A DNA stretch of 53,302 nt from Candidatus Saccharimonadales bacterium (lineage in GTDB: Bacteria; Patescibacteriota; Saccharimonadia; Saccharimonadales; UBA10212): positions 5,505-58,806 of the forward strand of contig JBBDKW010000017.1 in the NCBI GenBank assembly GCA_040879175.1. Direction: 5' to 3'. A model generated the notes under the pieces. It did not search any database and was not told the origin of the DNA. It worked only from the letters and a program-made list of their open reading frames with translations. The position numbers and the translations under genes are program-made. Numbering within the stretch: position 1 is the stretch's first letter; every line of letters starts with the position of its first letter. Shown piece by piece: positions 1 to 53,302 of this stretch.

Positions 1-46
1 GCCCCCACCCCCCCGCCCACCCTTTCTTCTTATGTATACTTAAGAT

Positions 47-1174
47 ATGGGCAAGAGGGGAAAGAGAGTCGCTGTTATAACCGTACTTTTATTAGCCGCC
101 GGCGCCGCCGTCTTTTTCGGCCAAGACTGGCTTCAGCACCGCTTTTTCGAACCCACCGGCACCAAACTCGAACAAGGTATCCAGGCCGAGGACGGTCCAA
201 CGATTAAGGTAATCGCCCAAAACCTCGACATCCCCTGGGAAATCGCTTTTTTGCCGGGAGGCGATATGCTAGTCACCGAACGCTCAGGCATCCTCAAACG
301 CATCGGCACCAACCAAAAAACCTACGCCGTTGAGGGTGTGCAGCACGTCGGCGAGGGCGGTTTGCTGGGCTTGGCTTTGCATCCAAAATTTGCCCAAAAC
401 CACCTACTTTATTTGTATTTGACAACCAGTAGTGGCAACGGGCTGACCAACCGCGTCGAACGCTACCGTTACGACAGTGATCGTCTGAGCAATAGAACAC
501 TTATCATCGGCAATATTCCGGGTGCCGCTAATCACGACGGCGGCCGGTTGGCTTTTGGGCCGGACGGTTTGCTTTATATCACCACTGGCGATGCCGGCCA
601 GCCCAAGCGGGCTCAAGACACCAATTCCTTGGCCGGTAAAATCCTGCGCCTAACAGATGAAGGCAAGATGCCATCTGGCAATCCGTTTGGCAGCGCCGTT
701 TATTCTTATGGGCATCGCAATCCCCAAGGGTTGGCTTGGGATAACCGTAGCCGGCTCTGGGCTACAGAACACGGCCGTTCTGGTATCCGCTCCGGCCTGG
801 ACGAGCTAAATCTGATAACCAAAGGCGCCAATTACGGCTGGCCGGAAACTGAAGGCGACGAGCAAAGAACCGGTATGCAAACGCCGATTGCCAATTCCGG
901 GCCGGACGAAACGTGGGCGCCGGCTGGCCTAACTTACTGGGATGGCTCGTTGTTTTTCGCCGGCTTGCGCGGCGAGTCGTTATATGAAGCTAAGCTCGAT
1001 GGTAATAGAGCATCGCTCAAAAGCCATTTGCGCGGCGACTACGGTCGCCTGCGAGCAGTAGTCTTAGGTCCCGACGGCTATCTGTACATCAGCACCTCCA
1101 ACCGCGACGGTCGCGGCGATATCAGGGAAGGCGACGACAAAATTATCCGCCTCAACCCCAAAATCTTTCGATAA
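47..1174 (+). CDS. PQQ-dependent sugar (glucose/sorbosone) dehydrogenase family protein, membrane-anchored or secreted
   Basis: 375-aa ORF. N-terminal hydrophobic segment VAVITVLLLAAGAAVFF. Family-typical motifs GLLGLALHP, HDGGRLAFGPDG, GHRNPQGLAWD and NYGWP, as in YliI-like soluble aldose dehydrogenases. Confidence 0.8.
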   Translation: MGKRGKRVAVITVLLLAAGAAVFFGQDWLQHRFFEPTGTKLEQGIQAEDGPTIKVIAQNLDIPWEIAFLPGGDMLVTERSGILKRIGTNQKTYAVEGVQHVGEGGLLGLALHPKFAQNHLLYLYLTTSSGNGLTNRVERYRYDSDRLSNRTLIIGNIPGAANHDGGRLAFGPDGLLYITTGDAGQPKRAQDTNSLAGKILRLTDEGKMPSGNPFGSAVYSYGHRNPQGLAWDNRSRLWATEHGRSGIRSGLDELNLITKGANYGWPETEGDEQRTGMQTPIANSGPDETWAPAGLTYWDGSLFFAGLRGESLYEAKLDGNRASLKSHLRGDYGRLRAVVLGPDGYLYISTSNRDGRGDIREGDDKIIRLNPKIFR

Positions 1175-1208
1175 ATCAAAACAGCCCCCCGCTGCCTAAG
1201 CGAAGGGG
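1173..1208 (-). terminator. Intrinsic terminator-like hairpin, best on the - strand; may also serve the + strand gene ending at 1174
   Basis: The - strand reads CCCCUUCGC-uuaggca-GCGGGGGG followed by CUGUUUUGAUUU. That is a 9-bp stem including two G-U pairs, followed by a U-rich tail. Confidence 0.45.
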
Positions 1209-1478
1209 TGTTTGCGCTGATTGCATTTTCAGCCAGCTCTCCCGTGGGTACCGTTGGGATTTTAACGCCCGGCCGGGCGCTGAGCGGCCTATCTCCTTTA
1301 CCCCAGCGAGGGCGCAGGCAGCGTGAGGACTACTGCTTTGCTTCGTCCGGAGACTTTCCGGCTCCTAGTTTAACCTGCTTTCTAGAACCGCAGTTTATCT
1401 ATAAAACCGCAAATTTTTGCGAGCCAGCAAGCGACACATATGTGGCAGCCAATACCTTGCTGGGTATCGACTGGTGTC
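1176..1478 (-). ncRNA. Candidate structured ncRNA of about 300 nt, class unknown
   Basis: GC-rich 440-bp gap with no credible ORF. Promoter-like boxes lie upstream on the - strand and a terminator lies at the far end. Many local helices are present (CCGGA-n5-TCCGG, CGCCCGG/CCGGGCG). Interleaved helices GCGACAC/GTGTCGC and CCAGCAAG/CTTGCTGG form a pseudoknot-like arrangement. Confidence 0.35.
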
Positions 1479-1484
1479 GCTTTG

Positions 1485-1514
1485 ATAATATGCCTTGACG
1501 CAATACCAAGTCAA
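1485..1514 (-). promoter_or_regulatory. Promoter-like -35/-10 pair on the - strand, driving the 1176-1478 unit
   Basis: On the - strand, TTGACT (1509-1514), an 18-nt spacer, then TATTAT (1485-1490). Confidence 0.35.
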
Positions 1515-1617
1515 TAATCTGGTAGCTTTTTACAACATATTTTAAGCATAAGCGCCAGTTAATATTTGTCCAATAGGAGCTATTTTAGGTATATAATTAG
1601 CACATAAGGAGGTTAAA

Positions 1618-1872
1618 ATGGCGGATAAGGTAATCGGTAAGGTAACTCATTATTTCGATAAGGTCGGAGTGGCGATTATTCAACTGCAAAAGGGTGCATC
1701 GCTCAAAAAGGGTGACAAAATTCAAATAAAAGGCAACAATACCGACTTTACTCAGACGGTAAGCTCTCTTCAGCTGGACCACCAGGATGTAGACTCGGTC
1801 AAAGCCGGTGACGACTTTGGCCTCAAAGTGGACCAAAAAGTCCACGAAGGCAACCAAATCTACGCCGCTTAA
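1618..1872 (+). CDS. Small beta-barrel protein resembling EF-Tu domain 2 (translation-factor-like protein)
   Basis: 84-aa ORF with a strong SD (AAGGAGG, 6 nt upstream). Pattern GKVTHYF..VGVAIIQL..G.LKKGD.I.I.G resembles translation-factor domain 2. An antisense ORF overlaps it and was ignored. Confidence 0.6.
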   Translation: MADKVIGKVTHYFDKVGVAIIQLQKGASLKKGDKIQIKGNNTDFTQTVSSLQLDHQDVDSVKAGDDFGLKVDQKVHEGNQIYAA

Positions 1873-1880
1873 TTTAGCTA

Positions 1881-3107
1881 ATGCGGTATAAGCGGAATCA
1901 GTGGGGCTTCCATCATATTGGCCTGATTTTATTGGCGGTTGTACTGGTAGTAATCGGGCTGGTTGGTTATAGAGTGTTAAAACAAAACAGCCAAGACTCA
2001 GCCTCAAACATAATCAACAGCAACCAGCCGGCGGCCACTAAAGCCGTCAAGGCCGGCCAGCTGCTCAGCGGCGGCAAATGCCAGGGTACGGACAAGCTTA
2101 CCTTCACCCATTTGCCGATGCGCCCGCAGGATTTCTCCATCTTGATTCCATACGGGTTGGTAGTTGGCGACCACGTCACGCCTATCGACCACCAGTATTT
2201 TTCACCGGCTGACTATAAATCGCCGCGCGATGCTTACCCGGTCTATGCCATGGCTGACGCCACAATCACCGATATCCAACCCCGCACAAATGAGCGCGGA
2301 ACCGAATATAGGTTTGTTTTTACCTACAGCTGTACCTCGCTTTATTATTACGATCTGGTAACCAGCCTGGCGCCTAAATTAAAACAGGCTTACGATAGCC
2401 GCAGGGTCGAAATTCCGGTTAAAGCCGGCGAAAAAATCGGCGCCATTGGCGGCCAAACGCTCGATTTTGCCTATTGGGATACCGACAAGCCGCTGACCGG
2501 CTTTATCAAGCCGTCCAGTTATGATGCCGAAGCCTGGAAACTTTACACCGCCGACCCATACCCGCGCTACACCAAAGAATTAAGAGAGTTGCTTACCGCC
2601 CGCAACCCGCGCGTGGCCGAGCCGATCGCCGGCAAAATTGATTACGACCAGCCCGGCAAGCTCATCGGCAACTGGTTTTTAGAAGGCACTAATGGTTACG
2701 CTGGCCACCAAGGCACTCAGGGCGGCTCATACGCCACCGGCCATCTGTCTTTTGCGCCGGAGCATTTCGACCCTAGCTTCTTTGTCATCTCAATGGGTAA
2801 CTACAACGGCCAGCCGGCGCAGTTTGTCACCAAAGCCAACAAACCAGACCCCGCTGACGTCAGCCAGGCGTCCGGCCTGGTAAAATACGAACTCGTCCAG
2901 ATCAATTACCTTAAAGCCGACGGGAGTTTTTGGAACCGTACATCATTCGCCAAACCGATTAAGGCCGACAATTCCAATTCTGTGGTCGGTGTGGTGCTAG
3001 TCCAACTAATCGATGGCGGCAATAAGCTAAAGTTCCAAGCCTTCCCGAGCAAAACCGCCAGCCAAGTCAGCGGCTTTACATCAGCCGCCAAAACATACGA
3101 ACGCTAA
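1881..3107 (+). CDS. Hypothetical membrane-anchored extracytoplasmic protein
   Basis: 408-aa ORF with an N-terminal TM helix (HHIGLILLAVVLVVIGLVGY). I recognise no family with confidence. A weak LytM-like stretch (VKAGEKIGAIGG) lacks the HxH motif. Confidence 0.6.
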   Translation: MRYKRNQWGFHHIGLILLAVVLVVIGLVGYRVLKQNSQDSASNIINSNQPAATKAVKAGQLLSGGKCQGTDKLTFTHLPMRPQDFSILIPYGLVVGDHVTPIDHQYFSPADYKSPRDAYPVYAMADATITDIQPRTNERGTEYRFVFTYSCTSLYYYDLVTSLAPKLKQAYDSRRVEIPVKAGEKIGAIGGQTLDFAYWDTDKPLTGFIKPSSYDAEAWKLYTADPYPRYTKELRELLTARNPRVAEPIAGKIDYDQPGKLIGNWFLEGTNGYAGHQGTQGGSYATGHLSFAPEHFDPSFFVISMGNYNGQPAQFVTKANKPDPADVSQASGLVKYELVQINYLKADGSFWNRTSFAKPIKADNSNSVVGVVLVQLIDGGNKLKFQAFPSKTASQVSGFTSAAKTYER

Positions 3108-3167
3108 ACTCCATTCTCTACCCACTACTCCCTATCTCCGCTATAATCTAGACAAGCGGATTTTTAT

Positions 3168-3506
3168 ATGCCCATTGAATGTAATGTTTCGTCCAATCGT
3201 GGGGATTTAGAACGGCATCAGCCAATAGAACCGGGAAAAGCTCACTCCTATCATTTTAATGCCGGCTCAATTGGCATGGTCGTAGTCGCTTGTTGCCACG
3301 AAAGTGATGTCGGCGGGCGTATATATGTTATGGACGAAGAAAGTTTTGAGAATGCTATTGACGAATACGGGATTTATTCAGGCGAAAGCCTAGACAAAAA
3401 TCCTTACGAAATCCTTCCACCGGGGGGCACAATGCCCGTGACAGTCAGACCGGACGCAGGTGAAGACGAGACAACTTTCTTTTTTACCCACCAATCCCCA
3501 AACTAA
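3168..3506 (+). CDS. Hypothetical protein
   Basis: 112-aa ORF with no SD. A hairpin plus T-run (3137-3165) and a TATAAT box (3142-3147) lie just upstream. No recognisable motifs. Confidence 0.4.
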   Translation: MPIECNVSSNRGDLERHQPIEPGKAHSYHFNAGSIGMVVVACCHESDVGGRIYVMDEESFENAIDEYGIYSGESLDKNPYEILPPGGTMPVTVRPDAGEDETTFFFTHQSPN

Positions 3507-3597
3507 CGCCCTGCTTGCCCCGTTAGAGATTTATCTCTAATCGGGTGTATTCTTTCCTAGAGCAGGGGTATAATTTAAAGAACAGAACAGGGGTGTT

Positions 3598-3744
3598 ATG
3601 CCAAAAATTAATGAGGTTAGAAAAGTCTGTACAACTTGCGGTAAGCGGGCCAAAGTGTATCGAATGGTAGATATAGATGGCACCAATCTTGTAGAGTGCC
3701 TGGTTTGTTTGAATTGCGGCTCGGGCATGCCAGCTCTCTTGTAG
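3598..3744 (+). CDS. 48-aa zinc-ribbon protein with paired Cys motifs (CxxC ... CxxCxxC), absent from the supplied ORF track
   Basis: My own translation is MPKINEVRKVCTTCGKRAKVYRMVDIDGTNLVECLVCLNCGSGMPALL*. Two Cys pairs are spaced as in a zinc ribbon. TATAAT lies at 3569-3574 and a G-rich SD (AGGGGTG) upstream. The overlapping 98-aa - strand ORF looks like a shadow ORF. Confidence 0.5.
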   Translation: MPKINEVRKVCTTCGKRAKVYRMVDIDGTNLVECLVCLNCGSGMPALL

Positions 3745-3786
3745 CGATTCGTCCTTTTTGCTCATATTGACATCCTCTGGACGTCC

Positions 3787-4233
3787 ATGTTTACTTTCAG
3801 CATGAAGGGGAGTAAACATAGCGGCGACACCGGCGAGCTGGAAGTCGTCAATTTGGCAGCCTGCCCAAATTGTGGCAGCAAACTAATGTTGTTACCGCCA
3901 GGATTCCCATTATTTGATATCCAATGCACCAGATGTCTCTTCAGGGCGCAGATCAAAACTTCAAACCGTAAACCCACGGGTACTATACGCGGTGCAGGAT
4001 GGGATATATATGAAAAAGTGCTCAAGGCCGGAAACTTGGCCCCTCCGCTGATTGTCAATTATCACTGGGACGACAAAGAGGGCGAACACCACGAAATTCG
4101 GTTCTATCCGTTTATTCCTAAAGATAACGTCCAAAAATATATACTTTCAGCAACCGCCCGCCGAGCCAATTATAGGATGTTCAATTACGTCGGCCTCAAA
4201 GCTATACCGTTCTTAATACTATTCCCAAAGTAG
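3787..4233 (+). CDS. DpnI-like (Dam-replacing family) PD-(D/E)xK nuclease, catalytic domain only
   Basis: 148 aa. ACPNCGSKL-x12-FDIQCTRCLFRAQIKTS aligns by eye with the DpnI stretch YCPNCG-x-ADFYCNHCSEEFELKSK, giving a Zn-binding CxxC...CxxC and D...(E/Q)xK. A later SATARRANY resembles DpnI APTARRAGW. The protein ends before the winged-helix DNA-binding domain that DpnI carries. Confidence 0.55.
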   Translation: MFTFSMKGSKHSGDTGELEVVNLAACPNCGSKLMLLPPGFPLFDIQCTRCLFRAQIKTSNRKPTGTIRGAGWDIYEKVLKAGNLAPPLIVNYHWDDKEGEHHEIRFYPFIPKDNVQKYILSATARRANYRMFNYVGLKAIPFLILFPK

Positions 4234-4281
4234 TTCGATTTTTCCAAAACAGGGGTATAATCTAGATGAACGGAGTTTGGA

Positions 4282-4629
4282 ATGGCTAATCTGTCGGATC
4301 TGCAGAAAAAGGTAGTGGCGTTTAGAGACGCGCGCGACTGGAAGCAGTTTCATAACCCTAAGGACGTATCTCTATCATTAGCCTTAGAAGCCGCCGAACT
4401 TATGGAGCATTTCCAATGGAAGAGCCCAGGCGAAATCAAAAAGCATCTCAAAGCCAAAAATAGAGAAGTCAGCGAAGAGCTGATGGACGTTCTGTACTGG
4501 GTTTTGCTGTTTGCCCATGATTTAGGCATTAATATTCAGGATGAATTCGAACGCAAAATGGCCCAAAACGAAAAAAAGTATCCGGTTTCTAAGGCCAAAG
4601 GACGGTATACGAAATACAGCGAACTATGA
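4282..4629 (+). CDS. MazG-like nucleotide pyrophosphohydrolase (DCTPP1/MazG all-alpha NTP-PPase fold)
   Basis: 115 aa. FRDARDW.QFHNPKD...ALEAAELMEHFQW and EELMDVLYWVL are typical of small MazG-type NTP pyrophosphatases. SD is GGAG, 7 nt upstream. TATAAT lies at 4256-4261. Confidence 0.8.
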   Translation: MANLSDLQKKVVAFRDARDWKQFHNPKDVSLSLALEAAELMEHFQWKSPGEIKKHLKAKNREVSEELMDVLYWVLLFAHDLGINIQDEFERKMAQNEKKYPVSKAKGRYTKYSEL

Positions 4630-5726
4630 GCCCACAAGACATAGCTGATAGAGAAATATATAGATTCACCGGACCGCCAGAAAATTGGCTAACAGCTATT
4701 AAATTTATGACATGGGGACTCGAAGAAAAGCACCTTAATTATTGGCAGAAAATTGAACCTGGCGACATCTTTTTAATGCATTCGACCTCAACTAATACCT
4801 TAGTCAAGGACGCACCGTCATCTGTAATCGGTTTTGGAGTTGTAAGTCCAGAATTTAGCAAGAAGGATAGTACATTGTGGTTGCGAGAAATAGAAGAGCG
4901 TAGAAATATTTGGCCGCTGTTAGTACCATTCTCGGAGGTTTACCTTTTTAGCGAACTACGTCCGCACTTAGCGCTGGAAGCTCCAAACGGCAAAAACAAC
5001 GAGCTAATCATTAGCGAGGCTAAGGAATTATTGGCTAAAAGTGTGCCGTTATCACAGGAATTCCCAAAAATGGGTAGTTTCTCGAGAGTTAAGTCTGAGT
5101 TGGTCGTACAAATATTTGCACGTGCCGAGCACTTCTATCTGTATAGTAGCGTTGGCGTAACACGCGAATCACCTTTGAAATCCTCAGAATTCAAAAAAGT
5201 AGAAAGCGCTGAAGAGGTAGCTGCTATTAGAAAACCAGCAACTCTCGAGCAGCTTCAGATTGTTAAGAAGAAAACTATAAAGCTAGGAAAAACAACCTAT
5301 ACCAAGGACCTGCAGACACTTGAAAAGGCAGAAGATGCACACCAAGAAACCCTGAAAATGCTGTTTGAGCTACTTAAGTCCCATGGGTACAATACATATA
5401 ACAATCGCCACGTAGACCTTTTTGCGGTTAAAAATAACCATTCCTTTTTGTTCGAGGTTAAAAGTCTTGCTGCGAAAAACTTTAGGCCTCAGGCCAGGAA
5501 GGGGATAGTTCAGCTTTTCGAGTATGAATACTTCGAAGTTCGAAATTTTTTTGAAGATAAAGGCCCAATTGCGCGTCCAAATAAAGCATTGATTTTTTCT
5601 GAAGGGCCTAAGGATATGAACTACGTTAGTTTCATTAATGACCTGAATATTTCGGCTGGTTTTTTCTCAGAAAGAAAGCTTAAACCGTCAGGACAAAAAA
5701 CAATTTTGACGGGCCTGATTTCCTAG
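4626..5726 (+). CDS. EVE/PUA-like N-terminal domain fused to a C-terminal PD-(D/E)xK nuclease (putative modification-dependent restriction enzyme)
   Basis: 366 aa. The start overlaps the MazG stop (ATGA). The N-terminal pattern NWLTAIKFMTWG...IEPGDIFLMH...VIGFGVV...WPLLVPF is EVE/ASCH-like. The C-terminal VDLFAV...FLFEVKS...QLFEYEY matches D...ExK...QxxxY. Confidence 0.6.
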   Translation: MSPQDIADREIYRFTGPPENWLTAIKFMTWGLEEKHLNYWQKIEPGDIFLMHSTSTNTLVKDAPSSVIGFGVVSPEFSKKDSTLWLREIEERRNIWPLLVPFSEVYLFSELRPHLALEAPNGKNNELIISEAKELLAKSVPLSQEFPKMGSFSRVKSELVVQIFARAEHFYLYSSVGVTRESPLKSSEFKKVESAEEVAAIRKPATLEQLQIVKKKTIKLGKTTYTKDLQTLEKAEDAHQETLKMLFELLKSHGYNTYNNRHVDLFAVKNNHSFLFEVKSLAAKNFRPQARKGIVQLFEYEYFEVRNFFEDKGPIARPNKALIFSEGPKDMNYVSFINDLNISAGFFSERKLKPSGQKTILTGLIS

Positions 5727-5780
5727 TAATAGCGTTTTGCAATAGGCGTATAATCATAAGCATAAATAGGGGGTGGTGCG

Positions 5781-6353
5781 ATGTGGGGGTGGTTTACTGG
5801 GCTTTCATTATTAAAAAAGAGCCTACTGGTCGGCGGCTCAGTATTGACAGTAGGTACTGCTGCTGGAGTTGCTCAACCGCCTGAGCCGACACCTCCACCA
5901 CCAGAAACTCCTCCACAGGTCCAACAAGAAAAAATTGAGACGAAAGACGTAACTAAAGAACAGACCATTCCATTTCAAAAGCTGACTGAAAACGACTCTT
6001 CCTTAGAGAAAGGTAAAACAGCCATATCCACAGCTGGCGTTGAAGGCGTGCTTACTATCACCTATAGAATTACATACACTAACGGTATTGAAACAAGTCG
6101 TGAAAAAATATCAGAAGAGGTTACAAAACAGCCTATAAACGAAGTTACCAGAATCGGTACTAAGGTTGTACCGCAGGTTCAACCTCAGACATCCTGCACG
6201 CCTGGTTACTCACCATGCATTGCACCGGGATCTGATGTTGACTGTGCTGGTGGTAGTGGAGATGGACCGAGATATGTCTCTGGACCGGTTTCTGTTACAG
6301 GGTCTGACCCGTATGGTCTTGACCGCGACGGTGACGGTATCGGCTGCGAATAG
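5781..6353 (+). CDS. Membrane-anchored G5-domain protein with a C-terminal Excalibur calcium-binding domain
   Basis: 190 aa with an N-terminal TM helix and a Pro-rich linker. The G5-like block is TIPFQ...GVEGVLTITYRITYTNG...TRIGTK. The C-terminal DCAGG...DRDGDGIGCE is Excalibur-like. Confidence 0.75.
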   Translation: MWGWFTGLSLLKKSLLVGGSVLTVGTAAGVAQPPEPTPPPPETPPQVQQEKIETKDVTKEQTIPFQKLTENDSSLEKGKTAISTAGVEGVLTITYRITYTNGIETSREKISEEVTKQPINEVTRIGTKVVPQVQPQTSCTPGYSPCIAPGSDVDCAGGSGDGPRYVSGPVSVTGSDPYGLDRDGDGIGCE

Positions 6354-6420
6354 CTACAAATTTCTCTCATCGGAAGCCACAACCAACTCTTTTAAGCTGG
6401 GGCGGGGGTATAATTGAGCA

Positions 6421-7122
6421 ATGCCTAACGTTTTGGCGCACAACTACGTTGCTCACAGGGTGATGCGGGTGGCTACGCCTAATTTGGCGCTCGGCAGTGT
6501 GTTGCCGGACTTTGCCGGCATGTACCGTGATTACCAAGGTAAAAGAGTTGATTTAAGATTGTTTAGGGAAGGGATGTTGGGCTGGGGCATACATTTACAC
6601 CGCAGGACTGACGAGGTGTTTGATGCCCAGCCGGAAAAAACCAGAGCAACCGCCGACTTGGCGGCTCACTTACGAGCTTACGGTATTAAACCCGGCGCCG
6701 CGCGCCTGAGCGCCCATCTGCTGGCAGACATCATGCTGGACGGCGCTCTGATTGACCAGCACGAACCGCGCGGCGCCTTTGCGGCGCTGACCGAATACAT
6801 ATTAGACGGCGAAACCGAACTGCACTCGGGCAAATTTACGCCGGATTTTACTCAATTCGTTGAGGGATATTTTGAAGAAAGCGTACCAACTTATTACAGC
6901 GAGCCAGAAAAGTTGGCTCGTATAACAGCGCGCCGCCTGGCCAAAAGAGCCAGAACCGCCAAAGCGCGGGCGGATAGAACCATTGGCCGCGACCAGCTGC
7001 CGGCACTGACAGAAGTGATTGACATCCAAGCTGACCGGGTGCGCCGGCTGGGACTAAGTGCTCTCACCAGAACCATATTAATCCTTGAGCAACAGACCGA
7101 CGCCGGGGTTCCGGTCTCATGA
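6421..7122 (+). CDS. ACP phosphodiesterase (AcpH)-like protein
   Basis: 233 aa. MPNVLAHNYVAH...LPDFAG and GIHLHRRTDEVFD resemble E. coli AcpH (MNFLAHLHLAH...LADF, GIHMHRRIDVLTD). TATAAT at 6409-6414 lies only 6 nt from the ATG. Confidence 0.5.
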   Translation: MPNVLAHNYVAHRVMRVATPNLALGSVLPDFAGMYRDYQGKRVDLRLFREGMLGWGIHLHRRTDEVFDAQPEKTRATADLAAHLRAYGIKPGAARLSAHLLADIMLDGALIDQHEPRGAFAALTEYILDGETELHSGKFTPDFTQFVEGYFEESVPTYYSEPEKLARITARRLAKRARTAKARADRTIGRDQLPALTEVIDIQADRVRRLGLSALTRTILILEQQTDAGVPVS

Positions 7123-7730
7123 CCCTAGGGCAGAAAATTGTGCGGGCCGAGCGGGAACTAGCCAAGCTTGACCCTAAGCTGGCGCCGATAATCAAAAAAC
7201 AAAGCCCACTACTTTTTGAGCCGCGCGACAATTATTTTTTGTCGCTTTGCCGCTCGATTGTCGGGCAGCAGGTGTCGGTGGCGGCCGCGGCCACAATCTT
7301 TGGCCGCTTGGAGACCGCCACCGACATCGAACCGAAAAAAGTAGTGGCTTTGAGCGTGGAGCAGATAAAAGCCGTCGGCTTATCGCGCCAAAAAGCCGGC
7401 TACATCAAAGATCTGGCCCAACACTTCATTGATAACCCCAAAGTCTATAACCACCTCGGCCAGCTATCCGACGAAGAGGTGATAGCCGACCTAGTGGCGG
7501 TGAAGGGAATCGGCGCCTGGACAGCACAGATGTTTTTGATGTTCACGCTAGTGCGTTTGGACGTGTTCGCCCCCGACGACATTGGCCTGCAACGGGCAAT
7601 GGCTCGTCTTTACGGCTGGAAAAACCCTCCGAACCGGCAAAAACTCGAGCGTACGGCCGCCAAATGGCGTCCCTACCGCACGGTAGCCTGCTGGCACCTC
7701 TGGCAATCCCTCCGAAACACCCCAAAATAA
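7119..7730 (+). CDS. DNA-3-methyladenine glycosylase II / HhH-GPD base-excision repair protein (AlkA-like)
   Basis: 203 aa. HhH-GPD signature LVAVKGIGAWTAQMFLMF...DVFAPDDIGLQRA. The start overlaps the upstream stop (ATGA). Confidence 0.8.
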   Translation: MTLGQKIVRAERELAKLDPKLAPIIKKQSPLLFEPRDNYFLSLCRSIVGQQVSVAAAATIFGRLETATDIEPKKVVALSVEQIKAVGLSRQKAGYIKDLAQHFIDNPKVYNHLGQLSDEEVIADLVAVKGIGAWTAQMFLMFTLVRLDVFAPDDIGLQRAMARLYGWKNPPNRQKLERTAAKWRPYRTVACWHLWQSLRNTPK

Positions 7731-7750
7731 CGAAGAAGCGCCACCGGAGG

Positions 7751-7779
7751 TTGCATAATTATACCTGTTATGCTAGAAT
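7751..7779 (+). promoter_or_regulatory. Sigma70-like promoter for the DEAD-box helicase gene
   Basis: TTGCAT (7751-7756), a 17-nt spacer, then an extended -10 TGcTAGAAT (7771-7779). This implies a 5' UTR of about 95 nt. Confidence 0.55.
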
Positions 7780-7879
7780 AAGTTTATTGTTCAAAATGAA
7801 TCCTAGTTTGTTTAATTTCTAACTCGGCTTCATCGAAACAAGAGAGTTAAATTAAACAAGCGAAAAGGATTCTATTTTT

Positions 7880-9082
7880 ATGTACCAAAATAACCACAGG
7901 CGTAGCCATTTTAATGGCGGGCGGCGTTTTAACAGATCGCAAACTACCATAAAACCAAGGAGCAGGGGCCAGTATATCGACCCTCAGCGCTTTATTAAAT
8001 TGGCCAACCCGGCACTGGATAGCGATTACGTGGCTAAACACGGCTTTGCCGATTTTGCCATCCATCCACTGCTGAAGAGCAACATAGCGGTCAAGGGGTA
8101 TAAGGTACCCTCTGAAATCCAAGATAAGACCATACCATTGGCCCTGGCTGGCCGCGACGTGGTTGGCGTGGCCAATACCGGCACCGGCAAAACGGCGGCC
8201 TTTGCCATACCGATACTCAATAAATTAATGCATACGCACCAAGCCAAAGCTCTGGTTGTGGCGCCGACGCGCGAGCTGGCTATCCAAATAGACGACCAAA
8301 TCAGAATTTATGCCAAACACAGCGCCGTTAAAAGCACCATATTGATAGGCGGCTTGCCGCTGGGGCGCCAGACAACCTCGCTCAAAGCCGGTCCTAACAT
8401 CATAATTGGCACCCCCGGGCGGCTGATAGACCATATAAAAAAGGGCAATTTACATCTGGGTGCCTGCAACATGGTGGTGTTGGACGAGGTAGACAGGATG
8501 CTGGACATGGGTTTTATAAACGACGTGCGCTACCTGCTTAATCTGCTGCCATCGCAGCGGCAATCCTTCTTTTTCAGCGCCACACTGAGTGGCGAAATAA
8601 AGGCGCTGATAAGTACTTTTACGTCCGATGCCGTGACCATTAACGTCAAAGCCGGTGAAACCAGCGAAAACGTGCATCAGGACGTGGTGCGATATAGCGG
8701 CAAACCCCAGCGATTGGAGCAACTCCATGACCTACTGATAGCCGGGCCGGCTAAAAAGACATTGATTTTCGGCGAAACGAAATACGGCGTAGAACGCCTG
8801 GCGCGCGAGCTAAAGTCACGAGGTTTTAAAGCAGAAGCCCTACACGGCGGTAAAAGCCAGGGCCAGCGCAAGCGGGCGCTCGACAGCTTCAGAAACAATG
8901 GCGTGAACGTTCTGGTAGCAACAGATGTGGCAGCTCGGGGGATTGATGTCATCGACATTACGCACGTGATTAATTTTGACGTGCCGCACACCTACGACGA
9001 CTACATCCACCGTATCGGTCGGGCCGGCAGGGCAGGCCGCACCGGACACGCCTTGACCTTCGTCGAAAACACTGCTAGGTAA
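7880..9082 (+). CDS. DEAD-box ATP-dependent RNA helicase
   Basis: 400 aa. Q motif, ANTGTGKTAAF (motif I), VLDEVDRMLDMGF (motif II, with DEVD in place of DEAD), SAT, ARGIDV and HRIGRAGRAGRTG. Confidence 0.9.
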   Translation: MYQNNHRRSHFNGGRRFNRSQTTIKPRSRGQYIDPQRFIKLANPALDSDYVAKHGFADFAIHPLLKSNIAVKGYKVPSEIQDKTIPLALAGRDVVGVANTGTGKTAAFAIPILNKLMHTHQAKALVVAPTRELAIQIDDQIRIYAKHSAVKSTILIGGLPLGRQTTSLKAGPNIIIGTPGRLIDHIKKGNLHLGACNMVVLDEVDRMLDMGFINDVRYLLNLLPSQRQSFFFSATLSGEIKALISTFTSDAVTINVKAGETSENVHQDVVRYSGKPQRLEQLHDLLIAGPAKKTLIFGETKYGVERLARELKSRGFKAEALHGGKSQGQRKRALDSFRNNGVNVLVATDVAARGIDVIDITHVINFDVPHTYDDYIHRIGRAGRAGRTGHALTFVENTAR

Positions 9083-9128
9083 GAGCAGACAATACCTAAC
9101 CCGTTGAGTATCTTAAAGCTGTTTTAGC

Positions 9129-9674
9129 TTAGGCCTGGGGTTCGGCTGGAGCGGACCTGTGACCCAGATATTTGCTGCGTATTTGGAACAGCAGCCAAAG
9201 ACCAATTATCGTACCGATGAGGTAGCCAATAAAGCTGCCAACACCACCGTAATCGGTGAAAATGACCAAAATACCGTAGACCAAGTTGACCAACAGGGCG
9301 TAAAACATCAAATTCCAGCCCCTTTTGGAGCGCGTTCGGGTAGCCTGAAAGGCCATAAGAAACAACACGGCCTCAACACCCAGAACGACTAACCCTACCC
9401 ACACCATAGCCGTTAGCTCACGGCCTGTTATGGTTGGGCCACCGTAAACTTGGCTGAACTGGTTGGTAAAATCTACCAAGTTGTTAACCGCGTGGGCCCA
9501 CTGCCAAAGCCAGTAAACCGCCCATAGTGTTAATATGCCGAGCACAAGATTTATCCAAGGCAGCCACGCTACCAGAACCTCTTTACCTCGCTCGGGTAGT
9601 TTCGGAGCGCTTTTTACAAAGACCCCTTCTAATGATTTTTCGAGCCCGTCTAACAAAGCCATATTAGCCTCCAC
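9129..9674 (-). CDS. Hypothetical integral membrane protein
   Basis: 181-aa ORF with 4-5 hydrophobic helices. SD is GGAGG upstream. A - strand promoter is present (TTGTCA, 17 nt, TATGCT). Confidence 0.7.
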   Translation of the reverse strand: MEANMALLDGLEKSLEGVFVKSAPKLPERGKEVLVAWLPWINLVLGILTLWAVYWLWQWAHAVNNLVDFTNQFSQVYGGPTITGRELTAMVWVGLVVLGVEAVLFLMAFQATRTRSKRGWNLMFYALLVNLVYGILVIFTDYGGVGSFIGYLIGTIIGLWLLFQIRSKYLGHRSAPAEPQA

Positions 9675-9778
9675 TTGATATTGCTTATAGCATAACCCCG
9701 CGGAGGCATACTGACAAGGATAAACAAAAGCCTAACTGATCAGAGAGTAATCGACTTGTTAAGTATTTTAATGATGAG

Positions 9779-10591
9779 TTAGGCGGGTTTGGGGGATGGT
9801 TTGGTTTTACTCTTTGGCCTATGGATTAAGCTGTAGGTTCGGCCAACCAAGGCGGCCGCCAGCAGAAACAGGCCAAAAAGGGTAACTTTGGTATAAGCCG
9901 CACTGACGGATTGGCCGACTTGCGTAGTTAACTCCGGCGAAAGCGAACCAAAACCGCCGCTACCGTCTTTGGGCGGGCTTTTTAGCAGCAGAGCTATTAG
10001 CGTACCGGGCAAACTCACCAACAAAATCAGTGAGCCCAAATTGGATAGCCGCCCCCAGCGGGCGCTGAAGTAGGCGACACCTGCCGCTAATAACAGAGAT
10101 AATACCGCAAAAATATTGAAGAATTTCTTAAGCGTCTGATGTGTATCTTTAGTAAAAATATTGAAAAGCGCGGCGTCTTTGATGAATTTGGCTTTTTGCT
10201 CGGGCGTGGCGGCGAATTTATCGGCCGTGGCCTCGATGCCGTCGTTGTAAATGGATTCGGTAATCGGTTTAAAGACTTTAATTGAGATTTCGGACGGCGA
10301 TAATGCTAGGTCGGCCTCGGTGATTTTGATGGAAGGAATATTCGGAATCGGCTGAATTACGCCGCCGGCTTCGGCCAGTGCTTCTCGGGCTTCCTCGGTA
10401 TCAACCGTATTGCCGCGGATGAATCCCATACCAATAATTAGCGCACCGACAGTCGGCGCGCGTTCTGGCTCAGTTAGCTTGACTAAGCTGAGCAAAATCA
10501 AGGTCGCGGACAACGAAAAGACAAGTAGGATTCCACAGATCCACTTGGCATCGACATACCAATAAGGCCGCGGGTTGGGGAAGAGCTTCAT
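9779..10591 (-). CDS. Hypothetical membrane protein (N-terminal and C-terminal TM segments, soluble middle region)
   Basis: 270-aa ORF with hydrophobic helices at both ends and a Lys/Pro-rich C-terminal tail. No family recognised. Confidence 0.7.
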   Translation of the reverse strand: MKLFPNPRPYWYVDAKWICGILLVFSLSATLILLSLVKLTEPERAPTVGALIIGMGFIRGNTVDTEEAREALAEAGGVIQPIPNIPSIKITEADLALSPSEISIKVFKPITESIYNDGIEATADKFAATPEQKAKFIKDAALFNIFTKDTHQTLKKFFNIFAVLSLLLAAGVAYFSARWGRLSNLGSLILLVSLPGTLIALLLKSPPKDGSGGFGSLSPELTTQVGQSVSAAYTKVTLFGLFLLAAALVGRTYSLIHRPKSKTKPSPKPA

Positions 10592-10701
10592 CCCGTTAGA
10601 CCTCAGCCTCCAACTTACAAGCTTTACTAATTATTAGATGACAGATGTGCCGCCCGAAGTACAGTTCGGTACTGATAATGCGGGGCTGAGGTCTAACGGG
10701 A
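10591..10701 (-). promoter_or_regulatory. 5' UTR element: an 18-bp perfect inverted repeat enclosing 75 nt, with one arm covering the SD and start codon of the 9779-10591 gene
   Basis: TCCCGTTAGACCTCAGCC (10591-10608) is the exact reverse complement of 10684-10701. On the - strand mRNA the 3' arm GGCUGAGGUCUAACGGGA ends on the A of the AUG and contains GAGG. Confidence 0.55.
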
Positions 10702-10745
10702 TTCATTAAATAAAATTATAGCCCGAAACACCTAAAAGCTAATGC

Positions 10746-10773
10746 TTGACTTTTTTCGATAAGTATGTATAAT
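10746..10773 (+). promoter_or_regulatory. Sigma70-like promoter for the 10785 gene
   Basis: TTGACT (10746-10751), a 16-nt spacer, then TATAAT (10768-10773). The ATG lies 11 nt after the -10 box. Confidence 0.6.
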
Positions 10774-10784
10774 TTGCTTTAGTT

Positions 10785-11552
10785 ATGAAGAGTGGTAAAA
10801 CATTATTTTTTAGCTTAAGCGCTGCCTTGGTTACATTGGTATTGGCGCCGTTGCCGGCATACGCTAACCATTCGTGGGGCGGCTATCACTGGGCCCGCAC
10901 CGCCAACCCTTTTAACCTAAAACTGGGTGACAACCTGAACGGAACGTGGGACCCCTACTTAGCTACAACCTCGAACGACTGGACCCAATCAGCTGTCTTG
11001 GATACAAATATTGTCGCCGGTAAGACCAACGCTAAAAAGTGTCGTCCGACATCCGGACAAGTTGAAGTTTGCAACTCTAAATACGGTCGCAATGGCTGGC
11101 TGGGTGTTGCCACAATATGGATAAGTGGTAGCCATATATACCAAGGTACGGTCAAGGTCAATGACACCTACTTTAATACCAGTACATACAACACACCAGC
11201 CTGGAGAAATATGGTGATGTGCCAGGAAGCCGGGCACACTCTGGGCCTAGACCACCAGGACGAGGATTTTTATAACGAGCCACTTGGCACTTGTATGGAT
11301 TACAGCGTTGATCCAACACCCAATCAGCATCCTAACCAGCACGACTATGACATGCTGGCCGAAATTTACACTCATCTAGATAGCACCACAACCGTTGGCC
11401 AAGCTACTCAGTCCAGCCCGAAGGGCCGCAACGATGGCGGTAACGATCCCAAGGCTTGGGGTAAGCTGGTGCGCCAACACGGCAAATCAGCTGTTTATGA
11501 GCTTGATCTTGGTAAGGGCCACAAAATCTTCACTTTCGTAATCTTGAACTAG
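10785..11552 (+). CDS. Secreted zincin-like metalloprotease-domain protein with the atypical motif QEAGHTLGLDH
   Basis: 255 aa with a signal peptide (LVLAPLPAYA). The motif CQEAGHTLGLDHQD follows the HExxHxxGxxH layout, but Gln replaces the first His. Confidence 0.5.
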   Translation: MKSGKTLFFSLSAALVTLVLAPLPAYANHSWGGYHWARTANPFNLKLGDNLNGTWDPYLATTSNDWTQSAVLDTNIVAGKTNAKKCRPTSGQVEVCNSKYGRNGWLGVATIWISGSHIYQGTVKVNDTYFNTSTYNTPAWRNMVMCQEAGHTLGLDHQDEDFYNEPLGTCMDYSVDPTPNQHPNQHDYDMLAEIYTHLDSTTTVGQATQSSPKGRNDGGNDPKAWGKLVRQHGKSAVYELDLGKGHKIFTFVILN

Positions 11553-11553
11553 G

Positions 11554-11754
11554 CTATTTTTCGCGGTGGCGACGGCGCTGGACTATTTCGTAACCAGCGG
11601 CAGCCAACATACCGAGGATGAGCGGAGAAGCAATCACAACGATCTCACCTTTGTGCCTCACCAAGAAGTTCTTCTCCTTATCGACTTTAATTGACTCAGG
11701 TAAAACCAGCGGTTCAACTTCGATCTCCTCAGGAGATGGTCTCTCAGATTCCAT
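11554..11754 (-). CDS. Small tail-anchored hypothetical protein
   Basis: 66-aa ORF, acidic at the N-terminus, with a C-terminal TM helix (VVIASPLILGMLAAAGYEIV) and a basic tail. A - strand TATAAT (11763-11768) lies 8 nt from the ATG. Confidence 0.4.
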   Translation of the reverse strand: MESERPSPEEIEVEPLVLPESIKVDKEKNFLVRHKGEIVVIASPLILGMLAAAGYEIVQRRRHREK

Positions 11755-11779
11755 ACACCAGAATTATACTCTTCACTTT

Positions 11780-11817
11780 GTACGTTATAACTTTGTTATA
11801 ACAAAGTTATAACGTAC
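11780..11817. promoter_or_regulatory. 38-bp perfect palindrome made of three GTTATAAC boxes at 11-bp phasing; probable operator in a divergent promoter region
   Basis: GTACGTTATAACTTTGTTATAACAAAGTTATAACGTAC is its own reverse complement. GTTATAAC occurs at 11784, 11795 and 11806. The palindrome overlaps the -35 positions of both divergent promoters. Confidence 0.7.
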
Positions 11818-11868
11818 GGTGTAAAATGGAAAGTAGTTGAGGAGAAGAGGGAGTAGGAGGTAAAAAAA

Positions 11869-12087
11869 GTGATTAGGAAGATTATAAAAGTTGGTAACTC
11901 GGACGGCGTGGTCATACCGGCATCGGTTATGCGGGCGCACAAACTAAAAGCCGGCGACCGTGTGGAGGTGATTGTCAGCCCGCCGGGCGAGATCGCCCGG
12001 CGGCTGGAATTTTTACAAGAGCTAGACGATTTCCGTAAACACCGCGAAAAGCCGCAGAAGGCCCCTTCCGAAGACCAGCTCCTCTGA
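11869..12087 (+). CDS. AbrB/MazE/SpoVT-family DNA-binding protein (antitoxin-like regulator)
   Basis: 72 aa with a GTG start and a strong SD (GGAGG). KVGNSDGVVIPASVMRAHKLKAGDRVEV is the swapped-hairpin SpoVT/AbrB signature. Confidence 0.7.
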   Translation: MIRKIIKVGNSDGVVIPASVMRAHKLKAGDRVEVIVSPPGEIARRLEFLQELDDFRKHREKPQKAPSEDQLL

Positions 12088-12104
12088 TGGAGTAAAATAT
12101 AAGT

Positions 12105-12371
12105 ATGGGAAGTGAGAGACTTTCAGGCTCGGCCGAGCAGCGCCAATTAAAAATTTCTTATGAAGAAGTTTCGTCAAGGCCGGACATTTTTGGGTACACG
12201 GCTGGCACCGACGAAGAAGGCTTCTACGCTTACGGACCCCCGCTTAAAGAAGATAAGGATGATGATAAGTTTCACAAATTGACCACCGAGCCCGTAGAGA
12301 CCGAGGACCAAGCCCTGGAAATACTGGTTGACTACCTAAACAAAACCTATGCCGGGGAGGGACTAAAATGA
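12105..12371 (+). CDS. Hypothetical acidic protein
   Basis: 88-aa ORF. Its stop overlaps the next start (ATGA). No recognisable motif. Confidence 0.5.
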   Translation: MGSERLSGSAEQRQLKISYEEVSSRPDIFGYTAGTDEEGFYAYGPPLKEDKDDDKFHKLTTEPVETEDQALEILVDYLNKTYAGEGLK

Positions 12372-12796
12372 GGCCCGACATAGATATATATCTGAATATC
12401 GACGGGGTGCTGCTCGACAGTGACTCGCGGCCGGCCAACTACAGCCGCGAATTTATCAAATACATCGTGCCGAACTTCAACACTTATTGGCTGAGCAGCC
12501 GTTCCAAGGATGGCAACTTTATGATAATCAAAGAACTATCGAAAATCTTTGAGCCTAAGATTGTCGAACTGATTGGCGGGATACGCCCAGCCCGCTGGAG
12601 CTTTGCCAAGACCCAAGCCATCGACTTTAGCCGGCCGTTTTTGTGGTTTGACGATGAACTGGTGGTTCACGAGCGGCTGGAACTGATCAGAAATAATGTT
12701 CTGGAGAGTTGGATTGAGGTTAATCTAACCAGAGACGAAAACCGCCTGTCGGATTTTTTGGTCCGACTCCCACAACCGGCCAGCTGTATCTTATAA
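12368..12796 (+). CDS. HAD-like hydrolase-fold protein with Asn at the nucleophile position
   Basis: 142 aa. IYLNIDGVL follows the motif I layout hhhDxDxV but reads NxD. WLSSRS resembles motif II and FLWFDDE resembles motif IV. Confidence 0.4.
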   Translation: MRPDIDIYLNIDGVLLDSDSRPANYSREFIKYIVPNFNTYWLSSRSKDGNFMIIKELSKIFEPKIVELIGGIRPARWSFAKTQAIDFSRPFLWFDDELVVHERLELIRNNVLESWIEVNLTRDENRLSDFLVRLPQPASCIL

Positions 12797-12798
12797 AT

Positions 12799-13176
12799 AT
12801 GGAACTGACGATTTCAACTCAGGATAACCGGCAGGTGGTGGATATAACCGAGCACGTGCAGCATTCGGTTAAGCCGGGCGCCAGAGCTGTTACCATCTAT
12901 GTGGCCCATACCACTTGTGCGGTGACCACGGCCGATCTGGATCCGGGTACCGATCTAGACCTTTTAGATGCCGTCTGGCAGATGATTCCCAAGCTCAAGT
13001 ATCGCCACCCGCACGATCCGGCGCACGTACCGGCGCATTTGGCCAGTAGTATAATCGGCCCGAGTGTGACCGTGCCCTTAGACGGCGGCAAACTGGTGCT
13101 GGGAGCCTGGCAAAGAATTATACTAGTCGAACTTGACGGGCCGCGCGAGCGCAAAGTTATAATCGCTAATCTGTGA
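12799..13176 (+). CDS. yjbQ: YjbQ/UPF0047 family protein (secondary thiamine-phosphate synthase-type)
   Basis: 125 aa. HTTCAVTTADLDPG, HPHD..H.PAHL and GKLVLGAWQRIILVELDGPRERKV are family hallmarks. Confidence 0.85.
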   Translation: MELTISTQDNRQVVDITEHVQHSVKPGARAVTIYVAHTTCAVTTADLDPGTDLDLLDAVWQMIPKLKYRHPHDPAHVPAHLASSIIGPSVTVPLDGGKLVLGAWQRIILVELDGPRERKVIIANL

Positions 13177-13182
13177 GGTGAT

Positions 13183-13467
13183 ATGGGCCGCAAGTGGTCA
13201 CAAAGAGTTACGAAGACTAGTAATGCGCTAGATTTAGACAAAGGCGTGTTTACGTGGGATGACCCCAAGAGGATTGCCGCCTCACTGAAAGCTTCGGCGG
13301 AAAGAAGCTCACGGCGTAAGGCCGAGCCGCTTCAGTCGGCTATGAGTATGCTGAATTTTTATATAAACCGGGCCGGCAAAAACCTGCCAGCCGCCCAAAA
13401 ACGAATACTCGAAAATGCTAAATCTGAACTGAGAAAACTGTTTGAACGCCAGAAAAACCAAAAATAG
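13183..13467 (+). CDS. DUF3175-family protein
   Basis: 94 aa. IAASLKASAERSSRRKAEPLQSAMSMLNFYINRAGKNL matches my memory of DUF3175. Confidence 0.65.
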   Translation: MGRKWSQRVTKTSNALDLDKGVFTWDDPKRIAASLKASAERSSRRKAEPLQSAMSMLNFYINRAGKNLPAAQKRILENAKSELRKLFERQKNQK

Positions 13468-13479
13468 TAAGATAAATTG

Positions 13480-13509
13480 TTGACATTATTTTAGTCTCGG
13501 GCTTATGCT
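13480..13509 (+). promoter_or_regulatory. Promoter-like element for a short non-coding transcript
   Basis: TTGACA (13480-13485), an 18-nt spacer, then TATGCT (13504-13509). Confidence 0.4.
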
Positions 13510-13565
13510 TAAGATACCCACGGAGAGGTGGTTAGTAGCTAAGCATTTCGGTGCCGCGGCTACGC

Positions 13566-13593
13566 AAAAAGGGGCCTTACAAAGCCCCTTTTT
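13566..13593 (+). terminator. Intrinsic terminator (A-tract, GC stem, T-tract)
   Basis: AAAAAGGGGC-cttacaaa-GCCCCTTTTT. Confidence 0.65.
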
Positions 13594-13598
13594 GTGTA

Positions 13599-13686
13599 CG
13601 GCCTTCGGCCTTACGAGAAACCGTCGAAGGGGTTTCTCATCGCGCCGGCAAAATGGTTCACATTTTGTCGGGCTGCTCATCCGGAG
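13599..13686 (+). repeat. Structured intergenic repeat, copy A (subtype 1, full length)
   Basis: Shares an exact 47-nt block (GTTTCTCATCGCGCCGGCAAAATGGTTCACATTTTGTCGGGCTGCTC) with the reverse complement of 46896-46985. Three hairpins are present. Confidence 0.8.
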
Positions 13687-13782
13687 AATATGGATGCGGA
13701 TTTTCTGCAATGCGAAAATACTCGAAAACCTGCCACCAGATGTGTTAAAGTTAAAGCATAAGGATTAAAAACAGGGGAGAAA

Positions 13783-14451
13783 ATGGATATGGATTTTCGC
13801 GAACCTACGACGCACCAGCCGCAAGAACCGATGCGCCCGGTATCGCCACTGCCACCGGCAAAAGCCAAGCGCGGTGGACGCGGCAAGGGGTTTCTAAAGC
13901 TGCTGCTAGTCCTGATCTTAATTGCCGGTGCTGGCGCAGGGGGTTGGTACTACCGCGATACGAAGGCTAAAGACGATTCTAAAATACTGCTTGGTGAGAT
14001 TAGTAATCTAACTACTAGGATGGCCGCTCTGCAAAAAGAGCTTGACGATGCCAAAGCGGCCCAAGCCGCCGAATCAACGACCAAGACCAAACCCTCTCAA
14101 GCCGATTTGGATAACATTGAGGCGGCAATAAAGTCCGGTAACACGGCGGCACTTGAACAGCTGATGGCCAGCAAGGTCACCGTCATTCTTGCTGCCAGCG
14201 AAGGCTTGGGCGAAAGGACTCCGACACAGGCCATCAAAGATCTGGATTACCTCGACAGCGGTACAGACCCTTGGAATTTTGATCTGCCGGCAGCCACCGT
14301 AGACGGTTATCAGGCCGGTGACTACAAACAATATTTCCCGGATGGGGCTTTGGTTGGAAAGTCAGCCAACAATTACGTGGTGTCCTTCTCGTTCAATGAC
14401 AGCGGTAAGATAAGCACCATCTTCATGTCCAACAGCGCGGACCTGCTGTAG
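13783..14451 (+). CDS. Hypothetical membrane-anchored protein with a coiled-coil segment
   Basis: 222 aa. SD is GGGGAG, 5 nt upstream. Contains a TM helix (LLLVLILIAGAGAGGWYY) and a heptad-like region. Confidence 0.65.
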   Translation: MDMDFREPTTHQPQEPMRPVSPLPPAKAKRGGRGKGFLKLLLVLILIAGAGAGGWYYRDTKAKDDSKILLGEISNLTTRMAALQKELDDAKAAQAAESTTKTKPSQADLDNIEAAIKSGNTAALEQLMASKVTVILAASEGLGERTPTQAIKDLDYLDSGTDPWNFDLPAATVDGYQAGDYKQYFPDGALVGKSANNYVVSFSFNDSGKISTIFMSNSADLL

Positions 14452-14496
14452 ATCAACGGCTGTAAATATTACAACTTAGATAATAAACTTAAGCGT

Positions 14497-14525
14497 TTGA
14501 CAAGTTTTTAGCAGCTGTATATATT
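14497..14525 (+). promoter_or_regulatory. Sigma70-like promoter
   Basis: TTGACA (14497-14502), a 17-nt spacer, then TATATT (14520-14525). Confidence 0.6.
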
Positions 14526-14585
14526 GGGAGTCAGATCATCGTGAGGTGATTCAGCGACTATCCGCAAGGAAAAACCGCGTAAAAC

Positions 14586-14612
14586 AGCGCCCCTCAAAAG
14601 GCGCTATTTTAT
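14586..14612 (+). terminator. Intrinsic terminator or attenuator hairpin about 20 nt upstream of the 14632 start codon
   Basis: AGCGCC-cctcaaaa-GGCGCT followed by ATTTTATTT. Confidence 0.55.
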
Positions 14613-14631
14613 TTATTGTTAATATTGGAGT

Positions 14632-15024
14632 ATGGTTTCGCTAAGCGACGAGGAGTTTGAGAAAATTGTGGCCGACGGCATCGACGCCATACCGCCCTTG
14701 TATCAGAAATATCTGAAGAATGTGGCTTTTATTGTCGAAGACGAACCTACCCCTGGACAACTGGAGCGTCTCAAATTGTTCCAAGGGGAGCTGCTTTTTG
14801 GGCTATATGAGGGCGTCCCGCTGCCCCAACGTCAGGGAACTACTAAGATTCTGCCTGATAAAATAACCATTTTTAAAAACCCGGCCCTGCTGTATAGCGA
14901 CAGTTTGGGCGAACTGCGCAAACACGTGCGACATACAATCTGGCACGAGGTTGCTCACTATTATGGCTTAGACCATAAACGAATACATGAGCTGGAGAAC
15001 AAAAACAGGCATAAAGCTGACTAG
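14632..15024 (+). CDS. Zincin_1 (DUF1025) metallopeptidase-family protein
   Basis: 130 aa. The family layout includes ...VEDEP...LFGLYEGVPL... and the C-terminal HEVAHYYGLDH motif. Confidence 0.75.
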   Translation: MVSLSDEEFEKIVADGIDAIPPLYQKYLKNVAFIVEDEPTPGQLERLKLFQGELLFGLYEGVPLPQRQGTTKILPDKITIFKNPALLYSDSLGELRKHVRHTIWHEVAHYYGLDHKRIHELENKNRHKAD

Positions 15025-15071
15025 CAGCTTGAAAGTTTGCACTGGCGGCGATATTATGAAATCGCAATCCT

Positions 15072-15509
15072 ATGAAAAGTATGAGCTTGCGAAGACTTAG
15101 CAGATTTTACATATGGATAATCCTGCTAATTCTGGCGGTTATTTTCTTCATTCTGCTCAAAAGCCCGGCAGCCGGGCAACGTCAGGCTTCGCAAGGTCCC
15201 ACAGGGCTGAGCGTTTCAGCTTTCGATGAAGCCAGCCAAAGCTCGGGGCAATCGTCGGCCGGAGCGAACCCGGCTGAACCCGATGCGGTTTCAGTGCCAT
15301 TACCGGCAGACGATGACAGCCTCAAACCCCTGCCGGAAGTTCTGCCTGACCCTATTAAACTGCCTCAGATTCCGGTTTGCCCATTACTCAGCGGGGAATT
15401 GGGTCCGTATAGCTGGCACTGCCAACCCTGCAAGCCCTTTCCTTATGAACCGCCGGCTGAATCTATGGTTGTCTGCCTCGATTCAAACGTTACATCAGCA
15501 GCCTACTAG
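15072..15509 (+). CDS. Hypothetical membrane-anchored protein with a Cys-containing C-terminus
   Basis: 145-aa ORF with an N-terminal TM helix (FYIWIILLILAVIFFILL) and a low-complexity Ser/Ala/Pro region. Confidence 0.5.
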   Translation: MKSMSLRRLSRFYIWIILLILAVIFFILLKSPAAGQRQASQGPTGLSVSAFDEASQSSGQSSAGANPAEPDAVSVPLPADDDSLKPLPEVLPDPIKLPQIPVCPLLSGELGPYSWHCQPCKPFPYEPPAESMVVCLDSNVTSAAY

Positions 15510-15532
15510 GCACACTGAGTAGTTTTTATTCC

Positions 15533-15572
15533 TTCGGATGAGCAGCCCGAGCGGCGGATTCATTCCGGCTGT
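15533..15572 (-). repeat. Structured intergenic repeat, copy D (subtype 2, truncated)
   Basis: CGGATGAGCAGCCCGAGCGGCGGATTCATTCCGG closely matches the reverse complement of copy B (CGGAAGAGCAGCCCGAGCAATCGGATTCATTCCG). It lacks the GAGAAACC hairpin. Confidence 0.6.
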
Positions 15573-15641
15573 GGATATGTACATTGAATATTTGCCTATT
15601 TAGGAATATGATGGAGTTATTAACAATTAAGGAGGAGGCGT

Positions 15642-15944
15642 ATGCCATTTACTCACAGGCAATCGGTCGCAGCGATGGTCCATTTCTTCGTAGGGGTAGC
15701 CGAGATTCTGCTACTTTTGCGAGTCGTGTTGCGGTTCTTTAACGGGAACCCCGACGCCACGTTCATCAACTGGGCCTATACTGTAACAGCCCCATTGCTT
15801 GAGCCGCTGCGCGGAGTGTTCACATCTACAGATGTGGTCAACCGAGGGTGGGTAGTAGACTATATGGCGCTCTTTGCCATGGCCGCTTATGCGGTAGTCG
15901 GCTACATTGTGGTTGCTAGCCTGGGTCGCTGGTCAAGGAAGTAA
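15642..15944 (+). CDS. YggT-family membrane protein
   Basis: 100 aa. SD is AAGGAGGAGG. LLLLRVVLRFF...TAPLLEPLRGVF is YggT-like. Two TM helices are present. Confidence 0.7.
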   Translation: MPFTHRQSVAAMVHFFVGVAEILLLLRVVLRFFNGNPDATFINWAYTVTAPLLEPLRGVFTSTDVVNRGWVVDYMALFAMAAYAVVGYIVVASLGRWSRK

Positions 15945-15976
15945 ACATCTAATTTCAAAATCAAAAAGATAATGGC

Positions 15977-16003
15977 GGGCGGCTTTTTAAAGCCGCCCTT
16001 TTT
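15977..16003 (+). terminator. Intrinsic terminator
   Basis: GGGCGGCT-ttttaa-AGCCGCCC followed by TTTTT. Confidence 0.7.
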
Positions 16004-16055
16004 AACGGCAGAGAATAAACTATACCCTAATTCCTAAATCCTATATCCTATTATT

Positions 16056-16160
16056 ATGGACGAGCAGCCACCGCTGATTAAAAGCTGGGGACTTTTGGTT
16101 CTGATAATCGCTATCGTTTTGGCAATAATATCCTTTTTAGCAGTCCAGCTCGCCGGCTAA
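16056..16160 (+). CDS. Possible 34-aa single-TM micropeptide, below the ORF-track cutoff
   Basis: My own translation is MDEQPPLIKSWGLLVLIIAIVLAIISFLAVQLAG*. There is no clear SD. This is speculative. Confidence 0.2.
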   Translation: MDEQPPLIKSWGLLVLIIAIVLAIISFLAVQLAG

Positions 16161-16176
16161 CTGATACAATTAAAAG

Positions 16177-16974
16177 ATGACATATGGGAGCGGGAAGTAT
16201 GAGTGGAGTGCGCCGTATAAGCCCGGACAAACGGCGCCGTATAAGATTAGTCGCAGTAAAATCGACCTATTCATTAATTGCCCCAGGTGTTTTTGGCTGG
16301 ATGCCAGATTAAAAATCAGCCGTCCAAAAGGCCCGCCTTTTACGCTAAACTCGGCAGTTGACGGACTATTAAAAAAAGAATTTGACGCTTTGCGTAAAGA
16401 CGGCAAACAACACCCGCTGCAAATCGAATATGGCATCGACGCCAGGCCAGTGAACCATGATAAATTGAATGTCTGGCGGCACAACTTTACGGGGGTACAA
16501 TTCCTACACGAACCGACCAATTTGCTAGTTTTTGGCGCTATTGACGATCTATGGCAGGATTCCAAAGGCCAATACATAGTTTTGGACTACAAATCGACTT
16601 CTAAAGCCGGCAAAATAACCGAGCTGGGCAATGAATCCTGGCACGATGCTTACCGCCGTCAGCTGGGCGTTTACCAATGGTTGCTACGCCAAAACGGCTT
16701 ACCGGTAAGCGACAAAGGCTACTGGCTTTACTGTAACGCCGACAAAAACGGTAAGACATTCGGTAAAAAGCTGGAGTTTGAATTGACTTTGATTGAAGAA
16801 AAAATCGACGATAAATGGGTCGAACCTACACTGCTTGAAATCAAAAAGACGCTTGATTCTGATGAAATGCCCAAGGACGCAGCTACTTGCGAGCACTGTG
16901 GCTATGCTCGTTCCCGTACCGAGCTGACACTCAACCACCTTAAAGACAAAAAAACCACCAAAACCCGCTCTTAA
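16177..16974 (+). CDS. PD-(D/E)xK nuclease with Cas4/AddB-type four-Cys cluster signature (RecB-family exonuclease-like)
   Basis: 265 aa. INCPRCFW near the N-terminus and CEHCGY near the C-terminus give the C...C / CxxC layout. IDDLW...YIVLDYKST matches D...D/ExK. QLGVYQWLL matches QxxxY. Confidence 0.65.
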   Translation: MTYGSGKYEWSAPYKPGQTAPYKISRSKIDLFINCPRCFWLDARLKISRPKGPPFTLNSAVDGLLKKEFDALRKDGKQHPLQIEYGIDARPVNHDKLNVWRHNFTGVQFLHEPTNLLVFGAIDDLWQDSKGQYIVLDYKSTSKAGKITELGNESWHDAYRRQLGVYQWLLRQNGLPVSDKGYWLYCNADKNGKTFGKKLEFELTLIEEKIDDKWVEPTLLEIKKTLDSDEMPKDAATCEHCGYARSRTELTLNHLKDKKTTKTRS

Positions 16975-16991
16975 GCTATATAATCTACATT

Positions 16992-18245
16992 ATGCTGGAT
17001 ATTCGGTTCATTCGGGAGAATGCGGAGCTAGTGGAGCAAAAGGCCAAACAGAAAGGCTTTGATGTTAATATCCCACATCTGCTCGAAATGGACGAAAAAC
17101 GCCGCGATTTATTAAAAGAGGTTGAAGATATCAGGGCGCAGCGCAATACGCTAGCGGAGCAGCTTAGAAGTGCTAAGCCGTCTGAGGAGCAGGTAGAACA
17201 AGGCAAAGCTCTGCGCCAAAAAATGAGCGATCTGGAAGTCTCTTTAAAGCCAATCGAAAAAGAGTTTACAAACTTGCTTGGCACGGTACCCAATATTTTT
17301 CCAGATGACACGCCGCTCGGGGGCGAAGAAGCCAACAGCGAGGAGAGAAAATGGGGTGACAAAGCTGATAAAGATTTTGAAATTGTTGATCACGTCTCGT
17401 GGGGCGAGCAACGCGGGCTACTGGATTTTGAGCGCGGCGCCAAAGTCGCCGGTAATAAGTTTTATTTCACAACCGGCAGTTTAGTTCAGCTCGAAATGGC
17501 TTTATCTCAGATGGCCATAGAATTCGTTATCAAGCAGAATTTTGTGCCAATGCTGGTACCGCACTTGGTAAATAGCCGAGTTATTGACGGAACAGGATTT
17601 ACAGCTCGTACCAAAGAGGAAGAACAGATTTATAAGATTGAAGCTGAAGATTTGAATCTGATTGCCACCGCCGAAATCCCACTGACTGCCTATCACGCCG
17701 ACGAAACTCTAGCAGAAAAAGATTTACCCAAACTTTATGCTGGCTACAGCCCGGCTTATCGTAAGGAAGCCGGTGCATACGGCAAGCACAGTAAAGGACT
17801 CTACCGAGTTCACCAGTTTAACAAAGTAGAGATGTACGTTTTTTGCAAACCCGAGGATAGCGAAAAATGGCACCAGAAAATGGTAGAACTCGAGGAAAAA
17901 TTCTGCCAGGAATTAGCAATACCATACCGGGTTGTCCGAATTGCCGCCGGCGATCTGGGCGCTGCTGCTTATAAAAAATATGACGTTGAATACTGGAGCC
18001 CGGTCGATAAATCTTATCGAGAGTTGATGAGCTGCTCTAATGTCACCGATTACCAGGCCAGGCGACTAAATATTAGATACCGTGACGGCTCAGGCGGAAC
18101 AAATTATGTGCACACGTTGAATGGCACACTGGCTGCTACTAGCCGCCTGATCATCTCAATTATCGAGAACTACCAAACTGAGAGCGGCAAAGTTAGCATA
18201 CCAATAGCCCTACGGCCATATATGGGCGGGCAGCTGACACTGTGA
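16992..18245 (+). CDS. serS: Serine--tRNA ligase
   Basis: 417 aa. N-terminal coiled-coil arm (MLDIRFIREN...). Class II core motifs include YRVHQFNKVEMY and TLNGTLAATSR. Confidence 0.95.
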   Translation: MLDIRFIRENAELVEQKAKQKGFDVNIPHLLEMDEKRRDLLKEVEDIRAQRNTLAEQLRSAKPSEEQVEQGKALRQKMSDLEVSLKPIEKEFTNLLGTVPNIFPDDTPLGGEEANSEERKWGDKADKDFEIVDHVSWGEQRGLLDFERGAKVAGNKFYFTTGSLVQLEMALSQMAIEFVIKQNFVPMLVPHLVNSRVIDGTGFTARTKEEEQIYKIEAEDLNLIATAEIPLTAYHADETLAEKDLPKLYAGYSPAYRKEAGAYGKHSKGLYRVHQFNKVEMYVFCKPEDSEKWHQKMVELEEKFCQELAIPYRVVRIAAGDLGAAAYKKYDVEYWSPVDKSYRELMSCSNVTDYQARRLNIRYRDGSGGTNYVHTLNGTLAATSRLIISIIENYQTESGKVSIPIALRPYMGGQLTL

Positions 18246-18601
18246 TAAAGCTAACTATAGACCACTTGCACGTCGAGGCCGACCCGAAACTGGTTGAATA
18301 TATCAGCGAAAAAGTTGGCAAACTGGACCATCTGTTGAGCCGGCACGCGCGCCGCAGCGCCCATGCTGATGTCAAGATCATAGGCGGTCCGGGCAGGGGC
18401 AAAAAACAAGTCACATGTGAAGTCATAATCCACCTGCCGCAAGAAATCGTCACCACAAAGCAGACTGCCGAGACCACGACAGCCGCTGTCGATTTAGTAG
18501 AAGCTAAGCTCAAAAACCAGCTCAAAAAATACAAAGACAAACACATTTTGAGCCGCCGTCATAAAGTTCGCCGTATTTTCGGCCAAATCCGCCGGCGCTG
18601 A
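18242..18601 (+). CDS. hpf: Ribosome hibernation promoting factor / RaiA family (short form)
   Basis: 119 aa with a GTG start overlapping the serS stop (GTGA). The layout ...LVEYISEKVGKL...ADVKI...EVIIHLP...AAVDLVEAKLKNQLKKYKDK matches S30AE/HPF. Confidence 0.6.
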   Translation: MIKLTIDHLHVEADPKLVEYISEKVGKLDHLLSRHARRSAHADVKIIGGPGRGKKQVTCEVIIHLPQEIVTTKQTAETTTAAVDLVEAKLKNQLKKYKDKHILSRRHKVRRIFGQIRRR

Positions 18602-18713
18602 AGGAAAGTTTATAGTCGGTAGTTTACGGTTTATAAAAATACTTGACTTGTTAAGTATTTATACCGAAGCTTGATTGCGGTACAATAGAACATTAGCTGA
18701 GAGTTGGAGATTT

Positions 18714-21344
18714 ATGGCTATATTACCGAGTACAAAAATATTGAAGCGCATTTTGGGAGATCCGCAGGCGGCAACGCTCAAACGGTTAAAAAGGCGCGTT
18801 ACGGAAGTCAACGCGTTTGCTGATCAGTATAAAAAATTATCTGATGCCAAATTGCGCGCCAAAACCGACGAATTTAAGAAGCGGCTGGCTTCCGGTAAGA
18901 CACTGGACCAAATATTGCCCGAGGCCTTTGCGGCCGTGCGCGAGGCGTCGATCCGCACATTAGGCCAACGGCACTTCGATGTTCAGCTGATCGGCGGAAT
19001 GGTACTGCACGAAGGCAAGGTCGCCGAGATGAAAACCGGTGAAGGTAAAACGCTTGTGGCTACTCTGGCGGTTTACTTAAACGCGCTGGAAGGCAAGGGC
19101 GTGCATATAGTTACGGTTAATGATTACCTGGCGCAACGCGATGCCGGCTGGATGGGCCAAATTTATAACTTTCTGGGTATGAACACCGGCGTGATAATTC
19201 CCGACCAGTCCTACATATACGATCCGGAGTATGAAAACAAAGATCATATTGATCCACGTTTTAGGCACCTTCGGCCGGTAACCCGCCAAGACGCCTACGC
19301 TGCCGATATCACTTATGGCACCAACAACGAGTTCGGCTTTGATTATCTGCGCGACCATATGGTGCGCGAGGTTGAGCAGCTACGCCAGCGCGATTTGCAC
19401 TACGCAATCGTCGACGAAGTTGACTCGATCCTAGTCGATGAAGCTCGAACACCGCTTATCATTTCGGCGCCGGCAGCGGCCTCGGCGGCAGCTTACGACC
19501 AATTTGCCAAAGTCGTTCGCCAGCTAAAAGAAACCGAGCACTTCGAAAAAGACGAAAAGCGCCGCAGTGTGATTTTAACCGACGCCGGCGTGGAGCTGAT
19601 TGAAAAAATACTGGGCATCAAAGACCTGTATTCAACAGAGAATCTGCGTACCATTTACCATCTGGAACAAGCTATGCGCGCCCAAGCACTGTTCCACCGC
19701 GATAAAGATTACGTTGTCACTAACGAGGGAGAAATCGTCATCGTCGATGACTTTACCGGCCGCTTGCTGCGCGGGCGGCGTTATAACGAGGGCTTGCACC
19801 AGGCGATTGAGGCCAAGGAAGGGGTTGAAGTCAAAGAAGAAACAATGACGCTGGCGACTATCAGTTTCCAGAATTACTTCCGTTTGTATAAGAAGCTGGC
19901 CGGTATGACCGGTACCGCCAAGACCGAAGAGGAGGAATTCCACCAGGTCTACAAGATGGATGTCGTTGAAGTGCCGACCAACCAACCGATGGTCCGCAAA
20001 GACCTGACAGACAAGATTTATAAGACCGAAGCCGGTAAATTCCGGGCGATTGTCGGCCACGTCAATGATCTTCATAAGCGTGGCCAGCCGGTGCTCCTCG
20101 GCACTGTCAGTATTGAAAAAAACGAGCTTTTGAGCCGTCTGCTTAAATCGGCCGGCGTACCGCACGACGTTCTAAACGCCAAAAGCCATGAACGCGAGGC
20201 GATGATTATTACCAAGGCCGGTAACCCTGGCGCCGTGACGCTGGCAACCAATATCGCCGGGCGCGGTACGGACATTGTACTCGGCGAGGGAGTCGTAAAA
20301 CTCGGGGGCCTGTTCGTACTTGGCAGCGAGCGGCATGAGGCCCGCCGGATCGACAACCAGTTGCGCGGCCGTACCGGCCGCCAGGGCGACCCGGGAATGA
20401 GCCAATTTTATGTTTCGACACAGGATGACCTGATGCGTGTTTATGGCGGCGAACGAATAGCGGGCATTATGAACAAGCTGAGGGTCGATGAAGACACGCC
20501 GATTGAAAGCCGGATGATAACCAAGAGCTTGGAATCGGCCCAGAAAAAAGTCGAGGGCTTTAATTTTGATACGCGCAAAAACGTCCTTAAGTACGACGAC
20601 GTTATGAACCGCCACCGCAAAGCGGTCTACAGCCTGCGCAGCGAAGTTCTGCAAGCCGAAGATATCAGCCCAAGAGTCAAAAAATTTATCAGCGAGGAAG
20701 CGGCGACGCTGGTGACCCACCCCGATTCTATGACCGAAGCCTTTGAGGCAATGCTCAGCGAAGTCTTTTCGTTCGATGAACCGACGATGGATAAGCTGTT
20801 TGATACTGAGGCCGATAAGTTCCAGCTCGAGCTGGAAAAAGCCGCCCTAAAACTGTATGGGCAACAGGAAAAGGTTTTTGGTACTGATGTATTCCGCAAA
20901 ATAGAGCGCGATGTCTACTTGCAAATCCTGGACAACTTATGGATGCAACATCTGGAAAATATGGAGCATCTGCGCGAAGGCATCCACTGGATTGCCGTAG
21001 GTCAGCGCGACCCGTTAGTAGAGTACCGCAAGCAGGGGCAGCGGATGTTCGACGATATGCAAGTTACGCTGCGCCACGACATCGTACGGGCGATTATGCA
21101 CGCCCAACCGATGCCTGAAGAGGATTTGGCCCGGCCGGTCGAGACGGAACTGACTCGGGCGGCGCGCAGCTCGGTGGATAATGCCGGCGAAATACTCTCG
21201 GCCGAAAGCTTTGAAGAGGCAGACTTTATCGATACCCAGGAAGAGCAGGTCAAGCAGGCCCGCTTCAAAGCCGAGCGCAAAAAGGCTAGAAAAGCCGAGC
21301 GCCAACGCAAGCGCGCTGCAAAGCAGCGACGCAGGAAAAAGTAA
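18714..21344 (+). CDS. secA: Preprotein translocase ATPase SecA
   Basis: The listed ORF starts at TTG 18675. I prefer ATG 18714 (MAILPSTKILKRILGD...), which has GGAGA upstream. MKTGEGKT, DEVDSILVDEARTPLIIS and TNIAGRGTDI are present. The C-terminus is a Lys/Arg tail without Cys. Confidence 0.95.
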   Translation: MAILPSTKILKRILGDPQAATLKRLKRRVTEVNAFADQYKKLSDAKLRAKTDEFKKRLASGKTLDQILPEAFAAVREASIRTLGQRHFDVQLIGGMVLHEGKVAEMKTGEGKTLVATLAVYLNALEGKGVHIVTVNDYLAQRDAGWMGQIYNFLGMNTGVIIPDQSYIYDPEYENKDHIDPRFRHLRPVTRQDAYAADITYGTNNEFGFDYLRDHMVREVEQLRQRDLHYAIVDEVDSILVDEARTPLIISAPAAASAAAYDQFAKVVRQLKETEHFEKDEKRRSVILTDAGVELIEKILGIKDLYSTENLRTIYHLEQAMRAQALFHRDKDYVVTNEGEIVIVDDFTGRLLRGRRYNEGLHQAIEAKEGVEVKEETMTLATISFQNYFRLYKKLAGMTGTAKTEEEEFHQVYKMDVVEVPTNQPMVRKDLTDKIYKTEAGKFRAIVGHVNDLHKRGQPVLLGTVSIEKNELLSRLLKSAGVPHDVLNAKSHEREAMIITKAGNPGAVTLATNIAGRGTDIVLGEGVVKLGGLFVLGSERHEARRIDNQLRGRTGRQGDPGMSQFYVSTQDDLMRVYGGERIAGIMNKLRVDEDTPIESRMITKSLESAQKKVEGFNFDTRKNVLKYDDVMNRHRKAVYSLRSEVLQAEDISPRVKKFISEEAATLVTHPDSMTEAFEAMLSEVFSFDEPTMDKLFDTEADKFQLELEKAALKLYGQQEKVFGTDVFRKIERDVYLQILDNLWMQHLENMEHLREGIHWIAVGQRDPLVEYRKQGQRMFDDMQVTLRHDIVRAIMHAQPMPEEDLARPVETELTRAARSSVDNAGEILSAESFEEADFIDTQEEQVKQARFKAERKKARKAERQRKRAAKQRRRKK

Positions 21345-21440
21345 CTAGTAGAACAAGGTGTAGAATGCATAGAGGTACAATGATAATTGAGGAATCAGTG
21401 ACAGCTAATTCCCATTTGCTAATTACTAATTTCTAAATCT

Positions 21441-22724
21441 ATGAAGCATACCGTAAATGAAGTTGTTCTTAGAAATGGCGCCAGAGGGCTGCTAATTAAC
21501 GTACCGGGAGCGTCGGTTACCAGCTTTGAGCTAAACTTCCGGGCTGGTGATTATCTGACTCCGGCTAGAAAAAAATGGGAGACGGCCCACGTGATGGAAC
21601 ACGTCATCCTAGGGGCTAATGAAGACTATCCTGACTCCCAAGCTTTCCAGGCAGAAATCCATAAAAACGGCGCCTACACCAATGCCTACACCAGCTACTA
21701 CAACATCAACTATGTCGGCGAGGTAGCCGATTTTGAATGGGAAAGGGTAATGCGCCTGCAAATGATCGCCTTGGCCAAGCCGCTGTTTCTGGAAGCCGAG
21801 TTCGCCGCCGAAGTCGGCAACATCCGCGACGAGATGGTCGGCCGCAGCAACCAGCATTTCTGGTCGTTGGCCGGCGAGATGACCAAGGCTTTCGGCTTTA
21901 AGATACCGAGCGATAAAGAGCGCTCCAAGCTGATTGATAACGTCACCCGCGAAGACATAACCGAGCACTACAAAAAGACGCACTTCATCAAGAATCTAAG
22001 GTTTATCATCGCAGGCGATTTACGCGGCCGGCGCAACGCGGTCAAAGATGTATTTGAGTCGATCGGAATGCCGGTTGGTGTCAGCCGCCACAAGCTGCCG
22101 GTCGAAAAAGCCAAAAAACCGCCAAAACCGGTATTTGTCAGCAACAAATCGGTGCCCAATATCTACTTCGGAATAAGTAGCGTGGTTAATGACAAGTTGT
22201 CGATACCCGAGGACGACGCTTTGGGCATAGCGCGGGTTATGCTAACCGAGACACTTTACTCAAAAATTTTCGGCCAGGCGCGTGAAAAGGGCCTAGTGTA
22301 CGCCGTGCACTCGGGGCATCATCAGAACAGCCGATACGCCGAGTGGTCGTTGAGCACGCAAGTTTTGCCGCAGAACGCCCCGGCTCTGTGCGACATCGTT
22401 TTGCGCGAGATTAAAAAGGTCCAAAAAGGCATCATAGACGATTCCGACCTTGAGGCCGCCAAACAATACGCGCTTGGCTCGTTCCAGCGCTCGATGCAGA
22501 CTGTCGGTAGCGTGGCCGGCGCTTATGAACGTTACTTTTTTGATGGCTATATCGAGGATATGCGCACAATTCCAGATCGCATAAAGGCCGTTGGCCACAA
22601 AGATATACCGGCCATTATGAACCGTATTTTTGCTGATGATATCGGCGGCATAGGGGTGTTAGGTGGAGTAGACTCGACCATTGCCCAACGCCTACACGAC
22701 CAGTTGCAGCCCCTCTGGCGCTGA
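21441..22724 (+). CDS. M16 (pitrilysin/insulinase) family zinc peptidase
   Basis: 427 aa with the inverted zincin motif HVMEH (HxxEH) near the N-terminus. The two-domain length is typical of M16. Confidence 0.8.
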   Translation: MKHTVNEVVLRNGARGLLINVPGASVTSFELNFRAGDYLTPARKKWETAHVMEHVILGANEDYPDSQAFQAEIHKNGAYTNAYTSYYNINYVGEVADFEWERVMRLQMIALAKPLFLEAEFAAEVGNIRDEMVGRSNQHFWSLAGEMTKAFGFKIPSDKERSKLIDNVTREDITEHYKKTHFIKNLRFIIAGDLRGRRNAVKDVFESIGMPVGVSRHKLPVEKAKKPPKPVFVSNKSVPNIYFGISSVVNDKLSIPEDDALGIARVMLTETLYSKIFGQAREKGLVYAVHSGHHQNSRYAEWSLSTQVLPQNAPALCDIVLREIKKVQKGIIDDSDLEAAKQYALGSFQRSMQTVGSVAGAYERYFFDGYIEDMRTIPDRIKAVGHKDIPAIMNRIFADDIGGIGVLGGVDSTIAQRLHDQLQPLWR

Positions 22725-22861
22725 AGGCGCCAATTTACCATTTACCAATTCACATCTAACAATTATTTGTCATTTTTCATTTGTACAATGATTAATGGCT
22801 AAATGCTAAATAAATGTAAAATGGTAAGTGTAAAAAGTTAAATACCTCCGGAGGAGGTGAT

Positions 22862-23938
22862 ATGGATGAGTTGCAGAAAAGGACTGAAAAATTGCGCAAG
22901 CAAATTGCTCAAGCCGTTGAGCGGCTGAAAATTGATGAGCTTGAATCTGAATTGGCCGATTTGCGGGCTCAAATGGCTAAACCGGATTTTTGGCAGGACA
23001 GCCAGCGTGCCCAACAAGCCAGCAAGCGCGAAGCTGATTTAGCCAGGCGGGTGCAGCCATGGCAGGGTTTGCAAAAGTCGGCCGACGAACTGCTGGAGTT
23101 AATCAGAATTGGCGACACCAAAATGGAAGATGAGCTTCAGGAACAACTCTCAGCTCTCAGCTCCCAGCTCTCGGCTCTAAAGCGCAATTTGCGCTTTAGC
23201 GGCCCGTATGACGACCATGATGTGATTTTGAGCATTTATGCCGGCGCCGGCGGCACCGACGCCCAGGATTGGGCCCAAATGCTGCTAAGGATGTACACGA
23301 GGTGGGCCGAGAAGAATAAGCTGCAAGTTAAAACCGCCGAGCAATCGGCCGGTGAGGAAGCCGGCATTAAAAGTGCCACCACTAGGCTGAGTGGCGGCGA
23401 TTTCTTATATGGCAGACTGGCCGGCGAGCACGGTGTCCATCGGCTAGTGCGGCTGAGCCCTTTTAATGCTGATCATCTGCGCCAGACTAGTTTTGCCAGA
23501 GTCGAAGTTCTGCCGGCCATCGAGCGTCCGGAAGAGGCCCAAATCGACGAAAAAGACCTCAAAATTGACGTTTTTCGTGCCAGCGGCCACGGTGGCCAGT
23601 CGGTCAACACCACCGACTCGGCTGTACGCATAACACACGTTCCTACCGGCGTATCGGTGGCCATTCAAAACGAACGCTCGCAGCTGCAAAACCGTGAAAC
23701 GGCCCTGAGCATCCTGCGTTCGAGACTGATTCAACTCCAGCTTGAGCAACACGCCAAGGATTTAGCAGAAATCAAAGGCCCTAGCCAATCGGCCGAGTGG
23801 GGCAACCAAATCCGAAATTATGTACTGCATCCATATAAGCAAGTCAAAGACTTGCGTACCGGCTACGAAACATCCGATCCACAAACAGCTTTAGATGGTG
23901 ATCTTGATCCCTTCATCAACGCCTGGCTCGAGAAGTAA
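22862..23938 (+). CDS. prfB: Peptide chain release factor 2, encoded in a single frame
   Basis: 358 aa with the SPF tripeptide (LSPFNADH) and GGQ (SGHGGQSVNTTDSAVRITH). There is no internal in-frame TGA or CTTTGAC shift site. Confidence 0.93.
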   Translation: MDELQKRTEKLRKQIAQAVERLKIDELESELADLRAQMAKPDFWQDSQRAQQASKREADLARRVQPWQGLQKSADELLELIRIGDTKMEDELQEQLSALSSQLSALKRNLRFSGPYDDHDVILSIYAGAGGTDAQDWAQMLLRMYTRWAEKNKLQVKTAEQSAGEEAGIKSATTRLSGGDFLYGRLAGEHGVHRLVRLSPFNADHLRQTSFARVEVLPAIERPEEAQIDEKDLKIDVFRASGHGGQSVNTTDSAVRITHVPTGVSVAIQNERSQLQNRETALSILRSRLIQLQLEQHAKDLAEIKGPSQSAEWGNQIRNYVLHPYKQVKDLRTGYETSDPQTALDGDLDPFINAWLEK

Positions 23939-23963
23939 AACGCTTTTGCTATACTATTAGAGA

Positions 23964-24644
23964 ATGATTCTACTCGATCGGGTAACAAAAACCTATAATC
24001 GGAGGGGGCCGGCGCTGGATCGCATATCTTTGCATGTCGAGCCCAAGGAGTTCGTGCTGATAGTCGGGCCCAGCGGTGCCGGAAAGTCTACTCTCTTTAA
24101 GCTTTTGACGCGCGAAGAGAAGCCCACATCAGGCAAGATTATCATCGGCGGCATTGATTACGACCGGCTCAAGGATAAAGACATTCCATTGTTGCGGCGT
24201 AAAATCGGCGTAGTGTTCCAGGATTTTAAGCTTCTGCTTAACAAAACTGTCGCCGAAAACGTCGCCTTCGCGCTAGAGATTGCCGGCATTCCAACCAATG
24301 AGATTAAACATACAGTACCCAAGGTATTGGATGTGGTGGGCCTGAAAGGCAAAGAAAAGAACTACCCGTTGGAATTATCTGGCGGCGAGCGCCAGCGCGT
24401 GGCCATCGCTCGAGCCATCGTTCGCCAACCCAAGATTCTGATTGCCGATGAGCCAACTGGTAACCTCGACCCCAAACATGCTTGGGATGTGATTACCGTG
24501 CTGGAAAAAATCAACCGCTTTGGCACCACCGTGCTTCTAACGACCCATAATCAGGAAATCGTTAACAAACTGCGGCGGCGTGTGGTCACAATCAATGACG
24601 GTAAAATCGTTTCTGACCGCGCCGCCGGGCAATATAAAGGCTGA
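23964..24644 (+). CDS. ftsE: Cell division ATP-binding protein FtsE
   Basis: 226 aa with Walker A GPSGAGKST, signature LSGGERQR and Walker B ILIADEPTGNLD. It lies immediately upstream of ftsX. Confidence 0.92.
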   Translation: MILLDRVTKTYNRRGPALDRISLHVEPKEFVLIVGPSGAGKSTLFKLLTREEKPTSGKIIIGGIDYDRLKDKDIPLLRRKIGVVFQDFKLLLNKTVAENVAFALEIAGIPTNEIKHTVPKVLDVVGLKGKEKNYPLELSGGERQRVAIARAIVRQPKILIADEPTGNLDPKHAWDVITVLEKINRFGTTVLLTTHNQEIVNKLRRRVVTINDGKIVSDRAAGQYKG

Positions 24645-24647
24645 TAA

Positions 24648-25592
24648 ATGAAAAACGAGCACCGATTTATAACACTGGAACGGATTGTTAAAAACGGTTT
24701 TATCTCTTTCGGCCGTAATATTTGGATTGCAATTGCTGCGATTGCCATGATGGCGATTACATTGACGATTCTGCTGTTTGCGATTGTAGCCAATGCTACC
24801 TTCAGCCATACGATTGACGATATTACTAGCCATATTGACGTCTCGGTTTATCTGAAAGACGAAGTTACCGAGCAGCAAAGAAACGATTTCATCAACCAAT
24901 TGAAGCAGATAGATAATGTCCGCGAGGTGGAATATATAAGTAAAGAGCAGGCTCTAAAAACCTACCGTGAGCAAAACGCCGAAAACAAAGATTTGCTAGC
25001 GGCAATTTCCGAGACCGATAACCCTTTGCCGGCCACCGTTGTCATTAAGCCGGTCGACACCAACCGGCTAGACAGCATTAAGAGCTATCTTGATAAGCCG
25101 GAGGTTACAGAATTGCAATCAGACCCCACCAGCTACTCCGGTGACCGTAAGGCGGCGATCGATAAAATTACCAGTGCCACGCACTTTTTCCAGCAGGCTG
25201 GCATTGTCGGGATTATCGTCTTTATCATCATTTCTATGCTGATTATCTTTAACACCATCCGAATGGCCATATTCAACCGCCGCGATGAACTGGTGATTAT
25301 GCGGCTTTTAGGCGCCACCCCCGGTTATATTAGAGGGCCGTTTGTGGTTGAGACGATGCTTTACGGCGCGGTCGCAGCGATCATTTCGCTGGTTGTCGTA
25401 TCGACACTGTTTGCCATCGCCAGCTCAACGCTTGAGGCCAGCAGCCTTGGTCTGCTCGATATCGACTATTCCAGCCAGTTTTTTAAGAACAACCTATGGC
25501 TGATTTTGACTACACAAATTGCGGTTGGTATACTCATTGGGGCCGCCTCTTCTGCCTTTGCCGCCCGGCGGTATCTCAAACTACATCGATAA
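24648..25592 (+). CDS. ftsX: Cell division permease FtsX
   Basis: 314 aa with one TM helix, a large extracytoplasmic loop and three C-terminal TM helices. It starts 3 nt after ftsE. Confidence 0.88.
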   Translation: MKNEHRFITLERIVKNGFISFGRNIWIAIAAIAMMAITLTILLFAIVANATFSHTIDDITSHIDVSVYLKDEVTEQQRNDFINQLKQIDNVREVEYISKEQALKTYREQNAENKDLLAAISETDNPLPATVVIKPVDTNRLDSIKSYLDKPEVTELQSDPTSYSGDRKAAIDKITSATHFFQQAGIVGIIVFIIISMLIIFNTIRMAIFNRRDELVIMRLLGATPGYIRGPFVVETMLYGAVAAIISLVVVSTLFAIASSTLEASSLGLLDIDYSSQFFKNNLWLILTTQIAVGILIGAASSAFAARRYLKLHR

Positions 25593-25678
25593 CAAATATT
25601 TGATAAATCAATAATTAAGCGAGAACCAACTAGTTCCCGTATCTATTGTATACGGGCAGGGAGTGTGATATTATCAAC

Positions 25679-26833
25679 ATGCTAAAGCTAAAACAAAAAT
25701 CCGACAATCTGATGACCAGACCTAAAAAAAATAAGACAATCCGTCTTAGGACGCTCGCAACAGCGCTTGTCTTGGCTATTGTAGTAACAGGCGCCAGTAT
25801 CATCAGCGGCGTGGCTGGAGCTGACAGGTTTGATGAACAGATAGATCAACTACAGAACCAGAACTCCACGTATCAGAGCAGGGTAGATGAGCTAACGGCC
25901 GAAGCCGCAAGCTACCAGGATGCTGTCAATAAGCTGGAAGCCCAAATCAATGAACTTCAGCAGGCGATAGTGGCCAACCAAAGGGCCAGCGCCCAGTTGG
26001 AAAAAGAAATCAAAGCTAAAGAAGCCGAGATCGAACACCAAAGAGATGTGCTTGGCCAAAGCATCAAAGCTATGTACCTGGAGGGTCAAATTTCGACCGT
26101 TGAAATTTTGGCCGCCAGTCGTGATCTCAGCGACTTTGTTAATAAGCAGGTTGCCAGAAACGCCGTCCAGAATAAGATAAAGACCTTAGTAGATGAGATC
26201 CAACAGCTTAAAATTGAATTGGAACAGAAGCAGCGTGAATTACAGGCCCGCATCCGTGACCAGAAACTACAGCAAGCCGACCTGAATGCCGCGCAGAATG
26301 AGCAAGCCAGATTACTGAATTACACCGAGGACCAGAAGTCGGCTTTTAATAATAAGATTAGTAGCAATCAATCGAGGATCACCGAACTTCGTCGCCAACA
26401 GGCCATTGAAAACGCCGCGCTGTTCGGTTACGGCTACATTAAAACCGAGCGTTGCAACATCTATCCTACCAGGTGGTGTAATGCACCGATGGACAGCATT
26501 GTTGATACCTGGGGAATGTACAATCGTGAATGCGTATCGTGGACCGCCTACAGAGTAGCATTATCTGGACGCTATATGCCTTATTGGGGTGGCCGCGGTA
26601 ATGCTAATGAGTGGGACGACAACGCCCGTGCCGCTGGCATACCGGTTGATGGTAATCCCAAGGCTGGTGACGTTGCAATTAGTAACAGAGGCTACTATGG
26701 ACACTCAGCTTACGTTGAGGCGGTTTACGACGACGGTACTATTTTAGTCAGTCAGTTCAACGCCAATTGGCAGGGAACATACAGCTTAGCCCGCGTTAAT
26801 ACAAGCAATTTTGTCTATATACACTTTCCTTAG
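25679..26833 (+). CDS. PcsB-like peptidoglycan hydrolase: signal anchor, long coiled coil and C-terminal CHAP domain
   Basis: The start is ambiguous (TTG 25646, ATG 25679 or ATG 25712). Heptad-rich residues run from about 60 to 260. CHAP motifs are NRECVSWTAYRV (Cys) and GHSAYVEAV (His). Confidence 0.75.
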   Translation: MLKLKQKSDNLMTRPKKNKTIRLRTLATALVLAIVVTGASIISGVAGADRFDEQIDQLQNQNSTYQSRVDELTAEAASYQDAVNKLEAQINELQQAIVANQRASAQLEKEIKAKEAEIEHQRDVLGQSIKAMYLEGQISTVEILAASRDLSDFVNKQVARNAVQNKIKTLVDEIQQLKIELEQKQRELQARIRDQKLQQADLNAAQNEQARLLNYTEDQKSAFNNKISSNQSRITELRRQQAIENAALFGYGYIKTERCNIYPTRWCNAPMDSIVDTWGMYNRECVSWTAYRVALSGRYMPYWGGRGNANEWDDNARAAGIPVDGNPKAGDVAISNRGYYGHSAYVEAVYDDGTILVSQFNANWQGTYSLARVNTSNFVYIHFP

Positions 26834-26893
26834 ATAAACCCAGAACCCTTAATCCGGGTTGGAGTATAATTTAACAAACATTAGTATTTTTAT

Positions 26894-28141
26894 TTGGAGA
26901 AGAAAGTAGTGGAGGGACAGGAGGAACGACGTTTAGAGCCGCGACCCAGGTGGGGTAAACGAATCCTCAAATCGCTTGGGGTTCTGATCTTTTCAGCTGT
27001 CATATTCACTGCGGGGGTGGCTGTTGGACGTGGCGATATCCGTATTAGCGGCCTCAGCCAAAGCCGGCAACCGCTGGCAGGAACGGCCTTTGACTACTCG
27101 TCTGTTGACCAGTTATATGATGTCCTGCAAGGCGATTTTGACGGCGACCTAAACAAGACCCAGCTGCTGGACGGTATCAAATCTGGCTTGGTAGAGGCGA
27201 CCGGCGACCCCTATACTGAGTATTTCAATCCCAAAGAGGCTAAAGAATTCAACGAGGCTTTGTCCGGTACATTTACCGGCATTGGCGCCGAGCTTGGCAC
27301 TGATGATGACAACAACATCGTGGTTGTTTCTCCGTTGAGTGGCTATCCGGCCGAGAAAGCCGGGCTGAAACCGAAAGACATAATTGCAGCCGTGGACGGC
27401 CAGTCGACCAACGGGATGCGCGTTGATGCGGTGGTTAAGATAATCCGCGGGCCGGCCGATACCAGGGTGACTTTGACGATAGTCCGTGGCAACGAACGGC
27501 CATTCGATGTAACCATCACGCGGGCCCAAATCAAAGTAGCTAGCGTCGAGTACCAGGTTGACGGCCAGATTGGTTACTTAAAAATCAGCCAATTCACTGA
27601 GGACACAGTTGACTTGACCAAAAAGGCAGCCAAAGATTTCAAATCAAGGGGCGTGAAGGGAATTGTCTTAGACCTCAGAAGTAACCCCGGCGGTTACCTC
27701 GATGGTGCGGTTGATATCGCCGGAATGTGGCTGGACAAGGGTAAGCCGGTGGTTTCAGAACGCCGAGGCGCAACTGTTTTGTCTACCAAGCGCTCGAGTG
27801 GCAGCGGTGAATTCAAAGGCTTGTCTACGGTTGTAATGATAGACAGTGGCTCGGCCAGTGCCGCCGAAATCATTGCCGGCGCCTTACATGATAGTAAATT
27901 GGCTACCATTGTCGGTCTCCAGAGTTTCGGCAAGGGTAGTGTCCAACAAGTGGTCAATCTGCCTGACGGCGCTGAACTCAAAGTCACGATTGCCCGTTGG
28001 TATACACCTTCGGGTGAAAACATCGACAAGCAGGGCATCGAACCCGACGTTAAGGTAGAGATAAGTGAAGCTGATGCTGATGCCGGGCGTGATCCGCAAA
28101 AAGACAAAGCCTACGAGATTTTGCGTAGCAAAATCTCGTAG
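26894..28141 (+). CDS. ctpA: S41 family C-terminal processing peptidase (Ctp/Prc-like) with a PDZ domain
   Basis: 415 aa with an N-terminal TM helix. PDZ block is GYPAEKAGLKPKDIIAAVDG. LDLRSNPGG and catalytic GSASAAEI are present. Confidence 0.88.
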   Translation: MEKKVVEGQEERRLEPRPRWGKRILKSLGVLIFSAVIFTAGVAVGRGDIRISGLSQSRQPLAGTAFDYSSVDQLYDVLQGDFDGDLNKTQLLDGIKSGLVEATGDPYTEYFNPKEAKEFNEALSGTFTGIGAELGTDDDNNIVVVSPLSGYPAEKAGLKPKDIIAAVDGQSTNGMRVDAVVKIIRGPADTRVTLTIVRGNERPFDVTITRAQIKVASVEYQVDGQIGYLKISQFTEDTVDLTKKAAKDFKSRGVKGIVLDLRSNPGGYLDGAVDIAGMWLDKGKPVVSERRGATVLSTKRSSGSGEFKGLSTVVMIDSGSASAAEIIAGALHDSKLATIVGLQSFGKGSVQQVVNLPDGAELKVTIARWYTPSGENIDKQGIEPDVKVEISEADADAGRDPQKDKAYEILRSKIS

Positions 28142-28199
28142 GACCTATGTCCTAAGTCCTCTTTATGCTATATTCTTAAGCAGTTAAAGGGGGCTTTTG

Positions 28200-29813
28200 G
28201 TGCCTAAAAAAAAGGCGCAGACTAAGTTTATATTTGTCACTGGCGGTGTGTTATCAGGCGTCGGCAAAGGTATTACAGCCGCCTCCATAGGCAACATCCT
28301 TAAAGCCCGCGGCCTTTCAGTAAACATCCAAAAGTGCGATCCTTATCTGAACGTCGATGCCGGCACCCTTAATCCGGCAGAACACGGCGAAGTATTTGTA
28401 ACGGCCGACGGTGCTGAGGCCGATTTGGATCTTGGCCATTATGAGCGGTTTTTGGATATGGAGCTGACATCTACCAGCAGCCTGATGTCGGGCCGGATAT
28501 TAGGCCAGGTGATTGATGATGAGCGAGCTGGCAAATACCTTGGCAAGACCGTCCAGATCATCCCGCACGTTACCAACAGCATCCAAGAAGCCATCACGGC
28601 AGCGGGTAGGGGTTTTGACGTCCATATCGTCGAAATCGGCGGCACCGTCGGCGACTACGAATCACTGGCCTTTATTGAAGCCATACGTGAAATGGGCTTA
28701 AAACTGGGGGCCGATAACTGCCTGTTCGTACATGTGGTATATATGCCTTATTTGGGCGCCAGCGGCGAGATCAAGACCAAGCCGGCGCAAAACTCAGTTC
28801 GCGAACTAAGGGGGCTGGGTATCGTGCCCGATGTCTTGGTGGCCCGCAGCGAGGTCAAGCCGCCAAAATCGGTCTTAGCTAAACTGAGCCTGTTCAGCGG
28901 AGTCAGCGCCGAGGCCATATTTCTGCTACCAAATGCACCGACTATATATCAGGTACCGTTGACTCTCGAAGAAGCCAAAATCGCCGATGTTATTGTCCGC
29001 GAACTTGGCCTGAGGATTGATCGGCCGGATATGAAAACCTGGCAAAGAGTGGTCAAAAGCGCACTGACCAAATACCGAAGAACTCTGCGCGTCGGTGTTA
29101 TTGCCAAGTATCTGGACAACCAGGACACCTATATGTCTTTAAGTGAGGCACTGTTGGCCGCCGGCTGGGCCAATGATGTAAACGTTAAAATTGTCTGGCT
29201 TGATGCTGAAGCGCTTGGTAAAGGCGAAAACTCGCACCGGCAACTCAGCGAACTCGATGGCTTAGTTGGCCTCCCCGGATTCGGCTCGCGCGGCGGCGAA
29301 GGCAAGATTTTTGTCGCTGGCTATGCCTACGAACACAAGGTTCCTTATCTCGGAATTTGCTTGGGTATGCAGATGTCGGTAATCACCCTGGCCAGAAAAG
29401 CCGGTCTGGCCAAAGCCAACTCGACCGAATTTGATAAAAACACGTCCGATCCGGTAATCAGCACCATGGCCGAACAGGTTGGCAAGGAAGAAACCGGCGG
29501 TACTATGCGCCTTGGCGACTACGAAGCTGTCTTGGCCCGCGGCACTATGGCCAGAAGGCTATACGGGCAGGAAAAAATAGTTGAGCGCCACCGCCATCGC
29601 TACGAGGTTAATAATGCCTACCGCGAGCAATTTGCAAAATGGGGGCTAACCATATCCGGCACCAGCCCTGACGGTACACTGGTTGAAATGGTTGAAGCGC
29701 CGGACCACCCTTTCTTTGTTGGAACTCAAGCCCATCCGGAATTCCGTTCGCGGCCGAACCGGCCACACCCCCTCTACACCGGATTTATTAAGGCTTGTCT
29801 TACTCGACGATAA
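28200..29813 (+). CDS. pyrG: CTP synthase
   Basis: IFVTGGVLSGVGKG, the glutamine amidotransferase motif GICLGMQ and the HRHRYEVN motif are present. The ORF track starts at TTG 28197. GTG 28200 has better spacing to the AAGGGGG SD. Confidence 0.95.
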   Translation: MPKKKAQTKFIFVTGGVLSGVGKGITAASIGNILKARGLSVNIQKCDPYLNVDAGTLNPAEHGEVFVTADGAEADLDLGHYERFLDMELTSTSSLMSGRILGQVIDDERAGKYLGKTVQIIPHVTNSIQEAITAAGRGFDVHIVEIGGTVGDYESLAFIEAIREMGLKLGADNCLFVHVVYMPYLGASGEIKTKPAQNSVRELRGLGIVPDVLVARSEVKPPKSVLAKLSLFSGVSAEAIFLLPNAPTIYQVPLTLEEAKIADVIVRELGLRIDRPDMKTWQRVVKSALTKYRRTLRVGVIAKYLDNQDTYMSLSEALLAAGWANDVNVKIVWLDAEALGKGENSHRQLSELDGLVGLPGFGSRGGEGKIFVAGYAYEHKVPYLGICLGMQMSVITLARKAGLAKANSTEFDKNTSDPVISTMAEQVGKEETGGTMRLGDYEAVLARGTMARRLYGQEKIVERHRHRYEVNNAYREQFAKWGLTISGTSPDGTLVEMVEAPDHPFFVGTQAHPEFRSRPNRPHPLYTGFIKACLTRR

Positions 29814-30072
29814 CTTCGGTACGGGGTACCGATCGCCCCGAGAAGTGTTTAACTTTTCGTTGGTTGAACTTAACCACGCCGTCTTTGGCGGCGTGAATCG
29901 TAAAATCACGAGATAGGAATGTACCGCTGCCACTGCGCTTTGTCAGTCCGACTTGCCTTACCAGCACATCGCCGTTTTTGACTTTTTGGCCACCAAACAC
30001 TTTAAGCCCGAGCCGTTGGCCGGGGCTGTCATGGATGTTTTTGGCGGTGCCGCCTGCTTTGGTCTTACTCAT
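29800..30072 (-). CDS. rpmA: 50S ribosomal protein L27
   Basis: 90 aa. KAGGTAKN..DS.GQRLG.K.FGGQ.V..G..LVRQ.G matches L27. The 3' end overlaps the pyrG 3' end by 14 nt (convergent). Confidence 0.93.
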   Translation of the reverse strand: MSKTKAGGTAKNIHDSPGQRLGLKVFGGQKVKNGDVLVRQVGLTKRSGSGTFLSRDFTIHAAKDGVVKFNQRKVKHFSGRSVPRTEVIVE

Positions 30073-31292
30073 TGCTTTCTCTCCAAGACTAACAATTGTC
30101 TGGCGACGATTTGGTCTTCGCGAAAGTAGATCAAATCGTCGTTTTGAACATGCTCGAAGCTCAAACGATTATACCCCATATCTGTTAATTTGACAATAAC
30201 CGGTAGCCGGATGAACTGTCCATTGGCTCTTTCCTGCCTGCCGGCAGGCAGGCGCCATGCCGGCAGCGCCAAGCAAAGTCTTTGGCCGGGTTTAAGTTGC
30301 GCGTGCAAATTTATTAGAAACTTTTCAACGATATCGTTGACTTCGGTGACTATTTCTTTAAGAGCAGTATCACTGGGCAGCTTAACAAGTGGGCGCCCAA
30401 GATAAACCTCACTGGCAACCACCGTAAACCGAGGCCATTTATAGACGGTCGCATCGGCTACTTCTATGGAAACGTGGCCGGATATCTCCGGATATTTCTG
30501 TACCAGCCATTGGATATTCTTTCTTGAAAAATCAGCCATCCGCTCATCAATGTCCGTGCCAATCACGTTGTAACCCATTAATAGGGCTTCCTGAAGAATA
30601 ACTCCGCTTCCACAAAAAGGATCAAGTACTCTGATTTTTGAATTTTGGTCTTTGAACTTTGCTGGCACAGCTAAATTAATAATTTGCTGTGCCAGCTTTG
30701 GCGGCAGCATTCCGACTTTGGGGTCGCGGGCCGGCCGTGCTTGGTCGCGGGCAGCGTAAGCCTCTATATCTTGGACAAACAAGGTTTGGGCCAAGATGGT
30801 ACGCGGCCCGTCAGCCACAAACAACAGCTCCCACGCGCCTTTATGGGTCAACTTATTATGTAAGACCTGGGCGCTGGAAAGGGGTAGGGTTTTGTTTGGT
30901 ACTATGCGCACCGAACGGCCGCTGGCTTTTATGACTTTCTTAATTTGAAGCATTGAGCGGTTAAGTTCCGGCACGCTGAGCTTCAAGCCATAAAGGCTCA
31001 AGCCCAAGGTGAATTTAGCTTTTGGTAAGTGGCTTAAGTGCTCCGGAATATTAACTTGCAGGTAATTTGTCAGCTGCTTCCAATCGGAGTAGGGGAGCCG
31101 CGCTAAGATCCTGGCGGTTTTTATAGTGCCGCCTAGGCTCTTGAAGTTAATTTCCTCTGCCGGAATGTCTAAAAGCGCCGCGCCGCCCAATGGCATTACA
31201 TGCTCGGCGCCGTACAGGCTCTCCAGTTCAGCCAGCCCCAACTTGGGCTGGCGTCCCAGGATACACAGACTTTTAGCCTCAAACTCACTCAT
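30069..31292 (-). CDS. Class I SAM-dependent methyltransferase (UPF0020/Trm11-like, probably RNA-directed)
   Basis: 407 aa. Motif I is VLDPFCGSGVILQEALLMGYNVIGTDID. Where (D/N)PPY is expected it reads ASEVYLG. The stop overlaps the rpmA start (ATGA). Confidence 0.6.
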   Translation of the reverse strand: MSEFEAKSLCILGRQPKLGLAELESLYGAEHVMPLGGAALLDIPAEEINFKSLGGTIKTARILARLPYSDWKQLTNYLQVNIPEHLSHLPKAKFTLGLSLYGLKLSVPELNRSMLQIKKVIKASGRSVRIVPNKTLPLSSAQVLHNKLTHKGAWELLFVADGPRTILAQTLFVQDIEAYAARDQARPARDPKVGMLPPKLAQQIINLAVPAKFKDQNSKIRVLDPFCGSGVILQEALLMGYNVIGTDIDERMADFSRKNIQWLVQKYPEISGHVSIEVADATVYKWPRFTVVASEVYLGRPLVKLPSDTALKEIVTEVNDIVEKFLINLHAQLKPGQRLCLALPAWRLPAGRQERANGQFIRLPVIVKLTDMGYNRLSFEHVQNDDLIYFREDQIVARQLLVLERKQ

Positions 31293-31324
31293 ATCTCCAT
31301 CAATTGTAATATGATATTAGATAT

Positions 31325-31397
31325 GAGAAACCCCTTCGCGGTTTCTCATCGCGCCGGGCAGCGGAATGAATCCGATTGCTCGGGCTGCTCTTCCGGA
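31325..31397 (+). repeat. Structured intergenic repeat, copy B (subtype 2)
   Basis: GAGAAACC-ccttcgc-GGTTTCTCATCGCGCCGG, then the alternative hairpin GCAGCGGAATGAATCCGATTGC, then TCGGGCTGCTCTTCCGGA. Confidence 0.75.
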
Positions 31398-31421
31398 TAA
31401 ATTAGAAAGAGAAAATCATTT

Positions 31422-32474
31422 GTGGATGACCCATTGGAACTTCGGCAGCAGTCGCGCTTAAAGATATTTTTGACCATTGGCGCGTTTATCGCGCTGGGCA
31501 TCTTGGCCTACAGCCTGCGCCGTCAGATTGGCGATGCCGTCCGCGACTTAGGCAGGGTTAATACACTGGCGTTGCTTTTGATAATCCCGCTAAAAATCAT
31601 CAACTACGATGCTTATGCACGTCTGTACCGCAACCTGTTTGCCATTGTCGGCAGCAAGGTGAATTACTGGTCGATGTACCGGCTTAGTCTGGAGCTTAAC
31701 TTCGTTAATTACATCTTGCCCAGCGCCGGTATCAGCGGCATTTCCTATTTCACGATCCGCTCGCGCTCGTTCGGTATCAGCACCGCCAAGGCTACTTTAG
31801 CGCAAATCAGTAAACTACTACTGTTGTTTGTCAGTTTTCAGCCGCTGTTGGTTCTGGGAGTTATTTTTCTAGCGCTTAGAGAACACGTTAATAATCTAGT
31901 ATTAGTTACCGCCAGCTCGCTGATTACATTGCTGATTGTCGGCACGCTGCTTGGCCTTTACGTCATTGAGAGCCGCCAGCGGATAAACAGCTTCTTGTCC
32001 TTTTTTGCCAAAATTCTTAACAAGATTATTAGGGTTGTGAGGCCAAAAGCTCAAGACGCCATTGATATCGAAATCGCCCAAGCTGCGTTTACGGAATTAC
32101 ACGAGAATTATCAGGTTTATAAAAAGAACTGGCGGGCTCTAAAATATCCGTTCCTGCACACTATGGTCGCTAACCTAACTGAGATAGCGGCACTGTACGT
32201 GGTTTATATAGCCTTTGGCGATTTTGTGAATATCGGTGCCGTGATTCTGGCATACGCCGTGGCCAACTTTGCCGGGCTGATTTCGGTGCTGCCGGCGGGT
32301 ATCGGCATATACGAAGGCTTGATGACCGGTGTATTGGTGGCCACCGGTATACCGGCCGGTTTGAGCATTTCCGTAACCATAATGTTCCGTCTTGTTACAA
32401 TGCTCATCCAGTTACCGCTGGGCTATATCCTCTACCAAAAAGCCGTACAAAGCGGCCTGACCAAAAAGCTTTAA
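31422..32474 (+). CDS. Flippase-like / lysyl-phosphatidylglycerol-synthase TM-region family (UPF0104) membrane protein
   Basis: 350 aa with a GTG start and about 8 TM helices. The overall layout resembles UPF0104. This call is from memory only. Confidence 0.5.
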   Translation: MDDPLELRQQSRLKIFLTIGAFIALGILAYSLRRQIGDAVRDLGRVNTLALLLIIPLKIINYDAYARLYRNLFAIVGSKVNYWSMYRLSLELNFVNYILPSAGISGISYFTIRSRSFGISTAKATLAQISKLLLLFVSFQPLLVLGVIFLALREHVNNLVLVTASSLITLLIVGTLLGLYVIESRQRINSFLSFFAKILNKIIRVVRPKAQDAIDIEIAQAAFTELHENYQVYKKNWRALKYPFLHTMVANLTEIAALYVVYIAFGDFVNIGAVILAYAVANFAGLISVLPAGIGIYEGLMTGVLVATGIPAGLSISVTIMFRLVTMLIQLPLGYILYQKAVQSGLTKKL

Positions 32475-32477
32475 GCT

Positions 32478-33038
32478 ATGTGGTGGATTTTCTGGGTCGT
32501 TTGGGCCATCGGTGTTTTAATGGTTCTGGCTTATGCCTTTGTGCTGCCCTTCGGCGCGCCGTTCTTACCGACCCTGAAAAAACAGAACAGTGAGGCTCTG
32601 GACTTACTTGACCTTAAAGCGGGCCAGGTGTTTGTCGATTTGGGCTGCGGTGACGGCCGACTGCTGGCGATAGCTGCTTCCAGAGGCCTCAACGCCGTCG
32701 GCTACGAGCTTAATCCTTTTTTGGCATTTTATGCCTGGCTACGGACGCGGCGCTACGGCCGTCGGGTCAAAGTTAAATGGGCTAATTTTTGGCGGGCTGA
32801 TCTATCTAACGCCGACGGCGTTTTTGTGTTTTTGATCGGCCATTTTATGCACCGGCTCGATAAACTGCTGAGCCGATATTCAAAAGACCGGCAGATAAAA
32901 CTAGTCAGCAACTCTTTTAAAATCCCGGGTAAAAAGCCGCTCCGCCAAAAAGGCGCGCTACTGCTGTATGTTTATACGGTTGAATCGGCTTCGCCGGCTC
33001 GCTCACGGCGAGCATTCAACCGGGTTTACAAACCTTAG
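32478..33038 (+). CDS. Class I SAM-dependent methyltransferase with an N-terminal TM helix
   Basis: 186 aa. Motif I is VFVDLGCGDGRLL. Confidence 0.6.
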   Translation: MWWIFWVVWAIGVLMVLAYAFVLPFGAPFLPTLKKQNSEALDLLDLKAGQVFVDLGCGDGRLLAIAASRGLNAVGYELNPFLAFYAWLRTRRYGRRVKVKWANFWRADLSNADGVFVFLIGHFMHRLDKLLSRYSKDRQIKLVSNSFKIPGKKPLRQKGALLLYVYTVESASPARSRRAFNRVYKP

Positions 33039-33061
33039 TAAGTTAACTACCATAAGCGTAA

Positions 33062-33742
33062 ATGATTAACAAAGATCAAATTGGTGGAGCGGCGTTAGTA
33101 TTACTCAACATTTTGTTAATCTTAGGGCTGGTGGCGGCCGGCGCCTTCGGTTGGTGGGCGTTCCAGGAAAGCCAGGACTACAAGAATAATTTCGATAAAA
33201 AATTGAGTGAGGAGGTAGCCAAGACCGAAGCCAGCCAGAAAGCCGAACTCGAAGCAGACTTCGCCGAGCGCGAAAAATCGCCGATCAAAACCTTCAAAGG
33301 CTCGGCAACCTATGGCTCCATAACCTTCAACTACCCCAAAACCTGGAGCGGCTACGTTGACCAAAGCAATAGCAACGAGCCCATCAACGGCTATTTCTTC
33401 CCCGATATCGTTCCGACGGTTGGTCGAAGCAGCAGCACGCCTACGGCCTTTGCCCTACGCGTCGAGCTTATCGGCACCGATTACGCCCAAACTATCAAAC
33501 AGTTCGATTCGCAAATCTCACAAGGCAAGCTCAAAGCCACAGCCTACGTCCCGCCTAAGATGGCAGGAGTAGCAAACGTTCAAACCGGCACACGATTTGA
33601 CGGCGAGATTGAGCAGGGAATAAACGGCTCGATGGTAGTCATCAAAGTCCGCGATAAAACTCTTAAAATCTACACTCAATCACAGAGTTATCTGTCAGAT
33701 TTCGACAACATTGTATTAAAAACCCTTACTTTTGCACCTTAG
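33062..33742 (+). CDS. Hypothetical membrane-anchored protein
   Basis: 226-aa ORF with an N-terminal TM helix (ALVLLNILLILGLVAAGAFGWWAF). No family recognised. Confidence 0.6.
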   Translation: MINKDQIGGAALVLLNILLILGLVAAGAFGWWAFQESQDYKNNFDKKLSEEVAKTEASQKAELEADFAEREKSPIKTFKGSATYGSITFNYPKTWSGYVDQSNSNEPINGYFFPDIVPTVGRSSSTPTAFALRVELIGTDYAQTIKQFDSQISQGKLKATAYVPPKMAGVANVQTGTRFDGEIEQGINGSMVVIKVRDKTLKIYTQSQSYLSDFDNIVLKTLTFAP

Positions 33743-33821
33743 TCCGGTATATACAACCTAGAATCCGTTCGAGCCAGAATGCTATACTTGTCTGTATTGT
33801 TAATTGGGCCAATCTGAGGGT

Positions 33822-34571
33822 ATGAGAAAAAAATCGGTCGCCAGTAAAGCCGGGAAAATGAGTCCCATGCAAGCACTGCTGACGGCACTCAGTGACGACC
33901 TAGCCCTGCCGCTGCTTCAAGTCAAATCCAACCTCGAGGTCCTGGAAAACGACGGTTTTAGCAAAAAAACCACCCGTAATTCGGCCGAGCAGATGCTACT
34001 GAGCGTCGAAAACGGCCTGCAGCTGGTTGAAGCCTACAAACTAACACTTAGAATCAATCACAGCATAGAAACATTAGCCTTTGAGCCGGTAGCCATCGGC
34101 GCCGTCCTGCAGGATGTGGCTCACCAACTAACACCATATGCCAAAAAGTACGCCACCGATCTACAGGTTGATGTATCCGGCAAGCTGACGCCGGTTCTGA
34201 CCCATCAACCGAGCTTGCATATTGCCATTCAGATACTCTCTGCCAGCCTAATTCGGGCTCAAACCGCCCAAGTACAACAAAAGCGCTATAGGCTGTTGCT
34301 GGGTGCTCGTCGTAGCTCAGAAAGCGTGATTTCTACCGGGGTTTACAGCAGTATCGAGGGCCTAAGCGACAAAACCCTGCGTAGTGCCCGCTCGTTGGCC
34401 GGCCAGGCCCGCCAGCCGCTACCGTCGTTACCGCCGGGCGCTGCAAGCGGAGTACTGATAGCCGATATGCTCTGTAGCACGATGTGGCAGCCGCTGCGAG
34501 CGGCAGCCCACAGTGGTATGCACGGCCTAGCCACCGCCATCCCCGTTAGCAAACAATTACAATTCGTGTGA
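33822..34571 (+). CDS. Degenerate histidine-kinase-like protein (no H-box His, no G1/G2 boxes)
   Basis: I prefer ATG 33822, with GAGGG upstream, over TTG 33804. LSDDLALPL sits where SHELRTPL is expected. LHIAIQILSASLIR sits where the N-box is expected. GAASGVLIADML sits where G2 is expected. Confidence 0.4.
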   Translation: MRKKSVASKAGKMSPMQALLTALSDDLALPLLQVKSNLEVLENDGFSKKTTRNSAEQMLLSVENGLQLVEAYKLTLRINHSIETLAFEPVAIGAVLQDVAHQLTPYAKKYATDLQVDVSGKLTPVLTHQPSLHIAIQILSASLIRAQTAQVQQKRYRLLLGARRSSESVISTGVYSSIEGLSDKTLRSARSLAGQARQPLPSLPPGAASGVLIADMLCSTMWQPLRAAAHSGMHGLATAIPVSKQLQFV

Positions 34572-34957
34572 TGTCGCGAATTTTATTAATTGAATCTGAC
34601 CGTCTAATCGCTGCCAACGTAATGAAGGTGTTAAAAAAAGCCGGTTACGAGGCTGACTGGCAAGTCGACCCGCAAACGGCTCTAGACATTGCCGATAATG
34701 AGCTCCCGGGTTTAATCATTATCGACTTGGTTTTAGCCGGGCACGGCGGTATTGAATTCTTATATGAGTTCCGTAGCTACCCCGATTGGCAGGAGATACC
34801 GGTGGTGGTTTTTAGCAGTCTATCGGCCGAAGAGCTCAAGGAAGCGCTTGGCGGCTTCGACCACCTGAACGTTACTGGCTATCATTACAAACCAAGCACC
34901 TCCCTCGTCGAACTAGTCAGAACCGTCGAGCGCATACTACAACCAGTCTCGGGATGA
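34571..34957 (+). CDS. Stand-alone response-regulator receiver (CheY-like) protein
   Basis: LLIESD, the phospho-acceptor context LIIIDLVL, VVVFSS and YKPS (the conserved Lys) are present. The start overlaps the upstream stop (TGATG, or GTGA if it starts at 34568). Confidence 0.75.
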   Translation: MSRILLIESDRLIAANVMKVLKKAGYEADWQVDPQTALDIADNELPGLIIIDLVLAGHGGIEFLYEFRSYPDWQEIPVVVFSSLSAEELKEALGGFDHLNVTGYHYKPSTSLVELVRTVERILQPVSG

Positions 34958-35646
34958 GACAATTTACGACACAGGGAATCATCCTAACACGGACAGACTT
35001 TGGGGAGGCTGATAGAATACTAAGTTTTATCACTCCCGATCACGGCAAGGTAAAAGCCATCGCCAAAGGCGTACGAAAGTCAAAAGCCAAATTAGCCGGC
35101 GCGGTTGAGCTTTTTAGCGTCAGCGAGCTGACGATGGTTGTCGGGCGGGGCGAGATTAATACCTTGATTTCCGCCCGCCTCGCCCGACATTACGGCCAAA
35201 TCGTCAAAGACATCGACCGCACAAACGCCGCCTATGAAGTTCTACGGATACTAAACAAAGCCACCGAAGACAAAACCGAAGAAGCCTATTTCACACTTTT
35301 GGATAATGCGCTAGCCGGCCTCAACGACGTAAATATCCCGTCCGAGCTAACGGATCTATGGTTTAAGATGCAGCTTTTGAAGCTAACCGGCCACACTCCA
35401 AATCTCAAGACCGACGAAGCCGGTAAAAAACTTTCGGAGTCTCAATCTTACAATTTCGACTACGAAAAAATGAGATTTACTTCGAGCGAAAACGGCGAGT
35501 TCAATGCCGATCAGATAAAATTCTTGCGGCTAGGTTTCGGCAACAATTCACCAAAAGCTTTATCTCGAATAACGAGCGTCGGAGAGTTAGCTAAAAATTC
35601 CCAGCAATTTGTACAAACCGCGCTCCAATCTCACGTCCGGATTTAG
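34954..35646 (+). CDS. recO: DNA repair protein RecO
   Basis: 230 aa. The N-terminal OB-fold pattern GIILTRTDFGEADRILSFITPDHGKVKAIAKGVRKSK is typical of RecO. The start overlaps the receiver stop (ATGA). Confidence 0.85.
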   Translation: MRQFTTQGIILTRTDFGEADRILSFITPDHGKVKAIAKGVRKSKAKLAGAVELFSVSELTMVVGRGEINTLISARLARHYGQIVKDIDRTNAAYEVLRILNKATEDKTEEAYFTLLDNALAGLNDVNIPSELTDLWFKMQLLKLTGHTPNLKTDEAGKKLSESQSYNFDYEKMRFTSSENGEFNADQIKFLRLGFGNNSPKALSRITSVGELAKNSQQFVQTALQSHVRI

Positions 35647-35659
35647 ATCTTCTGTGGGC

Positions 35660-36754
35660 TCAGTGCCGTCCAGCAGTAGCGTTGAAATAGTGTATGGCTC
35701 CAATCACCCAGAGTTGTAGCCTGTTGCCGTTCCTCGAACCGTCCTCGGCATCAACAAGTTCCCAATAATTACCGTCGCTATTACAATAGCTTACTACCCG
35801 CCGAGCAACCTCTTGAGCTTGCATTAGCCGATGTTCTTTAGCTGCTGCATGCATCAGAGCCTGTTCATGCGGCCATACATACTTGGTATGGTAGTTGTCG
35901 CTGTTACCGTTTATGGGTATTCCTGCACGGTAACCGAAGGTTGTTCCCAAGGGTCTCATATATTCTTCAATTCCTTCTGCCGCATCCGATGGTAAAGATT
36001 CCGATGCGGGCTTAATATATAAAAGAGCGTGTAGTGAATCACTGCTTGGCGGGTCAATAACTTCATTAGCGGTAACGGCTGTCACAAAGTGGCCATCTAG
36101 CCATAAACGATTTATTCCGGCCTGTTCCATATCGTCTGCCGTTTGTATCAAATTTGGCCGATTCATGACTCTGCCCATTGCTCTAAGAGCAGCAGCATTT
36201 TGAAAGTGGGCTAGAGTATAAATTATTGGATAAGCCGGTTCTTCCTGCCCGCCGTTTATAACTGAGTCTTTCCAGTAGGTAACTTTCAGAGCAAACCTAT
36301 CAGCTCCGGCTAGGCTGGGATCTTCTCTAAATAAGTTATCAAGACCAGTATGGCTATAAATGTATTCGAGAGCCGCCTCAATATTGGGGCCATAGGTTGA
36401 TAATAGTTCTGGCTTACCTGTCTCAACTAACCGAGCAATGGCTAGCAGTGTTAAAGCCGTGCTATCACAGGCATTGTAGGTTGTTTCTCTATCTCTATAA
36501 AAAACGCCCGGCCATTCATGATGAATTTTGCCGGGTTCTTCGCCTGTATATGGGTCTACCTTGTTACCTTGATGCTTAAAGGAGTGGGTAATCTGAGCCT
36601 CTAGCGCTTCTGCGTCGTCCGCCAAGATGCCAAAGGTAAGACTGTCTCGGGAAAAGTTACGCTGATAGCCTGGTTCAGCGGCTTTATAAATCGGTTGTAT
36701 CGGGGATTCAACAATGCGAAGTTTGACTAATGCCTCAGGGGCGTGAAGACTCAT
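35660..36754 (-). CDS. Six-hairpin (alpha/alpha)6 glycosidase-like protein (amylo-alpha-1,6-glucosidase / GDE_C-like)
   Basis: 364 aa. NACDSTALTLLAIARL and repeated aromatic-rich helical segments suggest an (alpha/alpha)6 barrel. This is a weak call. Confidence 0.4.
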   Translation of the reverse strand: MSLHAPEALVKLRIVESPIQPIYKAAEPGYQRNFSRDSLTFGILADDAEALEAQITHSFKHQGNKVDPYTGEEPGKIHHEWPGVFYRDRETTYNACDSTALTLLAIARLVETGKPELLSTYGPNIEAALEYIYSHTGLDNLFREDPSLAGADRFALKVTYWKDSVINGGQEEPAYPIIYTLAHFQNAAALRAMGRVMNRPNLIQTADDMEQAGINRLWLDGHFVTAVTANEVIDPPSSDSLHALLYIKPASESLPSDAAEGIEEYMRPLGTTFGYRAGIPINGNSDNYHTKYVWPHEQALMHAAAKEHRLMQAQEVARRVVSYCNSDGNYWELVDAEDGSRNGNRLQLWVIGAIHYFNATAGRH

Positions 36755-36863
36755 CAGTATTTTTTATGTTATGCAATTTACTATAATGAAAATCAACATA
36801 TATGTAAAGGACGCTGCCTGAAAGTGGTCGAAAAAAGGCAAAGCGTCTATAATCTTGCTTAAG

Positions 36864-38180
36864 ATGAGTGTGAAATTGGAAGATATTGTTAGCTTGTGTA
36901 AGCGACGGGGGTTTATTTATCAAGGCAGCGAAATTTACGGCGGCCTGGCCGGTACTTACGACTACGGCCCACTTGGTACGGCGCTTAAACGCAATATCCG
37001 TGATGAGTGGCTGAAATTTTTCGTCGACGGCTGGGACGACATGTACCTAATGGATACCGCCATTTTGATGAACAAAAAAGTCTGGGAGGCCAGCGGCCAC
37101 GTCGAAACTTTCCACGACCCGCTTGTGGAATGTAGTAACTGCCACATGCGCTTTAGGGCTGACCAAGTCGAAGACAAATGCCCGAACTGTGGCAAAGAGA
37201 ACACCTTCGGCAAGCCGCGCCAGTTCAATATGATGTTTAAGACCCAAGTCGGACCGGTAGAAGACGAGAAAAACATTACATACCTACGACCGGAAACGGC
37301 ACAAGGGATGTTCGTGAACTTCAAGAATATTTTAGACAGCTACCAGCCCGACCTGCCGTTCGGTATCGCTCAAGTTGGTAAATCGTTTAGGAACGAAATC
37401 AGCCCACGCGACTTTTTGTTCCGCACTCGTGAGTTCGAAATTATGGAATTCGAGTTCTTTATAAAACCGGAAGATAGTAATAAATACTTCGAAAAATGGC
37501 GCGGCGATATGCACGGCTGGTTCAAACACCTTGGTTTGCCGGCCGAAAAGATTAAGGAAGTCGAGATGCCCGAAGAAGACCGTGCTCATTATTCAAAACG
37601 CACCATTGATTTCGAATTTGATTTTCCTTTCGGCAAAGGTGAGATAGCCGGGTTGGCCGACCGTGGCGATTTTGATCTCTCAAGCCATGAAAAATCAGGT
37701 ACGAATATGAAATATCAGCCCAAGGACGGCAGCGCTGCCTTTGTCCCACACGTCATCGAGCCCACATGGGGCTTGGACCGCCATGTCTTTGCTGTGCTGG
37801 CTAATGCTTATTCAGAAGACGAGCAAGGTGGCGAGAAGCGCGTCTTCCTAAAACTGCCGGCAAAACTAGCACCCGTTAAGGTCGCTGTTTTTCCGCTTCT
37901 AAAAAACAAGCCCGAGCTGGTCAAAAAAGCTCGTGAAGTTTATGAGAAGCTCAAAAAACAAGATGAGGAAGGAATGCTCGGGCCTCGAACCGCAGGTACT
38001 GTGGCCTGGGACGACAACGGCAACATCGGCAAGCGCTACCGCCGCCAAGACGAAATTGGCACTCCGCATTGCATCACCATCGACTTCCAAACTCTCGACG
38101 ACGATACAGTAACCGTCCGCAACCGCGACACAACTGAACAGAAACGAGCACTAATCAACGAGCTAACTAAAGAGCTGTAG
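36864..38180 (+). CDS. glyQS: Glycine--tRNA ligase (homodimeric GlyQS type)
   Basis: I prefer ATG 36864. RRGFIYQGSEIYGGLAGTYDYGPLG, the Cys-rich insertion CSNC...CPNC and the class II motifs are present. Confidence 0.93.
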   Translation: MSVKLEDIVSLCKRRGFIYQGSEIYGGLAGTYDYGPLGTALKRNIRDEWLKFFVDGWDDMYLMDTAILMNKKVWEASGHVETFHDPLVECSNCHMRFRADQVEDKCPNCGKENTFGKPRQFNMMFKTQVGPVEDEKNITYLRPETAQGMFVNFKNILDSYQPDLPFGIAQVGKSFRNEISPRDFLFRTREFEIMEFEFFIKPEDSNKYFEKWRGDMHGWFKHLGLPAEKIKEVEMPEEDRAHYSKRTIDFEFDFPFGKGEIAGLADRGDFDLSSHEKSGTNMKYQPKDGSAAFVPHVIEPTWGLDRHVFAVLANAYSEDEQGGEKRVFLKLPAKLAPVKVAVFPLLKNKPELVKKAREVYEKLKKQDEEGMLGPRTAGTVAWDDNGNIGKRYRRQDEIGTPHCITIDFQTLDDDTVTVRNRDTTEQKRALINELTKEL

Positions 38181-38184
38181 TGTT

Positions 38185-38709
38185 ATGGAGAAAGAGCCAG
38201 AACAAATGCTATCAAGGCAACACCAGCTCGTAGCAGGATATATTGTTTACTCAGATATCAAACTTGCTGGACTACCCGAGTCAATTCATTTAGGTGGTGA
38301 AAAGCTTCTAAAGAAGAACGAATTTCACATAACGATCATAAATACCGAAGAAATTGCCAAGCTCATTGATCCCGGAAATTCTCAGCGGACTAAGACTGAA
38401 ATAATTACGCAATGCCAGGGCTTCATAGAAAAAAATAAGCTAAATAAATTTAAATTACTTGATCAGTTTCGTGCTGTTCAAAAAGATGTCCGGAAAACCA
38501 TTGTCGTAATGTGTGAATTTCCCGACGGGGAAGAGTTTTTTGCCCATTTGAATAAAAAATACAAAAAATCTCTACCAATTCAGCCCTTTCATGTAACTCT
38601 CTACAGCCTTGATCCTGATGTGGGTATTGGCATTGCCTCTAACGATCAACTTGATGAAATTTCACGAGCAGTTATTATCCCTGAGCTGGCTAACATAAAA
38701 CCGGCTTAA
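38185..38709 (+). CDS. 2H phosphoesterase superfamily protein (LigT / cyclic phosphodiesterase-like)
   Basis: 174 aa with two H-x-T-x motifs at the canonical spacing (EFHITII and PFHVTLY). It starts 4 nt after glyQS. Confidence 0.5.
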   Translation: MEKEPEQMLSRQHQLVAGYIVYSDIKLAGLPESIHLGGEKLLKKNEFHITIINTEEIAKLIDPGNSQRTKTEIITQCQGFIEKNKLNKFKLLDQFRAVQKDVRKTIVVMCEFPDGEEFFAHLNKKYKKSLPIQPFHVTLYSLDPDVGIGIASNDQLDEISRAVIIPELANIKPA

Positions 38710-38720
38710 AATAAGACCAA

Positions 38721-39299
38721 ATGAAAAACGTAATAATCGTTCATGGATGCCCGTCAGATGCGGAAAAAGCTATGGACCCCGAAAGAAGAACCTACGACAA
38801 GCATTGGATGCCATGGCTTCAAAGGAAATTGATATCAAGAGGCATCGCCACAGAAAGACCATTAATGCCAGAGCCATGGACGCCAGTTTATGAAAAAATT
38901 AAGAAAGAATTTGAAAAATACGAAGTCAACAACGACACAATACTAGTCGGTCACAGCTGCGGTTGCGCCTTTTTGGTCAGGTGGCTCGGTGAGTCCAAAG
39001 CCAGAATTGCCAAGTTGATTTTAGTCGCACCGTGGAAAATACCGGATGAAAGACATACTGCCCGAAAGGAATTTTACGGATTCACAATCGATAAAACGAT
39101 ACCGTCTAGGGTTAAAAAAATCGTTATGTTTATTTCAGACGATGAAGTTGAAGATGGAAAAATGAGCCTAGAGATTTATCACAAGAGTCTGGGTGGGAAA
39201 ATTATCACTCTCAAGGGTCGGGGCCACTTCACCTTAAACGATATGAAGACCGAGGAATTCCCAGAACTTCTTAAAGAATGCCTAAAAAGGAACGCTTAA
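38721..39299 (+). CDS. Alpha/beta serine hydrolase (YdeN/RBBP9-like)
   Basis: 192 aa. VIIVHGCPSD is present, with nucleophile elbow LVGHSCG and a C-terminal GRGHF. Confidence 0.6.
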   Translation: MKNVIIVHGCPSDAEKAMDPERRTYDKHWMPWLQRKLISRGIATERPLMPEPWTPVYEKIKKEFEKYEVNNDTILVGHSCGCAFLVRWLGESKARIAKLILVAPWKIPDERHTARKEFYGFTIDKTIPSRVKKIVMFISDDEVEDGKMSLEIYHKSLGGKIITLKGRGHFTLNDMKTEEFPELLKECLKRNA

Positions 39300-39355
39300 C
39301 AAGTTAAGTAATTCATTGTATACTAACTTTTTAACGAAGAGTTCTGGAGTACTTT

Positions 39356-39598
39356 GTGGCTAAAGAAGAGTTTATAGGTCGTGCAGAGGTCAACGGTCGC
39401 GTCATTGTCGACGGGATTACGACCATTTTCCTTAAACCTGAAGTAGTAACTGATCCTCCCGAACCGAACTCGGAAAGAGCCAAGGAAATAGCTAGGAACG
39501 TTTTTAGCATGATGAAGGCGGAATCAGCTATCAGAAGCAGAAAGCCTAGGGCTAAAATAGACACTTTCTATGATGACCATGATTTAACTAGGTTATAG
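39356..39598 (+). CDS. Hypothetical protein
   Basis: 80-aa ORF with a GTG start. A promoter-like TTAACA, 17 nt, TATACT lies upstream. An antisense ORF of similar size also exists. Confidence 0.35.
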   Translation: MAKEEFIGRAEVNGRVIVDGITTIFLKPEVVTDPPEPNSERAKEIARNVFSMMKAESAIRSRKPRAKIDTFYDDHDLTRL

Positions 39599-39661
39599 AA
39601 AGTCTTGGGCAGAGCACGGAGCCTTGAGCCCAACGGGAATGCCCAATAAAACAAGTAACTT

Positions 39662-39889
39662 ATGAATGTTGCAGTACGAGTGAAGCCGGGGAGTAAAAAG
39701 GGTCCGTTGGTGCAGCCGGCGATTGACGGCTCACTGCTTGTTTACGTTCGTGAACCAGCCGTAGAAGGCAAGGCTAACCAAGCGGTAACAGAGCTTTTAG
39801 CCGACTACTACAACGTTCCGAAAAGCAATGTGCAAATGATTGCCGGCTATAAATCGAGGCTGAAGCACTTCAAAATCACGGGGATTTAA
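39662..39889 (+). CDS. DUF167 / YggU family protein
   Basis: 75 aa. VRVKPGSKK...L.VYVREPAVEGKANQAV.ELLA....VPKS.V....G.KSR.K is YggU-like. Confidence 0.75.
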   Translation: MNVAVRVKPGSKKGPLVQPAIDGSLLVYVREPAVEGKANQAVTELLADYYNVPKSNVQMIAGYKSRLKHFKITGI

Positions 39890-39907
39890 AAGGAGTAAAA
39901 TAAAAGT

Positions 39908-40405
39908 ATGAGTATCAAACGCTTTTCGGCTCTAACGCTCAGTATTCTGGTGATTATCGGGGCAGGTTTATATGTCCTTGTACGCGATAACAACGGTGCT
40001 AATCAGACTTCTACAAAGAGTTCCGCTCCCACTACTGCCACAGCGAACTACTCGGGCAAGGGATTAACAGCCTTTCCAAAAGAAATTCTTGACCGCACAA
40101 ATCTGCTTTCTCTAGATCTTAGCAACAATAATCTGACAGGCGCATTACCGGCTGAAATCAAAAATTTGACCAAACTGGAAACACTTGATGTCAGCAACAA
40201 TGAAATGACCGGTATTCCGGCTGAAATCGGCCAAATGAAGAATCTCAAAGTTATTAATTATGCCAATAACAAGATTACCGGATTACCGCTGGAGCTCGGC
40301 AACCTAACCGGGTTGCAGGTACTTGACCTGCGTGGCAACGGCATCAGCCAATACGACCTAGGTCGTATACGTCCTAAACTGCCAAATACGGAAATCAAGC
40401 TATGA
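39908..40405 (+). CDS. Membrane-anchored leucine-rich-repeat protein
   Basis: 165 aa with an N-terminal TM helix and about five tandem 23-residue LRRs (LxxLDLSNNxLTGxLPAEIxNLTKL...). Confidence 0.75.
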   Translation: MSIKRFSALTLSILVIIGAGLYVLVRDNNGANQTSTKSSAPTTATANYSGKGLTAFPKEILDRTNLLSLDLSNNNLTGALPAEIKNLTKLETLDVSNNEMTGIPAEIGQMKNLKVINYANNKITGLPLELGNLTGLQVLDLRGNGISQYDLGRIRPKLPNTEIKL

Positions 40406-40665
40406 GCAAGCAATTTACAACCAAAGAAGCAGAAGAAATTGGCAATAAGATTGGGATTGACTGGAAGACAGTGGATTTAGAACAGTTCCGGCGTGGGCTG
40501 GAAGTGGAGTCTGAACACGGTAGCCAATGGGGAGAAAAAACCAACGTCACTAAAGACGATCCAGAAATCACCGGCCGTATCGCCTGGGCTCACCTCAAAG
40601 AAATCCCAGATTATTACACACGTCTGGACAAAATGGAATCCGAAGCCGAGACAGGGAATACTTGA
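40402..40665 (+). CDS. Conserved hypothetical protein (DUF5661-like)
   Basis: 87 aa. The start overlaps the LRR stop (ATGA). The motif is EHG...TNVT.DD...IAWAHLKEIPDYY. Confidence 0.5.
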   Translation: MSKQFTTKEAEEIGNKIGIDWKTVDLEQFRRGLEVESEHGSQWGEKTNVTKDDPEITGRIAWAHLKEIPDYYTRLDKMESEAETGNT

Positions 40666-40868
40666 CAAGTCAAGTAATTTGCAAAATCTCTCAAGATTTA
40701 TATTTCTATGGTCTCAGAGTATACTGAAAAGCATAAAAGGAGGTTTCACCAGCCGAAACTTTCATTACGAAATGCATCGGCTATCATAAGAGAATTAGCA
40801 AACTAAAAATCAACGTAGGTTATTACCACAGACATAACATAATTTTAATGAAAGTTTAGGAGGGTAAA

Positions 40869-41249
40869 ATGCTAGCAGATAAAACAGCAATAGCGACCAT
40901 TGCCGTCAAAGACATGGGCTCAGCCAAAAAATTTTATCAAGATACATTAGGTCTAAAAATCGAGCATGAGGACCCAGCCGGGACCAGCTACAAAAGTGGC
41001 AGCTCAAAACTGTTTGTTTATCCATCGGAGTTTGCCGGTTCTAACAAAGCAACAGCAGTCGCTTGGGGTGTAGGCGATGATTTGGATAAGATCGCGGCCG
41101 ACCTTAAAGCCAAAGGAGTGACTTTTGAGCAGTACGATAACTTGCCGGGTGTTACTCGCGAAGGCGACATTCATATTATGGGTGAGCTTAAAGCTGCCTG
41201 GTTTAAAGACCCGGACGGCAACATTCTCAACATCGTGAATATGATGTAA
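40869..41249 (+). CDS. VOC (glyoxalase/bleomycin-resistance/dioxygenase) family protein
   Basis: 126 aa. SD is AGGAGGG. The paired beta-alpha-beta-beta-beta pattern is present: IAVKDMGSAKKFYQDTLGL...FKDPDGNILNIV. Confidence 0.8.
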   Translation: MLADKTAIATIAVKDMGSAKKFYQDTLGLKIEHEDPAGTSYKSGSSKLFVYPSEFAGSNKATAVAWGVGDDLDKIAADLKAKGVTFEQYDNLPGVTREGDIHIMGELKAAWFKDPDGNILNIVNMM

Positions 41250-41831
41250 ATGGACCAGCAAAAAAGACAGCGTGTTTATGCGTTCATTGACAGCCAGAAC
41301 GTAAACGTCAGCACCCAAAAGTTCGGCTGGAAGATGGACTGGCGCAAATTCCGCCGTTTTTTGAACAATAAATATGGCGTTACCCAGGCTTATATGTTTA
41401 TTGGCTACGTGCCGGAATACGAAGATATGTACGAGTTTTTGCACGACGCCGGCTACTCGATTGTTTTAAAGCCGACAATCGACATGAGTCGGCCGCGCGA
41501 AACGATTGCCCAACCGCAGCCGGACTTGTCCTCCGAAGCCTCGGCGAAGGAGGAAGAAAAAAAGCCGGTGAAGGGTAACGTTGATGCCGAGCTGGTGCTA
41601 TGGGCTATGAAGGAGCTCAAAAACTACGACAAAGCCATCATTATCAGCGGCGACGGCGACTTCTACTGTTTGGCAGAGTACTTGGATAAGGAAGGCAAGC
41701 TTCTAAAGCTGATGCCACCCAATGTCCACTACTCAAGCTTATTTAAACCGTACGAAAAATACATCGACCACCTTGGCCACTACAAACGCGACCTTTCATA
41801 TCGAGATAGAAAACATACAAAGCGTACCTAG
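41250..41831 (+). CDS. NYN-domain (LabA/DUF88-like) putative RNase
   Basis: 193 aa. The ATG directly abuts the VOC stop. RVYAFIDSQNVN and IIISGDGDFYCLAEYL are NYN hallmarks. A low-complexity insert (PQPDLSSEASAKEEEKKP) is present. Confidence 0.7.
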   Translation: MDQQKRQRVYAFIDSQNVNVSTQKFGWKMDWRKFRRFLNNKYGVTQAYMFIGYVPEYEDMYEFLHDAGYSIVLKPTIDMSRPRETIAQPQPDLSSEASAKEEEKKPVKGNVDAELVLWAMKELKNYDKAIIISGDGDFYCLAEYLDKEGKLLKLMPPNVHYSSLFKPYEKYIDHLGHYKRDLSYRDRKHTKRT

Positions 41832-41859
41832 GGACGAAACAATTCGAATCATTCGTAAT

Positions 41860-43113
41860 TCAGAATTTATTAGAGGAAGTAATTGGAACAGCTCCAAGAA
41901 GGACCTGGTTCTTTTTCCAGGTGACTCTTCTAGTTGACATAAATTCATCGGGTAATCGAAGTATCTCGATAAGGTCGTACTCTGATCCCCCTATGTATTC
42001 ATCAACGCCTAGAGATTCGGCAGTTTCTTTTAATTTTTCAATTGTCAGACCTGGCTTGTGAGTCTGTAATGCTTCGACCAGTTCTGTTAAAGGTAGCCTT
42101 TCTGCACTAAACTCAACTCTAGCCGTATATAGGCCTTCCGGGAGTAATACATCCAGTAACTTATAGTGCGCGAATCGTCTTATGATTTCAAAAGGGGTTT
42201 TTGAGCCGCTTAATACTTCGACAGGCAGCCTAAATTCATCTAGCCACTCCTGTATTTCTTTACCAAGCTGAAGATTTCGTTCTTGCCAAGCCGTGGCCCT
42301 TTGCTCATATGCTGTTTTAACTAATCCTTGGAAATTCGTGAGCTGTTTGAAATGCATACGTACCGATGAAGATGACGGACCAAGCCCCCGCTGCGAGAAA
42401 AAATCTATAGCCTTTTGGCTAGGTTGATAACCTTGATTGGCCTTCATAAACTTAACACCCCAGTCTATGTAGTCTTTTTCGCCCCAATTTGCGATTACAA
42501 CATAGCCAGCTGCTTCCAGGGCGTTACCATAATTACCAAATCGAGTTGATATTTGATATTCACTTGGGCTTAAAGAGTTTCGAAGTGACTCATTACGAAG
42601 ATCGTCGCGTGTTGGCCTACGACCCAACCTAGATCCTATGCGTCTTATATAATCTAAATAATCTTGGTCGTCCCAGTCGTTAAAAAAGTCTGGGCCTCTT
42701 CGAAAGTGGGCGGTATCAATGTTTAGAGTGCGGTAATAGTTGTTCGTGTTTTTGAACCCAGCGGTTTTAATAAGTCTGTATGGATTAGGGCCAATACCTA
42801 AGTCCCTAGCCCTGGTAAGTGTTTTTTCATTGATCGCCTTGCTTTTTCGGTTTGGCGGAGGCGCAGTGACACTTACTAACCACCGACCATAAGAAATAAA
42901 ATCGTCCCTCTCCCAGCTAGCGGCGTCTAGACCCCTCGATTTAGTTGGTAAATTAGATACCCCATTTCTAAGTAAGTCCCCTAAATTCTCAATATCGGCC
43001 GGGTTTCCGCCTGCTTCAATATGAGCACCAAGCGCAACCTTTCCGAGAAGAAGCACCCCGCTACCTATATCGTAATAATATTCGGCTCTACTAATCTTGC
43101 CCACAGCACACAT
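41860..43113 (-). CDS. Hypothetical protein with about three internal repeats resembling homing-endonuclease-associated repeats
   Basis: 417 aa. The recurring pattern is W..(D/E)D(F/Y)I.....(G/L).P....(F/L)....G....(A/L)...AG(F/Y). It is AT-rich and convergent with the NYN gene. Confidence 0.55.
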   Translation of the reverse strand: MCAVGKISRAEYYYDIGSGVLLLGKVALGAHIEAGGNPADIENLGDLLRNGVSNLPTKSRGLDAASWERDDFISYGRWLVSVTAPPPNRKSKAINEKTLTRARDLGIGPNPYRLIKTAGFKNTNNYYRTLNIDTAHFRRGPDFFNDWDDQDYLDYIRRIGSRLGRRPTRDDLRNESLRNSLSPSEYQISTRFGNYGNALEAAGYVVIANWGEKDYIDWGVKFMKANQGYQPSQKAIDFFSQRGLGPSSSSVRMHFKQLTNFQGLVKTAYEQRATAWQERNLQLGKEIQEWLDEFRLPVEVLSGSKTPFEIIRRFAHYKLLDVLLPEGLYTARVEFSAERLPLTELVEALQTHKPGLTIEKLKETAESLGVDEYIGGSEYDLIEILRLPDEFMSTRRVTWKKNQVLLGAVPITSSNKF

Positions 43114-43197
43114 TTTATAAGATTACTAAAGAATGTTTAAATAAGCGTAAATAAATTACTGAGGTATATTGTGTGAGGAGTAGAATAAAAAATAGCT

Positions 43198-43989
43198 ATG
43201 CCTGGAAGAGTTAAGCTGAACAACAGTGAGAAAATGCCGGCTTTTGGATTTGGGACGTGGAACCTGACGGGCAGTAAGTGCGTAGAGTCGACCGGCGAAG
43301 CTCTGAGGGTCGGCTACCGTCTGCTTGATACAGCCAGGATTTATGGTAACGAAACAGAAGTTGGCGAGGCTATTCGACAAAGTCCGATTCCACGAGAAGA
43401 TATTTTTATTACCACCAAGCTATGGCCTAATGATTTCGGCTACGAGACCGCGCTCAGGGCGTTTGATGAATCGCTGGAGAGGTTAATGCTCGAATATATT
43501 GATCTGTATCTCATACATTGGCCGCGCGATGACAAAGAGAAAAGGCAACAGTCTTGGCTAGCTCTTGTAGAGCTCGCCAAGCAGGGCCTAGCTAAGTCTA
43601 TAGGTGTATCTAACTACGGGATCGAGCATTTAGAAGAAACGCTAAACTCCGGGTTTGCTCCGGCAGTCAACCAGATAGAATTTCACCCCTATATTTATGA
43701 AGAGCAACGACCAATTCTAGAATTCTGTAAAAAGCACAGCATTATCGTTGAGGCTTACAGCCCACTGTCACAAGGCCATGGTTTAAATAGCATAACCGTT
43801 AGAGATATCTCTGAGCGGACAGGCAGGACACCAGCCCAGGTGGTATTGCGGTGGGCCGTCCAGCACGACACCATTCCGATCCCCAAGTCAGCACACGCCG
43901 AGAGAATAAGAGAGAATTTTAAGGTTTTTGACTTCGAGCTATCGACCGACGATATGAAAATGCTCGACGAGTTGTCGCTCACCCATTAG
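43198..43989 (+). CDS. Aldo/keto reductase (2,5-diketo-D-gluconate reductase-like)
   Basis: 263 aa. GFGTW, LDTARIYGNE, DLYLIHWP and IPKS are present. Confidence 0.9.
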   Translation: MPGRVKLNNSEKMPAFGFGTWNLTGSKCVESTGEALRVGYRLLDTARIYGNETEVGEAIRQSPIPREDIFITTKLWPNDFGYETALRAFDESLERLMLEYIDLYLIHWPRDDKEKRQQSWLALVELAKQGLAKSIGVSNYGIEHLEETLNSGFAPAVNQIEFHPYIYEEQRPILEFCKKHSIIVEAYSPLSQGHGLNSITVRDISERTGRTPAQVVLRWAVQHDTIPIPKSAHAERIRENFKVFDFELSTDDMKMLDELSLTH

Positions 43990-44151
43990 CTCAGAAGAAC
44001 GTTCCGCGCCGGGTCGCTCTCCGCTCGTAGGTAGAGCGAACTCGGGCTGCACTGCGCTTGATTCTTCCTCGCTAATAGGTTCGCTCCTAACCTACATCGG
44101 AAATGGTGAAAGGATAAGGGTAAAGGGCTATTTTGGTATAAAATAGCTTTA

Positions 44152-45426
44152 ATGCGCGAAGACACAAACAAAGCCTTTCCCAAAGATTTTTTGTGGGGTG
44201 CCAGCACCTCATCCCATCAGGTAGAAGGCGGCAACCACAACCAGTGGACTGTTTGGGAACTAGAAAACGCTGCCAGATTAGCTAAAACCGCCGGGAGAAG
44301 GATGGGTTGGCGCTGGAAAAGCCCCATTTGGGACGAGGTTATAAAACAAGCTAAAAACCCCGAAAACTATGTCAGCGGCCGCGGGGTAGAGCACTACAAG
44401 CTTTACAGACAGGATTTCGAACTCCTTAAAAGACTTAACCTAAACTCCTTTCGCTTCAGTATCGAGTGGTCGCGGATTGAACCTGAAGAAGGCCAGTGGG
44501 ATCAACAAGCGATTGACCATTACAAAAACTATATCGCCGAGCTAAAAAAGCAAGGCATAGAACCAATGTTAAACATCTGGCATTGGACTAATCCTATCTG
44601 GTTTGAGGCCAGGGGTGGCTTTAAGTACCGAAAGAATCTTAAGTACTTCAAACGGTTCGTACATCTAGTTGCCAAAGAGCTGACCCGAGACGTTAAATAC
44701 ATCATTACGATAAACGAACCAAATGTTTACACCAGCTTTAGCTATATGCTGGGCCTATGGCCCCCTCAGGAGAAAAACATCCTAAGTATGTTGAGAGTTT
44801 ACTTCAACCTAGTTGCGGCTCACCGGGACGCTTACTATACCCTTAAACTACAAAAGCCATCTCTAAAAATCGGCGTGGCTACCCAGCTGGCTAACATCCA
44901 GGCTAAGGACCCGCATAATCTGTCTGATGAGCTTTCCACCAAGATTATGCGCTATGCCTGGAACTGGTGGTACCTCCATCGCCTAAGAGGCGAGCAGGAC
45001 TTTGTGGGCATAAATTACTACTTCACCGATTATTACGATGGCTGGTTCAAGAGGAAGAATCCTTCGACACCTTTAAATGACAAGGGGTGGTATATGGAGC
45101 CGGAAGGGCTGTACCCACTTCTTTTGCGCGCCTGGGCACATTACGGCAAGCCTATTATCGTAACAGAGAACGGGGTGGCTGATATGCACGACCAATACCG
45201 CCGATGGTGGATTGAGGAAACTATTGTGGCGATGGAAAGGGCCATAAGCGAAGGAGTAAAAATCAAAGGTTATTTCCACTGGAGTTTGCTCGATAATTTT
45301 GAATGGGAAGAAGGTTGGTGGCCAAAATTCGGGCTGGTAGAGGTTAAAAGACACCACGGAATGAAGCGGGTAATCCGTCCCAGCGCCAGATGGTTCGCCG
45401 CTAAGATAAAAAAACTTTCAGGCTAG
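44152..45426 (+). CDS. GH1 beta-glucosidase / 6-phospho-beta-glycosidase family
   Basis: 424 aa. FLWGASTSSHQVEG, acid/base TINEPN and nucleophile VTENGVAD are present. Confidence 0.9.
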   Translation: MREDTNKAFPKDFLWGASTSSHQVEGGNHNQWTVWELENAARLAKTAGRRMGWRWKSPIWDEVIKQAKNPENYVSGRGVEHYKLYRQDFELLKRLNLNSFRFSIEWSRIEPEEGQWDQQAIDHYKNYIAELKKQGIEPMLNIWHWTNPIWFEARGGFKYRKNLKYFKRFVHLVAKELTRDVKYIITINEPNVYTSFSYMLGLWPPQEKNILSMLRVYFNLVAAHRDAYYTLKLQKPSLKIGVATQLANIQAKDPHNLSDELSTKIMRYAWNWWYLHRLRGEQDFVGINYYFTDYYDGWFKRKNPSTPLNDKGWYMEPEGLYPLLLRAWAHYGKPIIVTENGVADMHDQYRRWWIEETIVAMERAISEGVKIKGYFHWSLLDNFEWEEGWWPKFGLVEVKRHHGMKRVIRPSARWFAAKIKKLSG

Positions 45427-45456
45427 GCCTTCCGCCAAACTAGGGTGCTCGCGGCC

Positions 45457-45484
45457 TAACAACTATAAACTAACAACTATAAAC
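45457..45484. repeat. Tandem 14-bp direct repeat (TAACAACTATAAAC x2) just upstream of a promoter
   Basis: Exact copies lie at 45457-45470 and 45471-45484, 10 nt upstream of the -35 box. Confidence 0.8.
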
Positions 45485-45494
45485 TAATATAACC

Positions 45495-45523
45495 TTGACC
45501 TTTTTAACAATCTGTGTTAATAT
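45495..45523 (+). promoter_or_regulatory. Sigma70-like promoter; the start codon lies 9 nt after the -10 box (leaderless or near-leaderless)
   Basis: TTGACC (45495-45500), a 17-nt spacer, then TAATAT (45518-45523). ATG is at 45533 with no SD. Confidence 0.6.
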
Positions 45524-45532
45524 ACAAAAGTT

Positions 45533-46003
45533 ATGCCAAAAAACCATAACCGTTACAATAAGAAATCCGAAAAAATAATGCTTGCCGGAGCATTGCTTGG
45601 TGCTATTGCCCTAGGAGGTACTTCCGAAGGTCGTGAGCTGGTTAGTAATGCTTATAATCCTGATAAACAGCCAGTTCGGACTCAGAAATTCGAGAATGTT
45701 GGTCCGCATGGCGCTACTGTATTTGAAAAAATCGGCGATCAAGAAGACAGCGACCCGACACTTTTACTTAGATATGATCATATAAAAGATAGGGGAGTGT
45801 TTGGCTTCGCCGATAGACACCTCCAGGGAGATCCACGTGAACATTTAGACGAGCTCCGAGCGCAACTACCTGAAGATGCTCAAGAGAGGTATGATGTACC
45901 TGATGGTTTCGAATTCCAAGTTAAGGCCTCTGAACTTGATGATCCGGGGGATCCCGAAATATCTGGCCTAGCACCAGAAAAGCCTAGCGCTCAAAACGAG
46001 TAA
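45533..46003 (+). CDS. Hypothetical membrane-anchored acidic protein
   Basis: 156-aa ORF with an N-terminal TM helix (IMLAGALLGAIALGG). A terminator lies downstream. Confidence 0.55.
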   Translation: MPKNHNRYNKKSEKIMLAGALLGAIALGGTSEGRELVSNAYNPDKQPVRTQKFENVGPHGATVFEKIGDQEDSDPTLLLRYDHIKDRGVFGFADRHLQGDPREHLDELRAQLPEDAQERYDVPDGFEFQVKASELDDPGDPEISGLAPEKPSAQNE

Positions 46004-46050
46004 GCCTACACCATATATTGTGCTATAAGTGTGAATCGGAACAGATGTGG

Positions 46051-46078
46051 AAAAGTGGTTGCTGAGGCGACCACTTTT
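46051..46078 (+). terminator. Terminator-like hairpin
   Basis: AAAAGTGGT-tgctgaggcg-ACCACTTTT. Confidence 0.5.
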
Positions 46079-46098
46079 AATTTATAAAACACTTGCTT

Positions 46099-46146
46099 GT
46101 GGGTAGGGATGGGTAGTATATTCAGCTCAGTGGGTAATTGTGGGTA
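46099..46146 (+). promoter_or_regulatory. Four direct (G)TGGGTA boxes overlapping the mraZ promoter: probable MraZ operator
   Basis: Boxes start at 46100, 46110, 46131 and 46141 (spacings 10, 21 and 10 bp). They straddle -35 TTGCTT (46093-46098) and -10 TATATT (46117-46122). Confidence 0.65.
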
Positions 46147-46202
46147 GTCCAAAATAGACTACTCACCAAAAACAAAAAAACCACTATCAATTAAGGAGAC
46201 CC

Positions 46203-46565
46203 ATGGGAGATTACTTCGAACGAAAGCTCGACGACAAACGGCGGTTGACCTTACCGCCCGAACTTCGCGCCGAGTTTGCCAGCGGGGTAGTACTTACCCG
46301 GGGTTTTAAAAACTATCTGCATCTATATCCCAAGTCCATCTGGGACGAACAAGTCGAGCCGCAGCTAACGGGGAATATCCTCGACGAAGCTACGGCTGAT
46401 TTGAATGTGCGCTTCCGAATGGGCAAGACCGACGGGGGTATAGACCAGAAGCAGGGCCGGATTACCATCGAGCAGCACCTGTTAGATTGGGCGGGTATTG
46501 ACCGCGATATCACAGGGGTGCGAGCCGGTAAGTACTGGCGGCTGATGGGTAAACGCCCACTGTAG
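46203..46565 (+). CDS. mraZ: Transcriptional regulator MraZ (short form)
   Basis: 120 aa. SD is AAGGAGA. Two SpoVT/AbrB-like halves carry the DxxxR motif (LDDKRRLTLP and IDQKQGRITI). It sits at the head of the dcw cluster. Confidence 0.8.
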   Translation: MGDYFERKLDDKRRLTLPPELRAEFASGVVLTRGFKNYLHLYPKSIWDEQVEPQLTGNILDEATADLNVRFRMGKTDGGIDQKQGRITIEQHLLDWAGIDRDITGVRAGKYWRLMGKRPL

Positions 46566-46788
46566 GATAGGCCTTTCGCAGCTTAACAACCAGGCAGAAA
46601 GTTGATCATTTTCGAAGTCAGCTATTCGGCAGCCAGCCGGTGGTAATTTGAGGTCCATCGTAAAAATAAGACCTTCGCACCTTTTCGCTCCAATAACACC
46701 TCCCAAAACTCCACCTCACAAAGTCTCTCACAAAGAACTTTAGAGCCTAGTGGCAAGTCCGCTTACCCCGGACGCGCCCTAAGCTCCC

Positions 46789-46812
46789 AAAAACCCTGCA
46801 CACTGTGTAGGG
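46789..46812 (-). terminator. Intrinsic terminator on the - strand inside the mraZ-rsmH gap
   Basis: The - strand reads CCCTACAC-agt-GTGCAGGG followed by TTTTT. Confidence 0.5.
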
Positions 46813-46895
46813 CAAACAAAAACAAAAACTCACGTAAAAACAAAAAGTTGGCTGCTGATTAGCTGGTCTCGAAAAACCAAAAAGGAAGAAAAGGC

Positions 46896-46985
46896 CTCCG
46901 GAAGAGCAGCCCGACAAAATGTGAACCATTTTGCCGGCGCGATGAGAAACTCGCGATGCGAGGTGTCTCATAAGACCGAAGGCCG
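46896..46985 (-). repeat. Structured intergenic repeat, copy C (subtype 1, full length)
   Basis: Its reverse complement begins CGGCCTTCGGTCTTATGAGACACC... and contains the same 47-nt block as copy A. It ends 10 nt from the rsmH ATG. Confidence 0.8.
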
Positions 46986-46994
46986 CAAACAAAA

Positions 46995-47870
46995 ATGAAC
47001 CAGCAAAAAAACATACACCAACCAGTTCTGCTTAAAGAAGTGCTCGACTATTTACAGCCGAAGCACAGCGAGTCGTATCTGGATGTGACAGCCGGCTACG
47101 GCGGTCATGCTGAGGCGGTTCTGGCCCGGAGTGGCACTCCGAAAGCCGTCTTGGTTGATCGCGACAGCGAGGCAATCGAGGCGCTGAAGAAGCGTTTTGC
47201 CAAACCGGGAGCCAAAATTGTCCATCAAGACTTTCTGACCGCATCCAGAGAGTTGGCCCGCGAAGGCAGGCGATTCGATATGATTTTGGCAGATCTGGGT
47301 GTAAGTTCACCGCACCTTGAAAGCGCTACTCGGGGATTTTCTATAAAAAGCCCGGGGCCGCTAGATATGAGAATGGACAGACGGCAGCAGTTAACCGCTG
47401 ACCAAATCGTAAATAGCGCCAGCGAGGCCGAGCTTGCCAGGATATTAACCGAGTACGGCGAGGAACCGAAAGCGCGCCAAATCGCTCGGCGGATAATTGC
47501 GGCGCGCCCGGTTAAAAGCACCAGCCAACTGGCTGCCTTAGTGGCCAGGGCTTGGCACGGCAAGAGCCGGATCCATCCGGCTACCCGCGTGTTTCAAGCT
47601 CTTAGAATTGCCGTCAATGACGAATTAAACCAGCTTGGGCTGTCGCTGCCTATCTGGCTTGAGCTTTTGGCACCCGGTGGCCGGCTGGCGGTCATTAGCT
47701 TCCATAGTCTGGAAGACCGACTGGTCAAGCGATTTTTGGCCGAGCACCAGGCCGCTGAATACGGTGGCCAGCTGAGAATCCTGACCAAAAAGCCGGTTGT
47801 TGCGAGGGATGAAGAAATCGTTTCCAATCCGCGGGCACGCAGCGCCAAGCTGCGGGCCGCAGTAAAATAA
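46995..47870 (+). CDS. rsmH: 16S rRNA (cytosine1402-N4)-methyltransferase RsmH
   Basis: 291 aa. HQPVLLKEVLDYL, DVTAGYGGHA, DLGVSSPHL, SFHSLEDR and NPRARSAKLR are present. Confidence 0.93.
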   Translation: MNQQKNIHQPVLLKEVLDYLQPKHSESYLDVTAGYGGHAEAVLARSGTPKAVLVDRDSEAIEALKKRFAKPGAKIVHQDFLTASRELAREGRRFDMILADLGVSSPHLESATRGFSIKSPGPLDMRMDRRQQLTADQIVNSASEAELARILTEYGEEPKARQIARRIIAARPVKSTSQLAALVARAWHGKSRIHPATRVFQALRIAVNDELNQLGLSLPIWLELLAPGGRLAVISFHSLEDRLVKRFLAEHQAAEYGGQLRILTKKPVVARDEEIVSNPRARSAKLRAAVK

Positions 47871-47989
47871 ACACCAAAAGAAAGGATCGAAGGAAAGCTC
47901 AAAATGCCTATTAAGGTACAGAGCCAATCCCGGGCTTACAAGATCCAGGTTAGGGTGGTAAGAGCCCCATAACCAAAAATCTCGGGAAA

Positions 47990-48020
47990 CCCCGCCTGCT
48001 AGCATCGCTAGCTGGCGGGG
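47990..48020. other. 14-bp GC-rich hairpin between rsmH and ftsL
   Basis: CCCCGCCtGCTAGC-atc-GCTAGCtGGCGGGG with a single T-T mismatch. No T-run follows on the + strand. Confidence 0.5.
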
Positions 48021-48038
48021 GACCATAAAACAAAAAAT

Positions 48039-48386
48039 ATGACATATTCAAGTTCAATCGCCGCCAGCCGCAGAGGCCTGCGCGTGCGTCGCAATCAAAA
48101 CAGCGTGGCCTTTATCAAAAGGGGTAAGGCTTTGGGGCCAATCAGCAACACCGTGGTTTTGATTATCCTGGGCTGCTTGATAGGACTGCTTTATCTAACG
48201 CAAGTGACCAAAACCAACTCTTTTGGCTACGAAATCAACAAGCTCAAAGAAGAGCAGTTGCAGCTTAAGAGCCAAAAGACCAACCTCGAGATACAATCGG
48301 CCCGTCTGCAATCGTTCGACAGGATCGCTTCCAGCCCAAAGGCCAAAGACCTGGTATCGGTTGCGCCTTCAGGCTCGATTCAATAG
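48039..48386 (+). CDS. ftsL: FtsL-like cell division protein
   Basis: 115 aa with one TM helix (VVLIILGCLIGLLYL) followed by a coiled coil (INKLKEEQLQLKSQKTNLEIQ). Its position is between rsmH and ftsI. Confidence 0.6.
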   Translation: MTYSSSIAASRRGLRVRRNQNSVAFIKRGKALGPISNTVVLIILGCLIGLLYLTQVTKTNSFGYEINKLKEEQLQLKSQKTNLEIQSARLQSFDRIASSPKAKDLVSVAPSGSIQ

Positions 48387-48398
48387 GCTGCCAAGCTG

Positions 48399-50195
48399 AT
48401 GCCGCCAAACTTGCCGCTTAGGCGAAAGCCAGTTGATTTGTTTGCTAATCGGCGTCTTAAAGTATGGTACGCCGTACTTATTTTTATACTGGTTGTCTTT
48501 ATTGCCCGGTTGTTCTATTTACAGATAATCCGTAATGATTATTACCAGTCAGCCGCCCAGGCCACCCAGCTTAAAGAATACGAAATTCCGGCTGAGCGCG
48601 GTGTGATTAAGGCCTTCGAAAACGATTCGACCGTGCCGCTGGTTCTTAATCAGAAGCTTTATACCTTGTTTGCCGATCCGCTGTTTATCAAAGATGCCGA
48701 GGCGGCTGCCACCGAGTTGGCAGGTATCACCAAGGATGATGCCGCGGCTTATGCTAAAGCTATACGCACACCCAACACCCGTTACGTTATTTTGGCTAAG
48801 AGACTGAGCGAAGAGCAAAAAGCCCAAGTCGTGGCCCTTAAACTACCGGGAATCGGCACTCAAGGCCAGGACTACCGAGTCTACGCCCAGGGTTCGCTGG
48901 CATCGCAAATGCTCGGCTTTGTAAATAATGACGGAGAAGGCAAATACGGCGTTGAGCAGGCTCTTAATTCAATGCTTGCCGGATCGCCGGGCAGGCTCAA
49001 AGCAGTCACCGATGCCGCCGGAGTGCCTCTCGCGGCTTCCAAAGACAACATCGAAATAGCCCCTAAAAACGGCAGCGACATCATTTTAACTATCGATGTC
49101 GGGATGCAAAAACAACTGGAAACCTTACTAAAGGCCGGCTTGGACCGTGCCAAAAGTGCCTCTGGCAGCGCCCTAATCCTAGACCCATACAGCGGTGCGG
49201 TTAAGGCTATGACCAATTGGCCAACATATAACCCGGCGGAGTTCTTCAAGGTCTCGGATCAGAATCTGTTTAATAACACCAGCGTGAGCTCGCCACTGGA
49301 AGTCGGCTCATCGATGAAAACTCTTACCGCAGCGGCGGCACTGGACCTCGGGGTGGTTAAACCAGATACTTCGTACTACGACCCTGGGAAGTGGCGGCTC
49401 GATGAGCACGACATCACCAATATCGAAGAAATCGGTGGCCCGGGCAGCCACACGGTGGCTGACATTCTTAATCGCTCAATCAACACCGGCGCAACCTGGC
49501 TGCTGATGCAGATGGGTGGTGAAACCGGCACGGTAAACAAACAGGCGCGAGAACGTTGGCACGATTATATGGTTAATCGCTATAGGTTGGGTAAGCCGAC
49601 CGGCATAGAACAAGGCTACGAAGCTAGCGGGTCGATTCCAGACCCCAACCAGGGCTTTGCCCTGCAACTGACGTATGCTAATACTGCCTTCGGCCAGGCG
49701 ATGACCGCCACGCCATTGCAGATGGCAGCCGCACTGGCCAGCGTTATAAACGGCGGGACGTACTATCAACCGCGGCTTATAGATAAGGTCGTTAGTCCCA
49801 GTGGCGACACCGAGGCTAAAAAGCCGAAAGTAGTGCGTACGGGTGTGATCGCGGCTCGAGCCAGCAAAGACATACGCGGGCTACTGGCTTATGCTGTTCG
49901 CCAGCATTACCTCAACGGCTTCTCGTATTTGAACTTCTCGAGCAACTATGAAGTCGGCGGCAAGACCGGCACCGCCCAGATTGCAAATCCGGCCGGGGGC
50001 TACTATGAAGACCGGTTTAACGGTACATATATCGGCTACGTTGGCGGTGATAAGCCCGAGTATGTGGTGGTGGTCCGTGTCAACCAGCCAAAAATCTACG
50101 GTTACGCCGGCAGCCAAGCGGCCCAGCCGTTGTTTGCCGATATTGTCCATATGCTGATAAACAACTTTAATGTGTCACCGAAATCAGGCCGCTAG
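48399..50195 (+). CDS. ftsI: Class B penicillin-binding protein / peptidoglycan D,D-transpeptidase FtsI
   Basis: 598 aa with an N-terminal TM helix. SxxK (GSSMKT), SxN (RSINTG) and KTGT (GGKTGTA) are present. Confidence 0.9.
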   Translation: MPPNLPLRRKPVDLFANRRLKVWYAVLIFILVVFIARLFYLQIIRNDYYQSAAQATQLKEYEIPAERGVIKAFENDSTVPLVLNQKLYTLFADPLFIKDAEAAATELAGITKDDAAAYAKAIRTPNTRYVILAKRLSEEQKAQVVALKLPGIGTQGQDYRVYAQGSLASQMLGFVNNDGEGKYGVEQALNSMLAGSPGRLKAVTDAAGVPLAASKDNIEIAPKNGSDIILTIDVGMQKQLETLLKAGLDRAKSASGSALILDPYSGAVKAMTNWPTYNPAEFFKVSDQNLFNNTSVSSPLEVGSSMKTLTAAAALDLGVVKPDTSYYDPGKWRLDEHDITNIEEIGGPGSHTVADILNRSINTGATWLLMQMGGETGTVNKQARERWHDYMVNRYRLGKPTGIEQGYEASGSIPDPNQGFALQLTYANTAFGQAMTATPLQMAAALASVINGGTYYQPRLIDKVVSPSGDTEAKKPKVVRTGVIAARASKDIRGLLAYAVRQHYLNGFSYLNFSSNYEVGGKTGTAQIANPAGGYYEDRFNGTYIGYVGGDKPEYVVVVRVNQPKIYGYAGSQAAQPLFADIVHMLINNFNVSPKSGR

Positions 50196-50240
50196 GTGTT
50201 ATTCAGTGATATAATTGGGGAGATTGGCTAAAAAACACAC

Positions 50241-51278
50241 ATGGATGGCTTACTGATTTTTCTCGACTCCGCAACGATTGAAAAGATTTTTATCCTAGGC
50301 TTCTTGAGCTTTATTGTCACGATGGCTCTGACGCCGATTTACACCACCGCCGCTTTTGCCGGACAGTGGTGGAAAAAAGCCCGGGCGAATTCTATTACTG
50401 GTGAAGCCGCTAAAGTCTATACCAAGCTGCACGCTGCCAAACACGCCCGTAATATACCGACAATGGCCGGAATGGTGTTTGTCTTGGCAGTGGCTTTAGT
50501 CACGCTCTTCGGTAACTTGAGCCGCTCTGAAACCTGGTTGCCGCTGGCAGCTATGGTCGGGGCAGGGGCTATCGGATTAATTGATGACGTTATCAACGTC
50601 CGCGGCATCGGCGGTAATATCGCCGGTATGCGCGCCAAGATGAAACTCCTGCTGCTGCTCGGCATATCTTTAATCGGCGGCTGGTGGTTCTTTGCTAAAT
50701 TAGGGGTTACCGATATCCATATTCCATTTGTTGGCGCTTTCGAAATCGGATGGCTGATTATCCCGCTGTTCGTTCTAGTCATTATTGCGACTGCCAACGC
50801 CGTCAATATTACCGACGGCCTGGACGGTTTAGCCGGTGGGCTCTCAGCGATTGCGTTTGGGGCCTATGCCCTGATTGCCGTTATCGAAGGCAAATACGGC
50901 ATAGCCGGTTTTTGCATGGCGATTGTCGGTGCGCTGCTTAGTTATACTTGGTTCAACATCTATCCGGCGCGTTTCTTTATGGGCGATGTCGGCTCGTTTG
51001 CCTTGGGTACGGCTCTTGGAGTGGTAGCCATTCTGACAGATACCGTGCTGCTTCTGCCGCTGATCGGCGCGGTTTTTGTAATTGAAACAGGCTCGGTAAT
51101 TTTACAAATAATCAGTAAACGGCTGCGCGGCAAGAAGATTTTCTTATCCAGTCCCATCCACCATCATTTTGAGGCCATAGGCTGGCCGGAGACCAAAGTC
51201 ACTATGAGGTTTTGGATTGTCGGCGAAGTGGCGGCTCTGGTTGGCATAATAACCTTCATTTTGGGCGGCCCCCTATGA
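50241..51278 (+). CDS. mraY: Phospho-N-acetylmuramoyl-pentapeptide transferase MraY
   Basis: 345 aa, polytopic. NAVNITDGLDGLAGG, MGDVGS and PIHHHFE are present. Confidence 0.95.
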   Translation: MDGLLIFLDSATIEKIFILGFLSFIVTMALTPIYTTAAFAGQWWKKARANSITGEAAKVYTKLHAAKHARNIPTMAGMVFVLAVALVTLFGNLSRSETWLPLAAMVGAGAIGLIDDVINVRGIGGNIAGMRAKMKLLLLLGISLIGGWWFFAKLGVTDIHIPFVGAFEIGWLIIPLFVLVIIATANAVNITDGLDGLAGGLSAIAFGAYALIAVIEGKYGIAGFCMAIVGALLSYTWFNIYPARFFMGDVGSFALGTALGVVAILTDTVLLLPLIGAVFVIETGSVILQIISKRLRGKKIFLSSPIHHHFEAIGWPETKVTMRFWIVGEVAALVGIITFILGGPL

Positions 51279-52525
51279 GAGAGGAGGGGTGGCGCCGTGA
51301 CGCAGCCGAAACGCTCGGCCGTCGCCATAAACCCGACCATTGGTTGTTTGTGCTGACTGCGTTGCTACTTGGCGTCGGCCTGGTAGTGGTATATTCAATC
51401 AGTCCTGGCTTGGCGGCGTCTCAGCGCATCAGCCAGAACTACTTCATCACCAAACAGCTAATCGACGTCGGCCTCGGCCTGGCGGCTTTTGCTTTCGCGG
51501 TTTTTTTTCCGGTGCGCCGCTGGATGGCACTGACCACTCCCATAGCGGCGCTCGCTGCTGTTGCCTCGATATTTGTATTATTTACACCCCTCAATGAGGC
51601 TTATCAGGCCCACCGTTGGATCAGGGTAGGCGACTTTTCATTCCAGGCGGCAGAGCTGATCAAACTGGCACTGCTGCTTTGGCTGGCTAAATTTTTGACT
51701 GAGCGGTGGCGGGCTGGCAGGCTGTCGGACTCACGAAATGTTTTGCAAATCTTAATAGCCATTTTAGTCCTAATTGGCGTAATGGTTGCCAAATTCCAAA
51801 GCGACCTTGGTTCGGCGGCTGTAATGGTGGCTATGTTGGGCCTAATGGCTTATGCTGCCGGATTGCCGATGAAACGCATTGCCCTTATCGGGGCAACCAT
51901 TGTCTTGTTTCTATCGTTGGCGATAGTAAGCAGTGATTATCGGCGGGAAAGATTCACCGCTTTTCTAAACCCCGGCGAAAATTGCCAAACTTCAGGATAT
52001 CAGGCATGCCAGGCACTTATCTCCGTTGGCTCCGGCGGCTTGTTTGGCCAGGGGCTTGGTTACGGAGTACAAGCCTATGGTTATCTGCCGGAGGCTGGCA
52101 ACGATTCAATCTTCGCAATTATGGCCGAGAAATTCGGCTTTATCGGCACCGCCGGCATCGTGTTGCTATACGGGGTGTTTATTAGGCGCCTGAAGATTAT
52201 TGCTACACATACGGCTGACGCATTTAGCCGATTGGTAGTCGTGGGTGTGTTGGCATGGTTCAGTACCCAGATGGTTATTAATGTCGGCGCTATGCTAGGG
52301 CTTCTGCCACTGAAAGGCATAACCCTACCGTTAATCAGCCAAGGCGGTACCAGTATCGTTTGCCTGATGGCGGCTTTGGGGCTGGTTTATCAGATTTCAC
52401 GCTATACTAGTTACAGCGAAGTTAGTCAAAGAGCCCAAAGTGAAAAAAGCACCAACCATAGTCTTGACGGGCGGCGGCTCAGGCGGGCACATAATGCCCC
52501 TGTTGTCGCTCGCCCACGCGCTTAA
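51275..52525 (+). CDS. ftsW: SEDS-family peptidoglycan glycosyltransferase FtsW
   Basis: I prefer ATG 51275, which overlaps the mraY stop (ATGA), over the listed 51212. It has about 10 TM helices. SEDS motifs LPEAGNDSIFA and PLKGITLPLISQGGTS are present. Confidence 0.9.
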   Translation: MREEGWRRDAAETLGRRHKPDHWLFVLTALLLGVGLVVVYSISPGLAASQRISQNYFITKQLIDVGLGLAAFAFAVFFPVRRWMALTTPIAALAAVASIFVLFTPLNEAYQAHRWIRVGDFSFQAAELIKLALLLWLAKFLTERWRAGRLSDSRNVLQILIAILVLIGVMVAKFQSDLGSAAVMVAMLGLMAYAAGLPMKRIALIGATIVLFLSLAIVSSDYRRERFTAFLNPGENCQTSGYQACQALISVGSGGLFGQGLGYGVQAYGYLPEAGNDSIFAIMAEKFGFIGTAGIVLLYGVFIRRLKIIATHTADAFSRLVVVGVLAWFSTQMVINVGAMLGLLPLKGITLPLISQGGTSIVCLMAALGLVYQISRYTSYSEVSQRAQSEKSTNHSLDGRRLRRAHNAPVVARPRA

Positions 52526-53302
52526 GGAATCATCTCCTGGCTGCCGGGTTGTCTATATCGGGCAAAAAGGAGAGACTTTGTCGGATAGCCTAAAAGACCG
52601 ATTTACGGTTTTTGAACAGGTTTTTACTATTCCGGCCGGAAAATTCCGTCGTTACCACGGCGAGAGCCTGCTGGCTCATTTAACAGATATACGTACTATA
52701 GGTCTGAACATCCGAGATTTTTTCCGGGTTCTATCTGGCATAGGCTACTCCCGAAAGTATCTCAAACACCTTAAACCAGATGCTGTTTTTTCAAAGGGCG
52801 GCTATGTGGCGGTTCCGGTGGGCATTGCGGCGCGGTTGCTGGGGATCCCGATTGTGACACACGATTCGGATACTGTCCCGGGCCTGGCAAACCGCATAGT
52901 CGGACGCTTTGCAGCAGTTCACGCTACCGGTATGCCGACTGGCCGCTATAAGTATCCCAGTGAGTACACCCACTACGTCGGGATTCCGCTTGACGAGCGC
53001 ATCAAGCCGGTCACAAAATCTACACAAACCAGCTTTAAAAAGCAGCTCGGGCTGCCGGCTGACTCTCAAGTCCTATTAGTCGGTGGGGCAGGCTTGGGGG
53101 CAAGGGATGTCAACAGCAAAGTGCTGGCGATCGCCCCGGCACTTCTAAAGCAATTTAACAACTTGCAGATTATTCATATAAGCGGGCATAAGCACGAGAA
53201 GCTGATGCAAGCCGGGTACGAAGCGGCTACTTTGGCTGCAATTGACAGGGTCAGAGTCATCGGCTTTAGTGACGAATTTTACAAATACACCGGCGCGGCT
53301 GA
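52440..53302 (+). CDS. murG: UDP-N-acetylglucosamine--N-acetylmuramyl-(pentapeptide) pyrophosphoryl-undecaprenol GlcNAc transferase MurG (partial, runs off the window)
   Basis: This ORF is not in the track because it is open-ended. My own translation from GTG 52440 is VKKAPTIVLTGGGSGGHIMPLLSLAHAL...VFSKGGYVAVPVGIAARLLGIPIVTHDSDTVPGLANR. It overlaps the ftsW 3' end by 86 nt. Confidence 0.85.
   Translation, partial: MKKAPTIVLTGGGSGGHIMPLLSLAHALKESSPGCRVVYIGQKGETLSDSLKDRFTVFEQVFTIPAGKFRRYHGESLLAHLTDIRTIGLNIRDFFRVLSGIGYSRKYLKHLKPDAVFSKGGYVAVPVGIAARLLGIPIVTHDSDTVPGLANRIVGRFAAVHATGMPTGRYKYPSEYTHYVGIPLDERIKPVTKSTQTSFKKQLGLPADSQVLLVGGAGLGARDVNSKVLAIAPALLKQFNNLQIIHISGHKHEKLMQAGYEAATLAAIDRVRVIGFSDEFYKYTGAA

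Follow-up and report, generated by a model that had tools for sequence, protein, structure and literature searches.

Modification-dependent enzymes of the PUA superfamily combine a reader and a nuclease on one chain and do not require a cognate methyltransferase (PMC7897488, PMC6765204). A 2019 screen of this group found only one case of a PUA-like domain joined to a PD-(D/E)xK nuclease, with an intervening DUF3427 domain (PMC6765204). For SauUSI-type type IV enzymes an adjacent MutT/Nudix gene has been recorded in a figure legend, an association that the paper leaves without analysis (PMC7641849). A different use of a PUA-like domain is described in a 2026 preprint on PUA-Cal-HAD, in which the domain binds m6-dAMP and activates a dNTP-depleting effector; rare variants have a MazG-like domain in the effector's place, and the PUA domain is also fused to HEPN, TIR, HNH and McrB, PD-(D/E)xK being unmentioned (bioRxiv 10.64898/2026.01.15.699771). 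On the side of nucleotide metabolism, the MazG-type enzyme DCTPP1 removes 5-methyl-dCTP and other C5-modified dCTPs and keeps methylated dCTP from being misincorporated (PMC13291643). The locus described here places a small DCTPP1-like enzyme directly upstream of a predicted EVE-PD-(D/E)xK fusion. An initial, sequence-only reading of the same DNA knew of no characterised system with this pairing; searches of PADLOC and of the literature agree, and we found no paper describing MazG together with an EVE-nuclease.

The stretch of DNA analysed (the window) is 53,302 nucleotides long and belongs to a Saccharibacteria chromosome. On its plus strand, a MazG-like gene of 115 codons (4282-4629) is followed by a 366-codon gene for the putative reader-nuclease fusion (4626-5726); as read from the sequence, ATGA at 4626-4629 holds both the MazG stop and the start of the larger gene. 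Both open reading frames and their overlap lie where the sequence-only reading had placed them, and every peptide motif that it quoted is found in the translations. One spacing needs correction: the nuclease core is VDLFAV-x5-FLFEVKS-x15-QLFEYEY, the first spacer being the five residues KNNHS, where nine had been given. Given the many homologues of the larger protein and the Pfam score of the smaller, neither gene is a chance reading frame.

A Shine-Dalgarno-like GGAG (4272-4275, plus strand) lies 6 nucleotides before the ATG of the MazG-like gene. Upstream of the pair, the -10-like hexamer TATAAT (4256-4261, plus strand) is present as first reported, a weak indication by itself, and its proposed role as the single promoter of the pair gains no support: the corresponding -35 position carries an unusable TTCGAT (2/6 match), a promoter scan did not include the hexamer among its reported sites, and the region 3000-6500 contains four promoter-like sites against 5.9 +/- 2.8 in shuffled sequence, thus showing no enrichment. 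We read the pair as an operon because the 4-nucleotide start/stop overlap is retained in its close relatives, and not on promoter evidence.

The small protein had been taken for a MazG/DCTPP1-type all-alpha nucleoside-triphosphate pyrophosphohydrolase, an assignment that database searches bear out. It matches the Pfam MazG-like family PF12643 well above the cut-off (4.4e-18; 65.7 bits, cut-off 27), and among PDB sequences it matches the pyrophosphatase 4qgp (8e-19) and mouse and human DCTPP1 (1e-15); PADLOC-DB v2 gave no match. Across 37 MazG copies linked to the nuclease, E36, E39, E42, E66, D69, W20, H24, W46, K92 and Y100 are invariant. These include the metal ligands of the ExxE ... ExxD motif (E36, E39, E66 and D69, equivalent to DCTPP1 E63, E66, E95 and D98). 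The cytosine pocket of DCTPP1, described as a Trp47/Trp73 sandwich with His38 and His51 as filters (PMC13291643), is kept for the most part but not entirely: W20 and W46 correspond to the sandwich and H24 to His51, all conserved, as are the equivalents of F41, F50 and Y129, while the second filter, His38, is replaced by V11 and is not conserved. Because metal ligands, sandwich and His51 equivalent are all retained, the protein looks catalytically competent and of cytosine type.

The 366-aa protein has at least 346 homologues, and 965 cluster representatives were recovered at E<=1e-3 among 1.84 billion. No curated model recognises it, searches against Pfam, NCBIfam, PADLOC and PDB sequences yielding sub-threshold hints only; in PADLOC-DB v2 the sole hint was SduA (0.0017), which falls short of a significant match. 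We therefore turn to its predicted structure, an AlphaFold2 model with a mean pLDDT of 85.9 and a pTM of 0.71 over the full length, for residues 11-140 of which pLDDT is mostly 87-95. In this model, residues ~10-175 (4653-5150, plus strand) form a predicted modified-base reader. Foldseek comparison of this domain with the PDB retrieved PH1033 and MJECL36 at 4e-6 with probability 1.0, followed by YTH domains and by THYN1 bound to 5mC DNA (7e-3 to 8e-3); MspJI is also among the fold matches. The domain is thus predicted to be a member of the PUA-like superfamily with an EVE/YTH-type fold, as the sequence-only reading had supposed, on the strength of the fold match and not of a curated HMM. Indeed, Pfam EVE (PF01878) gave nothing at E<=1 with the 366-aa protein and matches just 2 of 48 family members (best 0.015, below cut-off), and NCBIfam PRK00809 stays well under its cut-off (1.1e-5; 25 bits, cut-off 139). 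The barrel had been assigned about 120 residues; secondary structure in the model and the aligned lengths extend it to about residue 170. Among matches to viral structures in BFVD, only small EVE-like proteins were found, the best scores coming from giant viruses.

In an alignment of 48 family members, W21, W30, W85, W96, GD46-47 and H52 of the reader are invariant, and the four tryptophans are compatible with an aromatic pocket for a flipped modified base. The fold match in the model does not separate 5mC or 5hmC in DNA from m6A in RNA or from another ligand. On haloarchaeal plasmids and in metagenomes, AAA_5 (McrB-type) proteins carry the same domain N-terminally, at 33-34% identity, and in one McrB-type GTPase it stands in tandem with MrcB_N.

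A variable linker (residues ~176-225; 5151-5300, plus strand) follows, indel-rich and little conserved in the alignment, with pLDDT of 51-83 and two segments below 50. A match of this region to designer PPR repeat proteins was discarded as a low-complexity artefact made of many weak repeated stretches. The C-terminal domain (residues 226-366; 5301-5723, plus strand) had been read as a PD-(D/E)xK nuclease from its D...ExK...QxxxY pattern, and both conservation and structure agree. D264 (5415-5417) and K279 (5460-5462) are invariant in the 48 sequences and E277 (5454-5456) is kept in at least 90% of them, all three on the plus strand; the QxxxY motif is Q296/Y300, with Q296 invariant. Modelled alone, the domain (pLDDT 88.6, pTM 0.85) has an alpha-beta-beta-beta-alpha-beta core, with D264 at the start of strand 265-269 and E277 and K279 within strand 272-279 of the AlphaFold2 model. 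Its top Foldseek matches are all PD-(D/E)xK enzymes (R2 endonuclease, AF2093, XisH, Hjc, N.BspD6I, NucS and McrC; E 1.6e-3 to 3e-2, probability 0.92-1.0). With core fold and catalytic residues both present, this domain is, as modelled, a PD-(D/E)xK nuclease. Curated PD-(D/E)xK families (Hjc, PDDEXK_9 and similar) matched at sub-threshold level only; the Hjc profile scored 0.11 against the 366-aa protein and matches 30 of 48 family members below cut-off, best 0.0064.

To place the pair in its genomic context, we used a scan of a genome collection, in which a single-protein query found nothing and an alignment-based query recovered the loci. The co-conservation expected of the two genes proved strong in one direction: the MazG gene is directly upstream on the same strand in 39/39 evaluable homologue loci in species genomes. 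At a distant homologue on a haloarchaeal plasmid (24% identity), the MazG gene is convergent, tail-to-tail with the nuclease gene. In operonic cases MazG is always upstream, and a nuclease without MazG was never found. The conserved unit consists of these two genes only and includes no cognate methyltransferase, so that the predicted architecture, a reader plus a nuclease, is that of type IV restriction. In a few loci the pair has C5-cytosine methyltransferase genes close by, a setting in which a nuclease cutting all 5mC DNA would be awkward. A search for MazG-nuclease fusions among N-terminally extended homologues, using Pfam and a MazG profile, found none, the extensions carrying other domains.

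The nuclease family is commonest in Patescibacteria, and the pair is distributed patchily across phyla and domains at 40-50% identity. Its flanks differ in each relative, one copy being inserted between secY and infA, and genes for defence and for mobile elements are over-represented around it. In the window, the pair sits within a low-GC islet (3000-6300; GC 0.40-0.47, against 0.50-0.57 in the flanks) and itself has a GC content of 0.40-0.42. The patchy spread, variable flanks, low-GC islet and copy inside a ribosomal operon indicate that the pair travels as a unit, as a mobile accessory cassette. A phage origin is unsupported, as no relatives were found in IMG/VR viral contigs or in GenBank phages. 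As a mark of an integration site, neither a tRNA nor an Rfam RNA was detected in the 53,302-nucleotide window, and exact-protein look-ups of the flanking genes, in search of strains with an empty site, returned nothing or a fragment of the same genome. The same islet encodes a 148-aa protein (3787-4233, plus strand) resembling the DpnI catalytic domain (Pfam DpnI 2.7e-7; PADLOC mREase_II 8.7e-4), with D...QxK in place of the D...ExK of a full DpnI homologue and without the winged-helix domain. We rejected it as a third member of the module, since no homologue lies beside the pair in 43 related loci.

Viewed from the MazG side, the linkage is much looser. Only 4/71 loci of the same MazG clade have the EVE-nuclease beside MazG. 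The commonest downstream partner (37-39 loci) is a Schlafen (SLFN)-type helicase-nuclease, the PADLOC candidate PDC-S41, and the rest include RadC, SRA-HNH and Dcm/Vsr genes; some copies look standalone or housekeeping, or sit beside pyrimidine-salvage or Dcm/Vsr repair genes. A further, 372-aa partner showed a 39% probability over 35 columns in a profile comparison with the EVE-nuclease family, too little to call it PUA-like. In four loci the SLFN-type gene comes directly after the EVE-nuclease. The pairing is thus one-way: the nuclease always comes with MazG, and the MazG clade mostly precedes other effectors. As such, the unit of interest is MazG with an interchangeable nuclease rather than this pair alone. 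The MazG sequences do not sort by partner, being 57% identical whether compared within a partner group or across groups, which argues that MazG acts in trans on a small molecule rather than in a co-evolving complex. Several partners and neighbours share a 5-methylcytosine theme (SRA-HNH, Vsr, Dcm plus Vsr). The SLFN-type partner has no recognisable modified-base reader or PUA sensor, and for this reason a logic of modified cytosine may fail to cover all MazG partners.

To explain these observations we favor, at about even chances, a type IV-like restriction module whose MazG acts on the nucleotide pool, shielding host DNA from the targeted modified cytosine and withholding that base from phages. 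The EVE-type domain would read a modified base, with C5-modified cytosine in DNA as the likeliest candidate, and the PD-(D/E)xK domain would cut. The reading of DNA is favored because the reader is shared with McrB-type DNA translocases; its N-terminal place on McrB-type GTPases, the position of the DNA readers in type IV McrBC systems, supports such a module. MazG would be an active DCTPP1-like pyrophosphohydrolase working on the free pool, not a dedicated subunit, and would hydrolyse modified dCTP of the corresponding kind to the monophosphate. Chiefly, it would bar salvaged or recycled modified nucleotides from host DNA, which, lacking the modification, would not be a substrate of the cell's own nuclease, the inverse of what a methyltransferase does in restriction-modification. 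Starvation of phages that build their DNA from modified dNTPs would be a side effect. Also in favor of this explanation are the conserved catalytic residues, the one-way linkage, the movement of the pair as a unit, the 5-methylcytosine theme, the mixing of MazG sequences across partners and the defence-rich neighbourhoods. Against it count the lack of a curated EVE match, the loss of His38, the readerless SLFN-type partner, the methyltransferase genes near some pairs and the standalone or housekeeping look of some MazG copies; the window also encodes a CTP synthase, so that pyrimidine salvage is not the only source open to this host. The two-layer defence against modified DNA proposed from the sequence is consistent with the evidence. 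Self-protection by MazG fits gene order and one-way dependence at least as well, an upstream MazG and a nuclease that never occurs alone being the pattern expected of a protective component.

The sharing of MazG among effectors admits a wider reading, which we consider somewhat unlikely: a DCTPP1-like MazG might be a portable immunity module that cleans the nucleotide pool and thereby licenses the exchange of self-toxic nucleases. The licensed set might then comprise EVE-PD-(D/E)xK, SLFN/DUF2075 helicase-nucleases, a REase-like fusion and SRA-HNH. On this tentative account MazG would prevent self DNA from acquiring the mark, with no marking of self, and such a module might be especially apt in nucleotide-scavenging organisms such as Patescibacteria.

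The strict linkage of a PUA-like domain to a MazG enzyme also recalls the preprint on m6-dAMP sensing and its MazG-like variants (bioRxiv 10.64898/2026.01.15.699771), and thus ligand-triggered abortive infection. The EVE-like domain would sense a free, infection-linked modified nucleotide and switch on the nuclease, which would attack cellular or phage nucleic acid; MazG would make the ligand (dNTP to dNMP) or lower its background to set a threshold. This we judge unlikely, as the PUA family of PUA-Cal-HAD is a different one with no PD-(D/E)xK fusion mentioned, its MazG variants retain a HAD gene that is absent here, the commonest MazG partner lacks a PUA sensor, and the reader recurs on DNA translocases. 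Housekeeping is a further alternative, distinctly unlikely in our estimate: MazG would clean the pool of non-canonical dNTPs and the reader-nuclease would nick host DNA at an incorporated base for repair, a back-up pair fit for small, salvage-dependent genomes. DCTPP1-type proteins are classic house-cleaning enzymes (PMC13291643), and the standalone MazG copies, those beside salvage or Dcm/Vsr genes and the prevalence in Patescibacteria would all suit this role, as would the repair genes (HhH-GPD glycosylase, AddAB-like, ExoVII) that immediately flank the pair here and in its relatives. The signs of mobility argue against it, as do the defence-rich neighbourhoods and the shuffling of both domains with McrB-type and other restriction-like architectures.

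We consider it highly unlikely that the system is directed at RNA, with a reader for a modified base such as m6A, an RNA-cleaving nuclease and a MazG acting on modified NTPs. In its favor, the structural matches include YTH m6A-RNA readers, and RNA has been predicted as the target of some McrBC relatives with similar readers (PMC11090510). Against it, the characterised protein nearest to this MazG acts specifically on deoxy-CTP, and the Asp98 with which it contacts the deoxyribose hydroxyl is kept (D69); the enzymes matched by the nuclease fold act on DNA, and SRA-HNH, Dcm and Vsr, found as neighbouring partners, are proteins that deal with 5mC in DNA. That the two genes have no functional link, the nuclease merely tending to land beside a common gene, is close to refuted: MazG-clade genes far outnumber the nuclease and have many neighbours, but every evaluable nuclease locus is paired, the start/stop overlap is conserved, and the genes have moved together into unrelated contexts and stay paired, convergently, at 24% identity.

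For type IV restriction enzymes a protective partner is thought needless, as the host lacks the target modification. A nuclease that never occurs without a pool sanitiser suggests that the host's lack of modification does not always suffice; self-DNA may require active protection wherever modified nucleotides can be salvaged or recycled. If true, the restriction module proposed here would represent a new logic among restriction systems, would explain the recurrence of MazG-type genes without a known role in defence predictions, and would tie the human house-cleaning family DCTPP1 to prokaryotic immunity. In that case the compact reader-nuclease might also be put to use as a reagent in the mapping of modified cytosines. 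The shared MazG, for its part, would be the second gene lacking from PDC-S41, a candidate that PADLOC records as one gene, without MazG.

Set against known systems, the pair shares a PUA-like reader and a nuclease on one chain with EVE-HNH VcaM4I/TspA15I, SRA-like MspJI and the EVE-DUF3427-PD-(D/E)xK enzyme YenY4I. Unlike YenY4I, which has DUF3427 between the two, it has the PD-(D/E)xK domain fused directly to the EVE-like domain; and unlike PUA-superfamily modification-dependent endonucleases in general, its reader has diverged too far to match Pfam EVE and it has an obligate MazG partner gene, none being reported for them. McrBC-type type IV systems with EVE or MrcB_N readers are connected to it through the N-terminal domain that recurs in AAA_5 proteins, but they have a GTPase motor and McrC, both absent here, where a single chain holds reader and nuclease, with a pyrophosphohydrolase as partner. 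SauUSI-type loci likewise pair a type IV gene with a small nucleotide pyrophosphohydrolase neighbour; that neighbour is Nudix and not all-alpha MazG, and the nuclease also differs. PUA-Cal-HAD and its PUA-MazG-HAD variants, like the present pair, combine a PUA-like sensor with a triphosphate-targeting enzyme in an anti-phage system, shown or predicted. In those systems, however, what the PUA domain senses is a free nucleotide, the effector function lies with the phosphoesterase and a HAD phosphatase is needed, whereas here a fused nuclease is the effector, the small MazG is separate and no HAD gene is present. The PDC-S41/Nhi/AbiO-like SLFN-group-3 (DUF2075) helicase-nucleases are partners of the same MazG clade, but they are a different effector, PD-(D/E)xK with an SF1-like helicase, and have no PUA reader. 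DCTPP1 (RS21-C6) and archaeal 4QGP have in common with the MazG here the metal ligands, the Trp sandwich and the equivalents of His51, Asp98 and Tyr129; it differs from DCTPP1 in being a 115-aa core only, in lacking His38 (V11), and in belonging to a mobile operon with a nuclease where DCTPP1 is a standalone housekeeping gene. Taken with its predicted domains, the pair has the look of a modification-dependent restriction module not described before.

As claimed in the sequence-only reading, the MazG-like protein (115 aa, 4282..4629, + strand) and the large protein (366 aa, 4626..5726, + strand) are encoded in the window by ORFs that overlap in an ATGA at 4626-4629. A GGAG motif lies 6 nucleotides 5' of the first ATG. 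The TATAAT proposed as their single promoter box is present at 4256-4261, but its promoter status is unsupported: it has no usable -35 and was missed by a consensus scan of positions 3000-6500, in which promoter-like sites did not exceed the count in shuffled sequence. The operon reading thus stands on the gene overlap and not on the promoter. The reported peptide motifs were all found, although the spacer between VDLFAV and FLFEVKS is five residues, not nine.

No curated sequence model in Pfam, PADLOC or NCBIfam recognises the large protein, all matches being sub-threshold (Pfam Hjc 0.11 and PDDEXK_9 0.46; PADLOC SduA 0.0017; NCBIfam PRK00809/UPF0310 1.1e-5), as were those to PDB sequences (PH1033 0.12-0.37, Hjc 0.14); neither protein of the pair is covered by a PADLOC v2 model. 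The family is populous and unannotated, with at least 346 homologues in 90% clusters; of 1.84 billion 50% representatives, 965 match at E<=1e-3, and 41 of these do so at E<=1e-30. With 48 homologues as input, AlphaFold2 gave a confident model (pLDDT 85.9, pTM 0.71). In a Foldseek search of the PDB, residues ~10-170 first matched PH1033 and MJECL36, both UPF0310 proteins (E 4e-6, probability 1.0), followed by YTH domains, human THYN1 with 5-methylcytosine DNA, and the EVE proteins PpR72 and Atu2648. The N-terminus, earlier called EVE/PUA-like, does have an EVE/YTH-type fold, but by sequence it is not a member of Pfam EVE. Modelled alone, residues 224-366 (pLDDT 88.6, pTM 0.85) form an alpha-beta-beta-beta-alpha-beta core whose Foldseek matches are PD-(D/E)xK nucleases only (R2 retrotransposon endonuclease, AF2093, XisH, Hjc, AF1548, N.BspD6I, NucS and McrC; E 1.6e-3 to ~0.2, the leading ones with probability 0.92-1.0). 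Among the 48 sequences, D264, K279 and Q296 never vary and at least 90% have E277 and Y300; the model places the catalytic residues on the expected strands and helix, bearing out the PD-(D/E)xK call.

The MazG/DCTPP1-type assignment of the small protein was likewise correct. It passes the Pfam PF12643 cut-off (65.7 bits versus 27), and its closest matches among solved structures are an archaeal pyrophosphatase (4qgp, 8e-19), then DCTPP1/RS21-C6 of mouse and human (~1e-15). Residues W20, H24, K27, E36, E39, E42, W46, E66, D69, K92 and Y100 are invariant in 37 nuclease-linked MazG copies. In DCTPP1, a Trp47/Trp73 sandwich holds the cytosine ring with the C5 substituent close to Trp47, His38 and His51 serve as cytosine selectivity filters, Asp98 contacts the deoxyribose hydroxyl and Tyr129 the alpha-phosphate (PMC13291643). 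Mapped via alignment to the solved relatives, Trp47 (W20 in the window protein), Trp73 (W46), His51 (H24), Phe41 (F14), Phe50 (F23), Asp98 (D69) and Tyr129 (Y100) are conserved and His38 (V11) is lost. Because the DCTPP1 residues are mostly kept, the MazG-like protein looks like an active enzyme with a largely dCTP-type pocket. The pair therefore joins a reader-nuclease fusion with intact catalytic residues to an apparently active DCTPP1-like pyrophosphohydrolase.

Scanning one genome per species, we identified 43 loci with large-protein homologues. All 39 loci in which the homologue is full-length and the upstream DNA long enough have a MazG-like gene just upstream on the same strand; the count leaves out two loci at a contig end (L004, L039) and two with short partial matches (L042, L043). 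The linked MazG copies are 38-63% identical to that of the window, and the two genes abut or overlap in 36 of the 39 loci. A RadC-type JAB gene separates them in three (L014:2380-3057, L015:3201-3935 and L016:5249-5977). This RadC-like JAB/UPF0758 gene recurs as a third member, placed before MazG or between MazG and nuclease; it occurs in 10 of the 43 genome loci, including upstream of MazG in six besides those three, and in five of the best 80 metagenome MazG loci described below. The carriers span many Patescibacteria lineages, Omnitrophota, Elusimicrobia, Firestonebacteria, Aminicenantes and a Nanoarchaeia MAG. The 4-nucleotide overlap is kept in close relatives despite unrelated genomic places: a 79%-identical relative has the pair flanked by a PCC-domain gene and a UvrD/PD-(D/E)xK helicase gene, and a 65%-identical relative has it inside the secY-infA interval of the ribosomal-protein superoperon (L047:8430-9865, L048:6119-7554), an unusual insertion site for accessory genes. 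Glyoxalase-like, DUF1508, clpP and 23S_rRNA_IVP-family genes are also found at this site. The MazG-nuclease cassette is mobile.

A distant case lies on plasmid NZ_CP119803.1 of the cultured haloarchaeon Halosegnis marinus, which could offer an experimentally tractable host. A 369-aa homologue at 24.5% identity (L130:4971-6439; hhalign probability 99.3%, E 5e-20) has as its neighbour a MazG-like gene that shares 36% identity with the window's copy (PF12643, 1.6e-11), the two genes being tail-to-tail, convergent and overlapping. AddAB-like, ExoVII and cas6 genes are nearby. Given that the pairing is conserved across domains of life, and in two arrangements, there is strong evidence for a functional link between nuclease and MazG.

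The reverse dependence does not hold. A metagenome scan with the MazG alignment matched at least ~600 stretches, of which we analysed the best 80 loci, not a random sample, with MazG genes 43-70% identical to the window's. Among the 71 of these with at least 300 nucleotides of downstream sequence, only four carry the EVE-nuclease. The commonest downstream gene in the best 80, usually overlapping MazG or starting a few bases on, is instead an SLFN-group-3/DUF2075 helicase with an N-terminal PD-(D/E)xK domain (37 gene-called loci, 39 by tblastn), which matches PADLOC PDC-S41 (4.8e-22) as well as Nhi and AbiO. One example, L103:3354-5798, also has a C-terminal S24 peptidase. PDC-S41, a single-gene candidate in PADLOC, may really be a two-gene system that includes MazG. 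In four of the best 80 loci the next gene encodes a 372-aa protein with a restriction-enzyme-like C-terminus (PADLOC REase_II, 6e-8) and an N-terminus of only faint reader resemblance; further neighbours in this set are RadC, SRA-HNH, Vsr and Dcm plus Vsr, one copy lies beside a gene that reads as uracil phosphoribosyltransferase-like from its sequence alone, and some copies seem standalone. At L106:3001-5152 a C5-cytosine methyltransferase and Vsr come after MazG, and at L077:61-966 Vsr comes directly after it, which links the clade to 5-methylcytosine metabolism independently of the nuclease. Four genome loci have MazG, EVE-nuclease and SLFN helicase in that order. EVE-linked MazG copies share 57.2% identity on average and SLFN-linked copies 57.6%, against a mean of 57.3% between the two groups; nearest-neighbour partner labels are mixed and partner types form no separate groups. 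Given these various partners and the lack of grouping by partner, one MazG clade is an upstream gene shared by several nuclease effectors, which are interchangeable, and has not co-evolved with any of them. Thus the pairing first proposed holds from the side of the nuclease, which needs MazG present, but not from that of MazG, which is mostly found with other partners.

Both halves of the large protein also recur separately. By tblastn, its N-terminal ~100 residues begin 'AAA/MoxR family ATPase' genes on haloarchaeal plasmids at 33-34% identity, and at one such locus an MrcB_N protein, the reader-bearing AAA_5 protein and an overlapping downstream gene with weak DUF2357 similarity are adjacent. 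An exhaustive profile search placed the reader upstream of AAA_5 modules in two homologues (P0157, P0214) and after an MrcB_N domain in another (P0160), and found the nuclease domain behind other N-termini. The place before AAA_5 is that of the DNA-reader domain in McrBC-type restriction. Since each recurs in other architectures, reader and nuclease are shuffled modules, a common feature of restriction and defence proteins. Longer homologues (P0145, P0143, P0136, P0150, P0158) have N-terminal extensions of 100-200 aa that match nothing in Pfam; one resembles a second PUA-like module, which suggests that some versions have tandem readers.

In the window, GC is 0.40-0.42 over the two genes and ~0.40-0.47 at 3.0-6.3 kb, against 0.50-0.57 either side. 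Within this trough (~3000-6300), which looks like an acquired islet, lie an unannotated 112-aa ORF (3168-3506), a DpnI-like ORF, the pair and the first part of a G5-domain gene; the edges of the trough are marked by no tRNA, repeat or integrase. The DpnI-like ORF (148 aa, 3787..4233, + strand), the sole defence-like neighbour of the pair here, matches the DpnI catalytic domain only, with a Zn-ribbon CxxC...CxxC and without the C-terminal winged-helix domain; in it D...QxK stands in place of the D...ExK of a full DpnI homologue, and it is not conserved beside the pair in the 43 genome loci. Beyond the islet, 1.4 kb downstream of the pair, is an HhH-GPD base-excision glycosylase gene (7119-7730, + strand), whose closeness is probably coincidence. 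The window's gene content is that of an ordinary chromosome (SecA, CTP synthase, aminoacyl-tRNA synthetase, PBP), and its CTP synthase shares 94% identity with proteins named as Candidatus Saccharibacteria, which identifies the host as a member of that group. It also holds a MazE/AbrB-type antitoxin-like ORF (11869-12087, + strand; MazE_antitoxin 7.8e-9), with no recognisable toxin gene downstream, and a Cas4-like PD-(D/E)xK protein (16177-16974, + strand; PDDEXK_1 1e-13) without CRISPR context; similar PDDEXK_1 proteins lie near the pair in four related loci. Around the 43 loci, 150 ORFs scanned against Pfam and PADLOC included RadC (10), PDC-S41/SLFN helicase (4), SoFic (4, PADLOC), Fic (3, Pfam), DRT-type reverse transcriptase (3-4), Cas4-like PD-(D/E)xK (4), NYN, SNase and Bro-N (3 each), C5-cytosine methyltransferase and AbiEii-type ATPase (2 each), Shedu SduA and a full DpnI; the minor counts are approximate, since genes were called by a simple longest-ORF procedure. 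The remainder are ordinary genes, and the neighbourhood is mixed, though in qualitative terms it has more defence and mobile-element genes than an ordinary chromosome.

We infer that the nuclease would cut nucleic acid that bears a modified base, with C5-modified cytosine in DNA the likeliest target, since DCTPP1 has a documented preference for C5-modified dCTP (PMC13291643), the characterised DNA-binding EVE proteins are THYN1 and the EVE-HNH enzymes, and SRA-HNH, Dcm and Vsr genes surround the same MazG clade. MazG would hydrolyse the matching modified dCTP and, as it has not co-evolved with its partners, probably acts via the nucleotide pool and not as a nuclease subunit. It might prevent modified nucleotides from salvage or recycling being built into host DNA, which would spare the host from becoming a target, or deprive phages of a modified dNTP that they need. 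Computation cannot separate these roles; self-protection is favoured as the selected function because MazG is upstream in every operonic arrangement and the nuclease has never been seen without it. Heavy nucleotide scavenging is ascribed to Saccharibacteria and other Patescibacteria, with the CTP synthase encoded in the window as a caveat to that argument. A rival is ligand-sensor abortive infection modelled on PUA-Cal-HAD; MazG is a rare replacement effector in PUA-HAD systems (bioRxiv 10.64898/2026.01.15.699771), and here the fused domain folds as a nuclease. Less probably, the pair could serve housekeeping hygiene or repair, a reading that the mobility of the cassette speaks against, or be directed at RNA, YTH domains being among the reader's fold matches. 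Adjacency by chance is hard to reconcile with 39 of 39 loci.

PUA-superfamily reader-nuclease fusions are already known among type IV enzymes, and the large protein shares their architecture. Unlike the single PUA-PD-(D/E)xK case in a 2019 architecture screen, which has an intervening DUF3427, its EVE-like domain is fused directly to PD-(D/E)xK, an arrangement essentially unreported there. The 2020 EVE census (PMC7641849) mentions MutT homologues beside some SauUSI genes and not MazG, and a McrBC census mentions neither MazG, Nudix nor pyrophosphatases. MazG domains have been flagged in the literature as predicted, unvalidated defence domains, and we found no paper in the searchable literature that joins MazG to DUF2075, to EVE together with restriction, or to type IV restriction in the sense meant here. 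What is new here is a family of reader-nucleases for which a MazG partner is obligate; of broader and probably greater interest is that this MazG clade is an accessory common to several nuclease effectors.
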